In this document: positions 1-64,000 of the stretch, one piece after another
Layout of the letters: every line of letters begins with the position of its first letter
Numbering within the stretch: the first letter of the stretch is position 1
NCBI GenBank assembly: GCA_965213925.1
Contig: OZ243927.1
Location: 1,984,001-2,048,000, forward strand
Source of the DNA: Trueperaceae bacterium
GTDB lineage: Bacteria > Deinococcota > Deinococci > Deinococcales > Trueperaceae
Direction: 5' to 3'
Length of the DNA: 64,000 bases
Notes under the pieces: generated by a model
The model's database searches: none
Seen by the model: the letters and a program-made list of their open reading frames with translations, nothing else
Told to the model about the DNA's origin: nothing
Made by a program: the position numbers and the translations under genes

Positions 1-2
1 AT

Positions 3-449
3 CAGCGCGAAGCCCGCCGCGAACGCGCCCCACAGCGCGGCCCTGGTTTGGGGGTGGCGCGCCGAGAGCCGGAAGCGCTCCTCCGGCGAGACCCTACGGC
101 GGCGCAAGAGGGTCAGACCCGCCATGAGCCCGACGAAGAGCGACAGGGTGAGGGTGACGCTCGCGAGGCGTATGCCCCAAGGCGTGTAGTTGAGCAGCAG
201 CCCTAACAGGGGGACGACGGCGACCGACAGCCCTAGGCAGAGCGCGAGCCGCTCGGCGGCGGCGAGGTCGTCTTTTTTAGGAAATAGAGCGGCGGTGAGC
301 GCGTACCCTGGCGCGACCAAAACGAAGGCGAGCCCGAGGACGACGCGAACGGGCGAGTGCCACGTCGGGACGAGCAGCGTAACCCCTAGAACGAGCAGGG
401 TGAGCACGGTGAGGCCGACCAGATCGGTGTGGGGTTGGGCGCGTTTCAT
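3..449 (-). CDS. DUF1616-family membrane protein (N-terminal part; runs off the left edge)
   Basis: Not in the ORF track because it is truncated. Hand translation from ATG 449: MKRAQPHTDLVGL...RVVLGLAFVLVAPGYALTAALFP...ERLALCLGLSVAVVPLLGLLLNYTPWGIR, the typical DUF1616 N-terminal signature. Confidence 0.8.
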   Translation of the reverse strand, partial: MKRAQPHTDLVGLTVLTLLVLGVTLLVPTWHSPVRVVLGLAFVLVAPGYALTAALFPKKDDLAAAERLALCLGLSVAVVPLLGLLLNYTPWGIRLASVTLTLSLFVGLMAGLTLLRRRRVSPEERFRLSARHPQTRAALWGAFAAGFAL

Positions 450-515
450 CTCGAGAGTTAGCCTACCTCTAGGCGCGCCGACGCGACTTTGAAATTTTTC
501 ACACTGGGCTGCTGA

Positions 516-677
516 TAGCAGGTATACCCACTGACGCCGGGCTTACGTAGTTTTGACTTCCGTCAAACAGGTCATCTGGTCAGAAACACGCTCACTTGAA
601 AAAGCATTGACCAGCACGTACATTCGGGAATGATACTTGCGTTATTCCAGTTCAGTACTTCTGTAAATTGCTGTATA
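516..677. repeat. Repeat family A (MITE-like), copy 1, with a 47-nt insert
   Basis: Starts TAGCAGGTAT, shares the core CATCTGGT..AAACACGCTCACTTGAAA..AGCACG.AC.TTCG..ATGATAC with the other copies, ends AATTGCTGTATA. Confidence 0.75.
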
Positions 678-707
678 ACGTCGGCGGGGCGTCTAGCCCT
701 TATATAC

Positions 708-743
708 AAGAAGCCCGGCCGCTTCTAATCAGCCGAGCTTCTT
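708..743 (-). terminator. Hairpin downstream of the 83-aa gene (possible terminator)
   Basis: AAGAAGCCCGGC ... GCCGAGCTTCTT inverted repeat, 11 of 12 pairs. Confidence 0.45.
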
Positions 744-759
744 ATCCAGGGTCGGTCCT

Positions 760-1011
760 CTAGGCGAGGACCGACACGACTTTGGCAACGGTCGTTGCGG
801 CGAATGAGAAAAGCAGCGGCACCGTGCCTACGTTGAGGGCGCGGCTGAGGCGCTGCGCGCGCGGGCTGTCCGAAGCGCTCGCGACTTCTTTGGCGACAAG
901 TAGCGTGACAAGTAGGACCACCGCTATCACGCCCAACGTCACGGTGACGGGGTCGGCCGTGGTCGTCGCGGTCGCCGTTGCTGCTGCGGTCGCTGTTGTG
1001 GTTGTAACCAT
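760..1011 (-). CDS. Small membrane protein with a Thr/Ala-rich N-terminus and two hydrophobic helices
   Basis: 83 aa; GGAG-type SD upstream; MVTTTTATAAAT..., helix 1 ending in AKE, helix 2 LNVGTVPLLFSFAATTVAKV; co-oriented with the DUF1616 gene. Confidence 0.7.
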   Translation of the reverse strand: MVTTTTATAAATATATTTADPVTVTLGVIAVVLLVTLLVAKEVASASDSPRAQRLSRALNVGTVPLLFSFAATTVAKVVSVLA

Positions 1012-1186
1012 CTGTACTCCTCTCTATGGTAACGCGACTCTGTTGGGATGCTAGGAGCGTACCTAAGCAAGAGTGAGCCGTCGTAGAAATCATAAGTCGG
1101 GTGCGGTATGTGGCGAAGTGAAAAACGTCATAGCCTGTAAAGAGACGAACGCTGTAGAAGGGAGCGCGCAGCTCGCCGACATCACG

Positions 1187-2677
1187 TCAGCGGCACGTCT
1201 CCGGCTGAACGAGGCTCACCTTAGCCGCGTCCGGTCCGCTAGCGCGATTGTTCCTCGTCTCGGCGTCCGGCGTCGTGAGGATGACGCCGAGGTAATAGTT
1301 GCCTTCTGAGCAAGCGGGTAGCTCGAGCGCGGGAACCTCCACACGCACAGAACTTATAGGGTTGAACGTCCACTCGAAGGTGTGGGAGGAGAGCGCGAGG
1401 TCGGCCGTGCTGATCGTGTCGTTCGCCGAAAGGTAAACCGTGCCTATGACCGGACCGCTCACCGAAGACGCGCCGTAGTTGTGAACGAGATAGGAGAGGC
1501 TGCGAGTGCCAGCTTGCGCACCCTCAGCGACGCGCACATCGAGCGCGTGCAGGTCGGCGGCGTCCGGGGTGGCGCGGGTGATGGTCTCGTCTGTCCAGGT
1601 GACCATGGACCGGGTGAGGCGCGCGTCCCACGTCCGACCGAACTTGCCGTTAGAGAGAACCGCCCAAACGACGCCCGACTCGGTCGCGCCGGCCCCGCTT
1701 TCGCCTCCGTAAGAAGACCGCTCGGACCACACCTCGTTGCCGTACCACGTGCCGTCGGGGTTACTCTCGCAGCCGCCGAACGTGCTCACGTCCTCGACCA
1801 TGTTCTCGCCGTTAAAGGGCGACGCGGGCGCGGCGGGGTAGCTGAGGTAGCCGAACGCACCCTCCGTAAAGAAGGCGCAGCGGTCGCTCGCGCCGTACCC
1901 GCGCCAACCCGTGAGAGCCCCGATGGGCCGCTCGAGCCTGATCCAGCCCACGTCCCAGTCGAAGTCGCGCGCTTCGCGCCAGCCTCCCCAAACGTAGAGC
2001 TGCGCCGCCACCGCGCCGCCCCAGGGTGCTGTCCCTTCCCCGTAGCCCGGCACGACGGTGGTTTCCACGTTATAACCGCTGTCATGGTCGTACAGACAGT
2101 GCCCTGCGGTGAGCACCCACCGCGGGTCGATCAGCGTGCCCGAGCAGGCCCAGTAGGTGATGTCGCCGCCGCGCTCCTGGCGCGTCAAGAAGACCTTGAC
2201 GTGCTTCGCGTTGGGGGATTGGGTCGGGTCGGCGACTAAAGAGGGTGAGGACTGGGCGCGAGCGAGTTCGCTCAGGGCTGAGCGAAGGTCGTCGCTATCT
2301 CCAGATGACGTCTCGGCATGGTACGCGACTTCGCCCGGTGCAGTCTCGACACGCTCGGTTCTCGTCTGGACGTCGAAGCGCACAACGTCGCCACGTCGCG
2401 AGGGAGGTGAAGCCGCCCCGGTTCGCCGCGGCAGGGGGAGCGGCAGGTACGTCTCGTACGCTTCGCTCTCTAGCCCTTTGGTCTGCAGGTCATTTCGGTC
2501 CGCCGCCGCCTCGTCTTCACCGAACACCGGAACCGAAACGGCGTCTAAGGTCTCCGCTGTCACTCCGTGCCGCGCGCCGCTACGTTCCTCATAGAACACG
2601 TTGTCTAAAGGGATGCTGCTGCTTTGGTTGCAGGCAGTTACGGTAAGTAGTAGTAGTAATGCAACGATGAGCGGCAC
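1187..2677 (-). CDS. Trypsin-like (glutamyl endopeptidase-type) serine protease lipoprotein with a C-terminal CARDB/Ig-like domain
   Basis: Lipobox VTAC; CSGTLIDPRWVLTAGHC (His), DWDVG (Asp), GGESG (Ser); C-terminal beta-rich domain with YLSANDTI...GNYYLGVI...NN. Confidence 0.8.
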   Translation of the reverse strand: MPLIVALLLLLTVTACNQSSSIPLDNVFYEERSGARHGVTAETLDAVSVPVFGEDEAAADRNDLQTKGLESEAYETYLPLPLPRRTGAASPPSRRGDVVRFDVQTRTERVETAPGEVAYHAETSSGDSDDLRSALSELARAQSSPSLVADPTQSPNAKHVKVFLTRQERGGDITYWACSGTLIDPRWVLTAGHCLYDHDSGYNVETTVVPGYGEGTAPWGGAVAAQLYVWGGWREARDFDWDVGWIRLERPIGALTGWRGYGASDRCAFFTEGAFGYLSYPAAPASPFNGENMVEDVSTFGGCESNPDGTWYGNEVWSERSSYGGESGAGATESGVVWAVLSNGKFGRTWDARLTRSMVTWTDETITRATPDAADLHALDVRVAEGAQAGTRSLSYLVHNYGASSVSGPVIGTVYLSANDTISTADLALSSHTFEWTFNPISSVRVEVPALELPACSEGNYYLGVILTTPDAETRNNRASGPDAAKVSLVQPETCR

Positions 2678-2868
2678 GCGGTCTCCTAGTTCTGAATACG
2701 GTGTGCAGACACGCTTTGTCTGGCTTATTCAGAGCTTAAAAAGGAGGGCGTTACGCGGGCGTTCCCGAAGCGGCGAGTCGTGCGGTGAATGGCGGCTCGA
2801 GCCAGCAGCCATCCACCGACCGTTCGCTCAGCGAACAGTCGTACATCTGGGTAAAGAAGGGTCTGAGT

Positions 2869-2905
2869 TTTAGAAAGTCCAGGGTTTAGAAAGTCCAGGG
2901 TTTAG
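2869..2905. repeat. 16-bp tandem repeat (about 2.3 units)
   Basis: TTTAGAAAGTCCAGGG twice, then TTTAG; intergenic. Confidence 0.7.
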
Positions 2906-2950
2906 GACATACTAGTGCGCTGTCCGCTCACCGCATTCAGTGAGCGTTCG

Positions 2951-4381
2951 TCACACCCCATTTGGTGGGTGAAAGAGCCGCCTATAAAGCTCCTGGAACT
3001 GCTTATAGGCTTGCGCCAGCTCGGAGTTTTCATTCGGACGGACGAGCGAACCTTGTGCAAGGGCGAGCGGTACGTCTTCCCCCTGTGACACCGCCGCTAA
3101 GCGCGCCGCGCCGCGCGCGGAGGCGTCGGGGAGGGTAACGGGCTCGAGGTCGACGTTGAGCACATCCGCCAAGAGCTGCTGCCACCTCTCGTCTTTGGTC
3201 CCGCCACCCGCCAAGCGCAACTTGTCTACCGTCTCCTCGGTTGCTTGGAGCGCCGCGAAGCCGTCCGCGATAGAGAACGCCACGCCTTCTAAAGCGGCGC
3301 GGGCGAAGTGCGCTTCTGTGTGACGCCGCGACGCTAGGAGCCAGCCGCCGCGCGCGTCCGGGTTGAGGTGCGGCGTCCGCTCTCCCGTGAGGTATGGCAA
3401 GAAGGTGAGGCCGTCAGCGCCGGGGGCGACACCCTCGAAGCCCTCATACATCTCGTCCCACGTCAAATCCAGAAGTTCACGCGCCCATTCGAGTGCCAAG
3501 CCCGCGTTTTGCAGCGCCGCTAGTTTATAAAACTGACCGCCGGAAGTCGCCCGGAAGAGGTGCAACCCCCTTTCTGGCGCGCCGTCTGGCGTCTCGGTCA
3601 GGAGGACAATCTGCGCGCCGCTACCCACCGTGAGCTGCGCCTCGCCGACGGCGAGCCCGCTGCCGTAAATCGCTGCCGCCGTATCTCCTGCGCCCGTCGT
3701 GACGGGGAGGTCCGCCCTCAGCCCTAACGCCTCCGCCGCTTCGGGCTGGAGCGACCCCGCCACCTCAGCCGACGCTCTGAGCGGGGCGAGCAAGTTCGGG
3801 CGAAGCCCCAAGCGTTCCGTGGTCTGCCCCGCCCAGCGGTCCTCCGCTACATCGTAGAGCAGCGTGCCCGAGGCGTCCGAGGGGTCGCTGTACGCTTCGC
3901 CCGTCAGCCGCAGCCGGAGCCAGTCCTTGGGTTGCAGCGCCCAGCGCGCCCCCTTATAGACCTCCGGCTCGTGCTCGCGTAGCCAGAGCAGCGTCGGCCC
4001 CGCCATGCCTACTACGAGCGGATTGGCGAGGGCGTTGCGCTGTTCTTCGGGGAGGTCGCGGTAGACCGCTAACTGTTCGGCGCTGCGGCCGTCCGACCAG
4101 AGGACCGCGGGGCGCAGCGGGCTGCCGTTATCATCGCAGAGGACGACGCCGTGCATCTGCCCCGAGAAGCCGATCCCGCGGACCTCTTTGCCGCGCTCGC
4201 CTACAGCGTCACGGACGGCCGTCACGGCGGCGTCCCACCACGCTTCGGGGTCGCTCTCCGACCAGCCCGGTCGGGGGGCGTCGACCTCGTAAGTCGCGCG
4301 ACCCTCGCCGACTACGTCGCCGTCCTCGCCGAAGAGCTGCGCCTTGAGTGAAAGCGTTCCCAAGTCGATTCCGAGCCACAT
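2951..4381 (-). CDS. xylB: Xylulokinase (FGGY family), copy 1
   Basis: GIDLGT, FSGQMHG, PKDWLR, SDASGT, PYLTGERTP motifs. Confidence 0.85.
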   Translation of the reverse strand: MWLGIDLGTLSLKAQLFGEDGDVVGEGRATYEVDAPRPGWSESDPEAWWDAAVTAVRDAVGERGKEVRGIGFSGQMHGVVLCDDNGSPLRPAVLWSDGRSAEQLAVYRDLPEEQRNALANPLVVGMAGPTLLWLREHEPEVYKGARWALQPKDWLRLRLTGEAYSDPSDASGTLLYDVAEDRWAGQTTERLGLRPNLLAPLRASAEVAGSLQPEAAEALGLRADLPVTTGAGDTAAAIYGSGLAVGEAQLTVGSGAQIVLLTETPDGAPERGLHLFRATSGGQFYKLAALQNAGLALEWARELLDLTWDEMYEGFEGVAPGADGLTFLPYLTGERTPHLNPDARGGWLLASRRHTEAHFARAALEGVAFSIADGFAALQATEETVDKLRLAGGGTKDERWQQLLADVLNVDLEPVTLPDASARGAARLAAVSQGEDVPLALAQGSLVRPNENSELAQAYKQFQELYRRLFHPPNGV

Positions 4382-4457
4382 AATCTAGGTCACCATAGCT
4401 CAAATCGTCCCGCTTAGAGGTCCGCTTACGAGCCGCATTTCCGCCTCAGCACTCACC

Positions 4458-5870
4458 CTACGCCGCCTCCCCCGCGCGCTTTATGCCGAGCTTGCGGCGC
4501 ATCGCCTCCAAGGGTATCCCTTTCGTCTCCGGCATGACGAACAGCACCCAGAGGAGCTGCAGCACCATGAAGCAGAAGAAGATGGCGAACGTCCCCGCCG
4601 TCGACCAGCCGACCAGAGCCGGGAAAAAGAGCGAGACGACGAAGTTCATCGCCCAGTGCGTGAACACCCCCAGCGACTGACCGCGCGCGCGCACCTCGTT
4701 CGGGAAAATCTCGCTGATAAAGACCCAGATGACTGCGCCTTGACCGAAGGCGTGCGCGGCGACGAACAGCATGAGGCTCACGAGCACGAGCGTATCGGCG
4801 TTGCCGATGGCGGCGGCGGCTTGCGCCGAGCCTCCCTGCGCCTGCTGAAAAAGCTCCCCGAACCGAAAGAACGCATACGTGACCGTTCCTAAACTCAGCA
4901 GATAACCCACCGAGCAGACCAGCATCAACTTGCGCCGCCCAAAGGAGTCGATGATCGCCAGCGCCGCCGCCGTCGCGACGAAGTTCGCCCCGCCGATGAG
5001 CACGGTGTTGAGAAGCGCTGCATTTTCGCCCGCGCCCGCCAGCGTAAAGATGCGCGGCGCGTAGTAGAGCACCGCGTTGATGCCCGAGAGCTGGTTAAAG
5101 AGCCCGATGGCGATGGCTAAGAGAATCGGCGTCCGGTACTTAGCCTGGAACAGGGGGACGCGCCCGCCGCCCGTCTCTTCGTTCAGCTCACGCTGAATCT
5201 TGTCGATCTCCTCGTCGGGGGTGCCCTCATCGGTGCCGGTGCGCTCCATAATCGCGCGCGCTTCGTCCTCGCGGTCATTGGCGATGAGCCAGCGCGGGCT
5301 GTCGGGCACGGTGAAGAGAAAGCCTAGAAAGAGAACCGCGGGCACCGCCTCGACGCCGAACATCCAGCGCCAATCGGAGGGACCCAGCCCCAGCGAGCCG
5401 ATGATGTAGTTTGAAAGCTGCGCGATCAAGATGCCGACGACGATATTGAACTGAAAGGTCGCGGTCATGCGCCCGCGGTACTGGGCTGGGGAGAGTTCGG
5501 AGACGTACATGGGCGCGATAACGGCAGCGCCGCCGACGCCGATACCCCCGATGAAGCGGAACACGATAAAGACCCACCAGTTCCAAGCTAAGGCGCTGCC
5601 GAGCGCGCTCACGAGAAAGAGAAGCGCTAAAACGTAGAGCATCGCGCGCCGCCCGAAGCGGTCCGCCGGGTCGCCCGCGGTGAGCGCGCCGAGGATGGTG
5701 CCTACGAGCGCACTCGAGACCGTAAACCCGAGCCAGAAGTTGGACAGCTCGAAGACGCGCTGCAAGTCGTCGTTGGTGCCGGAAATCACCGCGGTGTCGA
5801 AGCCGAAGAGCAGACCGCCCAGCCCGGCGACGAGCGCGCAGGTGAGTACGTAGCGCTGCTGCGCGCTCAT
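4458..5870 (-). CDS. Sugar porter family MFS transporter (XylE/AraE-like)
   Basis: GGLLFGFDTAVISG, DRFGRR, NQLSGINAVLYYAP, PETKG motifs. Confidence 0.9.
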   Translation of the reverse strand: MSAQQRYVLTCALVAGLGGLLFGFDTAVISGTNDDLQRVFELSNFWLGFTVSSALVGTILGALTAGDPADRFGRRAMLYVLALLFLVSALGSALAWNWWVFIVFRFIGGIGVGGAAVIAPMYVSELSPAQYRGRMTATFQFNIVVGILIAQLSNYIIGSLGLGPSDWRWMFGVEAVPAVLFLGFLFTVPDSPRWLIANDREDEARAIMERTGTDEGTPDEEIDKIQRELNEETGGGRVPLFQAKYRTPILLAIAIGLFNQLSGINAVLYYAPRIFTLAGAGENAALLNTVLIGGANFVATAAALAIIDSFGRRKLMLVCSVGYLLSLGTVTYAFFRFGELFQQAQGGSAQAAAAIGNADTLVLVSLMLFVAAHAFGQGAVIWVFISEIFPNEVRARGQSLGVFTHWAMNFVVSLFFPALVGWSTAGTFAIFFCFMVLQLLWVLFVMPETKGIPLEAMRRKLGIKRAGEAA

Positions 5871-6099
5871 GAGGCGGCACCCTGTGATCGAGCGGGTAAC
5901 AGTAGCGAAATAACGACCGTTCGTGTCATGACCTCCCCCATCCTTTCGGTCAACCCTATGCTTACCTTCACGAGCGTAGATTTCGGTTTTCAGGCATGTT
6001 CTGAGGCACTATAAGCTGTACTTGGCGATAGATGCAACTGCTTTGTACTCGAGGTCGTACAAGATGTCGGTCAAATGGAGCAATGCGCCGAGTAGAGCG

Positions 6100-6882
6100 T
6101 TAGCTAAGCTGTCCGACGATCTTTTTCAGCGACCGGAAACCCTGCACGAGCCCCGGTCCTGGTCTGCCTAAGTCCGCTTCGGGAACGCAGTAAATCTGTC
6201 CGCGCTTAACCGCCTCGACGCCCTGCCAAGCGGGGTTACGGCGGACGACGTCGGGGCGCACCTTTTCCGGCGCGACGCCGCACCAGCTTAGAATGATGGC
6301 GTCCGGGTTGATCCAGGCGACCTCTTCGTCGGTGAGGGGTCGGCTTTTGACCGCTTCGTTGCCTAGCGGGTTCTGCCCGCCTGCTCTCCCGATAAGGTCG
6401 TCCACCCAACTGAGCTGCCCCGGCGCGATGACGGGTTTGGGCCACCACTGGACGAGGAGTTTGGGGGCGGAAGGGACCAGGCTCGAGACCCCATCCAAAC
6501 GTTCGCGCATTTCCTCCGCCAACCGCTCTCCCCGTTCCGGCACGCCTAAATGTTGGGCTATCTCGAGCACATCCCCGAACACGTCCTCTAAACTCACAGG
6601 CTCCGGCGCGTAGTAGGGGAGACCTGCGCGCTGCAAACCCGCGATGACCTCTTCATGCCCCGGCACCGTGAGTGAGGCGAGCACGAGGTCGGGCTCGAGC
6701 GCCGCCACCGCCGCGATGTCGATGTGTAGGTCGGGTCCGAGCTTTGGTAAGCGCGAGACGACCTCGCGCGGTCTATCCGAGTGAGCATCCACCCCGACGA
6801 GCCGGTCCGCGCACCCTAACGCGCAGACAATTTCGGTGTTCGAGCAAGCGAGTGAGACGACGCGCACGGTTGACCTCTTCAA
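6100..6882 (-). CDS. Cobalamin/Fe-siderophore-type binding protein (BtuF-like)
   Basis: RVVSLACSNTEIVCALG...LVGVD, LEPDLVL, RPGP motifs; next to a corrinoid adenosyltransferase. Confidence 0.8.
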   Translation of the reverse strand: MKRSTVRVVSLACSNTEIVCALGCADRLVGVDAHSDRPREVVSRLPKLGPDLHIDIAAVAALEPDLVLASLTVPGHEEVIAGLQRAGLPYYAPEPVSLEDVFGDVLEIAQHLGVPERGERLAEEMRERLDGVSSLVPSAPKLLVQWWPKPVIAPGQLSWVDDLIGRAGGQNPLGNEAVKSRPLTDEEVAWINPDAIILSWCGVAPEKVRPDVVRRNPAWQGVEAVKRGQIYCVPEADLGRPGPGLVQGFRSLKKIVGQLS

Positions 6883-7003
6883 TCTTCTATCCTCAATTTT
6901 TGGCGGCGTACCACGTTGCGCCTATCGAACTGCGCGAAGCTCGTGAGAGAGGTGATACAGTGTCCGCGCACGAATAAAAAAGGGCACCTTTAATCTCTTA
7001 TCT

Positions 7004-7582
7004 TCAGTCTTCGACCGCTTCGGGGCGCTCGCGTCCTTTGACGTGCCACTCGGTTTCGGACACGCCTGCGCGTGCGTTCACCACCCGCGACATCACGAAG
7101 AGAAGGTCCGAGAGCCTGTTGAGGTACACGCCGACGTGTTCATTGACCTCCGCCTCGTGCATCAGCTCCACGACTTTGCGCTCCGCGCGGCGCGTGACGC
7201 CTCTCGCGACGTGCAGGGCTGCCGCCGCCGGATGGCCGCCCGGCAAGATGAAGTTTTGTAAGGGCGAAAGCTCCTCTTCTAACGTATCGATGAGCTTCTC
7301 AACGTGCGCCACGTCCTCTTCGTCTATCGGCACGATGTTCTCGCGGTAGCGTGAGCCGTGCGGCGAGGCTAAGTCCGCGCCTAAGTCAAAGAGGGCGTTT
7401 TGTAGCTTGGCGAGTTCGCTACCTAAGGCTTCGTCCGCTAGGTGCGCCCGCGCCGCGCCTAGCGCCGCGTTCGCCTCGTCCACCGTGCCGTACGCGCTTA
7501 CCCGCCGCGCATCTTTGGAGACGCGCTCGCCGCCGTAGAGGGCGGTGGTGCCCTTATCGCCTGTTTTGGTGTAGATTTTCAT
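7004..7582 (-). CDS. PduO-type cob(I)alamin adenosyltransferase
   Basis: MKIYTKTGDKG, AYGTVDEAN, FILPGG, RRAER, YLNRLSDLLF; start moved to ATG 7582. Confidence 0.92.
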   Translation of the reverse strand: MKIYTKTGDKGTTALYGGERVSKDARRVSAYGTVDEANAALGAARAHLADEALGSELAKLQNALFDLGADLASPHGSRYRENIVPIDEEDVAHVEKLIDTLEEELSPLQNFILPGGHPAAAALHVARGVTRRAERKVVELMHEAEVNEHVGVYLNRLSDLLFVMSRVVNARAGVSETEWHVKGRERPEAVED

Positions 7583-7704
7583 CCTTTCAGCATAGCGTAT
7601 GTGAGAGGCTGACAGCACCAGGCTAGGTGTTGGCTTCCGTACATACGCCTTTAATGAGCGAACCACTTCACGGAGCGCCTGTCGTTCCACCCGTACAATA
7701 ACTC

Positions 7705-8121
7705 ATGACTCACTCACCTACGCCTACGGCTCCACTCTTGGAGCACGCTCAGCTAACGGACTACCTCCGTGAGTTGCAAGCCCAATACGACCTAGGGGAT
7801 TGGCAGCTCGAGGTCAAGTTCGTGCCTGAGGCGAGCCTAGGCGCTGGGCGCGCAGCAGAACTCTACTTAGAGGAGCCCTACCGCTACGCCCGCGTTGACC
7901 TAGCGGACAGTCTGCGGGGTGCGCCCTTCAGCGTGGTCGCGCATATTTTAGAGCATGAGGTGCAGCACGTCGCCCTGTGGCCCCTCGACGCGCTCCGGGC
8001 GCTCGTTTTGGAGTGCGTCCCCGACACGCTCTACGGACCGCTAAGAGGTGAGTTCAACCGCGTGAACGAGCGGCTTAGAGCGACCTTAGAGCGCGTGCAA
8101 AAGAAAAGCGCTCCTTTGTGA
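7705..8121 (+). CDS. Hypothetical protein with an HExxH (minimal zincin-like) motif
   Basis: 138 aa, HILEHEVQH; TACAAT just upstream of the ATG. Confidence 0.6.
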   Translation: MTHSPTPTAPLLEHAQLTDYLRELQAQYDLGDWQLEVKFVPEASLGAGRAAELYLEEPYRYARVDLADSLRGAPFSVVAHILEHEVQHVALWPLDALRALVLECVPDTLYGPLRGEFNRVNERLRATLERVQKKSAPL

Positions 8122-8166
8122 AGAGCGCCTAGCAAAGATTGAAGTGTAGGTGACCTACTGGGTTCG

Positions 8167-8385
8167 TCAAACCTGGCTGTTCTGCGTATCTTGCTCCTGC
8201 GCAAAGTTGTCTAGCTCCTCTTTTGCTTGAGCCTGGGAGTAGCCGTAGCGTTCGGAGATACGCTCGGCTAACTTATCCTGTGAATTCTCGCCCTGGGCGA
8301 CGTCCTCAGGGGTGAGCTTGTCGAAACGCTGCTGCAACGAATCCTTGTGTTGGGGGTAGTTACGCTGAATCTCGTCCCACGTCAT
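8167..8385 (-). CDS. CsbD/YjbJ-like general stress protein
   Basis: MTWDEIQ...FDKLTPEDV...ISERYGYSQAQAKEEL; AAGGAG SD before ATG 8385. Confidence 0.8.
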   Translation of the reverse strand: MTWDEIQRNYPQHKDSLQQRFDKLTPEDVAQGENSQDKLAERISERYGYSQAQAKEELDNFAQEQDTQNSQV

Positions 8386-8673
8386 ATGAAGCTCCTTTGC
8401 ACTATTGGTTTGTGGTTTCGGGCTGACCCCCATAGATTAGAGCAAGCGAAGGGGTCTAAGATATAAAAAATTTCATAGTATGTGAGTTTGGTGATATCGA
8501 CGGTTCGGCAGGATTTTCAGCTTTCTTGACCCCCTCATACGGATTCCGATGATAACGGAATGAACGACGAAGGAGGCTCACTCTTGCAGCCTCGGCAACC
8601 ACGCTAGCCGATATCAGAGCCTAAGGGCTATACACAAGGTGCCCTCGTGATTTAATGGTTCCAGAGGTCAACT

Positions 8674-9618
8674 ATGAAAAAAGAGCATCAAGAGGGGCGT
8701 AGAGGTACGCACGAGGCGGTCACGGACGCCCGCAATGAGGACGTACAGGTCTATATCAATGGCGCGTTTTATCCGAGGGACAAAGCGAAAATTTCCGTTT
8801 TCGATAGCGGCTATTTAGTCGGTGACGGGGTGTGGGAAGGTATTCGGCTAAATAACGGGTCCTTCGCTTTTTTGGATCGCCACTTGGACAGACTGTTCCA
8901 AGGGGCAAAAGCCATCGACTTGGATATCGGCAAGACGCGCGAAGAACTCGCCGAAGCCTTGCGCGAGACCGCGCGACGAAACGCGATGACCACGGACGTG
9001 CACATGCGCCTCATGGTCACGCGCGGAGACAAGAAGACGCCCGCGCAAGACCCGCGCTTGACAGTGTCTCCGCCGAATATCGTCATCATCGCAGAGCACA
9101 AAGTCGCCGACCCCGACGTGAAGCGCCAGGGGATTCGGCTTTTCACCTCTTCGGTGCGCAGACCTCCGCCGCAGACGCTCGACGCGAAGCTCAACTGCCA
9201 CAGCAAACTGCACGAGGTCATCGCGCTCATTCAAGCCTTGAAAGCGGGCGCGGACGAGGCGCTCATGCTGGACGTACATGGCAACGTGGCGACGTGTAAC
9301 GCGACGAACTTCTTTATCGTCACGAGAGGTCAAGCTGGAAAAGAAAAAGAGGTCTGGACCTCTTCGGGGCAGCACTGCTTGAACGGCGTCACGCGGCGGC
9401 TCGTCTTAGAGCTTTGCGCGGCGGACGGCGTCCCCGCGCACGAGCGCGACTTCTCTTTAACGGATGTCTACAGCGCCGACGAAGCCTTCGTGACGGGAAC
9501 CTTCGGCAGCCTCACGCCCGTGGTGGCGGTGGACGGGCGCGTGATTGGAACGGGTGAACCGGGCGAGATGACGGCGCGACTTTCAAACCTCTATAAAGAG
9601 GCGGTAGAACGTGCCTGA
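8674..9618 (+). CDS. Aminotransferase class IV (branched-chain/D-amino-acid aminotransferase-like)
   Basis: ISVFDSGYLVGDGVWEG, HLDRL, LNGVTR, ADEAFVTGT. Confidence 0.88.
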   Translation: MKKEHQEGRRGTHEAVTDARNEDVQVYINGAFYPRDKAKISVFDSGYLVGDGVWEGIRLNNGSFAFLDRHLDRLFQGAKAIDLDIGKTREELAEALRETARRNAMTTDVHMRLMVTRGDKKTPAQDPRLTVSPPNIVIIAEHKVADPDVKRQGIRLFTSSVRRPPPQTLDAKLNCHSKLHEVIALIQALKAGADEALMLDVHGNVATCNATNFFIVTRGQAGKEKEVWTSSGQHCLNGVTRRLVLELCAADGVPAHERDFSLTDVYSADEAFVTGTFGSLTPVVAVDGRVIGTGEPGEMTARLSNLYKEAVERA

Positions 9619-10363
9619 TAGTATTAAGGAAGACTGCGTACGCCTCTCCATGTGGTCGGGACCGCGCAACATTTCCACCGCGCTCATGTACAGCTTTCGC
9701 CAGCGTAGCGACACGCAGGTCTTCGACGAACCTCTTTACGGTCACTACCTGAATGTCACGGACGCGCAGCATCCCGGTGAAGAAGAGGTCTTGAGGACGA
9801 TGGACACGGACGGTGAGCGCGTCGTGCGAGAGGTTCTTTTGGGCCCGTGCGACGCGCCCGTGCGCTTTTTCAAGAACATGGCGCATCATCTGACGAACCT
9901 AAACCGCGACTTTCTGGATGACGTGACGAACCTCTTGCTGACGAGAGACCCCAAGGAGATGCTCTTATCGCTCATCAGCCAGATTCCGCAGCCGACGCTG
10001 CGCGACACCGGGTTGGAGGAGCAAACGGAACTTCTTGACCTCATCCTCGAGCAGGGCAAAGCGCCCGTCGTGCTGGACGCGAAAGAGGTCTTGCTCGACC
10101 CGAGAGGCGTTCTAAAAGAGGCGTGTCGGCGGCTCGAGCTACCCTTTGAAAGCGCGATGCTCTCATGGCCCGCTGGTCCCAAGCCCGAGGACGGCGTGTG
10201 GGCGAAGTACTGGTACGACAGCGTGCACGCCTCGACCTCTTTCGCGCCGTATCGCCCTAAAAACGCGCCCTTCCCGGAGAGGTTGGAGCCTCTTTTGGAG
10301 GCGTGCCAACCCCTCTACGAACGCCTCTTTGCTCACGCCATCCGCGCCGACTCGTGGACGTGA
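9611..10363 (+). CDS. Sulfotransferase-like P-loop protein, partner of the class IV aminotransferase
   Basis: MWSGPRNISTALMYSF, FFKNMAHH, MLSWPAGPKPEDGVWAKYWY; overlaps the upstream gene. Confidence 0.8.
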   Translation: MPDSIKEDCVRLSMWSGPRNISTALMYSFRQRSDTQVFDEPLYGHYLNVTDAQHPGEEEVLRTMDTDGERVVREVLLGPCDAPVRFFKNMAHHLTNLNRDFLDDVTNLLLTRDPKEMLLSLISQIPQPTLRDTGLEEQTELLDLILEQGKAPVVLDAKEVLLDPRGVLKEACRRLELPFESAMLSWPAGPKPEDGVWAKYWYDSVHASTSFAPYRPKNAPFPERLEPLLEACQPLYERLFAHAIRADSWT

Positions 10364-10944
10364 GCAAGCAGCACCTCTTAAGCCGCCGCCAGGGACACGT
10401 CGAGCGGTGGGCGCAGTTGCGGGCTGATACCTTTTTGGACGGGGCGGAACGCTTCGGCGTGTTCGTGCAGCATATCCTCGAGACCCTCTACCTCGAGGCG
10501 GCTTGGTCCCGACCCGTTGAGCAAGACCTCAGACGCGCCTTTTTAGACGACCTCGTCGACCTCTTCGTGCCGCCGCGCTTCGCCCTTTTTAAGCGCTTAG
10601 TGATGACCTCTCCCGCTGTACTAAGCGAGACGATCACGGATACCAAAGAAGACCGCGAGGGCTTTCATCCCGTTTTGAAACCGGGCGGCGGGCGCTTCCG
10701 CCACTTCGCGATGAACGCCGCCGCTGCCGAGCGCTACCCGCCGCTGCTCGTCGACTTGAGCGCTAGGGCCGTCGGCTACGACGTGCCGTGGCGGAACGAC
10801 CCGAGCGGCGACACGCGAGCCGACCTCGCCGCCAACCGCATCGGGCGCGACTTCTCGCGTTATCTTAGGGAGAACGGCGTAGGTGAACTCGCCGCAGACG
10901 CCGCCGTGCGGGACTGGGTCACGGCGCGGTTTCGTGCTGGATAA
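10360..10944 (+). CDS. Hypothetical protein
   Basis: GTG start overlapping the upstream TGA (GTGA coupling); motifs FRHFAMN and DLAANRIG. Confidence 0.65.
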   Translation: MSKQHLLSRRQGHVERWAQLRADTFLDGAERFGVFVQHILETLYLEAAWSRPVEQDLRRAFLDDLVDLFVPPRFALFKRLVMTSPAVLSETITDTKEDREGFHPVLKPGGGRFRHFAMNAAAAERYPPLLVDLSARAVGYDVPWRNDPSGDTRADLAANRIGRDFSRYLRENGVGELAADAAVRDWVTARFRAG

Positions 10945-10950
10945 GATACA

Positions 10951-11063
10951 TATAGCAGGTATCATCTGGTCTGAGACACTCTCCCTGTACGAAGCGTCGC
11001 CTAGCACGCACGTTCGGTGATGATACCTGCGGCATTTTATCTCAGTATATTTTAGAACTGCTG
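10951..11063. repeat. Repeat family A, copy 2 (shortest form, no insert)
   Basis: TATAGCAGGTATCATCTGG...CTAGCACGCACGTTCGGTGATGATACCTGC...AGAACTGCTG; perfect internal inverted repeat GCAGGTATCATC/GATGATACCTGC. Confidence 0.8.
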
Positions 11064-11072
11064 ACAAAAGAG

Positions 11073-11366
11073 GTGAGCAAGAGGTTGAGCGAGAAGGCAC
11101 AGGATACTCAGTGGTACATCTACATCGTGCGCTGCCGCAACGAGGCGCTCTATACGGGCGTCACCACCGACCTCGCGCGGCGCGTTGCGGAGCATAACCG
11201 GGGCAAGGGCGCGCGCTACACCCGCGCGAACGGTCCCGTCGAACTCGTCTACAGCGAACGCGCAGAGGGTCACGCGCAGGCGCTCCGGCGCGAGCGTGCG
11301 ATCAAGCGCACCACGCGGCGCAGGAAGCTCGAGCTTGTTCGCGGCGGGGAAAAGGTTAAAGCGTGA
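11073..11366 (+). CDS. GIY-YIG nuclease family protein (UPF0213/YhbQ-like)
   Basis: WYIYIVRC...LYTGVTTDLARRVAEHN.GKGARYTR...ALRRERAIK. Confidence 0.9.
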   Translation: MSKRLSEKAQDTQWYIYIVRCRNEALYTGVTTDLARRVAEHNRGKGARYTRANGPVELVYSERAEGHAQALRRERAIKRTTRRRKLELVRGGEKVKA

Positions 11367-11411
11367 GCGGAACTTTGCAGTGGGCAAAGTTCCGCTCTGT
11401 TCAGGATTGCG

Positions 11412-11693
11412 CTAGTCGATCTTTAAGGGACCGAACTGCGTCAAGCCTGACTTCGTGCGCAGCACGACCCAGTAGAAGCCCGGTCGCGGCTGCGGCACGC
11501 TGAACTGGCCATCTTTGACCGCCGCTTCGACGGTGGGCGCGTGCGGCGCGTGGAGGATGATGTAGCCTTGGGCGTCGGCGTAGACGCCGGTGAATTGACC
11601 TTGTAAGCGGTCTTGGTGGGGGGTTAGCTCGAGGGGCGAGGTCATCATGAAGGGGCTAAGCGCGGCTGAGGTGTGGGTGGCAAACGCTGACAT
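11412..11693 (-). CDS. Hypothetical beta-rich protein; may be the 3' part of a frameshifted gene starting near 11850
   Basis: 93-aa ORF; removing one base from the run at 11694-11696 fuses it to the upstream ORF. Confidence 0.5.
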   Translation of the reverse strand: MSAFATHTSAALSPFMMTSPLELTPHQDRLQGQFTGVYADAQGYIILHAPHAPTVEAAVKDGQFSVPQPRPGFYWVVLRTKSGLTQFGPLKID

Positions 11694-11917
11694 AAAGAGA
11701 GTGTAGCAGAGCGTGCCTGACGCGATTCTTACTCGTGGTCTCGCTCGGGGTCTTGCTTGGCGTCTCGCTCGTGGTTTTGCCCTCGGATAGGGTGTGCATC
11801 GTCGTGATGCCGGCTAAAGCGGCGACGTTTTTCGGGGTCCATACATGCATAGCTCGTAGCCTACCCTCTCGCACCTCAGTATGGTGTGGCGCTGCGTCAG
11901 ATTCAACTTCACATTTG

Positions 11918-12074
11918 TAGCAGGTATTAAAGTCCGTCTCTCAAGGCTACGCCCGACTTCGTGAAGACGTTCGGAGCTGGTTTGAAACACGCTCACTTGA
12001 AAGAACATGCTCTAGCACGCACGTTGAAAGATGATGCCTGCGGCACTTCGTCTCAGTAGGCTGCGGAATTGCTG
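11918..12074. repeat. Repeat family A, copy 3, with a ~46-nt insert
   Basis: TAGCAGGTAT-[insert]-GAGCTGGTTTGAAACACGCTCACTTGAAAG...CTAGCACGCACGTT...GATGATGCCTGCGGCAC...GGAATTGCTG. Confidence 0.78.
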
Positions 12075-12095
12075 TTGTACGCGCGCCGCCCGGAG

Positions 12096-15000
12096 TCACG
12101 GCTGCACTAGCGCGTCCTCCTCGCACATCTCCACGAAGACGGGCACGAGCGCCGGGTCGAATTGGGTGCCCGCATTTCTCCTGATCTCGGCGATAGCCTT
12201 CGCCACGGGCCACGCCTCCTTGTAAGGGCGCTTGCTCGTGAGCGCGTCGAACACGTCGATGAGGCTGAACATACGCGCCATGAGGGGGATGGCTTCGCCC
12301 GCGAGCCCGTCGGGGTAGCCATGGCCGTCCCAGCGTTCGTGGTGGCTGCGCACGACCTCGCGCGTCTTTTGGGGCAGAAAGGGGATATCGCGGCAGGTCG
12401 CGTGACCGATGACGGTGTGCTCCTTGATCGCTTCGAATTCATGGTCTTCTAGCTTGCCCGGTTTGAGCAGGATGTTGTCGGCGATAGCGACCTTGCCGAT
12501 GTCGTGCAGGTACGCGCCCCAGCGCAACTCCTGCAACTCGCCCTTGCTGAAGCCCAGGTGTTTGCCTAGGCGCAGTGACAAGCTCATCACGCGGTCGGTG
12601 TGCCCCTTCGTTTCGAAGTCGCGGTATTCCAGCACGAGCCCGAGCGAGCGTAAGGTCGCCTCGCGAGTCGCCTCGACCTCGCGCAGGTTGTCGGCGCGCT
12701 CCAAGGCGTTCTCCAAGCGCTTGACGAAGTTGCGCGCCACGGTGAGCTGCTCCTCGCTGATCTTGACCGAGCGGAAAAAGCAGCAGAGGGCGATGACCTT
12801 GACGACCTCGCCGCGCTGCTTGACGGGGATGACCAGGAGCGTCGTGACGCCTAGCGCCGCGTACGCGGGCAGCGCGTGGTCCCACGCGCGGTAGTCCGAG
12901 ACGAAGGCGACCTCGCCCGTTCTGGCGACGCGCCCCGCTAAACCTTCGCCTACCGGGATAGGCGCGCGCACGTACTCGAGCCGCTCCGGGTACGAGCCGT
13001 AGAGGTTGACGGGGTGGCACACGTCGTCTCTGATGTCATAGTAGGTCGCCATGTCCATGCCGATCTGCTCGCTCAAACTGGTGAGCCCGAGTTCCATAAG
13101 CGCGCCGACGTCGTTGATCTCCTCGATCGCCTCGCCGAAATTCGCGAGCGCCCGGTACGCCCGCGCCTCGCGCTTCGTCTTGCCGACCAAGCCGAGGCGC
13201 ACGAGCGCGCCCGTACAGCTCTGCGCGACAGCCTCGGCAAACGCCACGTCGCTGGGCGAGAAGGTCGCGTCGCCCCAGACCGAGAGCACGCCGATGACCT
13301 CGCCGTTGGAGTCCAGGAGCGGGCAGCCGATGTAGTGCCTCAGTTTGCTGGGTCGATCATCAGGCTCGGCGCTATAAGCCAGAGAGGGGCGCGTGGGCGA
13401 CTCGAGCTGGGCGGGTTGTGCTGGCGGCTGCGAACGGTCATCAGCGCAAAAATCGTCGTCCGCGAGGACGTTCTCTAAAGAGAGCGGTTTGCCGCCCATC
13501 AGCACGTGCCAACTCACGCCGCGGCCGCGCGGCAGTTCCTGACCCACCGCGCATTCACCGCGGCGGCTCCAGTTCGCGACGACGGTCAGCACGTCGCGGT
13601 CCGCGTCGAAGCGGAGGATGCTGCTCGACGATGCTGAGGTGCGCGAGACGATCATCTGAGTGGTGCTCTCGTAGACTTCGGCGAAACTCGCCGCGCCGCG
13701 CAGGGCTTCGTTGGCTGCGACGAGCGCGTTCATCCGCTCGAGCTGCCGCTGCACCTGTTCGCGCTCGGCTTCTTTGGCGAGGGCGAGTTCGACGCTGCTC
13801 GCCACCTGCGAGACGAACGTCTGGATAAGCGGGTCAAAGGCGTGGGGCCTGCGCGCCGACACCTCCAACATGCCCCACAAGGTGTTGCGCCTTTTGAGCG
13901 GATAGAGCAAGCACGCGCGCGCTTGCGTCCCGGTCTCTCTCCAGGTCGCCTCGCCGTGCAAGTCGGGGCTATAGACGGGCTGCGCCCGGAGCGCGGCGTG
14001 GGCGGCGAACCCTTTAGGCGCGCGCAGATTGAGCATGTCGCCCTGCGTCAAGGTGCGGTGTACCTGCGCGCGCGCGTCTTGGGTTAGCCCGTAGAGATCG
14101 ACCTCCAGATGTTCGGACGAGGTGAGGCGGTAGACGCAGACGTGGTCGACGCCGATGGGCGCGTCCAGCAGGAGCTTGGCGAGCAGCGGGAAAAAGTCCT
14201 CCAGTGCGCCAAACGCCAAGAGGAGGCGCTCGAGCTGACCCAAAAGCGTCCCCACCGCGCTCCGGCGCTCCGCCTCACGCTGAAGCTGCAGGCGGCGCAG
14301 CACCACGCCGACCTGCTTGGCGAGCACCTCGGCGAACTGCACCGTCTCCTCGGAGAAGGCGTGCTGGGAGCTAAAGCTCTCCAGGTTGATGAGCGCTTCT
14401 AAGCGTCCGCCCAGCACGACCGGGGCAGCCAGCGTCACCTCGATCTCGTTTAGGCGGCCCGAGTCGCGAAGCTGCGCGCGTTTTTGCGGGGCGTGCTCGC
14501 CGCTACGGTAGTGGACGAGTCGCGGCCGGCTCACACCCTCGCCTTCCACGTGCCACTCGCGCAGCTCACGCTCCATGTAGCGCACCTCTCGGAGGGACGC
14601 TAAGTCGTAGCCCCTAACTGCCACATAGCGAAACTCGCCCTCCGCCGCTCCGCCCCCTTCCGCGCCACTGTCTTGCATCAAACTGTCCTGTACTAGACTG
14701 TCCCGCACCAGCACGCTGCCCCCTTCAGCCCCCGGAATCGCCTCGACCGCGCGGTCGATGAAGTGCTGATAAAAGCTCTCGTCGAGCGTGTCCGCCAGGA
14801 CGGTGCTCGAGACCTCCATGAGGTGCTGCTGGACGTGCGCCCACGTCTCGGCGCGCCGCTGCACCTCCAAGCGCTGCAACACGACGCCTAGTTGCGCGCC
14901 GAAAATCTGGGCGGTCTTCAAGGCCTCCTGGTCGAAGGCGTCCGGGCTGCAGAAGTTATCGAAGAAGAGCACCGCCCGCATCGTTGGTCCGACCATGACC

Positions 15001-15404
15001 GGCACCGAGAGCGCGACCTTGATCGCCTCCGCCTTGCCGACCTCGTTGAGGGTGCGCCGCGCGCCCTCGCGCACCACCTCGCGGTTGACCTGCGCGTAGT
15101 TGCGCGCCAAGTAGGGTCTATAGGTCTGCACGTCGATGGTCGGCGCAAGCTCGTCTAAGGTGAGCGAGACCTCCTGCAAGCTCGCCAAGTCGTACCCTAC
15201 CGCCGCGCAAATCCGGTAGTCGCCCGAAGGCTCGAGGAGGAAGATGCTGCCCGCTTGGGCGTTGGGGATAACGGGCACGGCGCGCTCTAAAAGCCGCCTG
15301 TAAAACGCGCCGTCCTCGCCGTGCGTGAGCGCGTCGCTGATCACGTCTAAGAGGGCTTCGCGAAAGCTGTCTAAGCTGTTCGCCCCAAACTTAACCCCGG
15401 ACAT
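12096..15404 (-). CDS. Multi-GAF HD-GYP phosphodiesterase (probable c-di-GMP turnover)
   Basis: About five GAF-like repeats, then ETKGHTDRV, LHDIGK, HHERWDGHGYP, DVFDALTS. Confidence 0.9.
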   Translation of the reverse strand: MSGVKFGANSLDSFREALLDVISDALTHGEDGAFYRRLLERAVPVIPNAQAGSIFLLEPSGDYRICAAVGYDLASLQEVSLTLDELAPTIDVQTYRPYLARNYAQVNREVVREGARRTLNEVGKAEAIKVALSVPVMVGPTMRAVLFFDNFCSPDAFDQEALKTAQIFGAQLGVVLQRLEVQRRAETWAHVQQHLMEVSSTVLADTLDESFYQHFIDRAVEAIPGAEGGSVLVRDSLVQDSLMQDSGAEGGGAAEGEFRYVAVRGYDLASLREVRYMERELREWHVEGEGVSRPRLVHYRSGEHAPQKRAQLRDSGRLNEIEVTLAAPVVLGGRLEALINLESFSSQHAFSEETVQFAEVLAKQVGVVLRRLQLQREAERRSAVGTLLGQLERLLLAFGALEDFFPLLAKLLLDAPIGVDHVCVYRLTSSEHLEVDLYGLTQDARAQVHRTLTQGDMLNLRAPKGFAAHAALRAQPVYSPDLHGEATWRETGTQARACLLYPLKRRNTLWGMLEVSARRPHAFDPLIQTFVSQVASSVELALAKEAEREQVQRQLERMNALVAANEALRGAASFAEVYESTTQMIVSRTSASSSSILRFDADRDVLTVVANWSRRGECAVGQELPRGRGVSWHVLMGGKPLSLENVLADDDFCADDRSQPPAQPAQLESPTRPSLAYSAEPDDRPSKLRHYIGCPLLDSNGEVIGVLSVWGDATFSPSDVAFAEAVAQSCTGALVRLGLVGKTKREARAYRALANFGEAIEEINDVGALMELGLTSLSEQIGMDMATYYDIRDDVCHPVNLYGSYPERLEYVRAPIPVGEGLAGRVARTGEVAFVSDYRAWDHALPAYAALGVTTLLVIPVKQRGEVVKVIALCCFFRSVKISEEQLTVARNFVKRLENALERADNLREVEATREATLRSLGLVLEYRDFETKGHTDRVMSLSLRLGKHLGFSKGELQELRWGAYLHDIGKVAIADNILLKPGKLEDHEFEAIKEHTVIGHATCRDIPFLPQKTREVVRSHHERWDGHGYPDGLAGEAIPLMARMFSLIDVFDALTSKRPYKEAWPVAKAIAEIRRNAGTQFDPALVPVFVEMCEEDALVQP

Positions 15405-15854
15405 TCACCACATCCGAGAGCCGAGCGGTAGAAGCTCGCGCAGTAGAAGCCCGCAACGTAAGGGCCCACACCGCAAGAGAGACGTACCACCGACGAATCA
15501 TAGCTATAAGGTGTCACGCACGCGGACGCGCGTGCGTGAAGTATTCGTCTCGTGCGTAAAAATGTGAAGTATATGTGGGAAAATAGGGGTGCAGCTGTAA
15601 CGTGCGACTTTAAGCACTCGTAATCTATTGCTCTACTATCCTAGAAAAGTCATAATCATCTTTCTTAGTGAGGGAGTGCGCGGCGTAGGGGTGATTCATA
15701 TGGTCATAAACTATGTACCCCTACGAAGCAGCGCGACTTGCGCAGAGCTTTGGAGTCGTTAAAACTAATTCTGTAGGGGTACTTATAAGCTCGAGCACTA
15801 CGAGCGAGGGGTCGCATTCCTACGACACGCGCGTCATCCTAGATAGAGTCACCC

Positions 15855-16457
15855 CTAAAGCCAGCCCTTCTCCCGCGCGAACCGCGCCGCTTGAATCCGG
15901 TTAGGTGCGCCGAGCTTGTGAATCGCTTCGGAGAGGTAGTTCCTGACGGTGCCGTCCGAAAGCCCGAGTTCGCGGGCGATGTCGGCGCTCGTGAGACCTT
16001 GACCTGCTAAACGCAAGCAGCGGCGCTCGCGGTCCGTCAAGGGGTCGCGCTCGCCCCACGCTTCGGCGGCGAGTTCGGGATGAACCGCGCGGCCGCCCGT
16101 GTGGACGCGCCGTACGGCGTCAGCGAGGTCGCTCGCGGGCGAGTCTTTGAGCAGATAGCCCGCCGCGCCCGCCTCCAGCGCGCGGCGCAAATAGCCGCCT
16201 CTAGCGAAGGTCGTGACGATGATAACCCGCGTCGCGAGGCCTCTGTCCCGGAGCGCCCCGGCTAGCTCGAGCCCCGTGAGGTGCGGCATCTCGATGTCGG
16301 TTAAGAGCACGTCCGGGCGATGCTCCAAAACGAGGTCTAGCGCGGCGCGTCCGTCTCGCGCTTGAGCGACGATGGCGAGGTCGGGCTCGAGGTCTAAAAG
16401 CGCCGCCAGCGCCCCCAACACGAGCCCCTGGTCTTCGGCGATAACGACGCGAATCAC
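15855..16457 (-). CDS. NarL/LuxR-family response regulator (DesR-like)
   Basis: REC domain (AEDQ, DIEMP, TTF, LLKD) plus LuxR HTH (GTVRNYLS). Confidence 0.92.
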   Translation of the reverse strand: MIRVVIAEDQGLVLGALAALLDLEPDLAIVAQARDGRAALDLVLEHRPDVLLTDIEMPHLTGLELAGALRDRGLATRVIIVTTFARGGYLRRALEAGAAGYLLKDSPASDLADAVRRVHTGGRAVHPELAAEAWGERDPLTDRERRCLRLAGQGLTSADIARELGLSDGTVRNYLSEAIHKLGAPNRIQAARFAREKGWL

Positions 16458-17620
16458 GCGAGTTCCGGCTCGGCGACGCGCTCGGTTTTGGGTTTGGTTT
16501 GCCGCGGAAGATAGACGCGCAAGCAGGTTCCGTTTTGCGTACCATGCTCGAGGCGTCCCCCCATTGCCCCGAGTCGCTCGCGCATTCCGCTCAGACCGGA
16601 GCCCTCGTGTTGATATCCAAATGCGTTACCGACGCCGTCGTCGCGAACCTCCAAGCAGACCTCTCGAGCTGTCCCTTCGTCTACCGCAAAGAGCCGCACG
16701 TCGCAGCGCGCAGCGCCCGAGTGCCGCACCACGTTGGTTACGGCCTCGAGCAGCGCGAAGGCGAGCACCGACTCCTCGGCGGCGCTGAGCGTGACAGAAG
16801 CGGTCTCCTCACAGAAGGTCATATCTGCCGCCTCCGCCATGAGCTTCGCGCTCGCGAACGCTGTAGCCAAGTCCTGCCTGTAGCCCCGCACAGCGCTGCG
16901 CACCTCGCTCAGCGCGTCCCTAGAAATGCGCTCCACGTCGCGGATTTCCGCCGCTGCCCTGTCCGCGTCGCGCCCGATGAGCTTCGCCGCCAACTCCGAC
17001 TTCAAGGTGATGACCGACAAGGTGTGACCCAAGAGGTCGTGCAAGTCCCGCGCGATGCGCTCGCGCTCTGCGACTTTGGCGAGCCGCTCGACCTCCGCTT
17101 GGGCGAGCCGCAGTTTGGCGTTTTGCTGCGCCTGAGCCGCGTAGAAGAGGTTGACCGCGCCGATGACCGGCACAAAAATGAGGGGCGGCAAGTAGACGTA
17201 GAGCAGGCTCTCGAGGTTCCAGCCCAGCACCGCAAACGAGAAGAGCGCGTGTAAGAGCGTCGCGACGAAAACACCCGCGACGACCATCACCCCGTGCTTC
17301 GTGCGGGCAAAGCCGCCCGCCGCCCCCGCTGCGTAGATGAAAAAGACGTTCGCGCCGGGGCTTAGCGGGACGGCGACGAAAGCGAGCGCCACGGTCGCCG
17401 CGACCACCGCGAGTAGACGCCGCCCCGCAGCCCAAAAGCTGAGAAAGTAGAGCGGCAAAAACGCGGCGACGAAGACGCCGACCCACACCCAATCGCGCGC
17501 CGCCGTATCCGACGTAAAAATGAGGACGAGCGGCAGATTGAGGAGGTAGATGAGCCAGACGTAGGCGACCCAACCCTCGCCCTCGGGGAGCAGTCGCCAA
17601 GATTTATGCATGTGTGCCAC
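16454..17620 (-). CDS. Membrane sensor histidine kinase (DesK-like, HisKA_3)
   Basis: N-terminal TM helices; ERERIARDLHDLLGHTLS, EAVTNVVRHS, DDGVG, GSGLSGM. Confidence 0.92.
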   Translation of the reverse strand: MAHMHKSWRLLPEGEGWVAYVWLIYLLNLPLVLIFTSDTAARDWVWVGVFVAAFLPLYFLSFWAAGRRLLAVVAATVALAFVAVPLSPGANVFFIYAAGAAGGFARTKHGVMVVAGVFVATLLHALFSFAVLGWNLESLLYVYLPPLIFVPVIGAVNLFYAAQAQQNAKLRLAQAEVERLAKVAERERIARDLHDLLGHTLSVITLKSELAAKLIGRDADRAAAEIRDVERISRDALSEVRSAVRGYRQDLATAFASAKLMAEAADMTFCEETASVTLSAAEESVLAFALLEAVTNVVRHSGAARCDVRLFAVDEGTAREVCLEVRDDGVGNAFGYQHEGSGLSGMRERLGAMGGRLEHGTQNGTCLRVYLPRQTKPKTERVAEPELA

Positions 17621-17641
17621 AGCTCCCCCATTCTACTCGCT

Positions 17642-17778
17642 TATAGCAGGTATCAGCTGGTTTGCTACACTCCCACTCGAAAGAGCATTGACTAGCACGC
17701 ACGTTCGGGGATGATGCCCTTCGCGAGGCGAAAACTTGCGTAAGCGGAGAAGTGTTGCAACGTCGCGTGGAACTGCTA
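17642..17778. repeat. Repeat family A, copy 4 (3' part replaced or expanded)
   Basis: TATAGCAGGTATCAGCTGGTTTG...GCATTGACTAGCACGCACGTTCGGGGATGATGCC...GGAACTGCTA. Confidence 0.78.
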
Positions 17779-17802
17779 CGAGTAAGACGCGCAGCCGCTA
17801 CG

Positions 17803-18606
17803 CTAGCCATACGTCTTTCCCTCGTCGCGCCGATACGCCCACGCCGCGACGAGCAAGAAGAAGGTCGTAAAGCCCAACAAGGCCGCGACGTGCGTCCACG
17901 CCTCACCGCGCGCGACGCCGAGCGTGCTGAGCGCTAATTCTGCGAGGTGATAGGGCGGCAAGTAGGGCGCGGCGCTTTGCAAAAAGGCGGGCAGTTGCGC
18001 GACCGGGACCCACAACCCCGAGGCGAAGACCATCGGCAAGTAGATGAGGTTGACCACGGCGGGCGCGGCGTTCGGTCCGACCAGGTAGCCGATAGCTAAA
18101 CCCATCGCGCAGAAGGGCAATACGCCGACTAAGAGCACGCCGAAGAGGGACAGCCAGGTCGAGAGCGGCAGCCGCACCTCGCCGACGAAAAAGCCGAGCG
18201 TAAAGAGGCCTAGCACGACGAGGCAGCCGAACAGGAGCGCCATGATGACCTTCGCGCTGAAAAACGCTGCTAAGGGCATCGGCGAGGCGCGTTTCAGGCG
18301 CATCCAGCCCTGCCCGCGCTCCGTCGCCACGCCCACCCCGAAGCCGAAGAGCGCCACGCCGATCACGCCGAACGCGCCGTAGGTCGCGAGCATGTAGGTG
18401 CTAACGTCTATAGGACCCGCCGACTGGTTTCCAAAAGTCAGCCCGAAGATAACGTAGAACATGAGCGGAAAGGCGAGGGTAGGCACGGCGTAGGCGGGCA
18501 TCCGCCAGAGCTTTAAGAACTCGTACTTGGCTTCCAGGACGTAGACCCGCCGCAGGTCGCGCTTCGTTGCCGTTTTCTCGAGTGAGGTTGCGGGGCGCGT
18601 CGTCAC
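17803..18606 (-). CDS. ABC-2 type exporter permease (YvfS-like)
   Basis: About six TM segments, ERGQGWMRLKRASP; in an operon with the ABC ATPase and DesK/R. Confidence 0.88.
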   Translation of the reverse strand: MTTRPATSLEKTATKRDLRRVYVLEAKYEFLKLWRMPAYAVPTLAFPLMFYVIFGLTFGNQSAGPIDVSTYMLATYGAFGVIGVALFGFGVGVATERGQGWMRLKRASPMPLAAFFSAKVIMALLFGCLVVLGLFTLGFFVGEVRLPLSTWLSLFGVLLVGVLPFCAMGLAIGYLVGPNAAPAVVNLIYLPMVFASGLWVPVAQLPAFLQSAAPYLPPYHLAELALSTLGVARGEAWTHVAALLGFTTFFLLVAAWAYRRDEGKTYG

Positions 18607-19577
18607 GCGGCTGCCCTCGCTGCCTGTTCGTTTCCAGTTTCTCGCCTCTCGGTGAGGGCGAAAAAGGCTTCTTCTAAACCTGCGCCCGTCACCTCTAAAC
18701 CTCGCAAGTCCGGGTCGCGCTGCAACAGCGCCCGGACGACGGGCTCCGCCTCCGTCACGAGCAGCGTCAACGCTGCGCCGTCCCGCGCCGCCGAGACGAC
18801 GCCAGGCAGCGCAGACACGTCTTGCTTACAGAGCCGCGTCACGCAGCGAATACGCCGCCCCGCCGCTCTGGACTTAATTTCGGCGGGCGACCCCTCAGCG
18901 ATGATTTCGCCGTCACGCATCACGGTGATGCGGTCCGCCAGCGCGTCCGCCTCCTCCAAATAGTGCGTGGTCAGCACGACCGTCTTGCCGCGCCCGGTAA
19001 ACCTACGTATCTGCTGCCAAAAGGCGCGCCTCGAGCCCGCGTCTAAGCCCACCGTCGGCTCGTCCAAAAAGAGCAGGTCGGGGTCGCCGCAGAGCGCTAA
19101 AGCAAAATGTAAACGCTGCTTTTGACCGCCGGAGAGCCTTCCGTAAGCGCGGTTTTCCAAGCCTTCCAGTCCCGCGATGTGCAGGGTCTCTCGTAGAGCC
19201 AAAGGTCGCGGATAGTAGCTGCTGAACAGCTCGAGGTGTTCGCGCACCTTCAAGGTCTCCGGCACGCCCGAAATCTGCAACATCGCGCCCGTACGCATCC
19301 GGCTCTCTGCGCTCCGCGGGTCGCCGCCAAAAAGTCTCGCCGCCCCCCTGGTCGGCTGCAAAAGTCCGAGCATGAGGTTGACGGTGGTGGTCTTGCCCGC
19401 GCCGTTGGGTCCTAGTATCGCGACGACCTCGCCGGGGCGGACCTCTAAACTGACCTCCCTAAGCGCCCATACCTCGCCGTAGCGTTTGCTCACTCGCTCC
19501 AGTGAGGCGACCTCGCATTTGGTTTTAGATGCTGTCAAGGTCGTTTCAGCCGCTTCGTAGGTTTGCGCCGTATCCAT
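18603..19577 (-). CDS. ABC transporter ATP-binding protein (YvfR-like)
   Basis: GPNGAGKTT, LSGGQ, LDEPT, TTHYLEEA. Confidence 0.92.
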   Translation of the reverse strand: MDTAQTYEAAETTLTASKTKCEVASLERVSKRYGEVWALREVSLEVRPGEVVAILGPNGAGKTTTVNLMLGLLQPTRGAARLFGGDPRSAESRMRTGAMLQISGVPETLKVREHLELFSSYYPRPLALRETLHIAGLEGLENRAYGRLSGGQKQRLHFALALCGDPDLLFLDEPTVGLDAGSRRAFWQQIRRFTGRGKTVVLTTHYLEEADALADRITVMRDGEIIAEGSPAEIKSRAAGRRIRCVTRLCKQDVSALPGVVSAARDGAALTLLVTEAEPVVRALLQRDPDLRGLEVTGAGLEEAFFALTERRETGNEQAARAAA

Positions 19578-19631
19578 AGAGACCTCCTGAACGTCACTAT
19601 GAAGGTGCTCGCCGAGCGGCGCTAGTCGAAC

Positions 19632-19662
19632 CTGTCAGGAACCGCTGGTGACAGATGTCATG
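19632..19662 (-). promoter_or_regulatory. Putative response-regulator operator of the ABC/DesKR operon
   Basis: Palindrome TGACA-GA-TGTCA (19649-19660) plus a further TGACAG half-site, upstream of CATAGT and the AGGAGG SD on the minus strand. Confidence 0.55.
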
Positions 19663-19671
19663 TGGACGGGG

Positions 19672-20097
19672 CTAAGCGCCCCACCAGACGCTGAGATCGG
19701 GCACTCCGGTAAAGACTTCGTCACTCGAGACCAGCGCGAGTTGCTCGCTCACCGCTTGCGCAGCTAAGGCGCGGTCAAAGGGGTCTTTGTGTAAATACTC
19801 TAACCCCCCTTCTGCAAGCGCATGAACGCTCGTAAAAGGGAGTTCGCTAAAGCCGTATTGAGCCAGGCGGAGATGAAAGTTTTCGTAGAGCGTCTTCGCT
19901 TGAGGTAGCTTGCCAAGGCGAACCTTAATCGAGATTTCCCACGCGCTGATAGAAGAGACAAAGATGCGCTGCTCGGTATCGCGCAGGCGCTCTAGTACGC
20001 TCTCTGGCAACCTTTCTGGGTTGACGCTGTACCAGATGAGCGCGTGCGTGTCGAGTAAGAGCGTCTTTTCTTTGGGCGACGTTTCACCTCTACTCAC
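19672..20097 (-). CDS. PIN-domain toxin (VapC family)
   Basis: LLLDTHALIW, SSISAWEISIK, HKDPFDRALAAQA, LVSSD. Confidence 0.9.
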   Translation of the reverse strand: MSRGETSPKEKTLLLDTHALIWYSVNPERLPESVLERLRDTEQRIFVSSISAWEISIKVRLGKLPQAKTLYENFHLRLAQYGFSELPFTSVHALAEGGLEYLHKDPFDRALAAQAVSEQLALVSSDEVFTGVPDLSVWWGA

Positions 20098-20393
20098 TCG
20101 TTACTGCGTATCTTAGGATTATGCCACAGCGCCAACTCCTCTTCGCTCAGGGGAGCCATTGAACGCTCTACAAAGTCCTCGCCGACCTCTTGGCGGTCTA
20201 GTCCGAAGGGGCGCAGCGCTTTGGGCTTTGCAACGGGCTCGAGCCTCACCAGCGGCGTCCCGTTTCGAGCAATCACGACCTCTTCACCCCGCAAAGCTTT
20301 TTCAACCAACTTCGAAAAGTTCGTCTTCGCCTCGTGCATGTTGACCTGGGTTTTATTTTTCTCCTCATCTTTAGACTTCGCCAGTTTGGACAT
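20094..20393 (-). CDS. Phd/YefM-family antitoxin
   Basis: VNMHEAKTNFSKLVEKALRGEEVVIARNGTPLVRL; 4-bp overlap with the toxin; start moved to ATG 20393. Confidence 0.88.
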   Translation of the reverse strand: MSKLAKSKDEEKNKTQVNMHEAKTNFSKLVEKALRGEEVVIARNGTPLVRLEPVAKPKALRPFGLDRQEVGEDFVERSMAPLSEEELALWHNPKIRSNE

Positions 20394-20507
20394 CGCAACT
20401 TCCTTAGCCCAGTTTAGCATAGTCGGACTAAGAAGCGACACGAGATCGGCAGGCTCATGTGTAGACCAACGAACGAGCACGGGAGCTTCGGCGCTCCTAC
20501 GAAGCGC

Positions 20508-21101
20508 TCAATCTGGCTCGGTGATTTCAACGACGCGACCCTCTTTGGAATGCGTCCAGCCAGGTTTGCCCCACCCCTGCGCGTTGCGCAACCGAATCCC
20601 GCTCGCGTGCAAAGAGGTGCGCCAGACCTCTTTCAGCGGGACGAGACTGTCAACCACGCGAAGTTCAACGTCGTGAGCTTCTAACTCGTCCACTAAATTG
20701 CTCAGCACGTCCATCCGCAAGGGTTCCATGACCTCTTTAGAGACCCACATGCCCGCGTCGTAAAGGTTCTCGAAGGGTTTGGTGGGTAATTCATAGCGGT
20801 AGATTGTGGTGGTTTGAAGGGGCTCGAGCCACGCCTCTTCGACATAGGCAAGTTTTCCGTAAGAACTTCCGCGCCACCAACGTTCGATGTCCTTAGAGGT
20901 TGACTCCGGCGTCGCCCAAAGCAAGATGCGGGGGCAGTCGCGGGGGAAGAGGTACATGGCTTGATGAAATTCGCCGATTGCCCAAACAAGAGGTCCGTTG
21001 AGCCAGTCGAAACCTGCGGGACGCTCTACCAGAACGCGAACGGGACGCGGGACGAAGGTCTGGATGCTGGGGTCTTCGCTGAAGTGGTAGAGGCGCGTCA
21101 T
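20508..21101 (-). CDS. Conserved hypothetical protein (DUF6886-like)
   Basis: MTRLYHFSEDPSI..F.PR, VWAI, YLFPRDCPRI, SGIRLRNA; start moved to ATG 21101. Confidence 0.7.
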   Translation of the reverse strand: MTRLYHFSEDPSIQTFVPRPVRVLVERPAGFDWLNGPLVWAIGEFHQAMYLFPRDCPRILLWATPESTSKDIERWWRGSSYGKLAYVEEAWLEPLQTTTIYRYELPTKPFENLYDAGMWVSKEVMEPLRMDVLSNLVDELEAHDVELRVVDSLVPLKEVWRTSLHASGIRLRNAQGWGKPGWTHSKEGRVVEITEPD

Positions 21102-21184
21102 TCTGAAGAAGTGAGGATGAGGAAGCAAGAAGTGAGAATAGAGAAGCCTATATCCTTCTTGCTTCTTGCTCCTTACTTCTACCT

Positions 21185-21889
21185 TCACCCCTTCGCTGGA
21201 CGCACCGAGAGGTCCGTTACCTCAGCCGTCGGTGGAAGAGAAAGAACACTTGCTACTTGCTGCGCCACATCCTCTGGCTGCACGAACTTTTCGGGGTCAT
21301 AGTCCTTCCCTTCCATCTCGTGAACGTAGCGTTGCATCGGGCTCGCCACGCGCCCAGGGTAAATGCTCACCACGCGCACCCCGTCCGGCTTGACCTCCGC
21401 GCGGAGTGAGTCGGCGAGGGCTTTTAAGCCGTGCTTAGAAACCGCGTAGCTGCTCCAGTTGGCTTTCGCGTTGAGACCCGCGCCCGAGTTGATGAAGACG
21501 ATTTGCCCTTTGGCTTGTTTGAGCGAGGGGAGAAGTTTTTGTGTCAAGAGGTAGGGCGCGCGCAGGTTGACGCGGTACTGTTTGTCCAAATCTTCAGCGG
21601 AGGTCTCCGCAACCGGAGCAAGCGACACTGCGCCTGCGCTGTGGACGAGAACGTCGATCCCGCCGAGTTCGCTGAGCGCCGCCGCGACCTCTTCCAACTG
21701 GTCATCCTCGGCTAAGTCGACCTGGTGGATGACCGCCTCGCCGCCTGCGTCTTCAACCGCTTGGGCGACCTCTTGTAGGCGGTCTTCGCTCCGCCCCAAA
21801 AGGTGCAAAGAGGTTTCAGAATGAGCGAGTGAGTGCGCAACGGCTTTGCCGATGCCGCTACTCGCGCCTGTGATAACGACCTGCTTCAC
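21185..21889 (-). CDS. Short-chain dehydrogenase/reductase
   Basis: TGASSGIG, HSAG, YAVSK. Confidence 0.9.
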   Translation of the reverse strand: MKQVVITGASSGIGKAVAHSLAHSETSLHLLGRSEDRLQEVAQAVEDAGGEAVIHQVDLAEDDQLEEVAAALSELGGIDVLVHSAGAVSLAPVAETSAEDLDKQYRVNLRAPYLLTQKLLPSLKQAKGQIVFINSGAGLNAKANWSSYAVSKHGLKALADSLRAEVKPDGVRVVSIYPGRVASPMQRYVHEMEGKDYDPEKFVQPEDVAQQVASVLSLPPTAEVTDLSVRPAKG

Positions 21890-22740
21890 GCCTCACCGCG
21901 AAGGTGCCGAATCGCGCCTTCTAAGTCGCCGCTGCCTGCGACGCTGCTGCCGACTAGAACGGCGTCAGCCACGCCGCGCAAGTCACGAAGTTGCTCCGGC
22001 GTGCTGTAGCCTGACTCGGCGACGAGCAGACCGTCAAAGCTCTCGCCTCTAGCTTTTTGAATCAATTTAGGTGCGTTGTTTAGGTCGATCTCGAGCGTCC
22101 GCAAATCCCGATTATTCACCCCGATGATCTTGGCGTCGGCGGAGAGCGCAAGGTCTAATTCTGCCTCGTCGTGGACTTCGACAAGCGCGTCTAACTCTAA
22201 GCGCTCCGCTAGGTCTAAGTACGCTTTTAAGTGCTCTCCCAAGACAGCGACGATGAGGAGTACGGCGCTTGCACCGGCTCGTTTTGCTTCTAAAAGCTGT
22301 GCGGGATGCACGGTGAAGTCTTTACGCAGAAGAGGGGGCGGGGCGACGCTAGCGACCTCTTCTAGATGCTCTAGCGAGCCCCCGAAGTGACGCGGCTCGG
22401 TGAGGATGCTTAAAGCCGCCGCGCCGCCGCGCCAGTACGCGCAGGCTGCTTGGGCGGGGTTCAAGTCGGCAATCGTCCCGAGAGAAGGGGAAGCGCGTTT
22501 AACCTCCGCGATAATGCTAACCTCTTCGCCCTGTAACGCTCTATAAAAGCTCGGTCTCTGCGGAAGGTTCAAGTCGAGAGGTTCAATCTGGGCGTTGTTA
22601 TAGTCCAGCAGGCGCTCCAAGGAAATCTGCCCTAAGACGCCGGGCACGGTGGTGACTCGCTCGAGCGTCAGGGGTAAAACATCACCGAGATCAGTACGTG
22701 TGGAAGCCTTCAAGGTTGCCCCCCTCTCCCCAGGACACAT
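21886..22740 (-). CDS. trpC: Indole-3-glycerol-phosphate synthase (true start probably further downstream)
   Basis: IIAEVKRASPS, LRKDF, LVEVHD, IGVNNRDL, VAESG. Confidence 0.92.
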   Translation of the reverse strand: MCPGERGATLKASTRTDLGDVLPLTLERVTTVPGVLGQISLERLLDYNNAQIEPLDLNLPQRPSFYRALQGEEVSIIAEVKRASPSLGTIADLNPAQAACAYWRGGAAALSILTEPRHFGGSLEHLEEVASVAPPPLLRKDFTVHPAQLLEAKRAGASAVLLIVAVLGEHLKAYLDLAERLELDALVEVHDEAELDLALSADAKIIGVNNRDLRTLEIDLNNAPKLIQKARGESFDGLLVAESGYSTPEQLRDLRGVADAVLVGSSVAGSGDLEGAIRHLRGEA

Positions 22741-22984
22741 CGACGTCTTCGACTTCGGCGTGAGCGGGTCCGCGCTTAAGTTGGTGCAAAAGTGCTTCTA
22801 GGTCGTTACGCTCGCCCTCCGCGACGATCTCGACGCGCCCGTCGTCTAAGTTTTCGGCGTAGCCGCTCAGGTCCATGTCGAGCGCGTGGCGGCGGGTAAA
22901 GGCGCGAAAGCCCACCCCCTGCACGTCGCCCGCAATCAGCACGGTCATGCGCGTATGTCCAGTATGTTCATCTTTACTTGTCAT
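22691..22984 (-). CDS. acyP: Acylphosphatase
   Basis: GDVQGVGFR, GYAENLDDGRVE, GP. Confidence 0.9.
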   Translation of the reverse strand: MTSKDEHTGHTRMTVLIAGDVQGVGFRAFTRRHALDMDLSGYAENLDDGRVEIVAEGERNDLEALLHQLKRGPAHAEVEDVDVSWGEGGNLEGFHTY

Positions 22985-23276
22985 CTCGCCTCCAGCGCGT
23001 CCGCGAAGGAGCGCCCTTATCTATCCGGCTTCGTTAATGAAAGGAATTGACACTTTACTTTAGGTAACTTGGTTGCTACCCCTTTACAGTCTAAAACATC
23101 CGCGGCGCTTGAGGGCGAAAGAGAGGATGCGGAACGAGATTTTCCGTGCTCCTCCCTTTTTCGAGCTTCATCAAACCTTGAGAAAAAATGCACTGCGCAC
23201 GGCGGGGTGTGCGCTCCTGGTTCACAGTAGTGTTATCCTAATGAGCAATTCACGCTTGTACGTGAAGCTATCTCTT

Positions 23277-26200
23277 ATGTCCCAACCGAGTCGCGAACGT
23301 TCCAACGGAGTTTTGAGTGCCCTAAGAGGCGCGCGCGTTAAAAAGCGCGTGCTCGTTCCTGTGGCGCTATGTGCGCTCGTGCTGGCGCTCTACTTCGTCC
23401 CGCAACTACCCCCGGTAAGAGGGTGGGTGCTCTCGAGGGTGCAAAACGTCGTCTCTAATCTAGGCTATGACCTCTCGTACGCGCGGAGCGCGGGCAACTT
23501 GTGGCACGGCGCGACGTTGCGCGGCGCGGAGGTCACGGGACCAGGGGTGGATACGCGCTTAGAGCGGCTCTCGCTGGACTACAACCTGCTCGGGCTCTTC
23601 GCCGGGCGCTTCCCCTTTTCGGTCTCGGCGGCGGACGTGTCGGGCGACATCAACCCGCAAGAGGTCGAAGTGCCCCGTGGTGGTGGCGGCGTGCCGATTC
23701 GCCCGGTGCTGCGCGACGTGGACGTAAGCGGCGTCAATCTTAATATCAACGACGTGCCCTACACGCTTCCTGATCTGAGCGTCGCCGACCTCAACGTGAA
23801 CGATACCGAAAACGGCTTGAACGCCGCCGCGACGCTCGCGACGCCGCAAGGCGAGGCGCAAGTGGACGCGGACGTGGCGTTTTCGCCTCTACAAGTTGAC
23901 GCCCGCTTGCCCCGTGTCGATCTGGCGATGGCGAAACACTACTTTGGAGGCGTCGAGGGCGGGCAAGCGTCGGGCACCGTGACCTACGCGGACGGCGCAA
24001 CGCGGGCGGACTTAGACGTGACCGAGGGCGCGGTCACGGTCGTCGGCACGACGATTACGGGGCTGTCCGGACCTGTGAACTATGAAGGACAGGAGATAAC
24101 CGCCGACCTCACCGGACGCGCCCTCGGCGGCGACGTGCAGGGCGACGCGGTAGTCGATATCTCTGCGCAGCAGTGGCGAGCCGATGTAACGGGTAACGCG
24201 CAACTCAGCGAGGCGGCGGCGTGGTTGGCGCAAGGCAACCTGCCCGAAGACGTCGTCACGGGCGACGCCGACGTGTCGCTCTCGCTCGCGGGCTGGCAGC
24301 AGATCGACCTCACAGGTCAGGCACAGGGGCGGGGTGAGGTGTTCGGCAAACCTCTGAATGACCTCAATGTTGACTTTGGCTTCGAGACGGAAACGGGCAC
24401 GAATGTCCAGGCGAACGGCACGCTTATGGGCGGACCTTTTACGGCGAACTTGACCCCTTTGGAGGGGGGCGGTTTCGGTATTCAGGCGCAAGCTGACGGG
24501 GTAGGCGTGACCGAGCAGTTCAGGGCGAACGTGCGGGCGGACCTGCGGCAGTCGGAGGGGCTGACGGGGGACGCGCTCCTGGAGCTGTCCGGCACCGCCG
24601 CAGGTCGCGAACTGTCCCTCAACGCGGACGCGGTAGCCTTGGAGGGCGGCGGCTGGAACATAGACCTCTCGGGCGGTGACGACTTAGGCGCGACGCTGAG
24701 CGGAGAGGTCGCGCTGCGCGGTGAAGAGGTCACGGGCGACCTGAGGGCGCAAAGGGTGAGCTTAGAAGGCACCCCTGTCCAAGCTGAACCCCTCAACGCG
24801 GTGCTGAGCGCGGACGGCACGCTGAGCGAGCTTCCCGTGACGCTCCGCTTAGGAACGCAGAACGCCCTCACGCCGAGCGTAGCGGGGGTTGAACTGGCGA
24901 GCGACCTCTCGGGGGAGGCGCGCGCCGTTTTAGACGGTACGAACCTGCGCGACCTCTCCGCGCGGTTCGGACCGCTCGTCGCAGAGGGCGCGTTCGACTT
25001 GGCGCAGCAGACGGGGCGGCTCGAGTACGCCCTCGATGACCTCAGTTTAGACGGGCGGGTGCAGGGCAGTCTCAGTTTGCAAGGGGGGGTGCTCGAGCGA
25101 AACGAAGACGCGCTCACGAGTCAAGTCACCGTCGACGCCACAGACCTCGTCGCGTTCGGCGTTTCACCTTTTGACCTGAATGCTGATGTGTCCCTAGAAG
25201 GCGCGTCCCTGGAAAACGCGCAAGACCTCACGGGCACCGTAGACGGCGTGCTCGCCTTTACCGAGGACGCAACGCTAGACCTCTCGGGCACCTTCCGCGA
25301 CCTCTCGGTGACGGGCACGCTGCCTGCCGACCTCCTGGTCGCCTCGGACGCGGTTACCTTAAATGGTGACGTGCGGCTGGACGCGCAGGCGAACCTCTTG
25401 GAGCCGAGTTATGGCTTAGAAACCGTGTGGGGAACAGCCGAGCAGTCTTTTGAACTCAAGGCTCAGGGCCGGGGAGGGCAAGCTGAAGGAACATTCAGCG
25501 CCGAGGGATTAGACGGAACGTTCTCGACGCAGGGAGGTCCGCAAGCTCGGCTCGAGGCGGACGGTTTCACCCTCTCACCTTTCCTGGCGCAGCCCAACGT
25601 CAACGCCACTTTAGACGGCTCGCTCAGCTATACGGGCGGCTGGGACGGCGCGCTCACCGCGCAAGTGGACGCGCCCTTAGACGCCACGGCGCGGCTTGTC
25701 GGCGCAGGCGACGCGCTGAGGCTGGAGGCGCAAACCGCTCAAGGTGCTTTAGATGCCTCCGTGAACGCTTCCGTGTCGGGGCAGGTTTTGCCCGCGCTCG
25801 AGCTGGATGTGAATGCGAGCGCAGCACAGAGGGCACAGCTTAGAGGCACGCTGAATAGAACTTCGTTTGACGGCACCTTGCAGACGCAAGCGGTAGAGAC
25901 GCCGCAGGCGAGCGTGGACGCGCAGAGTGCGCAGGTGCAGGCGTCGCTGTCGGACGGATTATCCGCGCAGCTTAGCGGCGAGAATATCGACCTCAACCTG
26001 AATGGTGGAACGTGGACGGGGAACGTCGATCTGCCGTTCACCTTGCGCGGCGAAGCCCACACCCTCCAAGCTTCGGTCTCGGGGCAGACGGCGACGCCGC
26101 AAGTTGACGGAAACGTGCAGGGTCCGCTCGTGCAGGGTCCGGTCAGCGCGAGTCGGCAGGGCGGGCAAGCCTCCCTGAACGTGGACGCCGCGCCCTTTCT

Positions 26201-29200
26201 CCCTACGGAGGACGCGCAGCTTAGCGCCGACCTCTCGTTCTCGCAGGATTTGTCGTGGAACGCCGAGGTCACGGGCGACGGGACGTATCGGGGCGCGCCC
26301 GCCGGCGTACAGGCGACGGTTTCGGGTGAGGGTCAGAATTACAGAGGTGAGGGCGCGTTGCGCGTGCGTGACGGCAGGGTCCCGTTTCAGGTGAGCGGGT
26401 CGGGCGGGGACGTGGAGGCGAGCACGCAGCTTGACACCTTCGACCTCGCCAACGTGCAGGGGCTCGTGCCGGGCTCGCCGACGGGGACCGCCTCGGGCAC
26501 GGCGCGCTTCAGCCGCACGGGTGACGGGCTCAGCTACGGCGCCGACTTGACCGCTTCGGGCACGGCGCAAGGAAGACCGCTCGACGTGCGCGTCCGCGCG
26601 GACGACGAAACGGGTGTGGACATCACGGGCGAGGTCGCGGGGACGAGGGTCGCACTGGGCAACGCGGCGAGCGGCGAGGCGAACACCTATGACCTGTCCT
26701 TAGACGAAGGTCCGCTGACACTCCAAGCGCAAGTGAGGGCGGGGGAGAGGTTGAGCGTAACCGGGGACGGCACCTTCCAAGGTGAGCCGCTGAGCGTGGC
26801 GGGGTCGCTCGAGCCCGCCACCTTCACAGGCGACCTCAGCGCGACTTTGGGCGACGCGACGCTCGATGTGGACGCCACAGCTCAACAGATACAGGGCGAC
26901 CTCAGCGCGCCTAACGGCGTGTTGAACGTCGCGCAACCCTTCAGCGCCGACTTTCGCGCGTCGCGCGAGAACGGGCAGTTCGCGCTGACCTCTCTGAGCG
27001 CCGCGTTACCGCAGAGCGACCTCGCGTTATCGCTCGCGGGTCCTGCTTGGCCCAGAGCGAACCTCGCGGGCAGCTTGCGAACGGGCGTGCTGAATGAGCC
27101 TATTGAGGTCGGCTTTAGGCAAGAGGACGGGTATCTCCTGCTTTTAGAGCCGGGCGACTTGGTGCTGCTCGCGGACCTCTCGCCGAGCTTCGCTCTGGAA
27201 TCGCTCCTGGCGGAGGGGTCGCTCGAGGTCGCCAACACGAACCTCGTCAGTGACCTCGCGTGGCGCTCTGAAACGGGCTTCTCCGGCGAGGCGCAAGCGG
27301 TGTTCGCGCAGGGCGAGGCGAACGCCGCTTTGACGCTCGCGGGTCAGGGTGATCTCGAGGTGTCGGGTCTGGTCGGCTACAGCGGCGAAGAGGTCGCGAC
27401 GCTTCAAGCCGCGCTGAGCCGCGCGCCCTGGCGTGATGGGAGCGTCGCGGGCAGCGTGAACGTGGCTGCGCCCGTAAACGACCTCAGCGCGGCGTATCCC
27501 GGCGAGCCGCTCGCGCTGAGGAGCGACCTGACGCTCGGCGGCACGCTGAGTCAGCCTAACCTCGCGGGTCCGGTGACGCTTGAAGGTGCGCTAGAAGCGG
27601 TGGGCGCGTTACGGGCGTCGCGTGAGGGCGCGACCTTCAATTTGGAAGGGGAGGACTTAGTGGCAGCGGCGCAAGCCGCGCCGCAGGGCTGGACGTTCTC
27701 CCTAGACGCTGACGCGCTGGGCGTACAAGACCTCTTGCCGCCTTTGGACGCGCCACGCTTGTCGGCGCAACTTCGGGGCGAGGGCACGTGGGGCGGCTCG
27801 CCGAACGTGCGGGCGGAGACGCTCCTCCTGGAAACCGTGCGCAGCCGCGTGGCGGGCGAACTCCTCTATGACGGCGCGCTCTTCGCGCCCTTAGACCTCA
27901 GGGTGAACTTGGCGGAACTAGGTGACCTGCGCGGCGAGGTGGCGGGCTCTCTCCTCATCGGCAGCGCGACCTCTTTGGAAGGGACGCCGCTCTCGGGCGC
28001 TCTGGTCGTGCGAGACGCGGGTCTCGCCGAGGCTCCCTGGAGCTTGGCGGGCGCGCTGGACCTAGGCGGCACGCTCGCCGCGCCGACCTTGGAAACGCGC
28101 TTGGAGGGAACGGGCAGCGCGACAGGCGACCTCACGGCGCGCCTGGAGCCGGGGCGCTACGCCGCGCTGACGAGCACGTTGGCGCTCGGGGCGTTCGGGA
28201 GCGACTTGCGCTTGCGCTTGCGCTTGGGCGAGTTGGCGGCGGGGGGACAGCTCGCCTTCGCCGACTACGCCCTCGCGCTGAGCACCCCCGACGCGCTGCC
28301 CGAGAACACGGTCCTGCTCTCCGGCAACGAGAAGTTGGCGGGCTGGCGCGGCGTGGTGAGCACCGAAGCGGCGCAGCTCACGGGCGAGCTGGGAAGTTTG
28401 TCGCCGCAACTTGGAGGCGCGGTGAGCCTCGAGGCGGCTTGGGGGTCTGAAACGCGCGTGGCGGGCTCGTTCACCGACTTACGGGTAGGGTCCTTTGCGC
28501 TGGGCGACCTCATCCTCGACTCGGAGCGTGCGGCGGGAAGTTTAGAGAGGCTCACCTTACAAGGCGACGTTCTCAGCGCGGCGCTCGACTTGATGGGTAC
28601 TCCGGCGTGGCAGCTCTCGCGCCTCGAGCTGCCCCTTCCCAGCGACAGCACGCTCGTCGCGGAAGGGTCGGGGACCTTTAACGAGGGGTCGCTAGACGCG
28701 GCCCTTTCGGGTACCCTCTCCGGCGAAACGCTTCAGGTGCCGCTCGCGGTGCGCTACGGGGACGAAGGTCTCGCCGTGCGGTCTCAGGCGGACCTCTTGT
28801 CGGGCACGCTGGATTTGGATGCACGTTACAGCATGTTAGAGGGCGCAACGGGCGGCTGGTCGGGTCAGTTGGCGCTGCTAGGCGTCACCTTGCAAAACGC
28901 GACTGCGGACGTGCAGGGTGCGCTTTCGGGCGCGCTCTCTGCGCCGACCTTAGACGGTACGCTCTCCCTGACGCAAGCACAGAACACCTTGGAAGGCACC
29001 TTTTTAGCGCGTCCGGGCGAGGTGCGCCTCGAGCAACGTTTAGCCTCACCCCTTCTCGCGGAGCCGCTCGCGCTGACCGGGAGCTTAGCGCCCCTCGAGC
29101 TAGCGCTAAGCGTCTCGCCGCAAAATCAGCTCGTCGTCTCACGCGAAGAGGGCGTGCTGGCGGCGTCCGGGGCGCTGGCGCTGGGTACGGGGCCGGCGCA

Positions 29201-32200
29201 GGTCCGTTTCACGCCGAGCGAGGTGGCGGGCGGCTGGCTCGACCTCCTCCTTACCTCCGTGCAGACGCCCGGTCTGGCGCTCTCAGGCACGCTGCCGAGC
29301 GGTCCGCCGCAGGTGTGGCTCCCCGAGGTGTTGGATGGTTTTACGCTCTCGGGCGTTCAGGACACGCAGGGCAGTGTGACGGTGCAGGCGCAACCGACGC
29401 CCCGCGCCACGCTCCAGGCGTTACGCTGGAGAACCGACTTAGGCACGCTCGCTTTGGAGGGGACGGCTATGCCCGGCGACGTGGACGTGCAGGGGTCGTG
29501 GCGCGGCGCGGAAGAGGTGCCCCTAACAGAAACGACGTTTCTTCCCTGGCTCGCTGAGGTTAGAGCGCTCCCCTTCGAGCTCGAGGTCGCAGGCAGCCGC
29601 GCCGAGGTCACGGCGGCGGGCGGCGTCGGCACATTAGACGCCAGCGTGGACTGGGCGGCAAATACCGCCGCGCTGAACGCCGACCTCACGCTCGGCGCGG
29701 GCGAAGATGCGGGTGAGTTCGACGCGGCGCTGCGCTACACGCCGGAAACGGGACCGCAGGGAGATATCCGGCTGCTTGAGGTTCCTCTAGCCGATGCGCC
29801 CGACTTGCCGACCCTGACCCTCACCACGCTCCTCACCGCCGACCCGCGCGGGCTGCGCGGCAGCGGCACGCTCGGCGTGGGTGACGGTCAGGCGACGGTA
29901 CAGGGGCAGCTCGGCTGGGCGCAGATGCTCCCTCAAGAGGTCTTAGAAACCTACTTGCCGCAGGGCAACAGCGCCCGCGTCGCGCGGCTCCGTCTGGACG
30001 CCCTCAACGTCTCGGAGTTGCCCGCCGCGTCGCGCCGCCTGCCCAACCTAGACGCGCCGCTGAGCGGGGTCGTGCGGATCAACGGTCGTCAGGTCTTGGG
30101 GCAGCTCGTCAGCCCCGACTTGCGCGTCACCGACACGGCGCTGCCGACCCAAGTCGAGCTGAGCGGCACGGTGCAGGACTTAGAAGCGAGGGCGAGCTTG
30201 GGGCGCAGCCAGCTCCGGGTAGGGTACGACGGCGAGAACGTCACAGGCTTTTTCGACCTCGAGCAGTTCCCCTTGGAAATTTTGGCGGAAGCCGCCACCG
30301 ACGCCAGCACGGTCAGCGCCTCCGCCACGGGCGCGGCCCGCTTCGACGTGCCTTTGGGCGCGCCCGCGCAGAGCTACGTGCAGGTCGCGACCGAGCGCCT
30401 CATCTTAAAGCGTGAGGGCGCGACTAACACTCAGGTCACGCGCGGCGAGGTCGCGCTCCGCTACGACGAAGGCGGGCTCATCGTCGACCGCGCCGAATTC
30501 CGCGGCGGCGGCTTCTGGCGCGCCGAGGGGCGCGTCACCCGTGACGTGCTCGACCTCTCGCTCCAAGCCGAGAGCGCCGACGTCACGCCGCTTCTTAGCC
30601 TCGTGCCGCAACTTGCCGCGCTGGGTGTCGGGGCGCAAGGCTCGCTCAGTTTAGAGGCGACAGGGAGTTTGGGCGAGCCGCAGCTCGAGCTGACGAGCCC
30701 CAACTTGCGCCTCCGCTTGGCGGGCTCGTCGTACCGTCTGACGGGGACGAAGGTCACGCTGGAAAATGAGGACCTAGATATCGTCGCCGCTTTAGAGGGC
30801 GTCGCGCCCATCAGCGGCAACCTCGCGCTCCAGGGGGGCGGTCAGCTCAGCCTCTCGCCCTACAACCTGCAAAACTTCGCTTTAGGTTTCGAGGGCGCGG
30901 CGACCTTGCCTGTACTCGGCGCGGTGCAGGACATTTCGGGCGAGGTCACGACGGACGCGGGCGACTGGTTGCTCGATAGCCAGGCGCGGCTCGGTCGCCC
31001 CGTCACGCTAGCGGGAAGCTTGCTGCCGCTCGACCTCGAGCTGCGCGGCGACAGCCTCGACCTCAACGCCAAAAACTTCTTCGTCGCCTCCTCGTCCACG
31101 GACCTCGCCATCGACATCTCGCGGCGCGGCGAAAATTTCGTCATCTCAGGCGACGCCGTCGTTGACGCGGCGCGGCTGACACCTGCGAGGGAGCAGACCG
31201 CCGACAGTGGGTCGGCGAACGGGTCCGCAAATAGCGCGAACACGAGCGCGGCGCAGCCTGCAGGTCGCGGTACCACCGGCGCGCCGCGACCCGCGGGCGC
31301 ACCGCTCGACGCGACGATCGAGCCGGGCGAGGGCGGCTCGAGCAGCGCAACTGCGATGACCAACACAACTGTGACGACGAGCGCCGTACCGAGCGTCGTC
31401 CCGGATATCGCACCTAACCCGGTATCCAATCTGGACGCTGACGAAGCTGACATCTCTCTGCCCGCGTCCGCCGCGTCGCCCGCCGCCCCGAACCCCGTAC
31501 TGCAGCGCGTCCTCTTCGAAGGCGTCGACATCCTCGCGCAGAGTAGCGTCGTGTTCCGCGCGGGCTTCGGCACGGCTGAACTGACCTTCGACCTCGACTT
31601 GACGGGCTCTGCCGCCGCCCCGGAACTCTCGGGCGTCGCCCGCATTTTACAGGGAACGGTCCGCTTCTCCGGCAAAGACTTCGTCATCGAAGAGGGTACG
31701 GCGACCTTTCAGCCCTCCCAGGGCGCGTTTCCGGCGCTCGACTTAGAGGCGCGGGCAACCTTCGACAAGGGGGATGCGCTGGGCAACTTACGTAACCGCT
31801 ACGAATTCATCGAGCCGCGCGAGGGCGCGACCTTTAGCACGCAGCTCAGCGTCACCGGCACCTTCGAAGAGGTCGACGGACAACCCCGCCCCGTCCTCGA
31901 CCTAGAGCCGAGCTTGAGCAGCGACGCGGTGGTCCAGGAGCAAGGCAGCGGCACGCCGAGGTCCTTGCAGGAGCCCGAGCTGGTCTCGCTCCTCACGTTA
32001 GGGCGCTTGCAGCTCGGTCAATCGCTCTCGGGCGCGGACAGTTTGGCGGGCACCGTCGCGGAGAGCGCGTTGGACACCGCCGTGGACTTTCTCTTCCTAT
32101 CCGAGCTGCAGAGCGCACTCGGTGACGCGCTCGGCGTCGGGCTTTTCGAAATCCGCACGAGCGCCATCAGCTCACTTCTGGACCGCTCCGAAGACGACCC

Positions 32201-32519
32201 CTTCGGCGTGTCGCTGCGCGTCGGTGGCTATATCGGCGACGACCTCTTCGCCAGCTTAGAGGTCGGCCGCTTCGACGACCCCGACGGCGACTACGCGCTC
32301 TCCAACGAATTTTCGCTCCGCTACGACCTAGCGCCCTTAGAACTCAACTTCTCGGGCGAGGTCAACTTCTTGGACAACCCCGCCCTGACCGCCGTAACCG
32401 AGTTCGACTTCTCGCTCGGCTACGCCGTGACGCCCCTCATCAGCTTGGAAGCCGGCTTAGGCGCGTCGGGTTTTACGCAGAGCACGAGTGCGCGTTTGGG
32501 CGTGAGTTTTACGTGGTAG
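23277..32519 (+). CDS. Giant TamB/AsmA-like envelope protein (about 3080 aa)
   Basis: N-terminal TM anchor, very long Gly/Leu/Ala beta-rich repeats, TamB-like C-terminus ending GVSFTW; start uncertain (ORF open from 23073). Confidence 0.8.
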   Translation: MSQPSRERSNGVLSALRGARVKKRVLVPVALCALVLALYFVPQLPPVRGWVLSRVQNVVSNLGYDLSYARSAGNLWHGATLRGAEVTGPGVDTRLERLSLDYNLLGLFAGRFPFSVSAADVSGDINPQEVEVPRGGGGVPIRPVLRDVDVSGVNLNINDVPYTLPDLSVADLNVNDTENGLNAAATLATPQGEAQVDADVAFSPLQVDARLPRVDLAMAKHYFGGVEGGQASGTVTYADGATRADLDVTEGAVTVVGTTITGLSGPVNYEGQEITADLTGRALGGDVQGDAVVDISAQQWRADVTGNAQLSEAAAWLAQGNLPEDVVTGDADVSLSLAGWQQIDLTGQAQGRGEVFGKPLNDLNVDFGFETETGTNVQANGTLMGGPFTANLTPLEGGGFGIQAQADGVGVTEQFRANVRADLRQSEGLTGDALLELSGTAAGRELSLNADAVALEGGGWNIDLSGGDDLGATLSGEVALRGEEVTGDLRAQRVSLEGTPVQAEPLNAVLSADGTLSELPVTLRLGTQNALTPSVAGVELASDLSGEARAVLDGTNLRDLSARFGPLVAEGAFDLAQQTGRLEYALDDLSLDGRVQGSLSLQGGVLERNEDALTSQVTVDATDLVAFGVSPFDLNADVSLEGASLENAQDLTGTVDGVLAFTEDATLDLSGTFRDLSVTGTLPADLLVASDAVTLNGDVRLDAQANLLEPSYGLETVWGTAEQSFELKAQGRGGQAEGTFSAEGLDGTFSTQGGPQARLEADGFTLSPFLAQPNVNATLDGSLSYTGGWDGALTAQVDAPLDATARLVGAGDALRLEAQTAQGALDASVNASVSGQVLPALELDVNASAAQRAQLRGTLNRTSFDGTLQTQAVETPQASVDAQSAQVQASLSDGLSAQLSGENIDLNLNGGTWTGNVDLPFTLRGEAHTLQASVSGQTATPQVDGNVQGPLVQGPVSASRQGGQASLNVDAAPFLPTEDAQLSADLSFSQDLSWNAEVTGDGTYRGAPAGVQATVSGEGQNYRGEGALRVRDGRVPFQVSGSGGDVEASTQLDTFDLANVQGLVPGSPTGTASGTARFSRTGDGLSYGADLTASGTAQGRPLDVRVRADDETGVDITGEVAGTRVALGNAASGEANTYDLSLDEGPLTLQAQVRAGERLSVTGDGTFQGEPLSVAGSLEPATFTGDLSATLGDATLDVDATAQQIQGDLSAPNGVLNVAQPFSADFRASRENGQFALTSLSAALPQSDLALSLAGPAWPRANLAGSLRTGVLNEPIEVGFRQEDGYLLLLEPGDLVLLADLSPSFALESLLAEGSLEVANTNLVSDLAWRSETGFSGEAQAVFAQGEANAALTLAGQGDLEVSGLVGYSGEEVATLQAALSRAPWRDGSVAGSVNVAAPVNDLSAAYPGEPLALRSDLTLGGTLSQPNLAGPVTLEGALEAVGALRASREGATFNLEGEDLVAAAQAAPQGWTFSLDADALGVQDLLPPLDAPRLSAQLRGEGTWGGSPNVRAETLLLETVRSRVAGELLYDGALFAPLDLRVNLAELGDLRGEVAGSLLIGSATSLEGTPLSGALVVRDAGLAEAPWSLAGALDLGGTLAAPTLETRLEGTGSATGDLTARLEPGRYAALTSTLALGAFGSDLRLRLRLGELAAGGQLAFADYALALSTPDALPENTVLLSGNEKLAGWRGVVSTEAAQLTGELGSLSPQLGGAVSLEAAWGSETRVAGSFTDLRVGSFALGDLILDSERAAGSLERLTLQGDVLSAALDLMGTPAWQLSRLELPLPSDSTLVAEGSGTFNEGSLDAALSGTLSGETLQVPLAVRYGDEGLAVRSQADLLSGTLDLDARYSMLEGATGGWSGQLALLGVTLQNATADVQGALSGALSAPTLDGTLSLTQAQNTLEGTFLARPGEVRLEQRLASPLLAEPLALTGSLAPLELALSVSPQNQLVVSREEGVLAASGALALGTGPAQVRFTPSEVAGGWLDLLLTSVQTPGLALSGTLPSGPPQVWLPEVLDGFTLSGVQDTQGSVTVQAQPTPRATLQALRWRTDLGTLALEGTAMPGDVDVQGSWRGAEEVPLTETTFLPWLAEVRALPFELEVAGSRAEVTAAGGVGTLDASVDWAANTAALNADLTLGAGEDAGEFDAALRYTPETGPQGDIRLLEVPLADAPDLPTLTLTTLLTADPRGLRGSGTLGVGDGQATVQGQLGWAQMLPQEVLETYLPQGNSARVARLRLDALNVSELPAASRRLPNLDAPLSGVVRINGRQVLGQLVSPDLRVTDTALPTQVELSGTVQDLEARASLGRSQLRVGYDGENVTGFFDLEQFPLEILAEAATDASTVSASATGAARFDVPLGAPAQSYVQVATERLILKREGATNTQVTRGEVALRYDEGGLIVDRAEFRGGGFWRAEGRVTRDVLDLSLQAESADVTPLLSLVPQLAALGVGAQGSLSLEATGSLGEPQLELTSPNLRLRLAGSSYRLTGTKVTLENEDLDIVAALEGVAPISGNLALQGGGQLSLSPYNLQNFALGFEGAATLPVLGAVQDISGEVTTDAGDWLLDSQARLGRPVTLAGSLLPLDLELRGDSLDLNAKNFFVASSSTDLAIDISRRGENFVISGDAVVDAARLTPAREQTADSGSANGSANSANTSAAQPAGRGTTGAPRPAGAPLDATIEPGEGGSSSATAMTNTTVTTSAVPSVVPDIAPNPVSNLDADEADISLPASAASPAAPNPVLQRVLFEGVDILAQSSVVFRAGFGTAELTFDLDLTGSAAAPELSGVARILQGTVRFSGKDFVIEEGTATFQPSQGAFPALDLEARATFDKGDALGNLRNRYEFIEPREGATFSTQLSVTGTFEEVDGQPRPVLDLEPSLSSDAVVQEQGSGTPRSLQEPELVSLLTLGRLQLGQSLSGADSLAGTVAESALDTAVDFLFLSELQSALGDALGVGLFEIRTSAISSLLDRSEDDPFGVSLRVGGYIGDDLFASLEVGRFDDPDGDYALSNEFSLRYDLAPLELNFSGEVNFLDNPALTAVTEFDFSLGYAVTPLISLEAGLGASGFTQSTSARLGVSFTW

Positions 32520-32585
32520 ATAGAATGACCGGCTAAGTTGTTTAGAAGTTTTTAGCCGTGAGAAGCTATACTTGTTAGACTCACG

Positions 32586-33602
32586 CTACGTATCCTGCCA
32601 GGGTTTGAGAATGATTTTCCCTGTCGTTTCCCTCGCCTCGAGCATCCTATGGGCCTGCGCTGCCTCAGCCAAAGGCAGTACGTGGTCAACTGCGACCTTC
32701 ACCTGACCAGAGGCAACATAGCCGATTATATCCACCATTGCTTGCGCCGCCATTTCGGGGCGCATTCCGAACCACAAACCAAGATTGAAAACGTGAATAG
32801 CTTGGTTAAGCGACGGATTGTAAAAGAAGCGCTCAACGGCTCGAGCGTCAAAGGTTAGTGGCTGTCCACTCGCCATACCGTAGACGACACAGCGCCCAAA
32901 CGGAGCGAGGCAGCGTAAACCTTGAGTGAATGTCTCACCGCCGCTCATCTCCAAAGTAATGTCCACCCCTCTACCATCGGTGAGGTCAAGGACGCGCTCG
33001 GACCAGTCCGGTTGGGTGTAATCAATGGCGTGGTCTGCGCCCAACTCGAGCACCTTGTCCCCCTTTGCCACCGAGCTACTTGCGCCAATAACTGTCTTCG
33101 CACCAAGAATTTTTGCCAGTTGTACAGCGCAACTCCCTACGCCCCCGGCTGCGCCTTGAACGAGTACGCTTTCACCGGGTTGTAAACGCGCTGTTTCTCT
33201 AAGTAGCATCAGCGCTGTTGTCCCCGCTATAGGTAGAGCCGCCGCTTGATCCACGCTTACCCCCGGTGGAATAGGAATCACCCTATTCGCCGGGCTGAGC
33301 GCATACTGCGCGTAACCGTTGGAGCCAGACCCGACCAGCGCGAAGACGGGCGTACCTATGGGTGGACCGCCCACACCTTCACCAAGTGCTGCAACGACGC
33401 CCGCCACTTCACCGCCAGGGATAAACGGAAGAGGGGTTGGAAAAGGGTAGATGGCTTTGCTGCGCCGTAAAGCGTCCGAGTAATTCACCGAGGCCGACTC
33501 GACTTTGATGAGCACCTCACCTGCGCTGGGGTATAGATCGTCTACGGTTTCATAGTTGAGGACAGCCGGCGTTCCGTACTCATAGATTTGGACAGCTTTC
33601 AT
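32586..33602 (-). CDS. NADPH:quinone oxidoreductase (zeta-crystallin/MDR family)
   Basis: PFIPGGEVAG, GAAGGVG, TGKIIL. Confidence 0.88.
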   Translation of the reverse strand: MKAVQIYEYGTPAVLNYETVDDLYPSAGEVLIKVESASVNYSDALRRSKAIYPFPTPLPFIPGGEVAGVVAALGEGVGGPPIGTPVFALVGSGSNGYAQYALSPANRVIPIPPGVSVDQAAALPIAGTTALMLLRETARLQPGESVLVQGAAGGVGSCAVQLAKILGAKTVIGASSSVAKGDKVLELGADHAIDYTQPDWSERVLDLTDGRGVDITLEMSGGETFTQGLRCLAPFGRCVVYGMASGQPLTFDARAVERFFYNPSLNQAIHVFNLGLWFGMRPEMAAQAMVDIIGYVASGQVKVAVDHVLPLAEAAQAHRMLEARETTGKIILKPWQDT

Positions 33603-33735
33603 TGTAAGCCTCCTTGGAGTGCTGACTTAGCAGAGGATTTGGCTAAGTACCTAAGCGTACTCTACCTAATTGTTTTTTGCAAGTAATAACTTGTTAATTA
33701 AAATACAACAGTAAAAATAAGCAATTCAACTTAGA

Positions 33736-34401
33736 ATGGCAGCTATGTCAGACAAGTCTTACAACCAATACTGCGCAGTGGCTCACGCGCTCGACCACGT
33801 TGGTGAACGTTGGACACTCTTAGTTGTGCGAAACCTGCTCATCGCGCCCCAACGTTTCAGCGATTTACGAACCAGTCTGCCTGGTATCAGCACCAATGTT
33901 TTAACGGACCGCTTAAAAGGTTTGGAGAAGCGTGGTGTCGTGACGACGCGCTATTTACCGCCACCGGCGGCGTCTACGGTATATGAACTCACTGAGCGCG
34001 GCTACGGTTTAACTGAACCACTCGCCGCCCTCGCACAGTGGGGAAGCGCGACCTTAGGTGCGCCCCAAGAAGGTCAGAGCGTCGTGATAGAGGGTGTTTG
34101 TTTCATGATTCAGGGGGTCTTCTGGCGCGAAGATGATTTGGATGTTGACTTAGGGTGCAATATTCACGTTCGAGATGAGCATTTTGAGCAAACCTTCGGT
34201 GTAACGCTGTCGGCGGGCGGAGTCGAGATGGCAAGTGAACTCAGCGAAGCTGACGTTGACATGTACGTGGCGCTAGAACCTCTGAATATATTGAGCGCTC
34301 ATCGGCAGAGGCTACAAGCGATGGTTGCGTCCGGTGTAGTGAGACTTGACGGGAATAAGAAGGATATAAACATATTGCACCGTTGGATAGATGGCAGCTA
34401 A
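33736..34401 (+). CDS. HxlR-family winged-helix regulator with an SCP2-like C-terminal extension
   Basis: YNQYCAVAHALDHVGERWTLLVVRNL, RFSDL, YELTERG; divergent from the oxidoreductase. Confidence 0.85.
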   Translation: MAAMSDKSYNQYCAVAHALDHVGERWTLLVVRNLLIAPQRFSDLRTSLPGISTNVLTDRLKGLEKRGVVTTRYLPPPAASTVYELTERGYGLTEPLAALAQWGSATLGAPQEGQSVVIEGVCFMIQGVFWREDDLDVDLGCNIHVRDEHFEQTFGVTLSAGGVEMASELSEADVDMYVALEPLNILSAHRQRLQAMVASGVVRLDGNKKDINILHRWIDGS

Positions 34402-34820
34402 ACTGTTTGACCTGTCGGTATTTTTCAGAGATAACCCTTAAACGTCCTGTGCGTCCTCCAGCGGTAACAGCGCTATCACGAAGAGATACTGCGCGTCTTT
34501 GCTACTAGCCTCTAAGCTTCCCCCGCGTCTCAAGAGGTCTTGCAGGTCAGCTGAGCGCGTCGTCTCTACGGAGCTTCGTCGTCATATCCGCGTAGGTAAT
34601 AGGCAAACCCGCTGAGGTAAGCTCCGGCAAAAGGTCACTCGTGCAGAACGCGCCGCCGCTGCGAAAGATGTGATGTCCATAGTGCTCACTTTCCTCGAGG
34701 GCGTCCGCGTGAGCGCGCAAGAGGTTGGCGAAGAGGGGCGCGGCTTGCCCCTTCCTGACACGATTTCAGGTACATTGGATTTAGGTAGGCTTAACCTCTT
34801 GACGAGAGAAGGAGCGAGAG

Positions 34821-36866
34821 ATGGACAAAGAGAAACTGAAATGGCTTATGGGTGCTGCGCTATGCTGCGCCGTTTTGATGTCTTGGGTAGGGGCGCAAGC
34901 GCAGGAAACCGGCGGTGCGACGGGTGGCGTGACGGGCGGTGCGACAGGCGGTATGACGGAAGACGCAGCGGGAACCACCACCAAGCTGCGCCTCTTGGAA
35001 ACCACCGACATCCACACCAACATCGTCCCCTACGACTACTACCGCGACGAGCCCACCGACGAGTTCGGCTTAGCGAAAACCGCCACGCTTATCAAGGCGG
35101 CGAAGGGAGAGATAAACAACGTCCTCCTGTTCGACAACGGCGACCTCATTCAAGGGAGCCCACTGGGAGACTTCAAAGCGCGCACCGAGCCCCTGAAAGA
35201 AGGCGAAGTGCACCCGGTCTACAAGGCGATGAACCTCCTGGACTACGACGCGGGCAACATCGGCAACCACGAATTCAACTACGGCTTGAAGTTTTTAGAC
35301 CTCAGTCTGGAGGGCGCGAACTTTCCCTACGTCAACGCGAACGTTTACGTGGACGACGGCGACGACAACCCCGACAACGACGAGAACCGCTATACGCCCT
35401 ACCTCATCCTGGACAAGACCGTTACGGACGAGAGCGGTGCGGAACACGAGTTGCAAGTCGGCGTCATCGGCTTCGTGCCGCCGCAGATCATGGAGTGGGA
35501 CCGGAGCCACTTGCTAGGCGAGGTCGTGGCCAAAGACATCGTGGAAACTGCGGAGAAATTCGTCCCGCAAATGCTCGAAGAGGGCGCAGACCTAGTCGTC
35601 GCCATTCCGCATTCGGGCTTCGGTCCCACCGAGCAGCAGGGGATGGAGGAGAACGCCTCGTACCTGCTCAGCCGGGTGGAAGGCGTCGACGCCATCTTGT
35701 TCGGGCACTCGCATACGGTCTTCCCCTCCGAAGCGTTCTCGGACGAGCCGAATGTGGATTTGGAGAAGGGCACTATCAACGGCGTGCCCGCTGTAATGCC
35801 CGGTTTTTGGGGCGACCATCTAGGCGTCATCGACTTGACCTTAGAGGTCTCGGACGACGAATGGACCGTAGTGGATTCTCAAGTCGAAGCCAGACCCATC
35901 TACGACTCGGAGAACGACGCGCCCTTAGTCGAAGCGGACCAGGAGATTTTGGACGCTGTCGCGCAGGAGCACGAGGGCACGCTCACCTATGTGCGCGGCA
36001 GCGTCGCCCAGACGAGTGCGCCCATCACCTCTTACTTCGCGCTCGTCAAGGACGACCCGTCGGTGCAGATCGTTAACCAGGCACAGACGTGGTACACCGA
36101 GCGGGCGGTGCAGGGGACCGAACTCGAGGGACTCCCCGTCCTCTCCGCCGCCGCGCCCTTCAAAGCAGGCGGACGCGCCGGACCGAACTACTACACCGAC
36201 ATTGCCGAGGGCACGCTAGCGGTGAAAAACGTCGCGGACCTCTACATCTATCCGAATACGCTGAAAGTGGTGAGGCTGAATGGCGACCAGGTTAAAGAGT
36301 GGCTCGAGATGTCCGCCGGGCAGTTCAACCAGATTGCGCCGGACGCTACTGACCAATCCTTGTTAAACGAAGACTTCCCCTCCTATAACTTCGACGTCAT
36401 TGACGGCGTGACTTACGAAATCGACGTGACCCAGCCGCCGCGCTACGACGCGGAAGGGCTGCTCGTGAACGAGGACGGGGGCCGCATCGTCAATCTGCAA
36501 TACAACGGCGAGCCCGTCACCGCCGATCAAGAATTCTTAGTCGCCACCAACAACTACCGCGCCTCGGGCGGCGGCAACTTCCCGAACTTAGACGGCACGA
36601 CCATCGTCATCGACTCGCCCGACGAGAACCGCCAGGTCATCATCAACTACCTGACCGAACAGGAGACGGTGAACCCCTCAGCGGACGAGAACTGGGAGTT
36701 CGCGCCCGTCGAGAAAGAGGTCAGCGCGACCTTTCCGGGAGGACCGGACGCGCAAAAGTATCTGGAAGAGGTGCAGAGCGACGACGAGACCATCGAATAC
36801 GTCGGCGCTGCGGAGGACGGCTTCGCACTCTACGAGTTGACGCTGAAGCCGAGTTCGGCGCAGTAA
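34821..36866 (+). CDS. cpdB: 2',3'-cyclic-nucleotide 2'-phosphodiesterase/3'-nucleotidase
   Basis: Signal peptide; ETTDIH, DNGDLIQGSP, GNHEFNYG, GHSH, YIYPNTL, YNFDVIDG, TNNYRA. Confidence 0.92.
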   Translation: MDKEKLKWLMGAALCCAVLMSWVGAQAQETGGATGGVTGGATGGMTEDAAGTTTKLRLLETTDIHTNIVPYDYYRDEPTDEFGLAKTATLIKAAKGEINNVLLFDNGDLIQGSPLGDFKARTEPLKEGEVHPVYKAMNLLDYDAGNIGNHEFNYGLKFLDLSLEGANFPYVNANVYVDDGDDNPDNDENRYTPYLILDKTVTDESGAEHELQVGVIGFVPPQIMEWDRSHLLGEVVAKDIVETAEKFVPQMLEEGADLVVAIPHSGFGPTEQQGMEENASYLLSRVEGVDAILFGHSHTVFPSEAFSDEPNVDLEKGTINGVPAVMPGFWGDHLGVIDLTLEVSDDEWTVVDSQVEARPIYDSENDAPLVEADQEILDAVAQEHEGTLTYVRGSVAQTSAPITSYFALVKDDPSVQIVNQAQTWYTERAVQGTELEGLPVLSAAAPFKAGGRAGPNYYTDIAEGTLAVKNVADLYIYPNTLKVVRLNGDQVKEWLEMSAGQFNQIAPDATDQSLLNEDFPSYNFDVIDGVTYEIDVTQPPRYDAEGLLVNEDGGRIVNLQYNGEPVTADQEFLVATNNYRASGGGNFPNLDGTTIVIDSPDENRQVIINYLTEQETVNPSADENWEFAPVEKEVSATFPGGPDAQKYLEEVQSDDETIEYVGAAEDGFALYELTLKPSSAQ

Positions 36867-36874
36867 ACAGTGAA

Positions 36875-36902
36875 GTAGGGGCGATTCGTGAATCGCCCCT
36901 AC
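36875..36902. repeat. GTAG-type REP-like palindrome, possibly a bidirectional terminator
   Basis: GTAGGGGCGATTCGTGAATCGCCCCTAC between convergent cpdB and the E1-beta gene. Confidence 0.7.
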
Positions 36903-36947
36903 GCCGCACACTCCCTCCCGTATATACGACGCAGCGCTTTACTCTAC

Positions 36948-37970
36948 CTACGCGCTCAACACCCGCCTAACCGCCTCTAACACCCGCCTCGCGTCCGGGC
37001 GGTAGTGATGTTCGATGGACGAAAAGGGCGGATAGGGTGCGTCCCAACCCGCAACGCGCACGACGGGAGCCTCGAGCGAGTAGATCGCCTCCTCCGCAAT
37101 CCGCGCCGCGACCTCTGCGCCGAACCCGCTGGTTCTCGCCGCCTCGTAAACGACCACCACCCGACCCGTTTTTTGCACTGACTGGATGACGGTTTCGCTA
37201 TCAAAAGGGGTGAGGGTCTCTAAGTCGACGATCTCGAGTTCGACCCCTTCTCTCGAAGCGACATCCGCCGCCTTCTGACAGATTTCGATCATCCCGCCGT
37301 AGCCGATGAGCGTGGCGGCGTCGCCCTCACGTGCGACTCGAGCCTTGCCGAGTTCGTGTGTGTAGTAGCCCTCTGGCACCTCTTCCTTTGACGAGCGGTA
37401 GAGCTTGATCGCCTCTAAAAAGAACACCGGGTCGGGGTCGTTGATCGCAGCTAAGAGCAGTCCTTTGGCGCGTGCAGGCGACGAGGGAATCACCACCTTC
37501 ACGCCCGGAACGTGCGTTAAAATCGCCTCGGGCGAGTCGGCGTGTTGCTCGGGCGTATGCACGCCGCCGCCATAGGGCGCGCGAATCACCATCGGGATGG
37601 AAAAGCGCCCCCGCGTGCGGTGGCGGTAGCGCCCTAAGTGCGACAAGATTTGGTCGAGGGCGGGGTAGAGAAAGCCTGCAAACTGCATCTCGGCGACGGG
37701 TCTCAGCCCTGCGAGCCCTAAACCGATGCCGAAGCCCGCGATGCCCGCTTCGGCAAGAGGTGTGTCGAACACGCGCCCCTCGCCGTATTTGGTTTGTAAG
37801 TTGTCCGTCGCCCGAAACACGCCGCCCATCGTGCCGACATCTTCGCCGAAGACGAGGACGTTGTCATCCCTCGAGAGCGCCACGTCAAGCGCGTTATTGA
37901 TGGCTTGCACCATGTTCATCTGCTTCGTTGTTTGCTCGCTTCGGCTCACCTCTTTATTGAGCGTTTGCAC
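36948..37970 (-). CDS. pdhB: 2-oxoacid (pyruvate or branched-chain) dehydrogenase E1 beta subunit
   Basis: [33 protein letters not shown]. Confidence 0.85.
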
Positions 37971-39000
37971 GTGCGCCCTCCCTCAGCGTCTCCCACGCCC
38001 GCCGCTGGTCGGGGCTCATCGTCTCGAAGACGTGTTCGACGATCTCTTGGGGCTGTGGCGTCGGTGCGTCGTCCGCTTTCTGTACGGCGACGGCGAGTTC
38101 TTCTTTGAGGTCCGCTAAGAGGGCGTCCTCTTGTTCGTCGTCCCACAAGTCTAAATCTTGAAGCGCAGTGCGCATCCGTTTGATGGGCTCTCTCCCCATC
38201 CACACCTCGGTGTCCGCGTCGTCGCGGTAGCGGCTCGGGTCGTCCGAGGTCGTGTGCGGCGCGACGCGGTAGGTCATCGCCTCGATGAGGGTCGGTCCGC
38301 CGCCGTCTCGCGCCCGCTTGACCGCCTCTCTCGCCGTGTGCCACACCGCCACGAGGTCGTTGCCGTCCACGATAACGCCGGGCATGTCGTAGCCTTTCGC
38401 GCGGTAGGCGATCTGTTTGACCTTCATCTGCTTGGCGGTCGGCACGCTGATCGCCCAGCCGTTATTCTGCACGACGAACACGACGGGCGCGTCAAAGACC
38501 GAGGCGAAGTTGAGCGCCTCGTGAAAGTCGCCCTCGGAGGTGCCGCCGTCGCCGATAAAGGTCGCCGTCACGCTGTCTTCGCCCTTATATCGGCTCGCGT
38601 GCGCGACGCCCACCGCCTGCGGAAGTTGCGTGGCGATGGGGATGTAAAAGGGCAGGACGCGCAACCCGTCAGGGAAGCGCCAGCCGACGGGGTGCGCCCG
38701 CCAGAAGAGGATAAGCATGTGCATGGGCAGCCCGTGTACGAGCGCGGCGGCGCTCTCGCGGTAGCTCGGCACGAGCCAGTCGTCCTCCCTGAGCGCGAGC
38801 GCGACGCCGACTTGGGCGGCTTCTTGACCCCGGTAGGGCGGATAGACGCCTAACCTGCCCTGACGCTGCAACACCTCGGCGCGTTCGTCGAAGAAGCGGG
38901 TGCGGCGCAGGGCGCGGTAGCCTTTAATTAGCTCGTTACTTTCAAGAGGGATATCTCGTAAAGGTTTGCCGTGTTCGTCCAGATAGCGGATGATCTCCAT
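37954..39000 (-). CDS. pdhA: 2-oxoacid dehydrogenase E1 alpha subunit
   Basis: [11 protein letters not shown] motif [12 protein letters not shown]...[13 protein letters not shown]; start at 39000 or 39066. Confidence 0.85.
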
Positions 39001-39207
39001 TCGGTCTCCTGTCCGGGTAGGGTGTGGGACGCTCGAGCCTGGTGTGCTCCGTAGGGGCGTCTCCACGGGGGTTCTGGTTGGTCATCTCCATCAATTTACC
39101 ACTCGTGGGGGCGCTTTTAACTGGTTTTAGCACGTCACACAACAACGAACTCGCTCAGATGAAACCCCGTCTACGGTCTTTTCGCGTTATGAGGCGTAAA
39201 CTAGAGC

Positions 39208-39615
39208 ATGATTCAAGATATCGACAAAGTACAGAAGTCCGAAAGCGAATGGCGCGACGACCTCACCCCCGAGCAGTTTCACGTGCTGCGCGAAGAGGGG
39301 ACGGAAAGGGCAGGGACGAGCCCTTTAGACAAGGAGAAGCGCGAGGGCACCTTTGTTTGCGCGGGGTGCGGTCTGGAACTCTTCACGAGCGAGATGAAGT
39401 TCGACTCGGGGACGGGTTGGCCGAGCTTTTATAACTTTATAGGCGGTCACCTAGAAACCAAAACCGATTTCAAACTCATCTGGCCGCGGACGGAATATCA
39501 CTGTGCACGCTGCGGTGGACATCAAGGGCACGTCTTTAATGACGGACCGCAGCCGACGGGGAAGCGCTACTGCAACAACGGGGTGGCGCTGGAGTTCGTG
39601 CCCGAAAGCATTTAG
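39208..39615 (+). CDS. msrB: Peptide-methionine (R)-S-oxide reductase
   Basis: GTERAG, CAGC, KFDSGTGWPSF, HQGHVFNDGP, RYCNN. Confidence 0.95.
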   Translation: MIQDIDKVQKSESEWRDDLTPEQFHVLREEGTERAGTSPLDKEKREGTFVCAGCGLELFTSEMKFDSGTGWPSFYNFIGGHLETKTDFKLIWPRTEYHCARCGGHQGHVFNDGPQPTGKRYCNNGVALEFVPESI

Positions 39616-39750
39616 ATTTGTAGCGCTTTGGAAATCTATGTGAAAGCTCTTCGAGCTTGGTCGACTAAAAATCTGCAAAATACCGAATGCAAGCGCCTAG
39701 TAGCCCAACTGAGCTTTGACACAGATACTCAGCAGCTACAAAGGATGCTC

Positions 39751-39781
39751 GGCTGAGAGGACGATGTTCTCTCAGTTTTTT
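39751..39781 (+). terminator. Intrinsic terminator downstream of msrB
   Basis: Stem GGCTGAGAGGAC-GAT-GTTCTCTCAGTT running into a T6 tract. Confidence 0.6.
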
Positions 39782-39902
39782 AGTGACCTTCGGCTCGAGC
39801 CTCCGAACGCAAAAGTTTTATACGGGTTCCGGTTGAACACTGCATAAACTTATGGCGAGTCTCTTCCGTTCACAACCGAAATTCGTATTTTTCCAACTCG
39901 TT

Positions 39903-40049
39903 AAGGAGCCATCAGCCGCTAGCGGGAGCGAACTAGCCCCGAAGGGGCGCTCTTTGCCCGTTCTAGGGTCCACGCGACTGCGTATCATGCCGTTGTGACG
40001 TCGCTCGTACGGGCTATTCGTTGATGCTACCACCGGCTGATGGCTCTTT
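39903..40049. ncRNA. Candidate rod-shaped structured RNA (6S-like?); strand unresolved
   Basis: Perfect 13-bp closing stem GAGCCATCAGCCG/CGGCTGATGGCTC, nested internal stems, and a side hairpin that reads C-UUCG-G on the minus strand. Confidence 0.4.
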
Positions 40050-40144
40050 CACTCGGGGCAATTCCCAAAGGAATTACCCCGAAACGGTATGACACAACAA
40101 ATTTCAGCTCTGATCCAGCTAAGAGGTGCTGACGTGGGGATATA

Positions 40145-41275
40145 ATGGTTTTAGTGCTCTTGCGAACCTCTTTTTATCTTCTTTTAGTGGGTCTGCTCTT
40201 TGTCTCGGCTGCGCAGGCACAGATCGTCGTGCCCGAATTCAGTACGCGCGGCGACGTGCCTAGCGAGGTCACGGCGCGCTTTTTAGACGCCTTTCGGCAG
40301 CAGCTCGCCGCCCGCACCGAGTTGGAGGTCTCGGCGGGCAGCATCTTCGCGCCGCCGCCTAAAGGGGGCGTGGACCCCGAAGTTGCGCGGGCGGTAGCGA
40401 GCTTAGCGGACAACCGTTACGGGCTCACGGGCGAGATCATCGCCTCGCCTGGCGTCATCAGCGAGGAGACGCCCTATACAATCAACCTCTTGGTCGTTGA
40501 CGCGCAGACTGGACGAACCTCAGACCTCATCAGCGAACCGCTCAGTACGAGAGATTATCTGGGCGCGGTCGCCGAACTCACGAGCGCGGTGAGCGCCTTT
40601 ATCAACCCGGCGAACCCGCTCTCGAGCGGCTCGGCGAGCCTCTTCATCTCCTCGCAGCCGCGTCAGGCGCAGATTCGCATCGACGGCGCGTACGTCGGCA
40701 GCACCTCGGAAGTCGGGCTCATCTCGCTCGCGCCGGGACGCTACAGCGTCGAATTGCGCAAGGCGGGCTTCGTGCCCGAATTGGAGACGGTGGTGCTCGA
40801 GGTCGACCACACCGAATTCATCAATTTCGAGCTGATGCCGATCCGTAGCGGCAGCGTTCAGGTAACGAGCACGCCCGTCGCCGAGGTTTTTGTAGACGAC
40901 ACGCCCGTCGGCACGACGCCCCTCACGGTGAGCGCGGAGCCCGGCGTGCGCACGCTCCGCTTGGAGCGCCCCGGTTTCGTGCCCGAAACGCAAGCGGTGC
41001 GCGTACGCAACTTTTTCGTGAGCCGCGTCTCGGCGACTTTAGAGCCGCGCTCGGGCACGCTCCTCTACTGGACGCCGCCTGCTGGTTTTTCCGTGGCGAT
41101 AGACAGCGAACCCAGAGAGCGCGGCTTCGTCTCCGAACTGTCGCCGGGTCCGCACCGCGTCGAGCTGAGGCGCGGCGTCAACACGATCCGCTTTACACTA
41201 GACGTGCCGGAAACGGGCGTCTATGAGATCGACTTTCAGACGCGCTCACTCGTGCCGTTAGAAGAGGAACGCTGA
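40145..41275 (+). CDS. PEGA-domain exported protein
   Basis: Signal peptide (AAQA); repeats SLFISSQP..AQIRIDG..G and VQVTSTP.AEVFVD...GTTPL...LERPGF. Confidence 0.85.
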   Translation: MVLVLLRTSFYLLLVGLLFVSAAQAQIVVPEFSTRGDVPSEVTARFLDAFRQQLAARTELEVSAGSIFAPPPKGGVDPEVARAVASLADNRYGLTGEIIASPGVISEETPYTINLLVVDAQTGRTSDLISEPLSTRDYLGAVAELTSAVSAFINPANPLSSGSASLFISSQPRQAQIRIDGAYVGSTSEVGLISLAPGRYSVELRKAGFVPELETVVLEVDHTEFINFELMPIRSGSVQVTSTPVAEVFVDDTPVGTTPLTVSAEPGVRTLRLERPGFVPETQAVRVRNFFVSRVSATLEPRSGTLLYWTPPAGFSVAIDSEPRERGFVSELSPGPHRVELRRGVNTIRFTLDVPETGVYEIDFQTRSLVPLEEER

Positions 41276-41307
41276 GCGCACATGCGTAAAACTAGACCGT
41301 CAGATTT

Positions 41308-41335
41308 TAGACGCTAAGCGCGTGCTTAGCGTCTA
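41308..41335. terminator. 12-bp inverted repeat after the PEGA gene
   Basis: TAGACGCTAAGC-GCGT-GCTTAGCGTCTA. Confidence 0.55.
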
Positions 41336-41403
41336 GCTCTCCTTTAGACCAACTTCGCCTGAGTGTTCGAGCGCTGCTGGACCGATAGGTTAGACTGTCC
41401 CCC

Positions 41404-41884
41404 ATGCCCGAGACTCCCTTCGAAGACTCGATAGAAAGCTTTATCTCGCAGTGGAAGCCCTACGCCGCGAGCGTGACCCTCTTCTCGCGCACCGAGGGCA
41501 ACCCGCTTTTGGAGTGCGGCGCGGCGGGCAAAATCTTCCACGTGTTAGAGCGCACGGGTCCCTACGGCGTCGTGCCGGGAAATGCCAAAGTCATCGTCAA
41601 CGCGATGACCGAAGCAGGTCGAGAAAGCCGCCGAGCTGCGTAAGCGCCTGGAAGTCACCGGGCTCAGCAAGGTTCACGCTAGGGGTCCGGTCTTGTTGCG
41701 TCAACAGCGCACCGTCGTGGTGGACGCGGGCGTGCCTTTAATCGTGAGCGTCTTTGCCGGCTTGCCCGACGACGTGGCGGCGGGGGACTGGCTCGAGTTC
41801 GACTCCTTGCCCCCCTTGCACGGTTTCGTAACGGAGGCGGCGCAACGTCCTTTTGTGAGCGCGCAGGGGGAAGAGGGACTGTGA
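41404..41884 (+). pseudogene. Hypothetical gene split by a +1 frameshift near 41612 (pseudogene or sequencing error)
   Basis: Removing one A in ACCGAAGCAG joins ...VIVNAMTE to QVEKAAELRKRLEVTG...VVDAGVPL...PPLHGF in one open frame. Confidence 0.65.
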
Positions 41885-42012
41885 GACAGCAATGAGTAGC
41901 GAGCAGCGAGCAAAAACCTAATTTACGCTTATTGCTCGTTCCTCATTGCTTCTAACCTCTGCGTAAGCTGCTCCTCAATATCAAACCAGAAGAGAGCGGT
42001 AAGCTGTCCCCT

Positions 42013-42936
42013 ATGGATTTACCCGCTGTTCCTAAGGGCGTAGCCAGGGCTTTTACCCCCGCCCACGTTGAGTTGCCTCTACCCGAGGAGCACCGCTTCC
42101 CCATCTCAAAATACGCTAGGCTCGCAGAGAGGTTGCGCGAGCTGGGGTGGCAGGTCGATAACGCGCCGAGTGCACCTTTAGAAGACTTGGGGCGCGTTCA
42201 CACGGAAGCGTATCTTCACGCGCTTAAAACCTGCACTTTAGACCGCAAAGCCGAACGCAAGCTGGGCTTTCCGCAGTCGGCGGCGCTGTGGCAGCGCTCC
42301 TTGCACAGCGTCGGCGGCACGCTCGCGGCGTTTCACGACGCCTTAGCGCGCGGCTACGGCGTCAACCTAGCGGGCGGCACGCACCACGCCTATCCGGGTC
42401 ACGGCGAGGGGTTTTGCGTTTTCAACGATTACGCCGTTGCGATTCGCCGCGCCTTTCACTACGGGCTCGCGAAAAAGTTCTTCATCGTCGACTTAGACGT
42501 GCATCAGGGCAACGGCACGGCGAAGATATTCGAGGACGACGACAGGGTCTTCACCTTGAGCGTGCACGGCGCACGCAACTATCCCTTTCAGAAGGAGCGG
42601 AGCGACCGCGATATTCCTTTAGCTGACGGGATAGAAGATGAAGAATACTTAGCACTCATTCGCGCCGAACTCCCGCCCCTCATGCGAGAGATTAAGCCGG
42701 ACGTAGTGCTTTATATCGGCGGCGTGGACGTATTAGCGAGCGACCGCTTCGGACGAATGGCGCTGACGCGTGAGGGCGTACGCCAGCGTGACCGTTTCGT
42801 CTTTGACCTTTGTCGCACTGCAGACGTGCCGCTCGTCTACACGATGGGCGGCGGCTACCAAAAAGACATTGAAGTGACGCTCGCGGGGCACATAGCGGGG
42901 CTGGGGGAGCTTAAAGAGGTTTTCGTCAGCGGCTAG
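42013..42936 (+). CDS. Histone deacetylase family protein
   Basis: HRFPISKY, GGTHHA, GFCVFND, DLDVHQGNGT, GGGY. Confidence 0.92.
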   Translation: MDLPAVPKGVARAFTPAHVELPLPEEHRFPISKYARLAERLRELGWQVDNAPSAPLEDLGRVHTEAYLHALKTCTLDRKAERKLGFPQSAALWQRSLHSVGGTLAAFHDALARGYGVNLAGGTHHAYPGHGEGFCVFNDYAVAIRRAFHYGLAKKFFIVDLDVHQGNGTAKIFEDDDRVFTLSVHGARNYPFQKERSDRDIPLADGIEDEEYLALIRAELPPLMREIKPDVVLYIGGVDVLASDRFGRMALTREGVRQRDRFVFDLCRTADVPLVYTMGGGYQKDIEVTLAGHIAGLGELKEVFVSG

Positions 42937-43877
42937 CTATTCGCGTTATAGGTTAAAAACATCTCCGCTTCCTCTTCGCCGTAGTCCATCAGCTCGCGAA
43001 TGAACCCCGGACGGCGGTCGAGCTTGCTGGCGTAGTCGAGGTCGCGGGTCATGATGATGCGCCTGATTTTGGTAGGGGTATAGGTGTCGCTTTCCAGTGC
43101 GCCGTCCCTAAGAAACCGGTTGATACGCTCGATGAACATTACGTCGCGCTCTAGGGATAAGTTTCCGGTGAGTTCGTTGTGTCTGTCGGTGATCTCTTCG
43201 AAGGTGCGCGGCAATTCGGTGCGGACTTTAGGGTTGATCTGCACGACCCAGATTTCGTCAATGCGAGTTTGCGCGAGGCTCAGCAGCGGCGGATTTTCCG
43301 AAAAGAGCCCGTCCCAGTAGTACGCTTCGCCGAGCTGAACGGCTTGAAAGAGGCTGGGGATGGCGGCGGAGGCGAGAAGTGCTTGGGTCGATACTTCCGT
43401 GTTTTCGAACACCTTAAAGTCACCGCTCAACACGTTGACTGCGCTGACGAAAAGCTGTGGACTGTTTGAGTTGAATGTTCGCGCAATTCTCTCCGGCTCA
43501 AAGAGCGCCGTGACCTCTCGCTGCAGTTCGCGCTGCGCCCAATCGACGGGCGAACTGTTCGGGTTGACGCCCGGCAAGCTGCCCCGCTTGCCCGCCCTCA
43601 CCGCGTGGACGACGACGTTATTGAGCCAGACCTCTTGCAGCGAATCGGCTAAGTTACGCGCCCAAAACCGCTCCAAAGCCGCCGTACCGCCCTCCAAAAT
43701 GAGCCCTTGCCACGCGAGCGCCGCGCAGATCGCGCCGCCCGAGGTGCCGCTCAGCGCGGCGACTTCGAAGGGTCTATCCGAGGGCTCATCACGCAGAAGT
43801 CGTTTCAGGACGCCCGCCGTGAACGCGGTGTGGCTGCCGCCGCCTTGACACGCGATAGCGATGCGAGGCTCTGTCAT
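42933..43877 (-). CDS. Patatin-like phospholipase
   Basis: QGGGSHTAF, GTSGG, ASAAIP, YWDG. Confidence 0.88.
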   Translation of the reverse strand: MTEPRIAIACQGGGSHTAFTAGVLKRLLRDEPSDRPFEVAALSGTSGGAICAALAWQGLILEGGTAALERFWARNLADSLQEVWLNNVVVHAVRAGKRGSLPGVNPNSSPVDWAQRELQREVTALFEPERIARTFNSNSPQLFVSAVNVLSGDFKVFENTEVSTQALLASAAIPSLFQAVQLGEAYYWDGLFSENPPLLSLAQTRIDEIWVVQINPKVRTELPRTFEEITDRHNELTGNLSLERDVMFIERINRFLRDGALESDTYTPTKIRRIIMTRDLDYASKLDRRPGFIRELMDYGEEEAEMFLTYNANS

Positions 43878-44077
43878 CGGGTTGCATTATGGCGTATGCG
43901 CTGGGTAGGCGCAAGCCTACTTGCCAAAAGTTTATACGAGCGTCTATAAACCGGGCAACGGCGGCGCGCTCAGCGCGACGAGGTAGGTGCCTCCCTCTGA
44001 CGGTGCGGCGGCGAGTAGGAGCGTATATGTTCACAACCCTTTGCCTGAGCGCTCGCGTTTTGTTACACTTAACGCTT

Positions 44078-45487
44078 ATGACCTTAGCCGCCCCCAAGCC
44101 CGCTCTAACTGACGCACCCTATACTGCGACGATTTCGCAGGTCAGTCCTGACTCGCCTGCGGACGCGGCGGGCGTGCAAGCGGGCTGGGAGTTGGTGCAG
44201 GTCAACGGCGTCTTTATCCCGGACATTTTAGCGTACCGCCGCGAGTTAGAGCGCGGCGTGGCGACCTTAAAGGTGCGTGACCCGCTTTTAGGGGACGAGT
44301 TGGATTTCACCGTGGAGTGGGAAGACCCTGGGCTCGAGTTCTCTGAGGTCATCTTCGACGGGCTCAAGCTCTGCGCCAACAAGTGCGAGTTCTGCTACGT
44401 CCACCAGATGCCCAAAGGTTTCCGCAAGTCGCTCTACGTCATGGACGACGACTTTCGCACCTCTTTTTTATACGGCTCGTTCGTCACGCTGACCAACCTC
44501 ACCGACGCGGATATAGGGCGCATCGTGAACGAGCACCTGAGCCCCATGTACGTCTCGGTGCACACGACCAACGAGGATTTGCGCAAGGACATGATGAAGT
44601 GGTGGCGCTTGAAGGTTAAGGACGAGCGTGCGACGAAGATTCGCGATATGCTCAGGCGGCTGGAGAGCATCGACCTCTACACGCAGATGGTCTTACTACC
44701 CGGACGCAACGACGGCGAGCATTTAGACGAGACACTCGAGTTTCTAGCCTCACAAGACAACGTGATGGCGGCGGCGTGCGTGCCCGTCGGTCTGACCGAC
44801 CACCGCACGAACTTGCCCGACTTACGCACCTTCACGAAAGAAGAGGCGCGGGACGCGCTGCGCCGCGTTCACGCCTTCCAAAAGCGGATGCTAGCCGAGC
44901 GCGGCACCCGCTTCATCTTCCCGAGCGACGAGTTTTACCTCTTGGCGGATGAGCCCTTACCTGATGAAGAGGCGTACGAAGGCTTTCCGATGTTGGAAAA
45001 CGGCGTCGGCATGGTGCAGGACTTCTTGAGCGAGCCGCCAGCGCGGTTACCCGTACGTCTGCCGCAGCCTAAAAAGGTCATCTTGGCGACGGGCAAACTG
45101 TTCGCGCCCGTTTTAGAGCGTGCCGTAGAACCTTTGCGAGAGGTCGAGGGGTTAGACCTCGAGGTCCGCGCCCTCAAGAACCGCACCTTCGGCGAAGTGA
45201 CGACCGTCGCTGGGCTCCTAGCCGGACGCGACTTCCTCACGCAGATTGCGCCCGGCGAAGCCGACCTCTTGCTCGTCTCGCCGAACGTGTTCAAGTACGG
45301 CACCGAGACGATGTTAGATGAGCGCACGCTAGATGATTTGCGCAGTGAGTTAAAGATGGCGGTCGAAGTGGGCGGTACGAACCTGCGCGAGTTAGCCGAG
45401 GTGATTTTCAGCGGGGTGGGGGAGAGGCACATGCCGCAGTTCGGCTTTTCGACCCACGCGGTGAAAGAGGCGGCGAAGCAGCACTGA
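44078..45487 (+). CDS. PDZ plus radical-SAM-like DUF512 protein
   Basis: PDZ-like N-terminus, CANKCEFC (CxxxCxxC), DDDFRTSFLYGSFVTLTN, ENGVG; start moved to ATG 44078. Confidence 0.88.
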   Translation: MTLAAPKPALTDAPYTATISQVSPDSPADAAGVQAGWELVQVNGVFIPDILAYRRELERGVATLKVRDPLLGDELDFTVEWEDPGLEFSEVIFDGLKLCANKCEFCYVHQMPKGFRKSLYVMDDDFRTSFLYGSFVTLTNLTDADIGRIVNEHLSPMYVSVHTTNEDLRKDMMKWWRLKVKDERATKIRDMLRRLESIDLYTQMVLLPGRNDGEHLDETLEFLASQDNVMAAACVPVGLTDHRTNLPDLRTFTKEEARDALRRVHAFQKRMLAERGTRFIFPSDEFYLLADEPLPDEEAYEGFPMLENGVGMVQDFLSEPPARLPVRLPQPKKVILATGKLFAPVLERAVEPLREVEGLDLEVRALKNRTFGEVTTVAGLLAGRDFLTQIAPGEADLLLVSPNVFKYGTETMLDERTLDDLRSELKMAVEVGGTNLRELAEVIFSGVGERHMPQFGFSTHAVKEAAKQH

Positions 45488-45563
45488 CTCGAGACTTCCT
45501 TTACATTCTCCTTACCGCTCGTATGTAAAAATCGGGAATGCAGAGGTCAAGAGGTTTTCAAAG

Positions 45564-45878
45564 GTGACAGTTTCCCTTCTCATCCTATTCTGCACGGCGG
45601 TGTGCGTATTGGTGACGTTGCAGATGCAAGACGAACCGGATTTGTCCGAGGACGTGCCCAAAGTTTCAACTCGGTTTCTTGTTCTGCTCGGCGGATTTGT
45701 GGTTTTAGCGGCGTTCGTCGCTTTCCCCTCTAATCCGGCAGAGTGGTCGCTCGGCAACGTCGTGCTCTTTCTCGCGGAGCACACGCTCAATCCGCTGCGG
45801 ATTTTAGGTATCTTAATACTGGGCGGCGCAATTTTCTATTCGGCGGTGTGGGCGTTATACCTTCAGCGGCGGCGTTAG
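45564..45878 (+). CDS. Small hypothetical membrane protein
   Basis: 104 aa, three hydrophobic segments; fills the gap between co-oriented genes. Confidence 0.5.
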   Translation: MTVSLLILFCTAVCVLVTLQMQDEPDLSEDVPKVSTRFLVLLGGFVVLAAFVAFPSNPAEWSLGNVVLFLAEHTLNPLRILGILILGGAIFYSAVWALYLQRRR

Positions 45879-45967
45879 TGGCATTTTTAATGTCTACAGC
45901 GCCTTTCGCAGTGAAAACGCTGTAGGCACAATTTGAACGAAGAAACGCCGTGCTACACTCTGCAACT

Positions 45968-46750
45968 ATGGGCGGGAAACGTTTGGCAAGATGTAAAAAG
46001 GGGTGGCTGAGCGGTGTCAGTTTGGCTGCTCTACTTCTCGCTGCACTCCTACTCGGCTTTACCTGGCGCGACGTGCCCGGTTCTGGCTTAGCGCAGGAGA
46101 CGCTGCAATCCGCGTGGCAAGGTGCCATCAACGCGGCTAGGGGTCCGGTGCGCGTCGGCATCCAAGTCGGACACGAGGACGTGGCGGCGCATCCCGACGA
46201 ACTCGCCCGGCTGAGATTCAATACGGGCGGACATGCGAACGGGCTCGATGAGGTCGACCTCAACCGCGCGGTGGCTGAAGCGTTGAAGGACCGGCTCGAG
46301 GCGTACGGCGTCACCGTCGACCTGCTCAGCGCCACGCCGCCGCCAGGCTACTACGCGGACCTCTTCCTCTCGCTCCACGCCGACAGCGTCGAAGACCCCG
46401 CCCGGCGCGGCTACAAGTCCGCCTATTTCGACCCTGAGCGCAACCCTTTAGAGCCTCGCCTCAAGGCGTATATCGACCGCGCCTACCTGAGCGCGTCGGA
46501 CTTTCCGGATGACCACCACAACACGACGCAGAACATGCACCGCTACTACGCCTTTAACACCTGGCGCTACCGCCACAGCGTCCATCCGGGCACGCCCGCG
46601 CTTCTCGTGGAGATGGGCTACTTGAGCAGTGACGCGGACATGGCATTTCTGAATCGTCCGGAGCAACCCGCGGCGGCGCTTACTGCGGGCATTTTAGCGT
46701 TCCTTCAAGCGCAGGGGCGTTTGCCTGTCGAGCTTGTCGAAGTCGAATAG
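45968..46750 (+). CDS. N-acetylmuramoyl-L-alanine amidase (Amidase_3)
   Basis: QVGH, E.DLN, FLSLHAD, PALLVEMGYL; N-terminal signal or TM segment. Confidence 0.85.
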   Translation: MGGKRLARCKKGWLSGVSLAALLLAALLLGFTWRDVPGSGLAQETLQSAWQGAINAARGPVRVGIQVGHEDVAAHPDELARLRFNTGGHANGLDEVDLNRAVAEALKDRLEAYGVTVDLLSATPPPGYYADLFLSLHADSVEDPARRGYKSAYFDPERNPLEPRLKAYIDRAYLSASDFPDDHHNTTQNMHRYYAFNTWRYRHSVHPGTPALLVEMGYLSSDADMAFLNRPEQPAAALTAGILAFLQAQGRLPVELVEVE

Positions 46751-46767
46751 CGTTAAGAGGTCTAGCG

Positions 46768-47613
46768 CTACTGCCAGACCTCTTTATAGTCCTGAGCGAA
46801 GCGCCCCAGCGAGGTAGGCGCGCGCCCCATCACGCGCTCGAACGTATCTGTAACCTCTGCGGTGTAGCCTGCTCGCACGGCTCCGTAAAGCTCGGTCATC
46901 AGCTCTAAGTATTCCCCCGGCATCCCTGCTCCTTGCATACGCGCCTGAAAGGTCTCCTTGGAGAGCGGTTCGTAGCGAACGGGTTTGCCTACCGCTTGGG
47001 CGATGACCTTAGCGACCTCATGGCGGTCGTAGGCGCGTGCGCCCGTCAGCGCGTACGCCTGCTCGTCGTGACCCTCTTCCGTGAGCGCTTTGACCCCTAC
47101 AGCGGCGATGTCTCGCGTGTCGATAAAGCTCGTTTTCGCGTCGCCTGCGGGCTCGGCGATAACACCTCTTTCGCGAATCCCTTGGGCGCTCGTCGTGCTG
47201 AAGTTCTGCATGAACCAGTTCGGGCGCAGGTGCGTCCAACTCAGCCCCGACGCCTCGAGGTGCTGCTCGATCTGCCGCAGCGGGTTGTCGCTCCCCTCGA
47301 CGCCCATCGCGGAGAGCCGCACGACGCGCTCTACGCCTGCGTTTTTCGCGAGGTCGACCACGCGGTTCATCTCAGCCACGTTGCCGTCGCCAGGTGACGC
47401 GAGGTAGAGCGCCTGGACCTCGTTAAGTGCAGCGCGAACGCTTTCCTCGTCGGTGAAGTCGAAGGGAACGATGTCTACACGGGGTGTACCGGAGAACGCC
47501 CTCTGAGCTTTCTCGACTGTGTGCGCAGCGAGGCGCACCTCTCGGTTTTGGGCGATGAGCTGCTTAGTGACCTCTCTGCCGACTTTACCATTCGGGGTGG
47601 TGACTAAAATCAT
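46768..47613 (-). CDS. NmrA-like atypical SDR oxidoreductase
   Basis: ILVTTPNGKVG, LRPNWFMQN, IDTRDIA. Confidence 0.85.
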   Translation of the reverse strand: MILVTTPNGKVGREVTKQLIAQNREVRLAAHTVEKAQRAFSGTPRVDIVPFDFTDEESVRAALNEVQALYLASPGDGNVAEMNRVVDLAKNAGVERVVRLSAMGVEGSDNPLRQIEQHLEASGLSWTHLRPNWFMQNFSTTSAQGIRERGVIAEPAGDAKTSFIDTRDIAAVGVKALTEEGHDEQAYALTGARAYDRHEVAKVIAQAVGKPVRYEPLSKETFQARMQGAGMPGEYLELMTELYGAVRAGYTAEVTDTFERVMGRAPTSLGRFAQDYKEVWQ

Positions 47614-47725
47614 GATTCTCTCCTCTCTCTTTGCGCGTTGAAAGGCAGCATAGCGCCTTGCAATCCAAAAAGGAAGTACCTACCATTTAGTGCGTTAGTG
47701 TGTCTGGATATGCTATACCTTAGAG

Positions 47726-48118
47726 ATGAACCCTTCGCTCTGCCAAGAGAAGCCATCCGACAGGACGCCCAACGTGCTCAGTCAGCACTGCCCCTCAAAC
47801 AGCGTGCTCAAAATGGTGGCGGGCAAGTGGCGGGTGCTCGTCCTCTACGCGCTTAGAGGTGAGAAGCGCCGCTACAGCGACCTGCAGCGTTCGGTCGGCG
47901 GCATTTCTCAGAAGATGCTCACGCAGACGTTGCGCGACCTAGAGCGCAACGGCTTAGTTGAGCGCACCGTCTATCCGGTCGTGCCGCCTCACACCGAATA
48001 CGCACTCACCCCGCTCGGTGAGAGCTTAGAAGAGGTCGTGCACGGTTTGGGCACGTGGGCGCAGGACCATATGGAAGCGGTGTTAGGGGCGAGAGAGGCG
48101 TATGACGAGAAAAAGTAG
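47726..48118 (+). CDS. HxlR-family transcriptional regulator
   Basis: CP..VL..VAGKW, ISQKMLTQTLRDLERNGLV, VPPHTEYALT; divergent from the NmrA gene. Confidence 0.9.
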   Translation: MNPSLCQEKPSDRTPNVLSQHCPSNSVLKMVAGKWRVLVLYALRGEKRRYSDLQRSVGGISQKMLTQTLRDLERNGLVERTVYPVVPPHTEYALTPLGESLEEVVHGLGTWAQDHMEAVLGAREAYDEKK

Positions 48119-48155
48119 CGAACCCCGACCAGAATCAACGAGCGTGTCTAAGACG

Positions 48156-48449
48156 CTACCGCTCGAGCAGGCGCACCTCTCGCGCCGTGACGTTTCTCCC
48201 CTCGAGCGAGCCGCGAATATAGAGGGTGTTCCCTACGGCGATATTCCCTAGGGTCAGCGCGTCGCCGCGCTTCGACACGACGCGCGTCTCCTCCGACGCC
48301 GCGACGCGGAGCGCGCCGCCGCGCTCACTCTGCACCTCGAGCGGTTGCGCTGAGATGACCGTCGCGGTAAACGCCGTGTCGGGGATGCAGTCCGCGGCGG
48401 GCGCGCAGGCGGCGAGTAGGGAGAGAAGGATAAAATATAGAAGCTTCAT
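48156..48449 (-). CDS. Small lipoprotein (DUF5666/OB-fold-like)
   Basis: Lipobox LAAC; ...IAVGNTLYIRG....VTAREV. Confidence 0.65.
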   Translation of the reverse strand: MKLLYFILLSLLAACAPAADCIPDTAFTATVISAQPLEVQSERGGALRVAASEETRVVSKRGDALTLGNIAVGNTLYIRGSLEGRNVTAREVRLLER

Positions 48450-48672
48450 TACGCACACTATAGCCTAACGGCACCGGGCGTTGCAGCGAAGCTGTAGGGA
48501 GCAAAAATCGACTCGCGCCGGTCAGGACTGAGCACGCGTCTGTCCCCTTTACTACCTTGTCGCTACGCTACACCTCCAGGCGTAGCCGCGTGACATGCTG
48601 AAGTGTTGTGAAGACGCGCCGCTGGGGGCTCCTGGGGGGCGGCGGACAGACGGAACGCTCGAGGAGACGCAC

Positions 48673-49647
48673 ATGGCAGTTAAAGACTTTAGCCCTGAAG
48701 AAGAGTCCAAAGACGAAATCGAAGCCACTGACTATCAGGAAAATGCCCCTTCCGTTAAGGACGCGCCCGCCTCGGGACAGGCGGTGCGCGACAGGTTCGG
48801 CTTCGATGAGATTTTCAAGCGCGTTTTAGCTACCGCGGACCACGAACTTTCGCGCCCGCTGGCGCTGCTTTTCTGGAGCGGGTTTGCGGGCGGCGGTACG
48901 CTGGGTTTCAGTCTGCTCGCTAAAGCGGCGATGGACGCGAGTACGGGCAGCGAGATGCTCGGCAACCTCGTCTATCCCATCGGCTTTATCTTTTTGATTA
49001 TCGGGCGCTATCAACTTTTTACTGAGAACACGCTGACACCCGTCGCTTTAGTTTTTACCCGCCTGGCGAGTTTAAGAGATTTGGGGCGAATTTGGGGCAC
49101 CGTCTTTCTCGCTAACATTCTGGGTGCGATGGCGATCGCGCTGCTCTTCGCTACCACGCCCCTTCTCAACGTCGAAGCGGCGGAGGCCGCGCGGGGCTAT
49201 GCCGAACACCTCATGGAAGTGTCTTGGTCGGCAGCCTTTTTCAAGGCGATCGTGGCGGGTTGGATTCTAGCCGGGCTCGTTTGGCTCGTTCACGCCGTGC
49301 CGGACAGTATCTCGCGTGTCCTGCTCATCTGGTTCCTCATGTTCGTCCAGGTGTTCGCCGCCCCCTTCCACTGCATCGTTGGCTCGGTCGAGGTGCTTTA
49401 CCTCGTCTTTTCGAGCGGCGTACATGTCGGCGAATATCTAGGCCAGTTTCTGTTGCCCGTGACGCTCGGTAACACGGTAGGCGGGGTCGTTGCCGTCGCC
49501 TTACTCAACTACGCGCAGTTCGGCGCGGACAAAGAGGGCAGCCCCTTCGCGGAGCGCGGCGAACGGCTCTCCTGGGACGAGTGGTTCTTCGCGAAAACGC
49601 ACCGGACGCCCTCAAAGCCCTTCGGCGGTCTGGGTAAAGGCGACTGA
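48673..49647 (+). CDS. Formate/nitrite transporter (FNT) family protein, paralog 1
   Basis: YPIGF, QLFTENT, HCIVGS, LGNTVGG; GAGGAG SD before ATG 48673. Confidence 0.88.
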   Translation: MAVKDFSPEEESKDEIEATDYQENAPSVKDAPASGQAVRDRFGFDEIFKRVLATADHELSRPLALLFWSGFAGGGTLGFSLLAKAAMDASTGSEMLGNLVYPIGFIFLIIGRYQLFTENTLTPVALVFTRLASLRDLGRIWGTVFLANILGAMAIALLFATTPLLNVEAAEAARGYAEHLMEVSWSAAFFKAIVAGWILAGLVWLVHAVPDSISRVLLIWFLMFVQVFAAPFHCIVGSVEVLYLVFSSGVHVGEYLGQFLLPVTLGNTVGGVVAVALLNYAQFGADKEGSPFAERGERLSWDEWFFAKTHRTPSKPFGGLGKGD

Positions 49648-49694
49648 CCGGCACCACTACACGCTAAACGCAGCCTATTTCGTACAATGAGGTT

Positions 49695-50522
49695 ATGTCC
49701 GAACTCTCTGCGCCCGACTTCATAGCGATGTGGCGCTTCGAGCCCATCCCCATCGCCCTGACCTTTGTCGCGCTGCTTTTTTACACGTTGGGGACGGGTC
49801 CGCTACGCTCCCGCTTCTTTCCCGGTCGTCCTTATCCCGCGACCAAAGCGGCGCTCTTCTACCTCGCTTTGACGGTACTCACGCTCGTCTTCGTGTCGCC
49901 GCTCCACACGCTAGGCGAGTTCTACCTCTTGAGCGCGCACATGGCAACGATGATGGTCGTGATCTTCGTGGTCGCGCCGCTCTTCTTGCTCGGCATTCCG
50001 GGCTGGTTGATCGCGCCCTTGGCGCTGCATCCGGTGATCAAACCCATCTTGCGCTTTTTGACGCGGCCCGTTGTCAACGTGATTCACTTCAACGCCGCTT
50101 TTCTCCTTATCCACCTGCCCTTCGTGCTCAAGCCGCTGATGTTTTCGGCCGACGCGCTGCACTACTACACCTACTTCGCTATTTTCGGCTCGGCCGTGCT
50201 GATGTGGTGGCCGCTCATGAACCCTTTGCCTCACGATTTGCCCAACCCGACCTACAAAACGCAGATGATCTACCTGCTCGTGCTCATCACGGCGCATAAC
50301 CCTTTCTCGAGCGTCTTCTCGTTTTACCCCGGTATCATCTACCCTTGGTATCAAGAGGTGCCCAGAGTCTTTAACCTGAGCGCCCTGCAAGACCAACAGC
50401 TCGCCGGGGTGATCATGGGAACGATTTACATCACGGTCATGCTCATCGCGCTCGCGGCGGTGTTCGTACGTTGGTTTAGCGAGGGGGAGACGCGGAGTCA
50501 GCCGTTCGCCGATTTAGCTTGA
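49695..50522 (+). CDS. Cytochrome c oxidase assembly factor (Caa3_CtaG family)
   Basis: SPLH, LSAHM, APLFLLG, WWP, DQQLAG motifs. Confidence 0.82.
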   Translation: MSELSAPDFIAMWRFEPIPIALTFVALLFYTLGTGPLRSRFFPGRPYPATKAALFYLALTVLTLVFVSPLHTLGEFYLLSAHMATMMVVIFVVAPLFLLGIPGWLIAPLALHPVIKPILRFLTRPVVNVIHFNAAFLLIHLPFVLKPLMFSADALHYYTYFAIFGSAVLMWWPLMNPLPHDLPNPTYKTQMIYLLVLITAHNPFSSVFSFYPGIIYPWYQEVPRVFNLSALQDQQLAGVIMGTIYITVMLIALAAVFVRWFSEGETRSQPFADLA

Positions 50523-50646
50523 GAAACGTAGCGGACGCGTAAACATCATCGTCGGGGCGCTTTTCAGCAGGGATCAGGGCTAGGCGCATTCACCTATTGA
50601 CTTGCCACAACGCCGCTATGCGCCTATAAGCGTTACACTTTCCTTT

Positions 50647-51555
50647 ATGTTAGATGACCTCAGCAGACTCACCGCCGCCGATGAGCGCGGCTTTTTAGCA
50701 CGTTTAGCCGCGCTTCCCGGTTCTTACGACGGTCCTGATGGGCTCCGCGCCGAACCCTACGGTCTCATCAGTTTCGGTGAAGCGAGCGCTTTGAGCATTG
50801 CGCTGCGGCGTTGGGTAGACGCCCCTTTAGTCGTCTCCGGCACACAATTTATGCTCGCGTCGGGCTTCGACTACGGCGAACTCGGGGCGCTTAAGGTCAG
50901 CCTCGAGCTGTCCGACGTCTCCGTCGTCACGCTCGGTCATGAGGCGTACGGGCCAGACTTCCGCGTCGAACCAGGCGTGCTGAGCCCCTACACGTACGCG
51001 AGCTACCTCGCCCACGCCACCGGGCACAGCGAAGCGTTGGCGCGAGCTGAAGCGGTCATGGCGACGCTGCGCGACGGGCTCCGACCCGAAGTCGAGACCG
51101 AGCGTAATCCCGCTAAGATGCTCGCCTGGGCGCTCTGGAACCGCGTCCCTCTTCTCATCGCACCCAAAGGTGACGCGGGCGTGCTTACTCTCTTGCAGCG
51201 CGTCTTCGCGCGGGTCGGCAAATCGCTTAGCGTGAACGCCGGGGAACACCCTTTGGAGTTCTTAGCAGGCGCGTTCGAGGGGCGGCACAGTCTCGCGGAT
51301 GACGTCGTCGGTGTTGTGGTAGGTGCAGAAGACGAGGAGATTGGCTTAGCGAAAGAGGTGCTGGACACGCGGGCGGCGCAACTTGAATCTCTGAGCATCC
51401 CTTTCGGTGGTGTCAGTGAGCCGCTCGCTGACCCTGGGGCTAGGGCTTTAGTCTTTTGGTACATAAGCCTGTGGGTCGCGGCGTACTTGGCATTTCTCCA
51501 TGAGCAGAGCCCGGAAGATAGCCAAGTCTACGAAGCGTTACAAAAGGTTCAGTAA
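50647..51555 (+). CDS. SIS-domain protein resembling bifunctional phosphoglucose/phosphomannose isomerase
   Basis: NPAKMLAWAL..RVP, ARVGKSL, C-terminal WVAAYLA. Confidence 0.65.
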   Translation: MLDDLSRLTAADERGFLARLAALPGSYDGPDGLRAEPYGLISFGEASALSIALRRWVDAPLVVSGTQFMLASGFDYGELGALKVSLELSDVSVVTLGHEAYGPDFRVEPGVLSPYTYASYLAHATGHSEALARAEAVMATLRDGLRPEVETERNPAKMLAWALWNRVPLLIAPKGDAGVLTLLQRVFARVGKSLSVNAGEHPLEFLAGAFEGRHSLADDVVGVVVGAEDEEIGLAKEVLDTRAAQLESLSIPFGGVSEPLADPGARALVFWYISLWVAAYLAFLHEQSPEDSQVYEALQKVQ

Positions 51556-51571
51556 AGAGTAGAAAACAAAG

Positions 51572-51607
51572 AAGAAGTGCTTAGCGGCGATATGCTAAGC
51601 ACTTCTT
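51572..51607. terminator. Bidirectional terminator-like inverted repeat
   Basis: Perfect 14-bp stem AAGAAGTGCTTAGC/GCTAAGCACTTCTT between convergent genes. Confidence 0.7.
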
Positions 51608-51621
51608 ACGGCGTCGGTGCG

Positions 51622-52725
51622 TTAGTCTTGCTCGAAGCGGATATTCATCTCATCTTCCATGCCGAACGCTTGCATCTTTTCGCGGTCCGCGAGCAGCTCG
51701 ATCTGGTCGCCGGCTTCGACCCTCGCGTGCGGGTCCACGCGGGCGACGAGGTTCTGGTCGCCGTCTACCGAGGCGATGATCTGCGTTTCTGCGCCCAAAG
51801 GCTCGACGACTTCGACCGTCGCTTTGATGATGTTGTTCTCTTCGGGAATCTCGGTGAGTCCGCGGACACCCAAGTCCTCGGGGCGGATGCCGAAGTAGAC
51901 CTTTTTGCCGTCGTGCTTCTTGACTTTACGGAGCAGCTCGTCGTCGGGCTTGACGCTAAAGCTGTTGCTCTGAATCATGCCGTCTTTGACCGAACCTACT
52001 AAGAAGTTCATAGCGGGCGAGCCCATGAAACCGGCGACAAACTTGTTGACGGGCTTTTCGTAGAGGTTGATGGGCGTGTCGACCTGCTGGATAAAGCCGT
52101 CTTTCATGACCACGATGCGCGTGCCCATCGTCATCGCTTCGACCTGGTCGTGCGTGACGTAGATCGTCGTGACGCCTAAGCGCTTATGCAGCTTCGAGAT
52201 CGAGGCGCGCATCTCGACGCGGAGCTTCGCGTCCAAGTTGGACAGCGGCTCGTCCATCAAGAAGACCTTCGGCTCGCGCACGATGGCGCGGCCCAGGGCG
52301 ACGCGCTGGCGCTGCCCGCCGGAGAGTTCTTTAGGGCGGCGGTCTAAGAGGTGCTCGATCTGCAAAATTTGCGCGGCTTCTTTGACGCGCGTTTCGATCT
52401 CGTCTTTGGGCGTTTTGCGCAGACGAAGACCGAACGACATGTTCTGGCGCACGTCCATGTGGGGGTACAAGGCGTAGTTCTGGAAAACCATCGCGATGTC
52501 GCGGTCTTTGGGCGGCACGTCGTTGACGACCTTGTCGCCGATGCGGAGCGTGCCCTCGCTGATCTCCTCGAGCCCAGCGATCATCCGCAGCGTCGTCGTT
52601 TTGCCGCAGCCTGACGGACCTACGAAGACCATGAACTCCTCGTCTTGAATGTGCAAGTCGAACTCTTGAACCGCCGTCACCGGACCGAACCGCTTGTAGA
52701 CGTTATCCAGCACTACCTCTGCCAT
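51622..52725 (-). CDS. Sugar ABC transporter ATPase (MalK/MsmX/UgpC family)
   Basis: GPSGCGKTT, VFQNYALYPH, LSGGQRQRVALGR, DEPLSNLD, TOBE tail; AAGGAGG SD. Confidence 0.93.
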   Translation of the reverse strand: MAEVVLDNVYKRFGPVTAVQEFDLHIQDEEFMVFVGPSGCGKTTTLRMIAGLEEISEGTLRIGDKVVNDVPPKDRDIAMVFQNYALYPHMDVRQNMSFGLRLRKTPKDEIETRVKEAAQILQIEHLLDRRPKELSGGQRQRVALGRAIVREPKVFLMDEPLSNLDAKLRVEMRASISKLHKRLGVTTIYVTHDQVEAMTMGTRIVVMKDGFIQQVDTPINLYEKPVNKFVAGFMGSPAMNFLVGSVKDGMIQSNSFSVKPDDELLRKVKKHDGKKVYFGIRPEDLGVRGLTEIPEENNIIKATVEVVEPLGAETQIIASVDGDQNLVARVDPHARVEAGDQIELLADREKMQAFGMEDEMNIRFEQD

Positions 52726-52825
52726 ACCAGCCTCCTTAGGGTCTTCTCTTCCTAATCTTATTGTGTCATTCACAGTGCGTGTGATGTTTTACTCTAACAC
52801 AGTTGGGCGAAGAAGAGAAGGGGGC

Positions 52826-53746
52826 TCACATCCGTGTCGTACCCGTTATCCATTCGCGCCACGAGAGCTTGTCGCCGCGTTCGGAAAACTGCCCCTTGTC
52901 CTCGCCGAACTGCATGTAGTTCAAAAACGCGACAAACACAACGCCGCCTAGCGTGTTGCCGAGCACGACGGGGACGAGAAAGCGGAAGAGGTAGTCGCCC
53001 AAGCTCGCGCCGCCCTTAAACATCAAGAAAAGCACCTCGACGGAGCCGACGATGCAGTGGAAGAGGTCCGCTGAGACCTGCAGGTAGATTAAAAGCCAGA
53101 TGAGGACGACCCTCGAGAGCGTGTCCCGCGCCGCGTGAACGAGCCAGACGATGCCCGCCAGAAGCCACCCCGCCAGGATCGCCTTATAGAAAGCGTCCCA
53201 CCAGCCCTCGCTGATGAGGTGTTCGCCAAAGCCTATGGCGGCTTGCGTCGCTTCGGGCGTGAGCACGCCCGTGTAGGCGAGCAGCATCGCAAAAAGCGCC
53301 GCCCCTATGATATTCGCGACCAAAACGGTGCCCCAGATGCGCAAGAGGTCGGGCAGGCTTGCCAAGCGCGTTAAGACGAGCGCCACGGGCGTCAGCGTGT
53401 TCTCCGTAAAGAGCTGGTAGCGCCCTAAAATAAGAAAGATAAAGCCCACCGGGTAGAGCAAGTTGGCGACCAAGCCGCTGCTATCGAAGGGGGCTAGGGC
53501 GGTAAAAACAGCCCGCGCCAAGATGCAGAGCCCCAACACGAGCCCCGCTGTGAGCCCGCTCCAAAAGAGCAGGCTGTTCGAGCGCCCCAGTTCCTCGTCG
53601 GCGGTGGCTAAGACGCGCCTATAGATTTCGTCCAGGTTGAAAAAGTCGGGCACGGCGTCCGCTTCGGCGGGCGCGTCCTGAACGGAATGCGGCACCTCGC
53701 CGGGCGGCACCTCTTGGGCGTCTAACGTCTCGTTGACCTCAGCCAT
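52826..53746 (-). CDS. Formate/nitrite transporter (FNT) family protein, paralog 2
   Basis: YPVGF, QLFTENTLTPV, HCIVGSVE, LGNTLGG. Confidence 0.88.
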   Translation of the reverse strand: MAEVNETLDAQEVPPGEVPHSVQDAPAEADAVPDFFNLDEIYRRVLATADEELGRSNSLLFWSGLTAGLVLGLCILARAVFTALAPFDSSGLVANLLYPVGFIFLILGRYQLFTENTLTPVALVLTRLASLPDLLRIWGTVLVANIIGAALFAMLLAYTGVLTPEATQAAIGFGEHLISEGWWDAFYKAILAGWLLAGIVWLVHAARDTLSRVVLIWLLIYLQVSADLFHCIVGSVEVLFLMFKGGASLGDYLFRFLVPVVLGNTLGGVVFVAFLNYMQFGEDKGQFSERGDKLSWREWITGTTRM

Positions 53747-53917
53747 GAAACCCCTCTCGGTTGCTTCTGGATTGCCTCTCAGTTGCTCGGTGATTTTACC
53801 CTAATGTCGTCACCGCAAGTTTTTCGGAAAGCCGGTCCTATCGGTGCGCTCGAGCGTTTGCACGACTATTCGAAAGGTGAACCTCAACCGCTGCATTGAC
53901 GCTTCAGTAGCGCTCAC

Positions 53918-54104
53918 TACTCTGTCAACTAAAAGATGAGTGATGTCATTCTGAACGCAACGAAGTGGAGTGAAAGAATCTCGTCTTTCATTCCCAACCA
54001 GCCGAGATTGCAAGACGAGACCCTTACGCCTTCGCCGAAGCTTCGCTCTACTTCGTGAACAGGGTGACATCAGTAAGAAGTATCAATACTTAGTTGACAG
54101 TGTA
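53918..54104. mobile_element. Repeat family B (MITE/REP-like), copy 1
   Basis: Terminal inverted repeats TACTCTGTCAACTAA / TTAGTTGACAGTGTA (14 of 15); interior GTCATTCTGAACG...GAATCTCGTC...GACGAGACCCTT...CAGGGTGAC shared with copy 2. Confidence 0.75.
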
Positions 54105-54255
54105 CTCACACGCTGCACAAGTATAAAAGTCTACACGCGCTCCGTTATTCGCGGCTTTACAATTGGCGAGGGATGAGGTAAGTGTTACTACTGCGCCAAC
54201 ATTGAGGCTTTTCTCTTCACTGCGCCTAACTTTATTGATGATACTAGGGAACGAT

Positions 54256-55842
54256 ATGGACAGCGTTCTGTCACAACGTAGCGAGCAAACCTCCGCGCCA
54301 GACCGTGTGCGGCGGGCGCGTATCTTGATCGTCGACGACCAGAACATCAACCTCGTTCTCTTGACGAAACTCTTAGAGCGTGCTGGCTACAGCGAGATCA
54401 AAACGCTCGACGACCCGCGTACCGTCCTCTCTGAAATCGCTAGCTTCAGACCTGACGCTATCCTCCTGGACGTGCAGATGCCGCATATGAGCGGCTTGGA
54501 GGTGCTCGAGACCCTCCGCGCCCAAGGAGACCCCGACGACTACGTCCCCGTCATCATGCTGAGCGCCAATCCGAGCCAAGCGTTTAGGGAGCGCGCCCTA
54601 GAGGGAGGAGCCACCGACTTTTTGCCGCGCCCCTTCGACGCCAGCGAACTCAAGCTCAAACTGCGCAACGCGCTCCATATCCGCGCGCTCCACCAGCAGC
54701 TGCGCGCGCAGAATGCGGTGCTCGCCGAGCAGGTCGAAGCGCGCACGAAAAGGTTAAAAGAGCGCGAAGCTGAGGCTCTTTTGCACGCCGAGCGTATCCA
54801 AAAGCTCGCCGACCTGTCGGTCCAACTAGAGGTCCTGAGTGACCCCCACGCCGTCGCCCGCATGGGGTTACAGACCTTCATGTCGCTGTGGGATTTTGAC
54901 CTAGGCGTCCTATACAAAGCGGAAAGCGATCTCTTGACGCCGATGCTCACGGTAGGAAAAGCGCCGCCACAAGCATCGTACGTGCTCAAGGAGATTGACG
55001 TTGGCGGTACTGGCGAGCTGCATAGGCGCGTCATAAGTCAGGGTAAGCCCGTATTCGTTGCCGACTACAGCACCTGGGAACACGCGACGCCCAGGCTGAG
55101 CGCCACAGGTTTGCGCACGGTGATCGCGTTAGCGCTCAAGGTGAACGGCGCGATATACGCGGCGATGTATATCGGCAAGTTTGGCGGCGTCGCCGAAGTG
55201 GACGAAAACGCGCACAACGTCCTCCAAGCGATTCAGCGCCGCGTCGAGCGGGCGTTAGAGCGCATCGAACTCCTGGAGAACTTGCGCGACACCCGCGAAG
55301 ACGCCCTGCGCGTGGTCGGCTTGACCTTGGAATACCGCGACTACGAGACGAAGGGGCACACCGACCGCGTGACGGACCTCGCGCGGCGTTTGGGCGACGC
55401 GGTCGGACTCGACCAGACCCAGCGCGAGCACCTCTTATGGGGCAGCTACCTCCACGACACGGGCAAGATCGCCATCCCCGACCAGATTTTGCTCAAACCC
55501 GGCAAGCTCACGGACGAAGAGTTCGACTTTATCAAAACGCACGTGACGATGGGCGCGGATATGCTCAGCAACCTCGCCTTTTTGCCGCCTGAAGTGCTAG
55601 GCATCGTCAAGCACCACCACGAACGCTGGGACGGACGCGGCTACCCCGACGGGCTCGCGGGCGAAGCGATTCCTCTTCTAGCGCGCATCTTCTCCATCGC
55701 CGACGTGTACGACGCATTGACGAGCGAGCGCCCCTATAAAAAAGCCTGGACGCACGAGGACGCCATTGCAGAACTCGAGCGGCAGGGCGGGGCGCAGTTC
55801 GACCTCACGCTCATCGACGCTTTCGTCGCCCTGTTCGAGTAA
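54256..55842 (+). CDS. REC-GAF-HD-GYP response regulator phosphodiesterase
   Basis: ILIVDD..., LLDVQMP, GAF-like middle, ETKGHTDRV, LHDTGK, HHERWDGRGYP; start moved to ATG 54256. Confidence 0.9.
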   Translation: MDSVLSQRSEQTSAPDRVRRARILIVDDQNINLVLLTKLLERAGYSEIKTLDDPRTVLSEIASFRPDAILLDVQMPHMSGLEVLETLRAQGDPDDYVPVIMLSANPSQAFRERALEGGATDFLPRPFDASELKLKLRNALHIRALHQQLRAQNAVLAEQVEARTKRLKEREAEALLHAERIQKLADLSVQLEVLSDPHAVARMGLQTFMSLWDFDLGVLYKAESDLLTPMLTVGKAPPQASYVLKEIDVGGTGELHRRVISQGKPVFVADYSTWEHATPRLSATGLRTVIALALKVNGAIYAAMYIGKFGGVAEVDENAHNVLQAIQRRVERALERIELLENLRDTREDALRVVGLTLEYRDYETKGHTDRVTDLARRLGDAVGLDQTQREHLLWGSYLHDTGKIAIPDQILLKPGKLTDEEFDFIKTHVTMGADMLSNLAFLPPEVLGIVKHHHERWDGRGYPDGLAGEAIPLLARIFSIADVYDALTSERPYKKAWTHEDAIAELERQGGAQFDLTLIDAFVALFE

Positions 55843-55862
55843 CCTCTACTCACCTTTCGTCA

Positions 55863-56034
55863 GTGCTACACTCTCCCTCATGAGCCGCAAAGGGTACGAG
55901 TTTTTTGACGACGAACAGGTTTTGGAGACCTACACGTCGCGCAGGAACCTGCCGACGAGCCCGAACGAAACCATCGAATACCCTATCTTCCGGGAGCTGA
56001 TAGGGGAAGTCGGGGGCTTAGATGTCCTTGATTT
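55863..56034 (+). repeat. Left direct repeat (~170 bp): -10 box plus 5' end of the methyltransferase gene
   Basis: Closely matches 59376-59546. Confidence 0.9.
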
Positions 56035-56038
56035 TTGA
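55880..56038 (+). pseudogene. Truncated 5' copy of the SAM-dependent methyltransferase
   Basis: MSRKGYEFFDDEQVLETY...GLDVLDF*, ending at the start of SAM-binding motif I. Confidence 0.85.
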
Positions 56039-56112
56039 GGTTGATAGAGATGGAAGAGGGGAAGGAATAGTAGATAGAAGTACTACCCTCAGTTAGCTGA
56101 ACTCTATTTAGC

Positions 56113-56508
56113 CTATTTTTGGTATTGCCGGAGCAGATATAAGGGTAGAACCCCAACTACCAACCACCCTATAGAAATCCAGACAGCAGGGCTAATAGAC
56201 CAAGAATTAAGTATTTCGTAGACCGGCAACCAAACGAGAGATAAGAGAATGTAACTGCAAGCTAGATATCTCTTATCTCCGTGATCCTTCAGTTTGATCT
56301 TATTTGTACGGTTTGCATAGATTAAGAAGATCAACGCTAAGGTAAACACTGTGAGATTTTCGGAGAAAGTTTCGCCAGAAACCCAGCCCGCTAGAAATGA
56401 GCAGATGAAGAGAACGAAAATCCATGACCACCAATATTTAGTCTCCAAGAGGAAGACGCTTAGAGGTAGACCTAAAAGAAGGAAGGGGAAAATCATCACC
56501 ATAATCAA
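56113..56508 (-). CDS. Small multi-pass membrane protein (candidate immunity protein); may really start at GTG 56573
   Basis: 131 aa, four to five hydrophobic segments; one extra base at 56521-56523 would extend it to a GTG overlapping the upstream stop. Confidence 0.65.
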   Translation of the reverse strand: MIMVMIFPFLLLGLPLSVFLLETKYWWSWIFVLFICSFLAGWVSGETFSENLTVFTLALIFLIYANRTNKIKLKDHGDKRYLACSYILLSLVWLPVYEILNSWSISPAVWISIGWLVVGVLPLYLLRQYQK

Positions 56509-56569
56509 TATTAATGCTTGAAACTAGAAGACCACCAGTGGCGGTAGCCTTCTATCTTTCTACTTAGTA

Positions 56570-58465
56570 TCACCGCTTAGCGCGTTCGCTACTTAGCCTG
56601 CTGTTTGTTCGGTTGATACTCGTTTGCAACTGATCGTTCCTAATTTCCAAATCAGTAATCTCCCGTCCCAGTGAAGTTTGATCGGCAATAGCTTGGTTAT
56701 AACCGTCATAGAATACGTCGCGAGTAGTTTCAGCCTCTTCCAATGCTTGCTCAGCGCTCCGTACTTGCTGCCTGGTTTCTGGCACAATGAATAGATTTAG
56801 GTCTTGCTTACGTCCATAATCATCCGAGTATTGTCTAAGGTAGTCGCTTATACCTGCTGCTGTAGTGGGTGTGCTGCCGGGCGCGGTGACGATTGCAACT
56901 CCTGTACCAACTGCCCTCGCAAACCCCTCAGCAGCGACCTTGAAGGGGGCAATTTTCTCCTCTAATCGCTGTTGCTCCGCCTCATAGTTCGCAAGGTCTG
57001 ACTCTAGCTGCTCGAGATTTTGCTCTTTATCAGCAACGTTCTGAAGGACCCTCTCCTCATTAGCGTCGTAGGAATCGACAAGCTCATTTACAGCTTGCAA
57101 CTCCTCTCGCTTTTCCCCTAACTCAGTGACGACCTCTTCCTGCTCCTCGAGAAGTGCGTCTAGCTCTTCCTCGAGGTTCGCAACGAGTGCAGCGTCGTAA
57201 TTGTCTTCCTCTTCTTCGTCAGAATCACTTCCATCAGGGGGACCATCATCGTCTTCTTCTGGTTCTTCGGGGTCTTCCTCCGGTTCTTCGGGGTCTGGCT
57301 CAGGTTCAGGCTCGGGCTCAGGTTCAGGTTCAGGCTCGGGCTCAGGTGGCGGATCAGGATCATCCCCGGATGAAGGGTTACAGTTGTACGCACACTCAAG
57401 GTCTCCCTGCGGAGTCAGCACTTCCTCGCCTTGAGTGGTAGAAGAACTTTCAGGAGGTAGAGAGGAGATATTTAGCATCTCCTCTAACGTAGCTAAACCC
57501 TGTGAAAATCCAGCGGATACCACTTCCGGTTCGGGGCCACCTGTCAAGTATCCCTCCGCTGCATAAGCGACGGTTTCTCGAGCGAAGATGAGATTAACGG
57601 TTGAGACTTTAAGGCGGTCACCTTTGCAAACGCCAAGCGTATCTCCATGATTTTTCGTGTGCGCTCCGATTGCCGAGAATCCTACAAAAATTGTGTGGGC
57701 GTTTGCAGGATTACCAGGTGGGACGTGGCAGACAGGAAATTTTGAGGAATCATACTTGACAATATTTGCGCCGAGCATTCCTTCGTTACCTAAGATAAAC
57801 TGAGTCAGAATCGCATCGGTTCTTGTAGGAACCTGAACAATGTCAGTATCTTCGTTTTGAACGACAGCAGCATTCTTCCAATCTAATTCGTAGCTAGAGG
57901 CGCGTAAAGCGTCAATCGCAACTTGGGCGTCTTCGCTTTCTTTGATCTGCTGCTCTAACTCCGTAAGAGCAGGAGCGTCATAGAACACTTCAAACTGTGC
58001 AGTTTCATCTAGATATTTCCCGCTTTTCGTTTTGGCTGCCGTGCCCACTTTAGCGATATACTGTGCTCCGGGGCGGGGTTGTACATCGGGACGGAAGTCG
58101 AAAGTCTTGTCATCGTCGCTCCAATTCACCTCTGGATCGATTTGAACCTCTTCCCCCTCCGCAGTCCTCACCTCTAAAGAGGTTTCTACGGAGCGTCGGT
58201 CCATCGGCTCCGTGAAAGAAAATGTAAGCCAGAAGTTGTTGTCGCGCTGAAAAGTCCTTGTTGTTACTTCTACAGAAGAAATGACATCGCTTTGTGTGGT
58301 GACACTAGTTGCATTGGAAGAAGATACGGAACGGTTGCTGCACGCACTTAACACAAGTATAGATGCAAAGATTAGCGTGAACCTGAGTGTTTTCATCTTT
58401 AGTTTGTCTGCTCCCGTCCTCTTTTTGGACTTCCTACGGTTCTTGGCTGTTCGTTTAGGATTCAA
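56570..58465 (-). CDS. Large lipoprotein: Ig-like (Big_5/SbsA-type) domain, CHxPPGN motif, Pro-Glu linker, coiled-coil C-terminus
   Basis: Lipobox LSAC (signal starts at ATG 58396); FSFTEPMDRRSV...WSDDDKTF.F.P...Y..KVGTAAKT; VCHVPPGNPANAHTI...HGDTLGVC; (PE)n; Glu/Gln/Leu heptads. Confidence 0.8.
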   Translation of the reverse strand: MNPKRTAKNRRKSKKRTGADKLKMKTLRFTLIFASILVLSACSNRSVSSSNATSVTTQSDVISSVEVTTRTFQRDNNFWLTFSFTEPMDRRSVETSLEVRTAEGEEVQIDPEVNWSDDDKTFDFRPDVQPRPGAQYIAKVGTAAKTKSGKYLDETAQFEVFYDAPALTELEQQIKESEDAQVAIDALRASSYELDWKNAAVVQNEDTDIVQVPTRTDAILTQFILGNEGMLGANIVKYDSSKFPVCHVPPGNPANAHTIFVGFSAIGAHTKNHGDTLGVCKGDRLKVSTVNLIFARETVAYAAEGYLTGGPEPEVVSAGFSQGLATLEEMLNISSLPPESSSTTQGEEVLTPQGDLECAYNCNPSSGDDPDPPPEPEPEPEPEPEPEPEPDPEEPEEDPEEPEEDDDGPPDGSDSDEEEEDNYDAALVANLEEELDALLEEQEEVVTELGEKREELQAVNELVDSYDANEERVLQNVADKEQNLEQLESDLANYEAEQQRLEEKIAPFKVAAEGFARAVGTGVAIVTAPGSTPTTAAGISDYLRQYSDDYGRKQDLNLFIVPETRQQVRSAEQALEEAETTRDVFYDGYNQAIADQTSLGREITDLEIRNDQLQTSINRTNSRLSSERAKR

Positions 58466-59241
58466 TTCTGGTCTCCACTAGAAGGTGGCTGATGGAGAGA
58501 TACAGGTCGAAGAGATGTTTGAGAACTGGACAGAGAAAAGTTCTGAGCCATGTATGAAGAGTTGAACGCGCCCTCAGGTAGCATTACAGGCCCTTCTACG
58601 AAATCGACAGGGAGAGCCTGAATCCCAACGATGTACTCTTTGCCGTTGATTAGAGAAATATCATCGAACATGTAGGTTGTCGTATTGGTGTAGCCCTTGC
58701 GCACTCCGCGCTTGAGCGTGCCATCTGTAGCAAAAATGTCTAGGAAGTAAGAGTTTGCTCCCTCTGCTGGCTTCCAGGTGACGTCAACTCGGGAATCCGT
58801 CGCATTGATAGCAATATCTGTCGGTGGAGGTAAAATCTGTTGTGCATCGACGGAAACATTGGCGGAATAGGGAACACCATTTACCGTCGTTTCGAATGAA
58901 TAGACTCCTGTGACAAGAGGAAGGTCGTTACCTTCGTTGTCAGAAATTAAGTTGCGCCAACTCCAATGATCGCCTGCTCGATTGAAGCTCGATATTGTGG
59001 TTAGACTCTTGTCGTTGTTCCACCCTTCAGGACCGCTGACTGTTACCTCGATGTCTCCTGTTGAGCCTTCCTCGAGGTCAAAGGTATAGAGTGTAGAGAG
59101 ACCAACACCACCGGGATAGTCCATCGTTCCCGCAGCCACTTGAAAAGCAGCTTTGCTATCGGGTGTTTCAGAGCCTGTGCTACAAGCAGTGAGAAGGGTT
59201 ATAAGGAAAGCGGTTATGAGAATACTTCTTAATCCTTTCAT
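58462..59241 (-). CDS. Lipoprotein with a fibronectin-III-like C-terminal domain
   Basis: Lipobox LTAC; PPPTDI...VDVTWKPAEGANSY...L.NGKEYIVGIQA. Confidence 0.75.
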   Translation of the reverse strand: MKGLRSILITAFLITLLTACSTGSETPDSKAAFQVAAGTMDYPGGVGLSTLYTFDLEEGSTGDIEVTVSGPEGWNNDKSLTTISSFNRAGDHWSWRNLISDNEGNDLPLVTGVYSFETTVNGVPYSANVSVDAQQILPPPTDIAINATDSRVDVTWKPAEGANSYFLDIFATDGTLKRGVRKGYTNTTTYMFDDISLINGKEYIVGIQALPVDFVEGPVMLPEGAFNSSYMAQNFSLSSSQTSLRPVSLHQPPSSGDQN

Positions 59242-59375
59242 AACCAAAAAAATACCGTTCTTATCGCCTTCACTATCACAGAAAACTCACAAAAAGGCTG
59301 GAGTGACCAATCTCACTCCTTTGCCTTTCTCAGTAACGTGGAATTGAGTAGAATTCGTGTAAGCTTGCTTGGCTG

Positions 59376-59546
59376 GTGCTACACTCTTTTCATGAGCCGC
59401 AAAGGGTACGAGTTTTTTGACGACGAACAGGTTTTGGAGACCTACACGTCGCGTAGGAATCTGCCGACGAGTCCGAACGAGACCATCGAATACCCTATCT
59501 TCCGGGAGCTGATCGGCGAGGCTCGAGGCTTAGACGTGCTCGACTT
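59376..59546 (+). repeat. Right direct repeat (~170 bp)
   Basis: Closely matches 55863-56034. Confidence 0.9.
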
Positions 59547-60126
59547 AGGCTGCGGCGAGGCGGCGTTCGGTCGCGAACTGCTAGACAAGGGGATAAGGTC
59601 GTATGTGGGGCTCGAGGCGTCCGAGAAGATGGCGAACGTGGCAGAGGAAAGGTTGGAAGGTCTCAATGCTAGCGTCGTACGCTCAACCATCGAAGCGTAC
59701 GACTTCGCGCCGACCTCTTTCGACCTCGTGATGTCGCAACTCGTTTTTCACTACGTCGCCGACCTCTCGGCGACATTTAGATGTGTGTTCGAAACGCTCA
59801 AGCCGGGTGGCAGGTTCATCTTTTCCGTAGAACACCCCGTCATCACCTCTTCCTCGCAGAGTTTGAAAATGTCCGAGCGGCGCACCGCTTGGCTCGTGGA
59901 CGACTACTTCAGGACGGGCGAGCGCACCCACTCCTGGATGGGCGGCGAGGTGACCAAGTACCACCGCACCGTCGAGGACTATTTCGCCAGCTTACAAGCG
60001 GTCGGCTTCACGGTCGAGCGCCTGCGCGAGTCGCGCCCCGAGCGGGAGCGCAGTGTCGATGAAGAGGAATACAGGCGGCGCTTGCGGATTCCTCTTTTCA
60101 TCTTCTTCTCCGCGCGTAAAGGTTAG
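59392..60126 (+). CDS. Class I SAM-dependent methyltransferase
   Basis: VLDLGCG, FDLVMSQLVFHY, LKPGGRFIFSVEHP, YHRT; start moved to ATG 59392. Confidence 0.9.
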   Translation: MSRKGYEFFDDEQVLETYTSRRNLPTSPNETIEYPIFRELIGEARGLDVLDLGCGEAAFGRELLDKGIRSYVGLEASEKMANVAEERLEGLNASVVRSTIEAYDFAPTSFDLVMSQLVFHYVADLSATFRCVFETLKPGGRFIFSVEHPVITSSSQSLKMSERRTAWLVDDYFRTGERTHSWMGGEVTKYHRTVEDYFASLQAVGFTVERLRESRPERERSVDEEEYRRRLRIPLFIFFSARKG

Positions 60127-60360
60127 TACAGTGTCAACTAAACAATGAACCATGTCATTCTGAACGTAGCCCTACGGCGAGCGTAGGATAGACTCCGCGG
60201 AGTGAAAGAATCTCGTCTTCCATTCCCAACCAGCCGAGATTGCGAGTTACAAAGTTTTGGCGGTAGCCAAACGAGACCCTTACGCCTTCGCCGAAGCTTC
60301 GCTCTACTTCGTGAACAGGGTGACATCAGTAATAAGTAGCAATACTTCGTTTACAGTGCA
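60127..60360. mobile_element. Repeat family B, copy 2, with two small hairpin inserts
   Basis: Ends TACAGTGTCAACTAA / TTCGTTTACAGTGCA; long segment ACGAGACCCTTACGCCTTCGCCGAAGCTTCGCTCTACTTCGTGAACAGGGTGACATCAGTAA identical to copy 1. Confidence 0.75.
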
Positions 60361-60370
60361 ATTAGCGCGC

Positions 60371-61807
60371 CTAAGAGTTTCGGTAACGCGCTAACGCCTC
60401 CTGGTAACGCTCGGTTTCTTTGGGCTCAAACCGCGCTGACACGTTCGTCTCACCGAGTTCGAACGCCGACGTAATGTGACCCGTACCCTGCAACGCTAGC
60501 AGCGCCGCGCCGTACGCCGCGCCCTGGTTCTGCTCAGGCTTAGAGAGCGGCAAACCCAGCACGTCCGCGACCATCTGCAACCAGAAGTCAGAGCGTGCAC
60601 CGCCGCCGGTCGCCAACGCCTCGTCCAGTTGCGCGAGGGGCGACATCACCTCCAGGCAGTCTTTCAAGCTAAACGCGACGCCCTCTAAAACTGCGCGCAC
60701 GACGTCCGCCTGTGTCGTCGCCAAGCTGAGCCCCGTCCAGGAGCCGCGCAAATCCGGGTTCATGTGCGGCGTGCGTTCGCCCGCTAGGTACGGCTTAAAG
60801 GTCACGCCGTTCGCACCGGGCTCACTCTCTTCGGCGAGCGTGATGAGGTCGCTGAAACTTCTATCCGAAGCGAACGTACGCTTATACCAGTCCAAGCTGC
60901 CCGCCGCCGCGAGCGTCACGCCTAAGAGGTTGTAGCCGCCGTCGGCGTGGCAGAAGAGGTGGACGCGCCCCTCGGGGTCGGGCTGCGGCGCTCCGAGCGG
61001 TGCGAACAGCACGCCCGACGTGCCCAAGCTCACGCTGCCGCGCCTCAAGTTGTGCGCCCCGAGCCCTAACCCCGTTGCCGCCGCCGCGTTGTCCCCTGCG
61101 CCCGCGACCACGGGCAAGCCCGCGGGCAAGCCCGTCTCGTCCGCGACCTCTCGAGTGAGCTTTCCGACGACCTCGTGCGAGGCGATGACGGGGGGAAAGA
61201 GGTCCGGCGAGAGGTCTAGCGCGCCCAAAATCTCCTCGTCCCAGGTTTTGGACGCCAGGTGAAAAAGGTTCGTCCCCGAAGCGTCCGAGGGCTCCGCCGC
61301 CATCTCGCCGGTGAGGACGTAACCGAGGTAGTCTTTGGGCAGAAGGACGTGCTCCGTTTTCGCGAAATTCTCCGGCTCTTCTCGCCTCATCCAGACGAGT
61401 TTAGGAAGCTGAAAGCCGGTGACAGCCGGATTGCCCGTGCGCTGGATGAGGGTATCTCTGGCGACCTTCTCTTCGATCTCTTCGACTGCTCCGCCCGTGC
61501 GTTGGTCGTTCCACAGAATCGCCGGGCGTACGGCGTCGCCGTGCTTGTCCAGCGCGACCATGCCGTGCATCTGCCCCGAGAGCCCGAGCGCGGTGACGTC
61601 GTGATGCTCGAGCTTGCCCGCAATCTCACGGAGTGCCGCGACCATCCCTTCGGTCCAATCACTCGGCTTTTGCTCCGTCCAACCGGGTTGGGGCGTGAGC
61701 AGCGGATAGCTCGCCGTCGCTTCGGCTAAGAGGTCGCCTCCCTCGTCCACGGCGACCACCCGCACGCCGCTCGTGCCGCCATCTAACCCCAAGGCAACGG
61801 GTGCCAC
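60371..61807 (-). CDS. xylB: Xylulokinase, copy 2 (in an operon with xylA)
   Basis: [34 protein letters not shown]. Confidence 0.92.
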
Positions 61808-62970
61808 TAGCGCACTCCTAAGAGGAGGTCGGTGGTGAGCTGGTCTAAGTGCTCGAGCCCCGGACCTCTCGTTCTCAAAGTCTGGAGGTCGAAGCTCTGC
61901 GCTTTAAGTTGCTGAGCACGTTCTGCTGAGTAGGCTTGGGAAAGGGACTCGAGGCTTTCATCTTCGACCTTATACCGCGCCAACGCCGCCTGAATCTCCT
62001 CGTCCTCACCGAACCTCTGTGCCTTTTCCTTCAAGATGAGGTACGTCCTCATACATCCCCTCGCGAACGCCCACACCCCCGCTTCGTCCTCGGTTCGGAG
62101 CGCGTGCGCGTCGAAGTGGCGCGGTCCCGCGTAGCCCGAATCTTCCAAGAGCTTCACGGTAAAAAACGCACCCTTCACGTTCTCCGCCCCGAAGCGCAAG
62201 TCCTGGTCGAAGCGGCTCATCTTCTGGTCGTTTAGGTCGATGTGAAAGAGCTTATCCGCGTCGATAGCTTGCGCGACCGCGTGCACGAAGTTAAGCCCTG
62301 CCATCGTCTCGTGCGCGAACTCGGGGTTCACGCCGACCATCTCGTGATGGTCCAGAGTCGCGATGAAGCCGAGCATACTGCCTACCGTCGGGAGGTAGAG
62401 GTCCGCCCTCGGTTCGTTCGGTTTAGGCTCCAGGGCGAAGCGCAAACTGTAGCCCTGGTCTTTGACGTACTCACATAAGAAGTTGAGGCACTCCCGAAAC
62501 CGTGCCAAACCCTCCAGAGGGTTGCCCGTCGCGTCCACCTCCGAGCCTTCGCGCCCGCCCCAGAAGACGTACGTCTTTGCGCCCAGCTCCACACCTAAGT
62601 CGATCGCCTGCATCGTCTTTTGCAGCGCGTACGCCCGGACCCTCGCGTCCGCCGAGGTGAACGCGCCGTCCTTGAAGACGGGGTCGGCGAAGAGGTTCGT
62701 AGTCGCCATCGGCACGACTAAGCCGTGGTCGTCCAGGGCTCCTTTGAATTCTTTGACGATCGCGCCTCGCTCTGAGGCGGAAGCGTCCGCCGGGACGAGG
62801 TCGTTGTCGTGCAAGTTCACGCCCCACGCGCCCAACTCGCCGAGCTTCTGCACGATGTAGGTGGGGTCTAGCGCCTCCCTCGTCGGCTCGCCGAAAGGGT
62901 CACGTCCGGGGTTGCCCACCGTCCATAAGCCGAAGGTGAAACGGTCGTCTTTCGTGGGTTCGTATGCCAT
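61807..62970 (-). CDS. xylA: Xylose isomerase (class I, Thermus/actinobacterial type)
   Basis: [44 protein letters not shown]; start moved to ATG 62970. Confidence 0.95.
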
Positions 62971-63088
62971 AGCGTCCCTTCTAAGAACAAGTGCGTGAGG
63001 ACTTGAAGCGCTGCGCCTCGAGCCAAAAGGACGACCCTCGCCCGCCAACCTCTTGCACCTCATCTGGTGCTCTAACTTCTACCATGTT

Positions 63089-63535
63089 TTAGCGCGATTT
63101 CTGCGACGTTTTCGCTACGTCCCAACGCTCTTGCAACCGCTCGAAGCCCGCCTCGAGCCTCTTCCTCTCCAAAACAACCTGCGTCGTCGTCCCCTCGCCA
63201 ACCCTATCGCCGAGTTCATTAAACGCTTCGCAACTCGCATAAACGCGGTTTTTCTCGGTGCGGAGGTACCTAGCCTCGAGCCGCACCTCCATCCCCGGCA
63301 GCGCCGAAGCGAGATGCTTTATGGACACTTCAAAGCCGACGCCCTCCTCAAAAGGTTCTAAAAAGGGGAGGATGATCTTTCTCGAGACCAGTTCCATGTG
63401 TTTGGTCAGCCAGTAGGTCGCGTAGACCGGATGGAGCTTGCCGAGTTCGGGTTCAGCTTGCTCGAAGTCTACGGTCATCGCTTCAGAAACGGTGAGGGCG
63501 TGCGTAGCGGTGGTGCCTTCAGGAATCGGTTTCAT
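63089..63535 (-). CDS. Hot-dog fold thioesterase (FlK-like)
   Basis: HPVYATYWL..HME, EEGVG..V...HLA.ALPG; start moved to ATG 63535. Confidence 0.8.
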   Translation of the reverse strand: MKPIPEGTTATHALTVSEAMTVDFEQAEPELGKLHPVYATYWLTKHMELVSRKIILPFLEPFEEGVGFEVSIKHLASALPGMEVRLEARYLRTEKNRVYASCEAFNELGDRVGEGTTTQVVLERKRLEAGFERLQERWDVAKTSQKSR

Positions 63536-63998
63536 CAGGCTCGACCTCTTGCTCAGCTTGTTCGAAGTCAACCTTATCGTAAACCTTTTCCAATAGAAGC
63601 TCACAACGGATACTCGGAAAAGAAATCATAGAGTCTAAAGCTGAAAGCTCACTAAACATCCAGCGTTCGTCCTCCTGCCTTTCGAAAACCTCTACAAGGG
63701 GTTCGTGCTGAGAGACGAGGACATAGGTTTGCAGCGAGTTAAGCGTGCGGTAGCGCCTGAACTCTTCACCTCTGCCGTAGTTCTTTGTAGACGGCGACAA
63801 AATTTCGACGACAAACGTTGGATTGACGAGCGTGTCGCGCGTGCCGCTTACGAACTCGGCTTCGCCGCAAACGATGACGACATCGGGATAGAAATAGCGC
63901 GTGGACTTGGCAAGTTGAACGCGCATGTCGCCGGGGTAAAGTTTGCAAGGCTTCCCTACGAGTTGCGACCCTAGAGCGATAGTTAAATTTGTGGTGAC
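63519..63998 (-). CDS. Uma2 family (DUF820) endonuclease-like protein; N-terminus beyond the right edge
   Basis: YPDVVIVC, NPTFVVEILSPST, YVLVSQ; frame stays open to the window end. Confidence 0.88.
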   Translation of the reverse strand, partial: VTTNLTIALGSQLVGKPCKLYPGDMRVQLAKSTRYFYPDVVIVCGEAEFVSGTRDTLVNPTFVVEILSPSTKNYGRGEEFRRYRTLNSLQTYVLVSQHEPLVEVFERQEDERWMFSELSALDSMISFPSIRCELLLEKVYDKVDFEQAEQEVEPDETDS

Positions 63999-64000
63999 GA

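Follow-up and report, generated by a model that had tools for sequence, protein, structure and literature searches.

The published account of myxobacterial sitBAI describes a three-gene unit that specifies a secreted accessory protein and a lipoprotein carrying a type II signal with a lipobox, followed by a small downstream gene; several divergent copies per genome lie on horizontally mobile DNA (PMC5562445). It also describes SitA C-termini as variable, typically nuclease-like and carried on related N-terminal regions, SitI1 as a SUKH-family immunity protein, and SitA orthologues as confined to species with traAB (PMC5562445). The Cdz bacteriocins combine cell-surface-associated Gly-rich hydrophobic segments with a homologue-less small multi-TM protein; CdzC and CdzD are small proteins exported by type I secretion; the immunity protein CdzI has three predicted TM domains (PMC5380434). 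Long two-helix antiparallel coiled coils that space a functional element are found in PrgA, in EnvC/SteB/PcsB, in colicin Ia and in the stalks of E-type colicins. The two-TM glycine-zipper outer-membrane lipoproteins of the SlyB/Pcp type (PF05433 and PF13488) have a hydrophobic hairpin rich in Gly and Ala, which could be accommodated within a single membrane leaflet.

The locus described here lies in a window of 64,000 nucleotides, the whole stretch of DNA that was analysed, and is a small cassette of three genes, for a pair of lipoproteins and a very small membrane protein. It resembles sitBAI in the three kinds of gene and in its several divergent copies on mobile DNA. In contrast to SitA as published, however, its C-terminus is a coiled-coil hairpin whose architecture is conserved and which matched no toxin domain, and in place of a SitI1-type protein its third gene is a 4-TM ORF. 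The likeness to Cdz extends to Gly-rich hydrophobic segments, predicted here to be surface-associated in 4 of 13 relatives, and to the small multi-TM protein without homologues; unlike Cdz, the proteins are putative lipoproteins, no T1SS genes lie nearby and the large protein of the window, P0002, lacks GxxxG. While SlyB/Pcp lipoproteins offer a similar hairpin, the Gly-rich loop here is at the tip of a coiled coil of about 100 residues, far from the lipid anchor, and is polar in some members. Membership of the glycine-zipper lipoproteins was rejected, as neither PF05433 nor PF13488 matched P0002 or the 7 relatives scanned and P0002 has 0 GxxxG motifs; a sub-threshold C19orf12-like Pfam match in P0052 was the sole such hit in this set. 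The separate globular pore or nuclease domain of the colicins is absent from the cassette protein, and the S-layer SbsC/Big_5 likeness is confined to its N-terminal domain (residues 42-138).

Layout and insertion site of the cassette

The genes and their surroundings are as follows.

55878..56034, plus strand: left direct-repeat copy (157 nt), a truncated duplicate of the methyltransferase gene 5' end
56113..56508, minus strand: gene 3 (P0003), a small membrane protein of 131 aa, polytopic with four to five hydrophobic segments
56531..56545, minus strand: small hairpin at the junction of genes 2 and 3
56570..58396, minus strand: gene 2 (P0002), large stalked lipoprotein, 608 aa from the ATG at 58396
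58462..59247, minus strand: gene 1 (P0001), FN3-like partner lipoprotein, 261 aa from a TTG, with an ATG at 59241
59300..59319: bidirectional terminator-like hairpin separating the cassette from the methyltransferase promoter region
59390..59546, plus strand: right direct-repeat copy, the 5' end of an intact SAM-methyltransferase gene (59390-60126)

The three ORFs were read on the minus strand of 56113-59247, and all the genes and motifs named in the earlier note were found there. The cassette, 3.35 kb long, is of low GC (41-50% in its three genes, against 58% for the genome) and is flanked by the 157-nt direct repeat, whose copies at 55878-56034 and 59390-59546 are 90% identical; both features bear out its description as an island. 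The overlapping starts and stops once claimed for the whole operon are restricted to the junction of genes 1 and 2, and there to an alternative TTG start of gene 2 at 58465 (631 aa), which overlaps the TGA of gene 1 as TTGA; genes 2 and 3 are 61 nt apart, with the small hairpin in between. At the equivalent junction of large gene and TM gene, a second cassette of the same genome has a terminator-like hairpin clearer than that of the window.

This genome encodes three paralogous cassettes in all, with 41-53% GC against 58%. Cassettes 2 and 3, compared with two sister species (G001 and G002), are each a precise insertion; the window cassette was compared with G002 alone, whose corresponding site is without a counterpart, and the extra DNA of the window relative to G002 also holds a response-regulator gene. 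For all three cassettes the genes that flank the insertion are only 110-220 bp apart in the sister-species genomes. These observations support horizontal acquisition or mobility of the cassette, and the searches support the view that its protein family is so far undescribed.

The two lipoproteins and the membrane protein

The elements of gene 2 are given below, with residues of its 608-aa product.

58340..58396, minus strand: signal peptide with lipobox LSAC (Cys19), read from sequence
57983..58273, minus strand: Ig-like Big_5 domain, residues 42-138 (Pfam PF13205, AlphaFold2 strands, VIA match)
57392..57979, minus strand: conserved alpha/beta head (mid-domain), residues 140-335 (family signature; profile A2)
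57620..57742, minus strand: CHxPPGNPxNAHT...HGDxLGxC module, residues 219-259, a Cys/His mini-domain of about 40 residues
57380..57418, minus strand: LTPQG...ECAYNC (residues 327-339), with a short Cys-x4-Cys knot where the head meets the stalk
57221..57379, minus strand: acidic Pro/Glu-rich spacer, residues 340-392, predicted disordered (pLDDT 34-57)
56906..57217, minus strand: hairpin helix 1, about residues 394-497 (AlphaFold2 helix 402-501, pLDDT 88-95)
56789..56944, minus strand: hairpin tip (residues 485-536), within which lies the Gly/Ala-rich stretch AVGTGVAIVTAPGSTPTTAAGIS
56573..56788, minus strand: hairpin helix 2, residues 537-608 (AlphaFold2 helix 539-607, pLDDT 77-94)

The products of genes 1 and 2 are both predicted lipoproteins, each with a type II signal peptide and a lipobox Cys. 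A Cys ends the signal peptide in 12 of the 13 aligned large proteins, the 13th (P0052) being without its N-terminus, and a lipobox was read in 4/4 of the partner proteins. P0002 was modelled with AlphaFold2 from a 13-row alignment (model mb375c7108f44, mean pLDDT 72.9). The architecture reported earlier for this protein, namely an Ig-like domain, CHxPPGN, LTPQ followed by CAYNC, a Pro/Glu-acidic run and two helices, was recovered, with CHVPPGN at residue 223, LTPQG at 327, ECAYNC at 334 and the stretch FKVAAEGFARAVGTGVAIVTAPG beginning at 485.

The Ig-like domain matched Big_5 (PF13205) at 24.8 bits against a gathering cut-off of 23.6 (E=3.9e-5, residues 57-132), the relative P0059 scoring 32.5 bits. 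Its beta strands were modelled with pLDDT up to 94, and the fold search placed it close to S-layer and alpha-2-macroglobulin domains, the VIA match being a domain of the S-layer protein SbsC (Z 12.5, rmsd 2.2, 96 residues aligned). This domain is optional in the family and is missing in 7 of the 13 aligned members. The head was modelled with pLDDT 78-96 across residues 140-313 and gave no sequence match in Pfam, NCBIfam or PDB; it may have an enzymatic or ligand-binding role. Within it, the CH module has seven residues that are invariant in 13 sequences (C223, H224, T235, A242, H246, H250 and C257). Most of the 3960 matches obtained at E<=1e-3 are due to this module, which many secreted proteins carry as tandem copies. 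Widespread as it is, it matched no Pfam model. Where head and stalk meet, the LTPQG/knot region is of low confidence in the model. The LTPQ that the earlier note put forward as a possible processing site is part of a motif, L-x-P-Q-G(-P) followed by C-x(3-5)-C, found in some relatives only. Relatives have acidic or Gly/Ser/Asp-rich spacers at the position equivalent to the Pro/Glu run.

The tip was modelled with pLDDT below 50 at residues 498-521 and 526-535. Its best 19-residue Kyte-Doolittle mean (KD19) is 1.28, against a chosen TM threshold of 1.6, with a longest uncharged run of 23 residues, and a sequence scan detected 0 GxxxG motifs, no glycine zipper and no Cys. Thus the hydrophobic stretch of the earlier note is present as a Gly/Ala-rich stretch of moderate hydrophobicity only, and the claim of a hairpin with a hydrophobic tip, as in alpha-pore-forming toxins, did not survive for P0002, which has no TM-grade segment there. 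The structure prediction and fold search proposed for the C-terminal part returned two confident helices and, as matches, generic antiparallel coiled coils only, among them PrgA, EnvC, SteB and the stalks of dynein and of colicins; the scores (Z 10-13.8) are inside the range that the tool marks as non-specific where helices are long. In sequence, the hairpin showed no relation to PrgA, EnvC/SteB/PcsB or the colicin stalk proteins.

The gene 1 product starts with a signal peptide that ends in the lipobox LLTAC; a beta-rich N-terminal domain bearing a GPEGWN motif comes next, and then an FN3-like domain. Its match to Pfam fn3 (PF00041) is weak (E=0.0029, 18.2 bits, under the cut-off of 25) and its family profile matched the solved Fn3-like protein 3mpc at E=5.5e-4. 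Both further cassettes of this genome carry paralogues with 30-36% identity. The two lipoproteins appear to be functionally tied because two metagenomic relatives fuse them: P0018 joins the large-lipoprotein head to a P0001-like domain, and P0147 carries a P0001-like domain, head and hairpin in one protein. The linkage of the accessory lipoprotein to the large one was thus well founded.

The gene 3 product gave no family or relative in Pfam, NCBIfam, PADLOC, PHROGs or the genome searches. P0001 likewise had no PHROGs match, as was the case for P0003, and P0002 showed there a weak coiled-coil match to tape-measure proteins only. A unimolecular phage spanin was ruled out, as no endolysin or phage gene is present in any cassette.

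Relatives and distribution

The head profile matched 4 of the 364 genomes of the phylum. A fourth intact cassette was located in another genome of the same family (G296, probably Trueperaceae), beside IS200/IS605 remnants, and a decayed copy in G002. An exhaustive profile search covering 1.84 billion representatives yielded at least 12 full-length relatives from elsewhere among the matches listed; 13 of the 150 matches listed for the head profile cover 150 or more of the 234 positions in that profile. Ten of the 12 relatives were looked up, all falling in clusters of one or two metagenomic sequences. The cassette is accessory and sporadic, with a patchy distribution.

Analogous 4-TM ORFs of 140 aa and 171 aa occur in two other cassettes, so that a small polytopic membrane gene is present in 3 of the 4 intact cassettes, cassette 3 having none. 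The small TM proteins of the three cassettes have no detectable similarity to one another. In two of the 4 the 4-TM ORF comes straight after the large gene, and in G296 it comes after the FN3-like gene; the recurrence of a small downstream membrane gene therefore holds in part, with one absence and a varying position. Among 127 other genomes of the family, P0003 and the 140-aa protein have no orphan genes, barring the decayed G002 cassette and marginal matches.

Of the 13 aligned members, 11 retain the hairpin architecture, whereas P0136 stops inside the tip and P0147 has a shorter form. In P0018 the hairpin is absent and the partner-lipoprotein domain stands in its place. Mean pairwise identity is 55% in the CH module, 21-26% in the rest of the head, 18% in helix 1 (78 pairs each) and 16% in helix 2 (66 pairs). 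The non-CH head (21-26%) and the helices (16-18%) thus diverge roughly evenly along the protein, and the check for a constant N-terminus joined to a variable C-terminus, run as the earlier note had proposed, revealed no break. The family does not show the polymorphic toxin architecture of the SitA, CdiA or Rhs type, in which a conserved N-terminal region is joined to unrelated, exchangeable toxin domains at the C-terminus.

Tips range from polar to strongly hydrophobic across the relatives. Four of 13 (P0059, P0136, P0029 and P0147) are TM-grade (KD19 >=1.6), GxxxGxxxG occurs in 4/13, and five of 13 are polar (KD19 <1.1); among the four intact cassettes examined, tip hydrophobicity is lowest (KD19 0.52) in cassette 3, which is without a TM gene. 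Paired Cys flank the tip loop in 9/13, and in one subfamily further Cys stand at the foot of helix 1 and at the C-terminal end, a pattern that would fit a hairpin with antiparallel helices in an oxidising setting outside the cytoplasm.

Possible functions of the cassette

What stands of the original interpretation is an undescribed mobile three-gene extracytoplasmic module; an alpha-pore-forming toxin with its immunity protein is unsupported, and the toxin/immunity reading as a whole is weakened. We consider it unlikely that the cassette encodes, in sitBAI-like order, a membrane-active toxin anchored as a lipoprotein along with its accessory lipoprotein and an immunity protein of the membrane, or that the tip inserts in the membrane of a target or sister cell and dissipates its potential while the 4-TM protein protects the producer. 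Such a reading draws on the gene order and three divergent copies per genome, which parallel myxobacterial sitBAI (PMC5562445), on the homologue-less small membrane proteins that serve as immunity proteins for glycine-zipper bacteriocins (PMC5380434), and on ionophore toxins, which likewise have highly polymorphic cognate immunity proteins (PMC11630599). The mutually dissimilar TM proteins are what polymorphic immunity proteins would lead one to expect, and the TM-grade glycine-zipper tips, the low hydrophobicity of the tip in the sole cassette without a TM gene, and the strain-specific, mobile character of the cassettes point the same way. However, the N/C break is absent, the P0002 tip reaches only its KD19 of 1.28 over an uncharged run of 23 residues without GxxxG or Cys, polar tips are as frequent as stated above, and P0018 is entirely without a hairpin. 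The TM gene is displaced in G296 and missing in cassette 3, terminator-like hairpins separate large and TM genes in two cassettes, and orphan 'immunity' genes are lacking in the other family genomes, save for the exceptions given. Pfam, NCBIfam, PADLOC and PHROGs yielded no match to a toxin family, the flanks read contained no delivery machinery (no TraAB, T5SS, T6SS or T7SS genes), and the coiled-coil parts of colicins Ia, E1, E2 and E9 and of IpaB (Z 10.5-12.1) were found among many unrelated helical hairpins. A broader version, also improbable, is that the cassettes would be a Deinococcota form of lipoprotein-based contact-dependent antagonism or kin discrimination with sitBAI-like organisation, a stalk-presented variable, sometimes glycine-zipper, membrane-inserting loop, 4-TM immunity, and spread by recombination without a recombinase of its own; if true, this would be a new effector principle within that organisation.

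Strain-specific, low-GC, multi-copy cassettes with fast-diverging exposed parts, one of them adjoining IS200/IS605 remnants, could also be surface- or phage-exclusion cargo, the lipoprotein pair masking or altering the envelope so as to keep out phage or transferred DNA, much as exclusion lipoproteins do and also PrgA, a surface-exclusion protein with a coiled coil. The stalk does resemble that of PrgA (Z 12.2, rmsd 2.7, 170 residues aligned), a score usual for any long helical hairpin; however, no prophage, plasmid or conjugation genes were seen beside any cassette, the partner lipoprotein has no IMG/VR relative (16 pattern matches, none confirmed), viral contigs gave just isolated CH modules, in 4, and no specific PADLOC or PHROGs match was obtained, which leaves this proposal quite doubtful. 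Even less probable, in our estimate, is a regulatory coiled-coil adaptor, whose hairpin would engage loops that the small membrane protein or another membrane complex exposes outside the cytoplasm and would regulate some activity of the envelope; the model is the hairpins of EnvC, PcsB and SteB, through which FtsEX-type membrane complexes are linked with cell-wall hydrolases. While EnvC (Z 12.4), SteB (Z 12.4), PcsB (Z 10.2) and Cg1735 (Z 11.3) were fold matches and a membrane-protein gene is linked in most intact cassettes, those Z values are in the non-specific range for long helices, Pfam and NCBIfam detected no hydrolase or ABC domain in the cassette, and the module is accessory and sporadic, not housekeeping.

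Tentatively, and with a little less than even confidence, we favour a mobile stalked envelope or adhesion module with a two-lipoprotein core, closer to an envelope structure than to a toxin. The two lipoproteins would work jointly, the large one running from its lipid anchor through the Ig-like domain, the CHxPPGN head, a putative disulfide knot and a flexible acidic Pro/Glu spacer to the hairpin of about 100 residues, with an estimated length of about 15 nm. The head would pair with the FN3-like lipoprotein, and the hairpin would hold the tip loop, the most variable part of the family, well clear of the membrane in which the protein is anchored, so that it could touch or reach into a further surface, for which the other membrane of a diderm-type envelope, the small 4-TM protein and another cell are candidates. 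The module would then serve as a tether, adhesin or recognition structure, and not as an enzyme or a released toxin.

Two observations lie on the other side of the envelope reading. Glycine-zipper TM-grade tips in some relatives, together with the recurrent membrane gene, also have the look of a membrane toxin and its immunity protein. Moreover, strain-specific, low-GC, multi-copy cassettes are equally typical of conflict systems and of adhesins.

The window cassette and its insertion

The cassette consists of three open reading frames encoding two putative lipoproteins and a small membrane protein. The genes and motifs described in an earlier note on this DNA were observed correctly, with two caveats concerning the gene junctions and the hydrophobicity of gene 2.

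Features of the cassette and its borders (window coordinates)
55878-56034, left copy of a direct repeat: truncated methyltransferase duplicate, from about 15 nt before the ATG to the cassette edge
56113-59247, minus strand, three open reading frames, head to tail
56113-56508, minus strand, gene 3, 131 aa, four to five hydrophobic segments
56570-58396, minus strand, gene 2, large lipoprotein, 608 aa from ATG
Gene 2 motifs: CHVPPGN at residue 223, LTPQG at 327, ECAYNC at 334
Gene 2 residues 340-392: Pro/Glu-acidic run, then two long helices separated by a Gly/Ala-rich stretch
58462-59247, minus strand, gene 1, 261 aa, signal peptide and lipobox LLTAC
59390-59546, right copy of the direct repeat: 5' end of the intact SAM-methyltransferase gene

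The gene 1 product (P0001) has a beta-rich N-terminal domain with the motif GPEGWN, followed by a C-terminal FN3-like domain. The latter was matched weakly by Pfam fn3 (E=0.0029, under the cut-off), while the gene 1 family profile matched the solved Fn3-like protein 3mpc with E=5.5e-4. The closest ESM Atlas neighbours of P0001 were Bacteroidota clusters (0.94). Gene 2 encodes P0002, in which a lipobox, LSAC, is followed by a Big_5 Ig-like domain that passed the Pfam gathering score. An alternative TTG start at 58465, which adds 23 basic residues, overlaps the gene 1 stop as TTGA. Thus, of the overlapping stops and starts claimed earlier, the gene 1-gene 2 junction can overlap, but genes 2 and 3 lie 61 nt apart, with a small hairpin (56531-56545) in the gap. 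Likewise, the hydrophobic stretch claimed for gene 2 was present, but with merely moderate hydrophobicity (best 19-residue Kyte-Doolittle mean, KD19, 1.28). The gene 3 product, P0003, had no ESM Atlas neighbour above 0.85.

The GC content of the three genes was 41-50% against 58% for the genome, and a 157-nt direct repeat, with 90% identity between its copies, borders the low-GC block (56035-59389). These two copies of the methyltransferase 5' end hardly differed in their first ~100 nt and diverged across the last ~60 nt, as would be expected of a recombination junction or partial gene conversion. In G002, a sister-species genome, the formate/nitrite-transporter-like gene (window 53000-53763) and the methyltransferase gene are separated by 127 bp, and 53764-59391 is therefore extra DNA in the window genome. 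Besides the cassette, this DNA comprises the methyltransferase fragment and a response-regulator/HD-GYP gene whose GC content is normal. The response-regulator/HD-GYP-type gene (54163-55842), between the transporter gene and the duplicated fragment, is missing from this position in G002, whose paralogues elsewhere are only ~70% identical; the insertion relative to G002 is thus 5.6 kb and composite. No integrase, transposase or tRNA was found within or adjoining 53764-59391, and Rfam and tRNA scans returned nothing inside or beside the cassette, hence no tRNA-linked integration site. An inferred route, in keeping with the long, diverged repeat of one end of a host gene, is insertion by homologous recombination with a relative's DNA. 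A dispersed intergenic repeat of ~190 nt was also seen on both sides of the wider region (53907-54106 and 60116-60367). Queried with 211 nt, the window genome returned 54 matches, and G002 also had many copies; the repeat has an internal inverted repeat and no Rfam match, and looks like a REP- or MITE-type element.

The CH module and the large lipoprotein family

A profile of the gene 2 head (residues 140-335; 234 positions) was scored against 1.84 billion representative proteins, giving 3960 matches at E<=1e-3, 541 at 1e-10 and 33 at 1e-30. Nearly all were confined to profile positions ~80-130, which correspond to a ~40-residue Cys/His module, here termed the CH module, with the consensus [VI]CHxPPGNPxNAHTIxVGxxAxxAHLxHGDxLGxC. 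The module is a widespread extracellular repeat, found singly or in tandem in secreted proteins of many architectures, with up to 16 stretches per protein among the matches listed and acidic linkers between tandem copies. Examples are window 57620-57742 (gene 2 residues 219-259) and the relatives P0004, P0017, P0022, P0058, P0082 and P0150. It had no match in Pfam, NCBIfam or the PDB sequence library and no description was found among the full-text papers listed; nor did these sources yield a curated family, solved structure or paper for the larger family. Because its Cys/His pattern is conserved, the module could be a metal site or a disulfide-stabilised mini-domain. As a widespread, unannotated extracellular building block, it deserves a structure.

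Unbroken coverage of at least 150 of the 234 positions was limited to 13 of the 150 head-profile matches listed: the window genome's own protein from a further cassette (cassette 3) and 12 from elsewhere. Ten of these 12 were looked up, and all fell in clusters of 1-2 metagenomic sequences named only 'hypothetical protein'. The full-length family is thus real but rare. Word-indexed searches with whole P0002 and with residues 140-335 gave five matches each, mostly CH-module carriers or low-complexity sequences, and in viral contigs the head profile found four loci, each with the CH module only. A limited search for free-standing hairpin proteins, using a profile of 8 C-terminal hairpins against 8000 candidates of 100-412 aa, gave none at E<=0.001. 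PADLOC and PHROGs returned nothing for the cassette proteins beyond weak coiled-coil or tape-measure-type matches.

The anatomy of the family was derived from an alignment of 13 large lipoproteins. The lipobox Cys was present in 12 of the 13 and the Big_5 domain was optional. In the head, C223, H224, T235, A242, H246, H250 and C257 were invariant and were followed by a conserved G-x-S-x-G-T-x-(T/S)-L-E-E-L-T-T-like strand, then by an acidic or Gly/Ser/Asp-rich spacer and a C-terminal two-helix hairpin. One subfamily carries a Cys where helix 1 starts and a second Cys within a C-terminal N-C-x motif, so that an antiparallel hairpin would be stapled at its base; a different subfamily has paired motifs, G-P-S-Y-D...F-K-x-x-N-x-I-D, in place of the Cys pair, and P0002 has neither. 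Paired Cys residues around the tip loop occur in nine members, P0002 not among them. The tip was the variable element of the family: its KD19 was at least 1.6 in four of the 13 (P0059, P0136, P0029 and P0147), 1.25-1.45 in four including P0002, and below 1.1 in five, and GxxxGxxxG zippers occurred in four members, P0002 again excepted. The family thereby offers a natural series of coiled-coil hairpins with tips ranging from polar to strongly hydrophobic glycine zippers.

AlphaFold2 modelled P0002 from this alignment with a mean pLDDT of 72.9, with good confidence for the Ig domain, the head (140-313) and helices 402-501 and 539-607, and low confidence for the spacer and tip. Fold searches covered the hairpin and the Ig domain. 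The former matched only generic antiparallel coiled coils, the best being the dynein stalk (Z 13.8), with PrgA, SteB, EnvC, YscO, LXG, IpaB and colicin stalks at Z 10-12.6, all of them scores in the range that the tool marks as non-specific where long helices are compared. For the Ig domain, the matches were to S-layer SbsC (Z 12.5) and to alpha-2-macroglobulin domains.

Related cassettes and the two-lipoprotein core

The window genome carries two further loci, each encoding paralogues of both the large and the FN3-like lipoprotein, and the head profile was matched in four of 364 genomes of the phylum.

Gene order in the other intact cassettes
Cassette 2 (window genome, low GC): large gene, 140-aa 4-TM gene, FN3-like gene
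Cassette 3 (window genome, low GC): large gene, FN3-like gene; no membrane gene
Cassette of G296, another genome of the same bacterial family: large gene, FN3-like gene, 171-aa 4-TM ORF; adjoins IS200/IS605 remnants

Cassettes 2 and 3 are clean insertions, their flanking genes lying 110-220 bp apart in both sister-species genomes, G001 and G002. No flanking direct repeats were found at either, nor a boundary motif common to the three cassettes of the window genome. Immediately upstream of the G296 cassette are an IS200/IS605-type tnpA and the beginning of a tnpB-like ORF (L025, contig C11, 60-739), the sole mobility-related genes seen adjoining any cassette. In G002, a cassette-2-type copy (L022, contig C4, 860856-864206) has decayed: the large lipoprotein gene is split into several short ORFs, the 4-TM gene has been cut short, and nucleotide identity in the FN3-like part is still 74%. 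This species is losing the cassette, which it can do without. G296 also has, in unrelated, high-GC surroundings, a weak relative of the cassette 2 TM protein (140 aa), and a weak P0001 match at C1:4404892 proved not to be a cassette. Among the sequencing runs, the cassette was found only in the probable source sample; no RNA run was listed as containing it, and two further runs under the same organism label gave no usable coverage.

Gene fusions are a usual sign of physical or functional partnership. In P0018 (514 aa) the head (residues 26-270) is fused to a P0001-like domain of 36% identity to P0001, without a hairpin, while in P0147 (681 aa) the P0001-like domain comes first (32% identity), followed by head and hairpin. 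The two lipoproteins therefore belong together, and the architectures of the fusions show head and FN3-like unit to be the core of the system and the hairpin a replaceable appendage. The partner-lipoprotein profile found one relative among 23 pattern matches in genome contigs, arranged as in G296, none among 16 in viral contigs, and two among 59 in metagenome contigs, one of which was an unrelated glycosidase-type protein. The other, in contig L028 (ORF 1577-4486), is a lipoprotein of at least 970 aa with a GPEGWN beta domain, an FN3-like domain and other Ig-like regions. The pair of domains encoded by gene 1 therefore forms an extracellular module that can be reused.

Candidate roles of the cassette

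The known kind to which we rated the cassette as belonging is the stalked envelope lipoproteins, and our leading, still tentative, reading is a mobile, stalked envelope structure. The lipid anchor would hold the large protein to a membrane, with its head paired with the FN3-like lipoprotein, and the acidic spacer and hairpin would keep a variable, often disulfide-clamped loop at a distance, with a stalk reach estimated at ~15 nm (helix 1, ~100 residues at 0.15 nm per residue). Its candidate contacts are the small 4-TM protein, a neighbouring cell or, in a diderm-type envelope, the membrane facing the anchor; here 'its' refers to the loop.

The earlier note had proposed a candidate membrane-active toxin displayed on a lipoprotein, with the membrane protein as immunity factor. 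In three-gene organisation the cassette does resemble sitBAI (PMC5562445); small membrane immunity proteins without homologues have a precedent in the Cdz glycine-zipper bacteriocins (PMC5380434), and the cognate immunity proteins of ionophore toxins are highly polymorphic (PMC11630599). The small membrane ORFs of three cassettes had no detectable mutual similarity, nor relatives or families in Pfam, NCBIfam, PADLOC, PHROGs or the ESM Atlas. The position of the membrane gene varies, and one cassette lacks it. The earlier note had suggested a search for homologues with a constant N-terminus, variable C-termini and variable small genes downstream. Mean pairwise identity drifted smoothly, from 55% for the CH module and 21-26% for the remaining head to 18% for helix 1 and 16% for helix 2, with no recombination break, and the hairpin architecture persisted. 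Moreover, the P0002 tip is of modest hydrophobicity and has no zipper, and beyond the decayed G002 cassette and marginal matches no orphan copies of the membrane genes were found in 127 other genomes of the bacterial family. A toxin is thus possible, yet unlikely and not the best-supported reading. An exclusion function appears more doubtful again, and a regulatory-adaptor function improbable.

The cassette is a compact, mobile three-gene envelope module unannotated in Pfam, NCBIfam, PADLOC and PHROGs. Its interest rests on the recombinase-free clean cassettes, the unannotated Cys/His module and the possible lipoprotein-borne antagonism system. Three clean insertions in one genome make a tractable case for the spread of accessory surface modules without visible mobility genes. 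If the tips insert into membranes, the stalked structure would give lipoproteins a novel means of bridging or attacking membranes; if it is merely a structural adhesin, it would be an ordinary, though unannotated, surface protein family.

Prediction of a complex between the hairpin (392-608, 13-row alignment) and P0003 scored 0.00, which speaks neither for nor against binding. Among the four intact cassettes examined, tip hydrophobicity is lowest in cassette 3 (KD19 0.52), the one without a membrane gene; this single observation hints at a connection between tip and membrane protein. In two cassettes (L024, the cassette 2 locus, 3931-4004; window 56531-56545), a terminator-like hairpin separates the large lipoprotein gene from the small membrane gene, hinting that the membrane gene may be expressed at a lower, or separately controlled, level.
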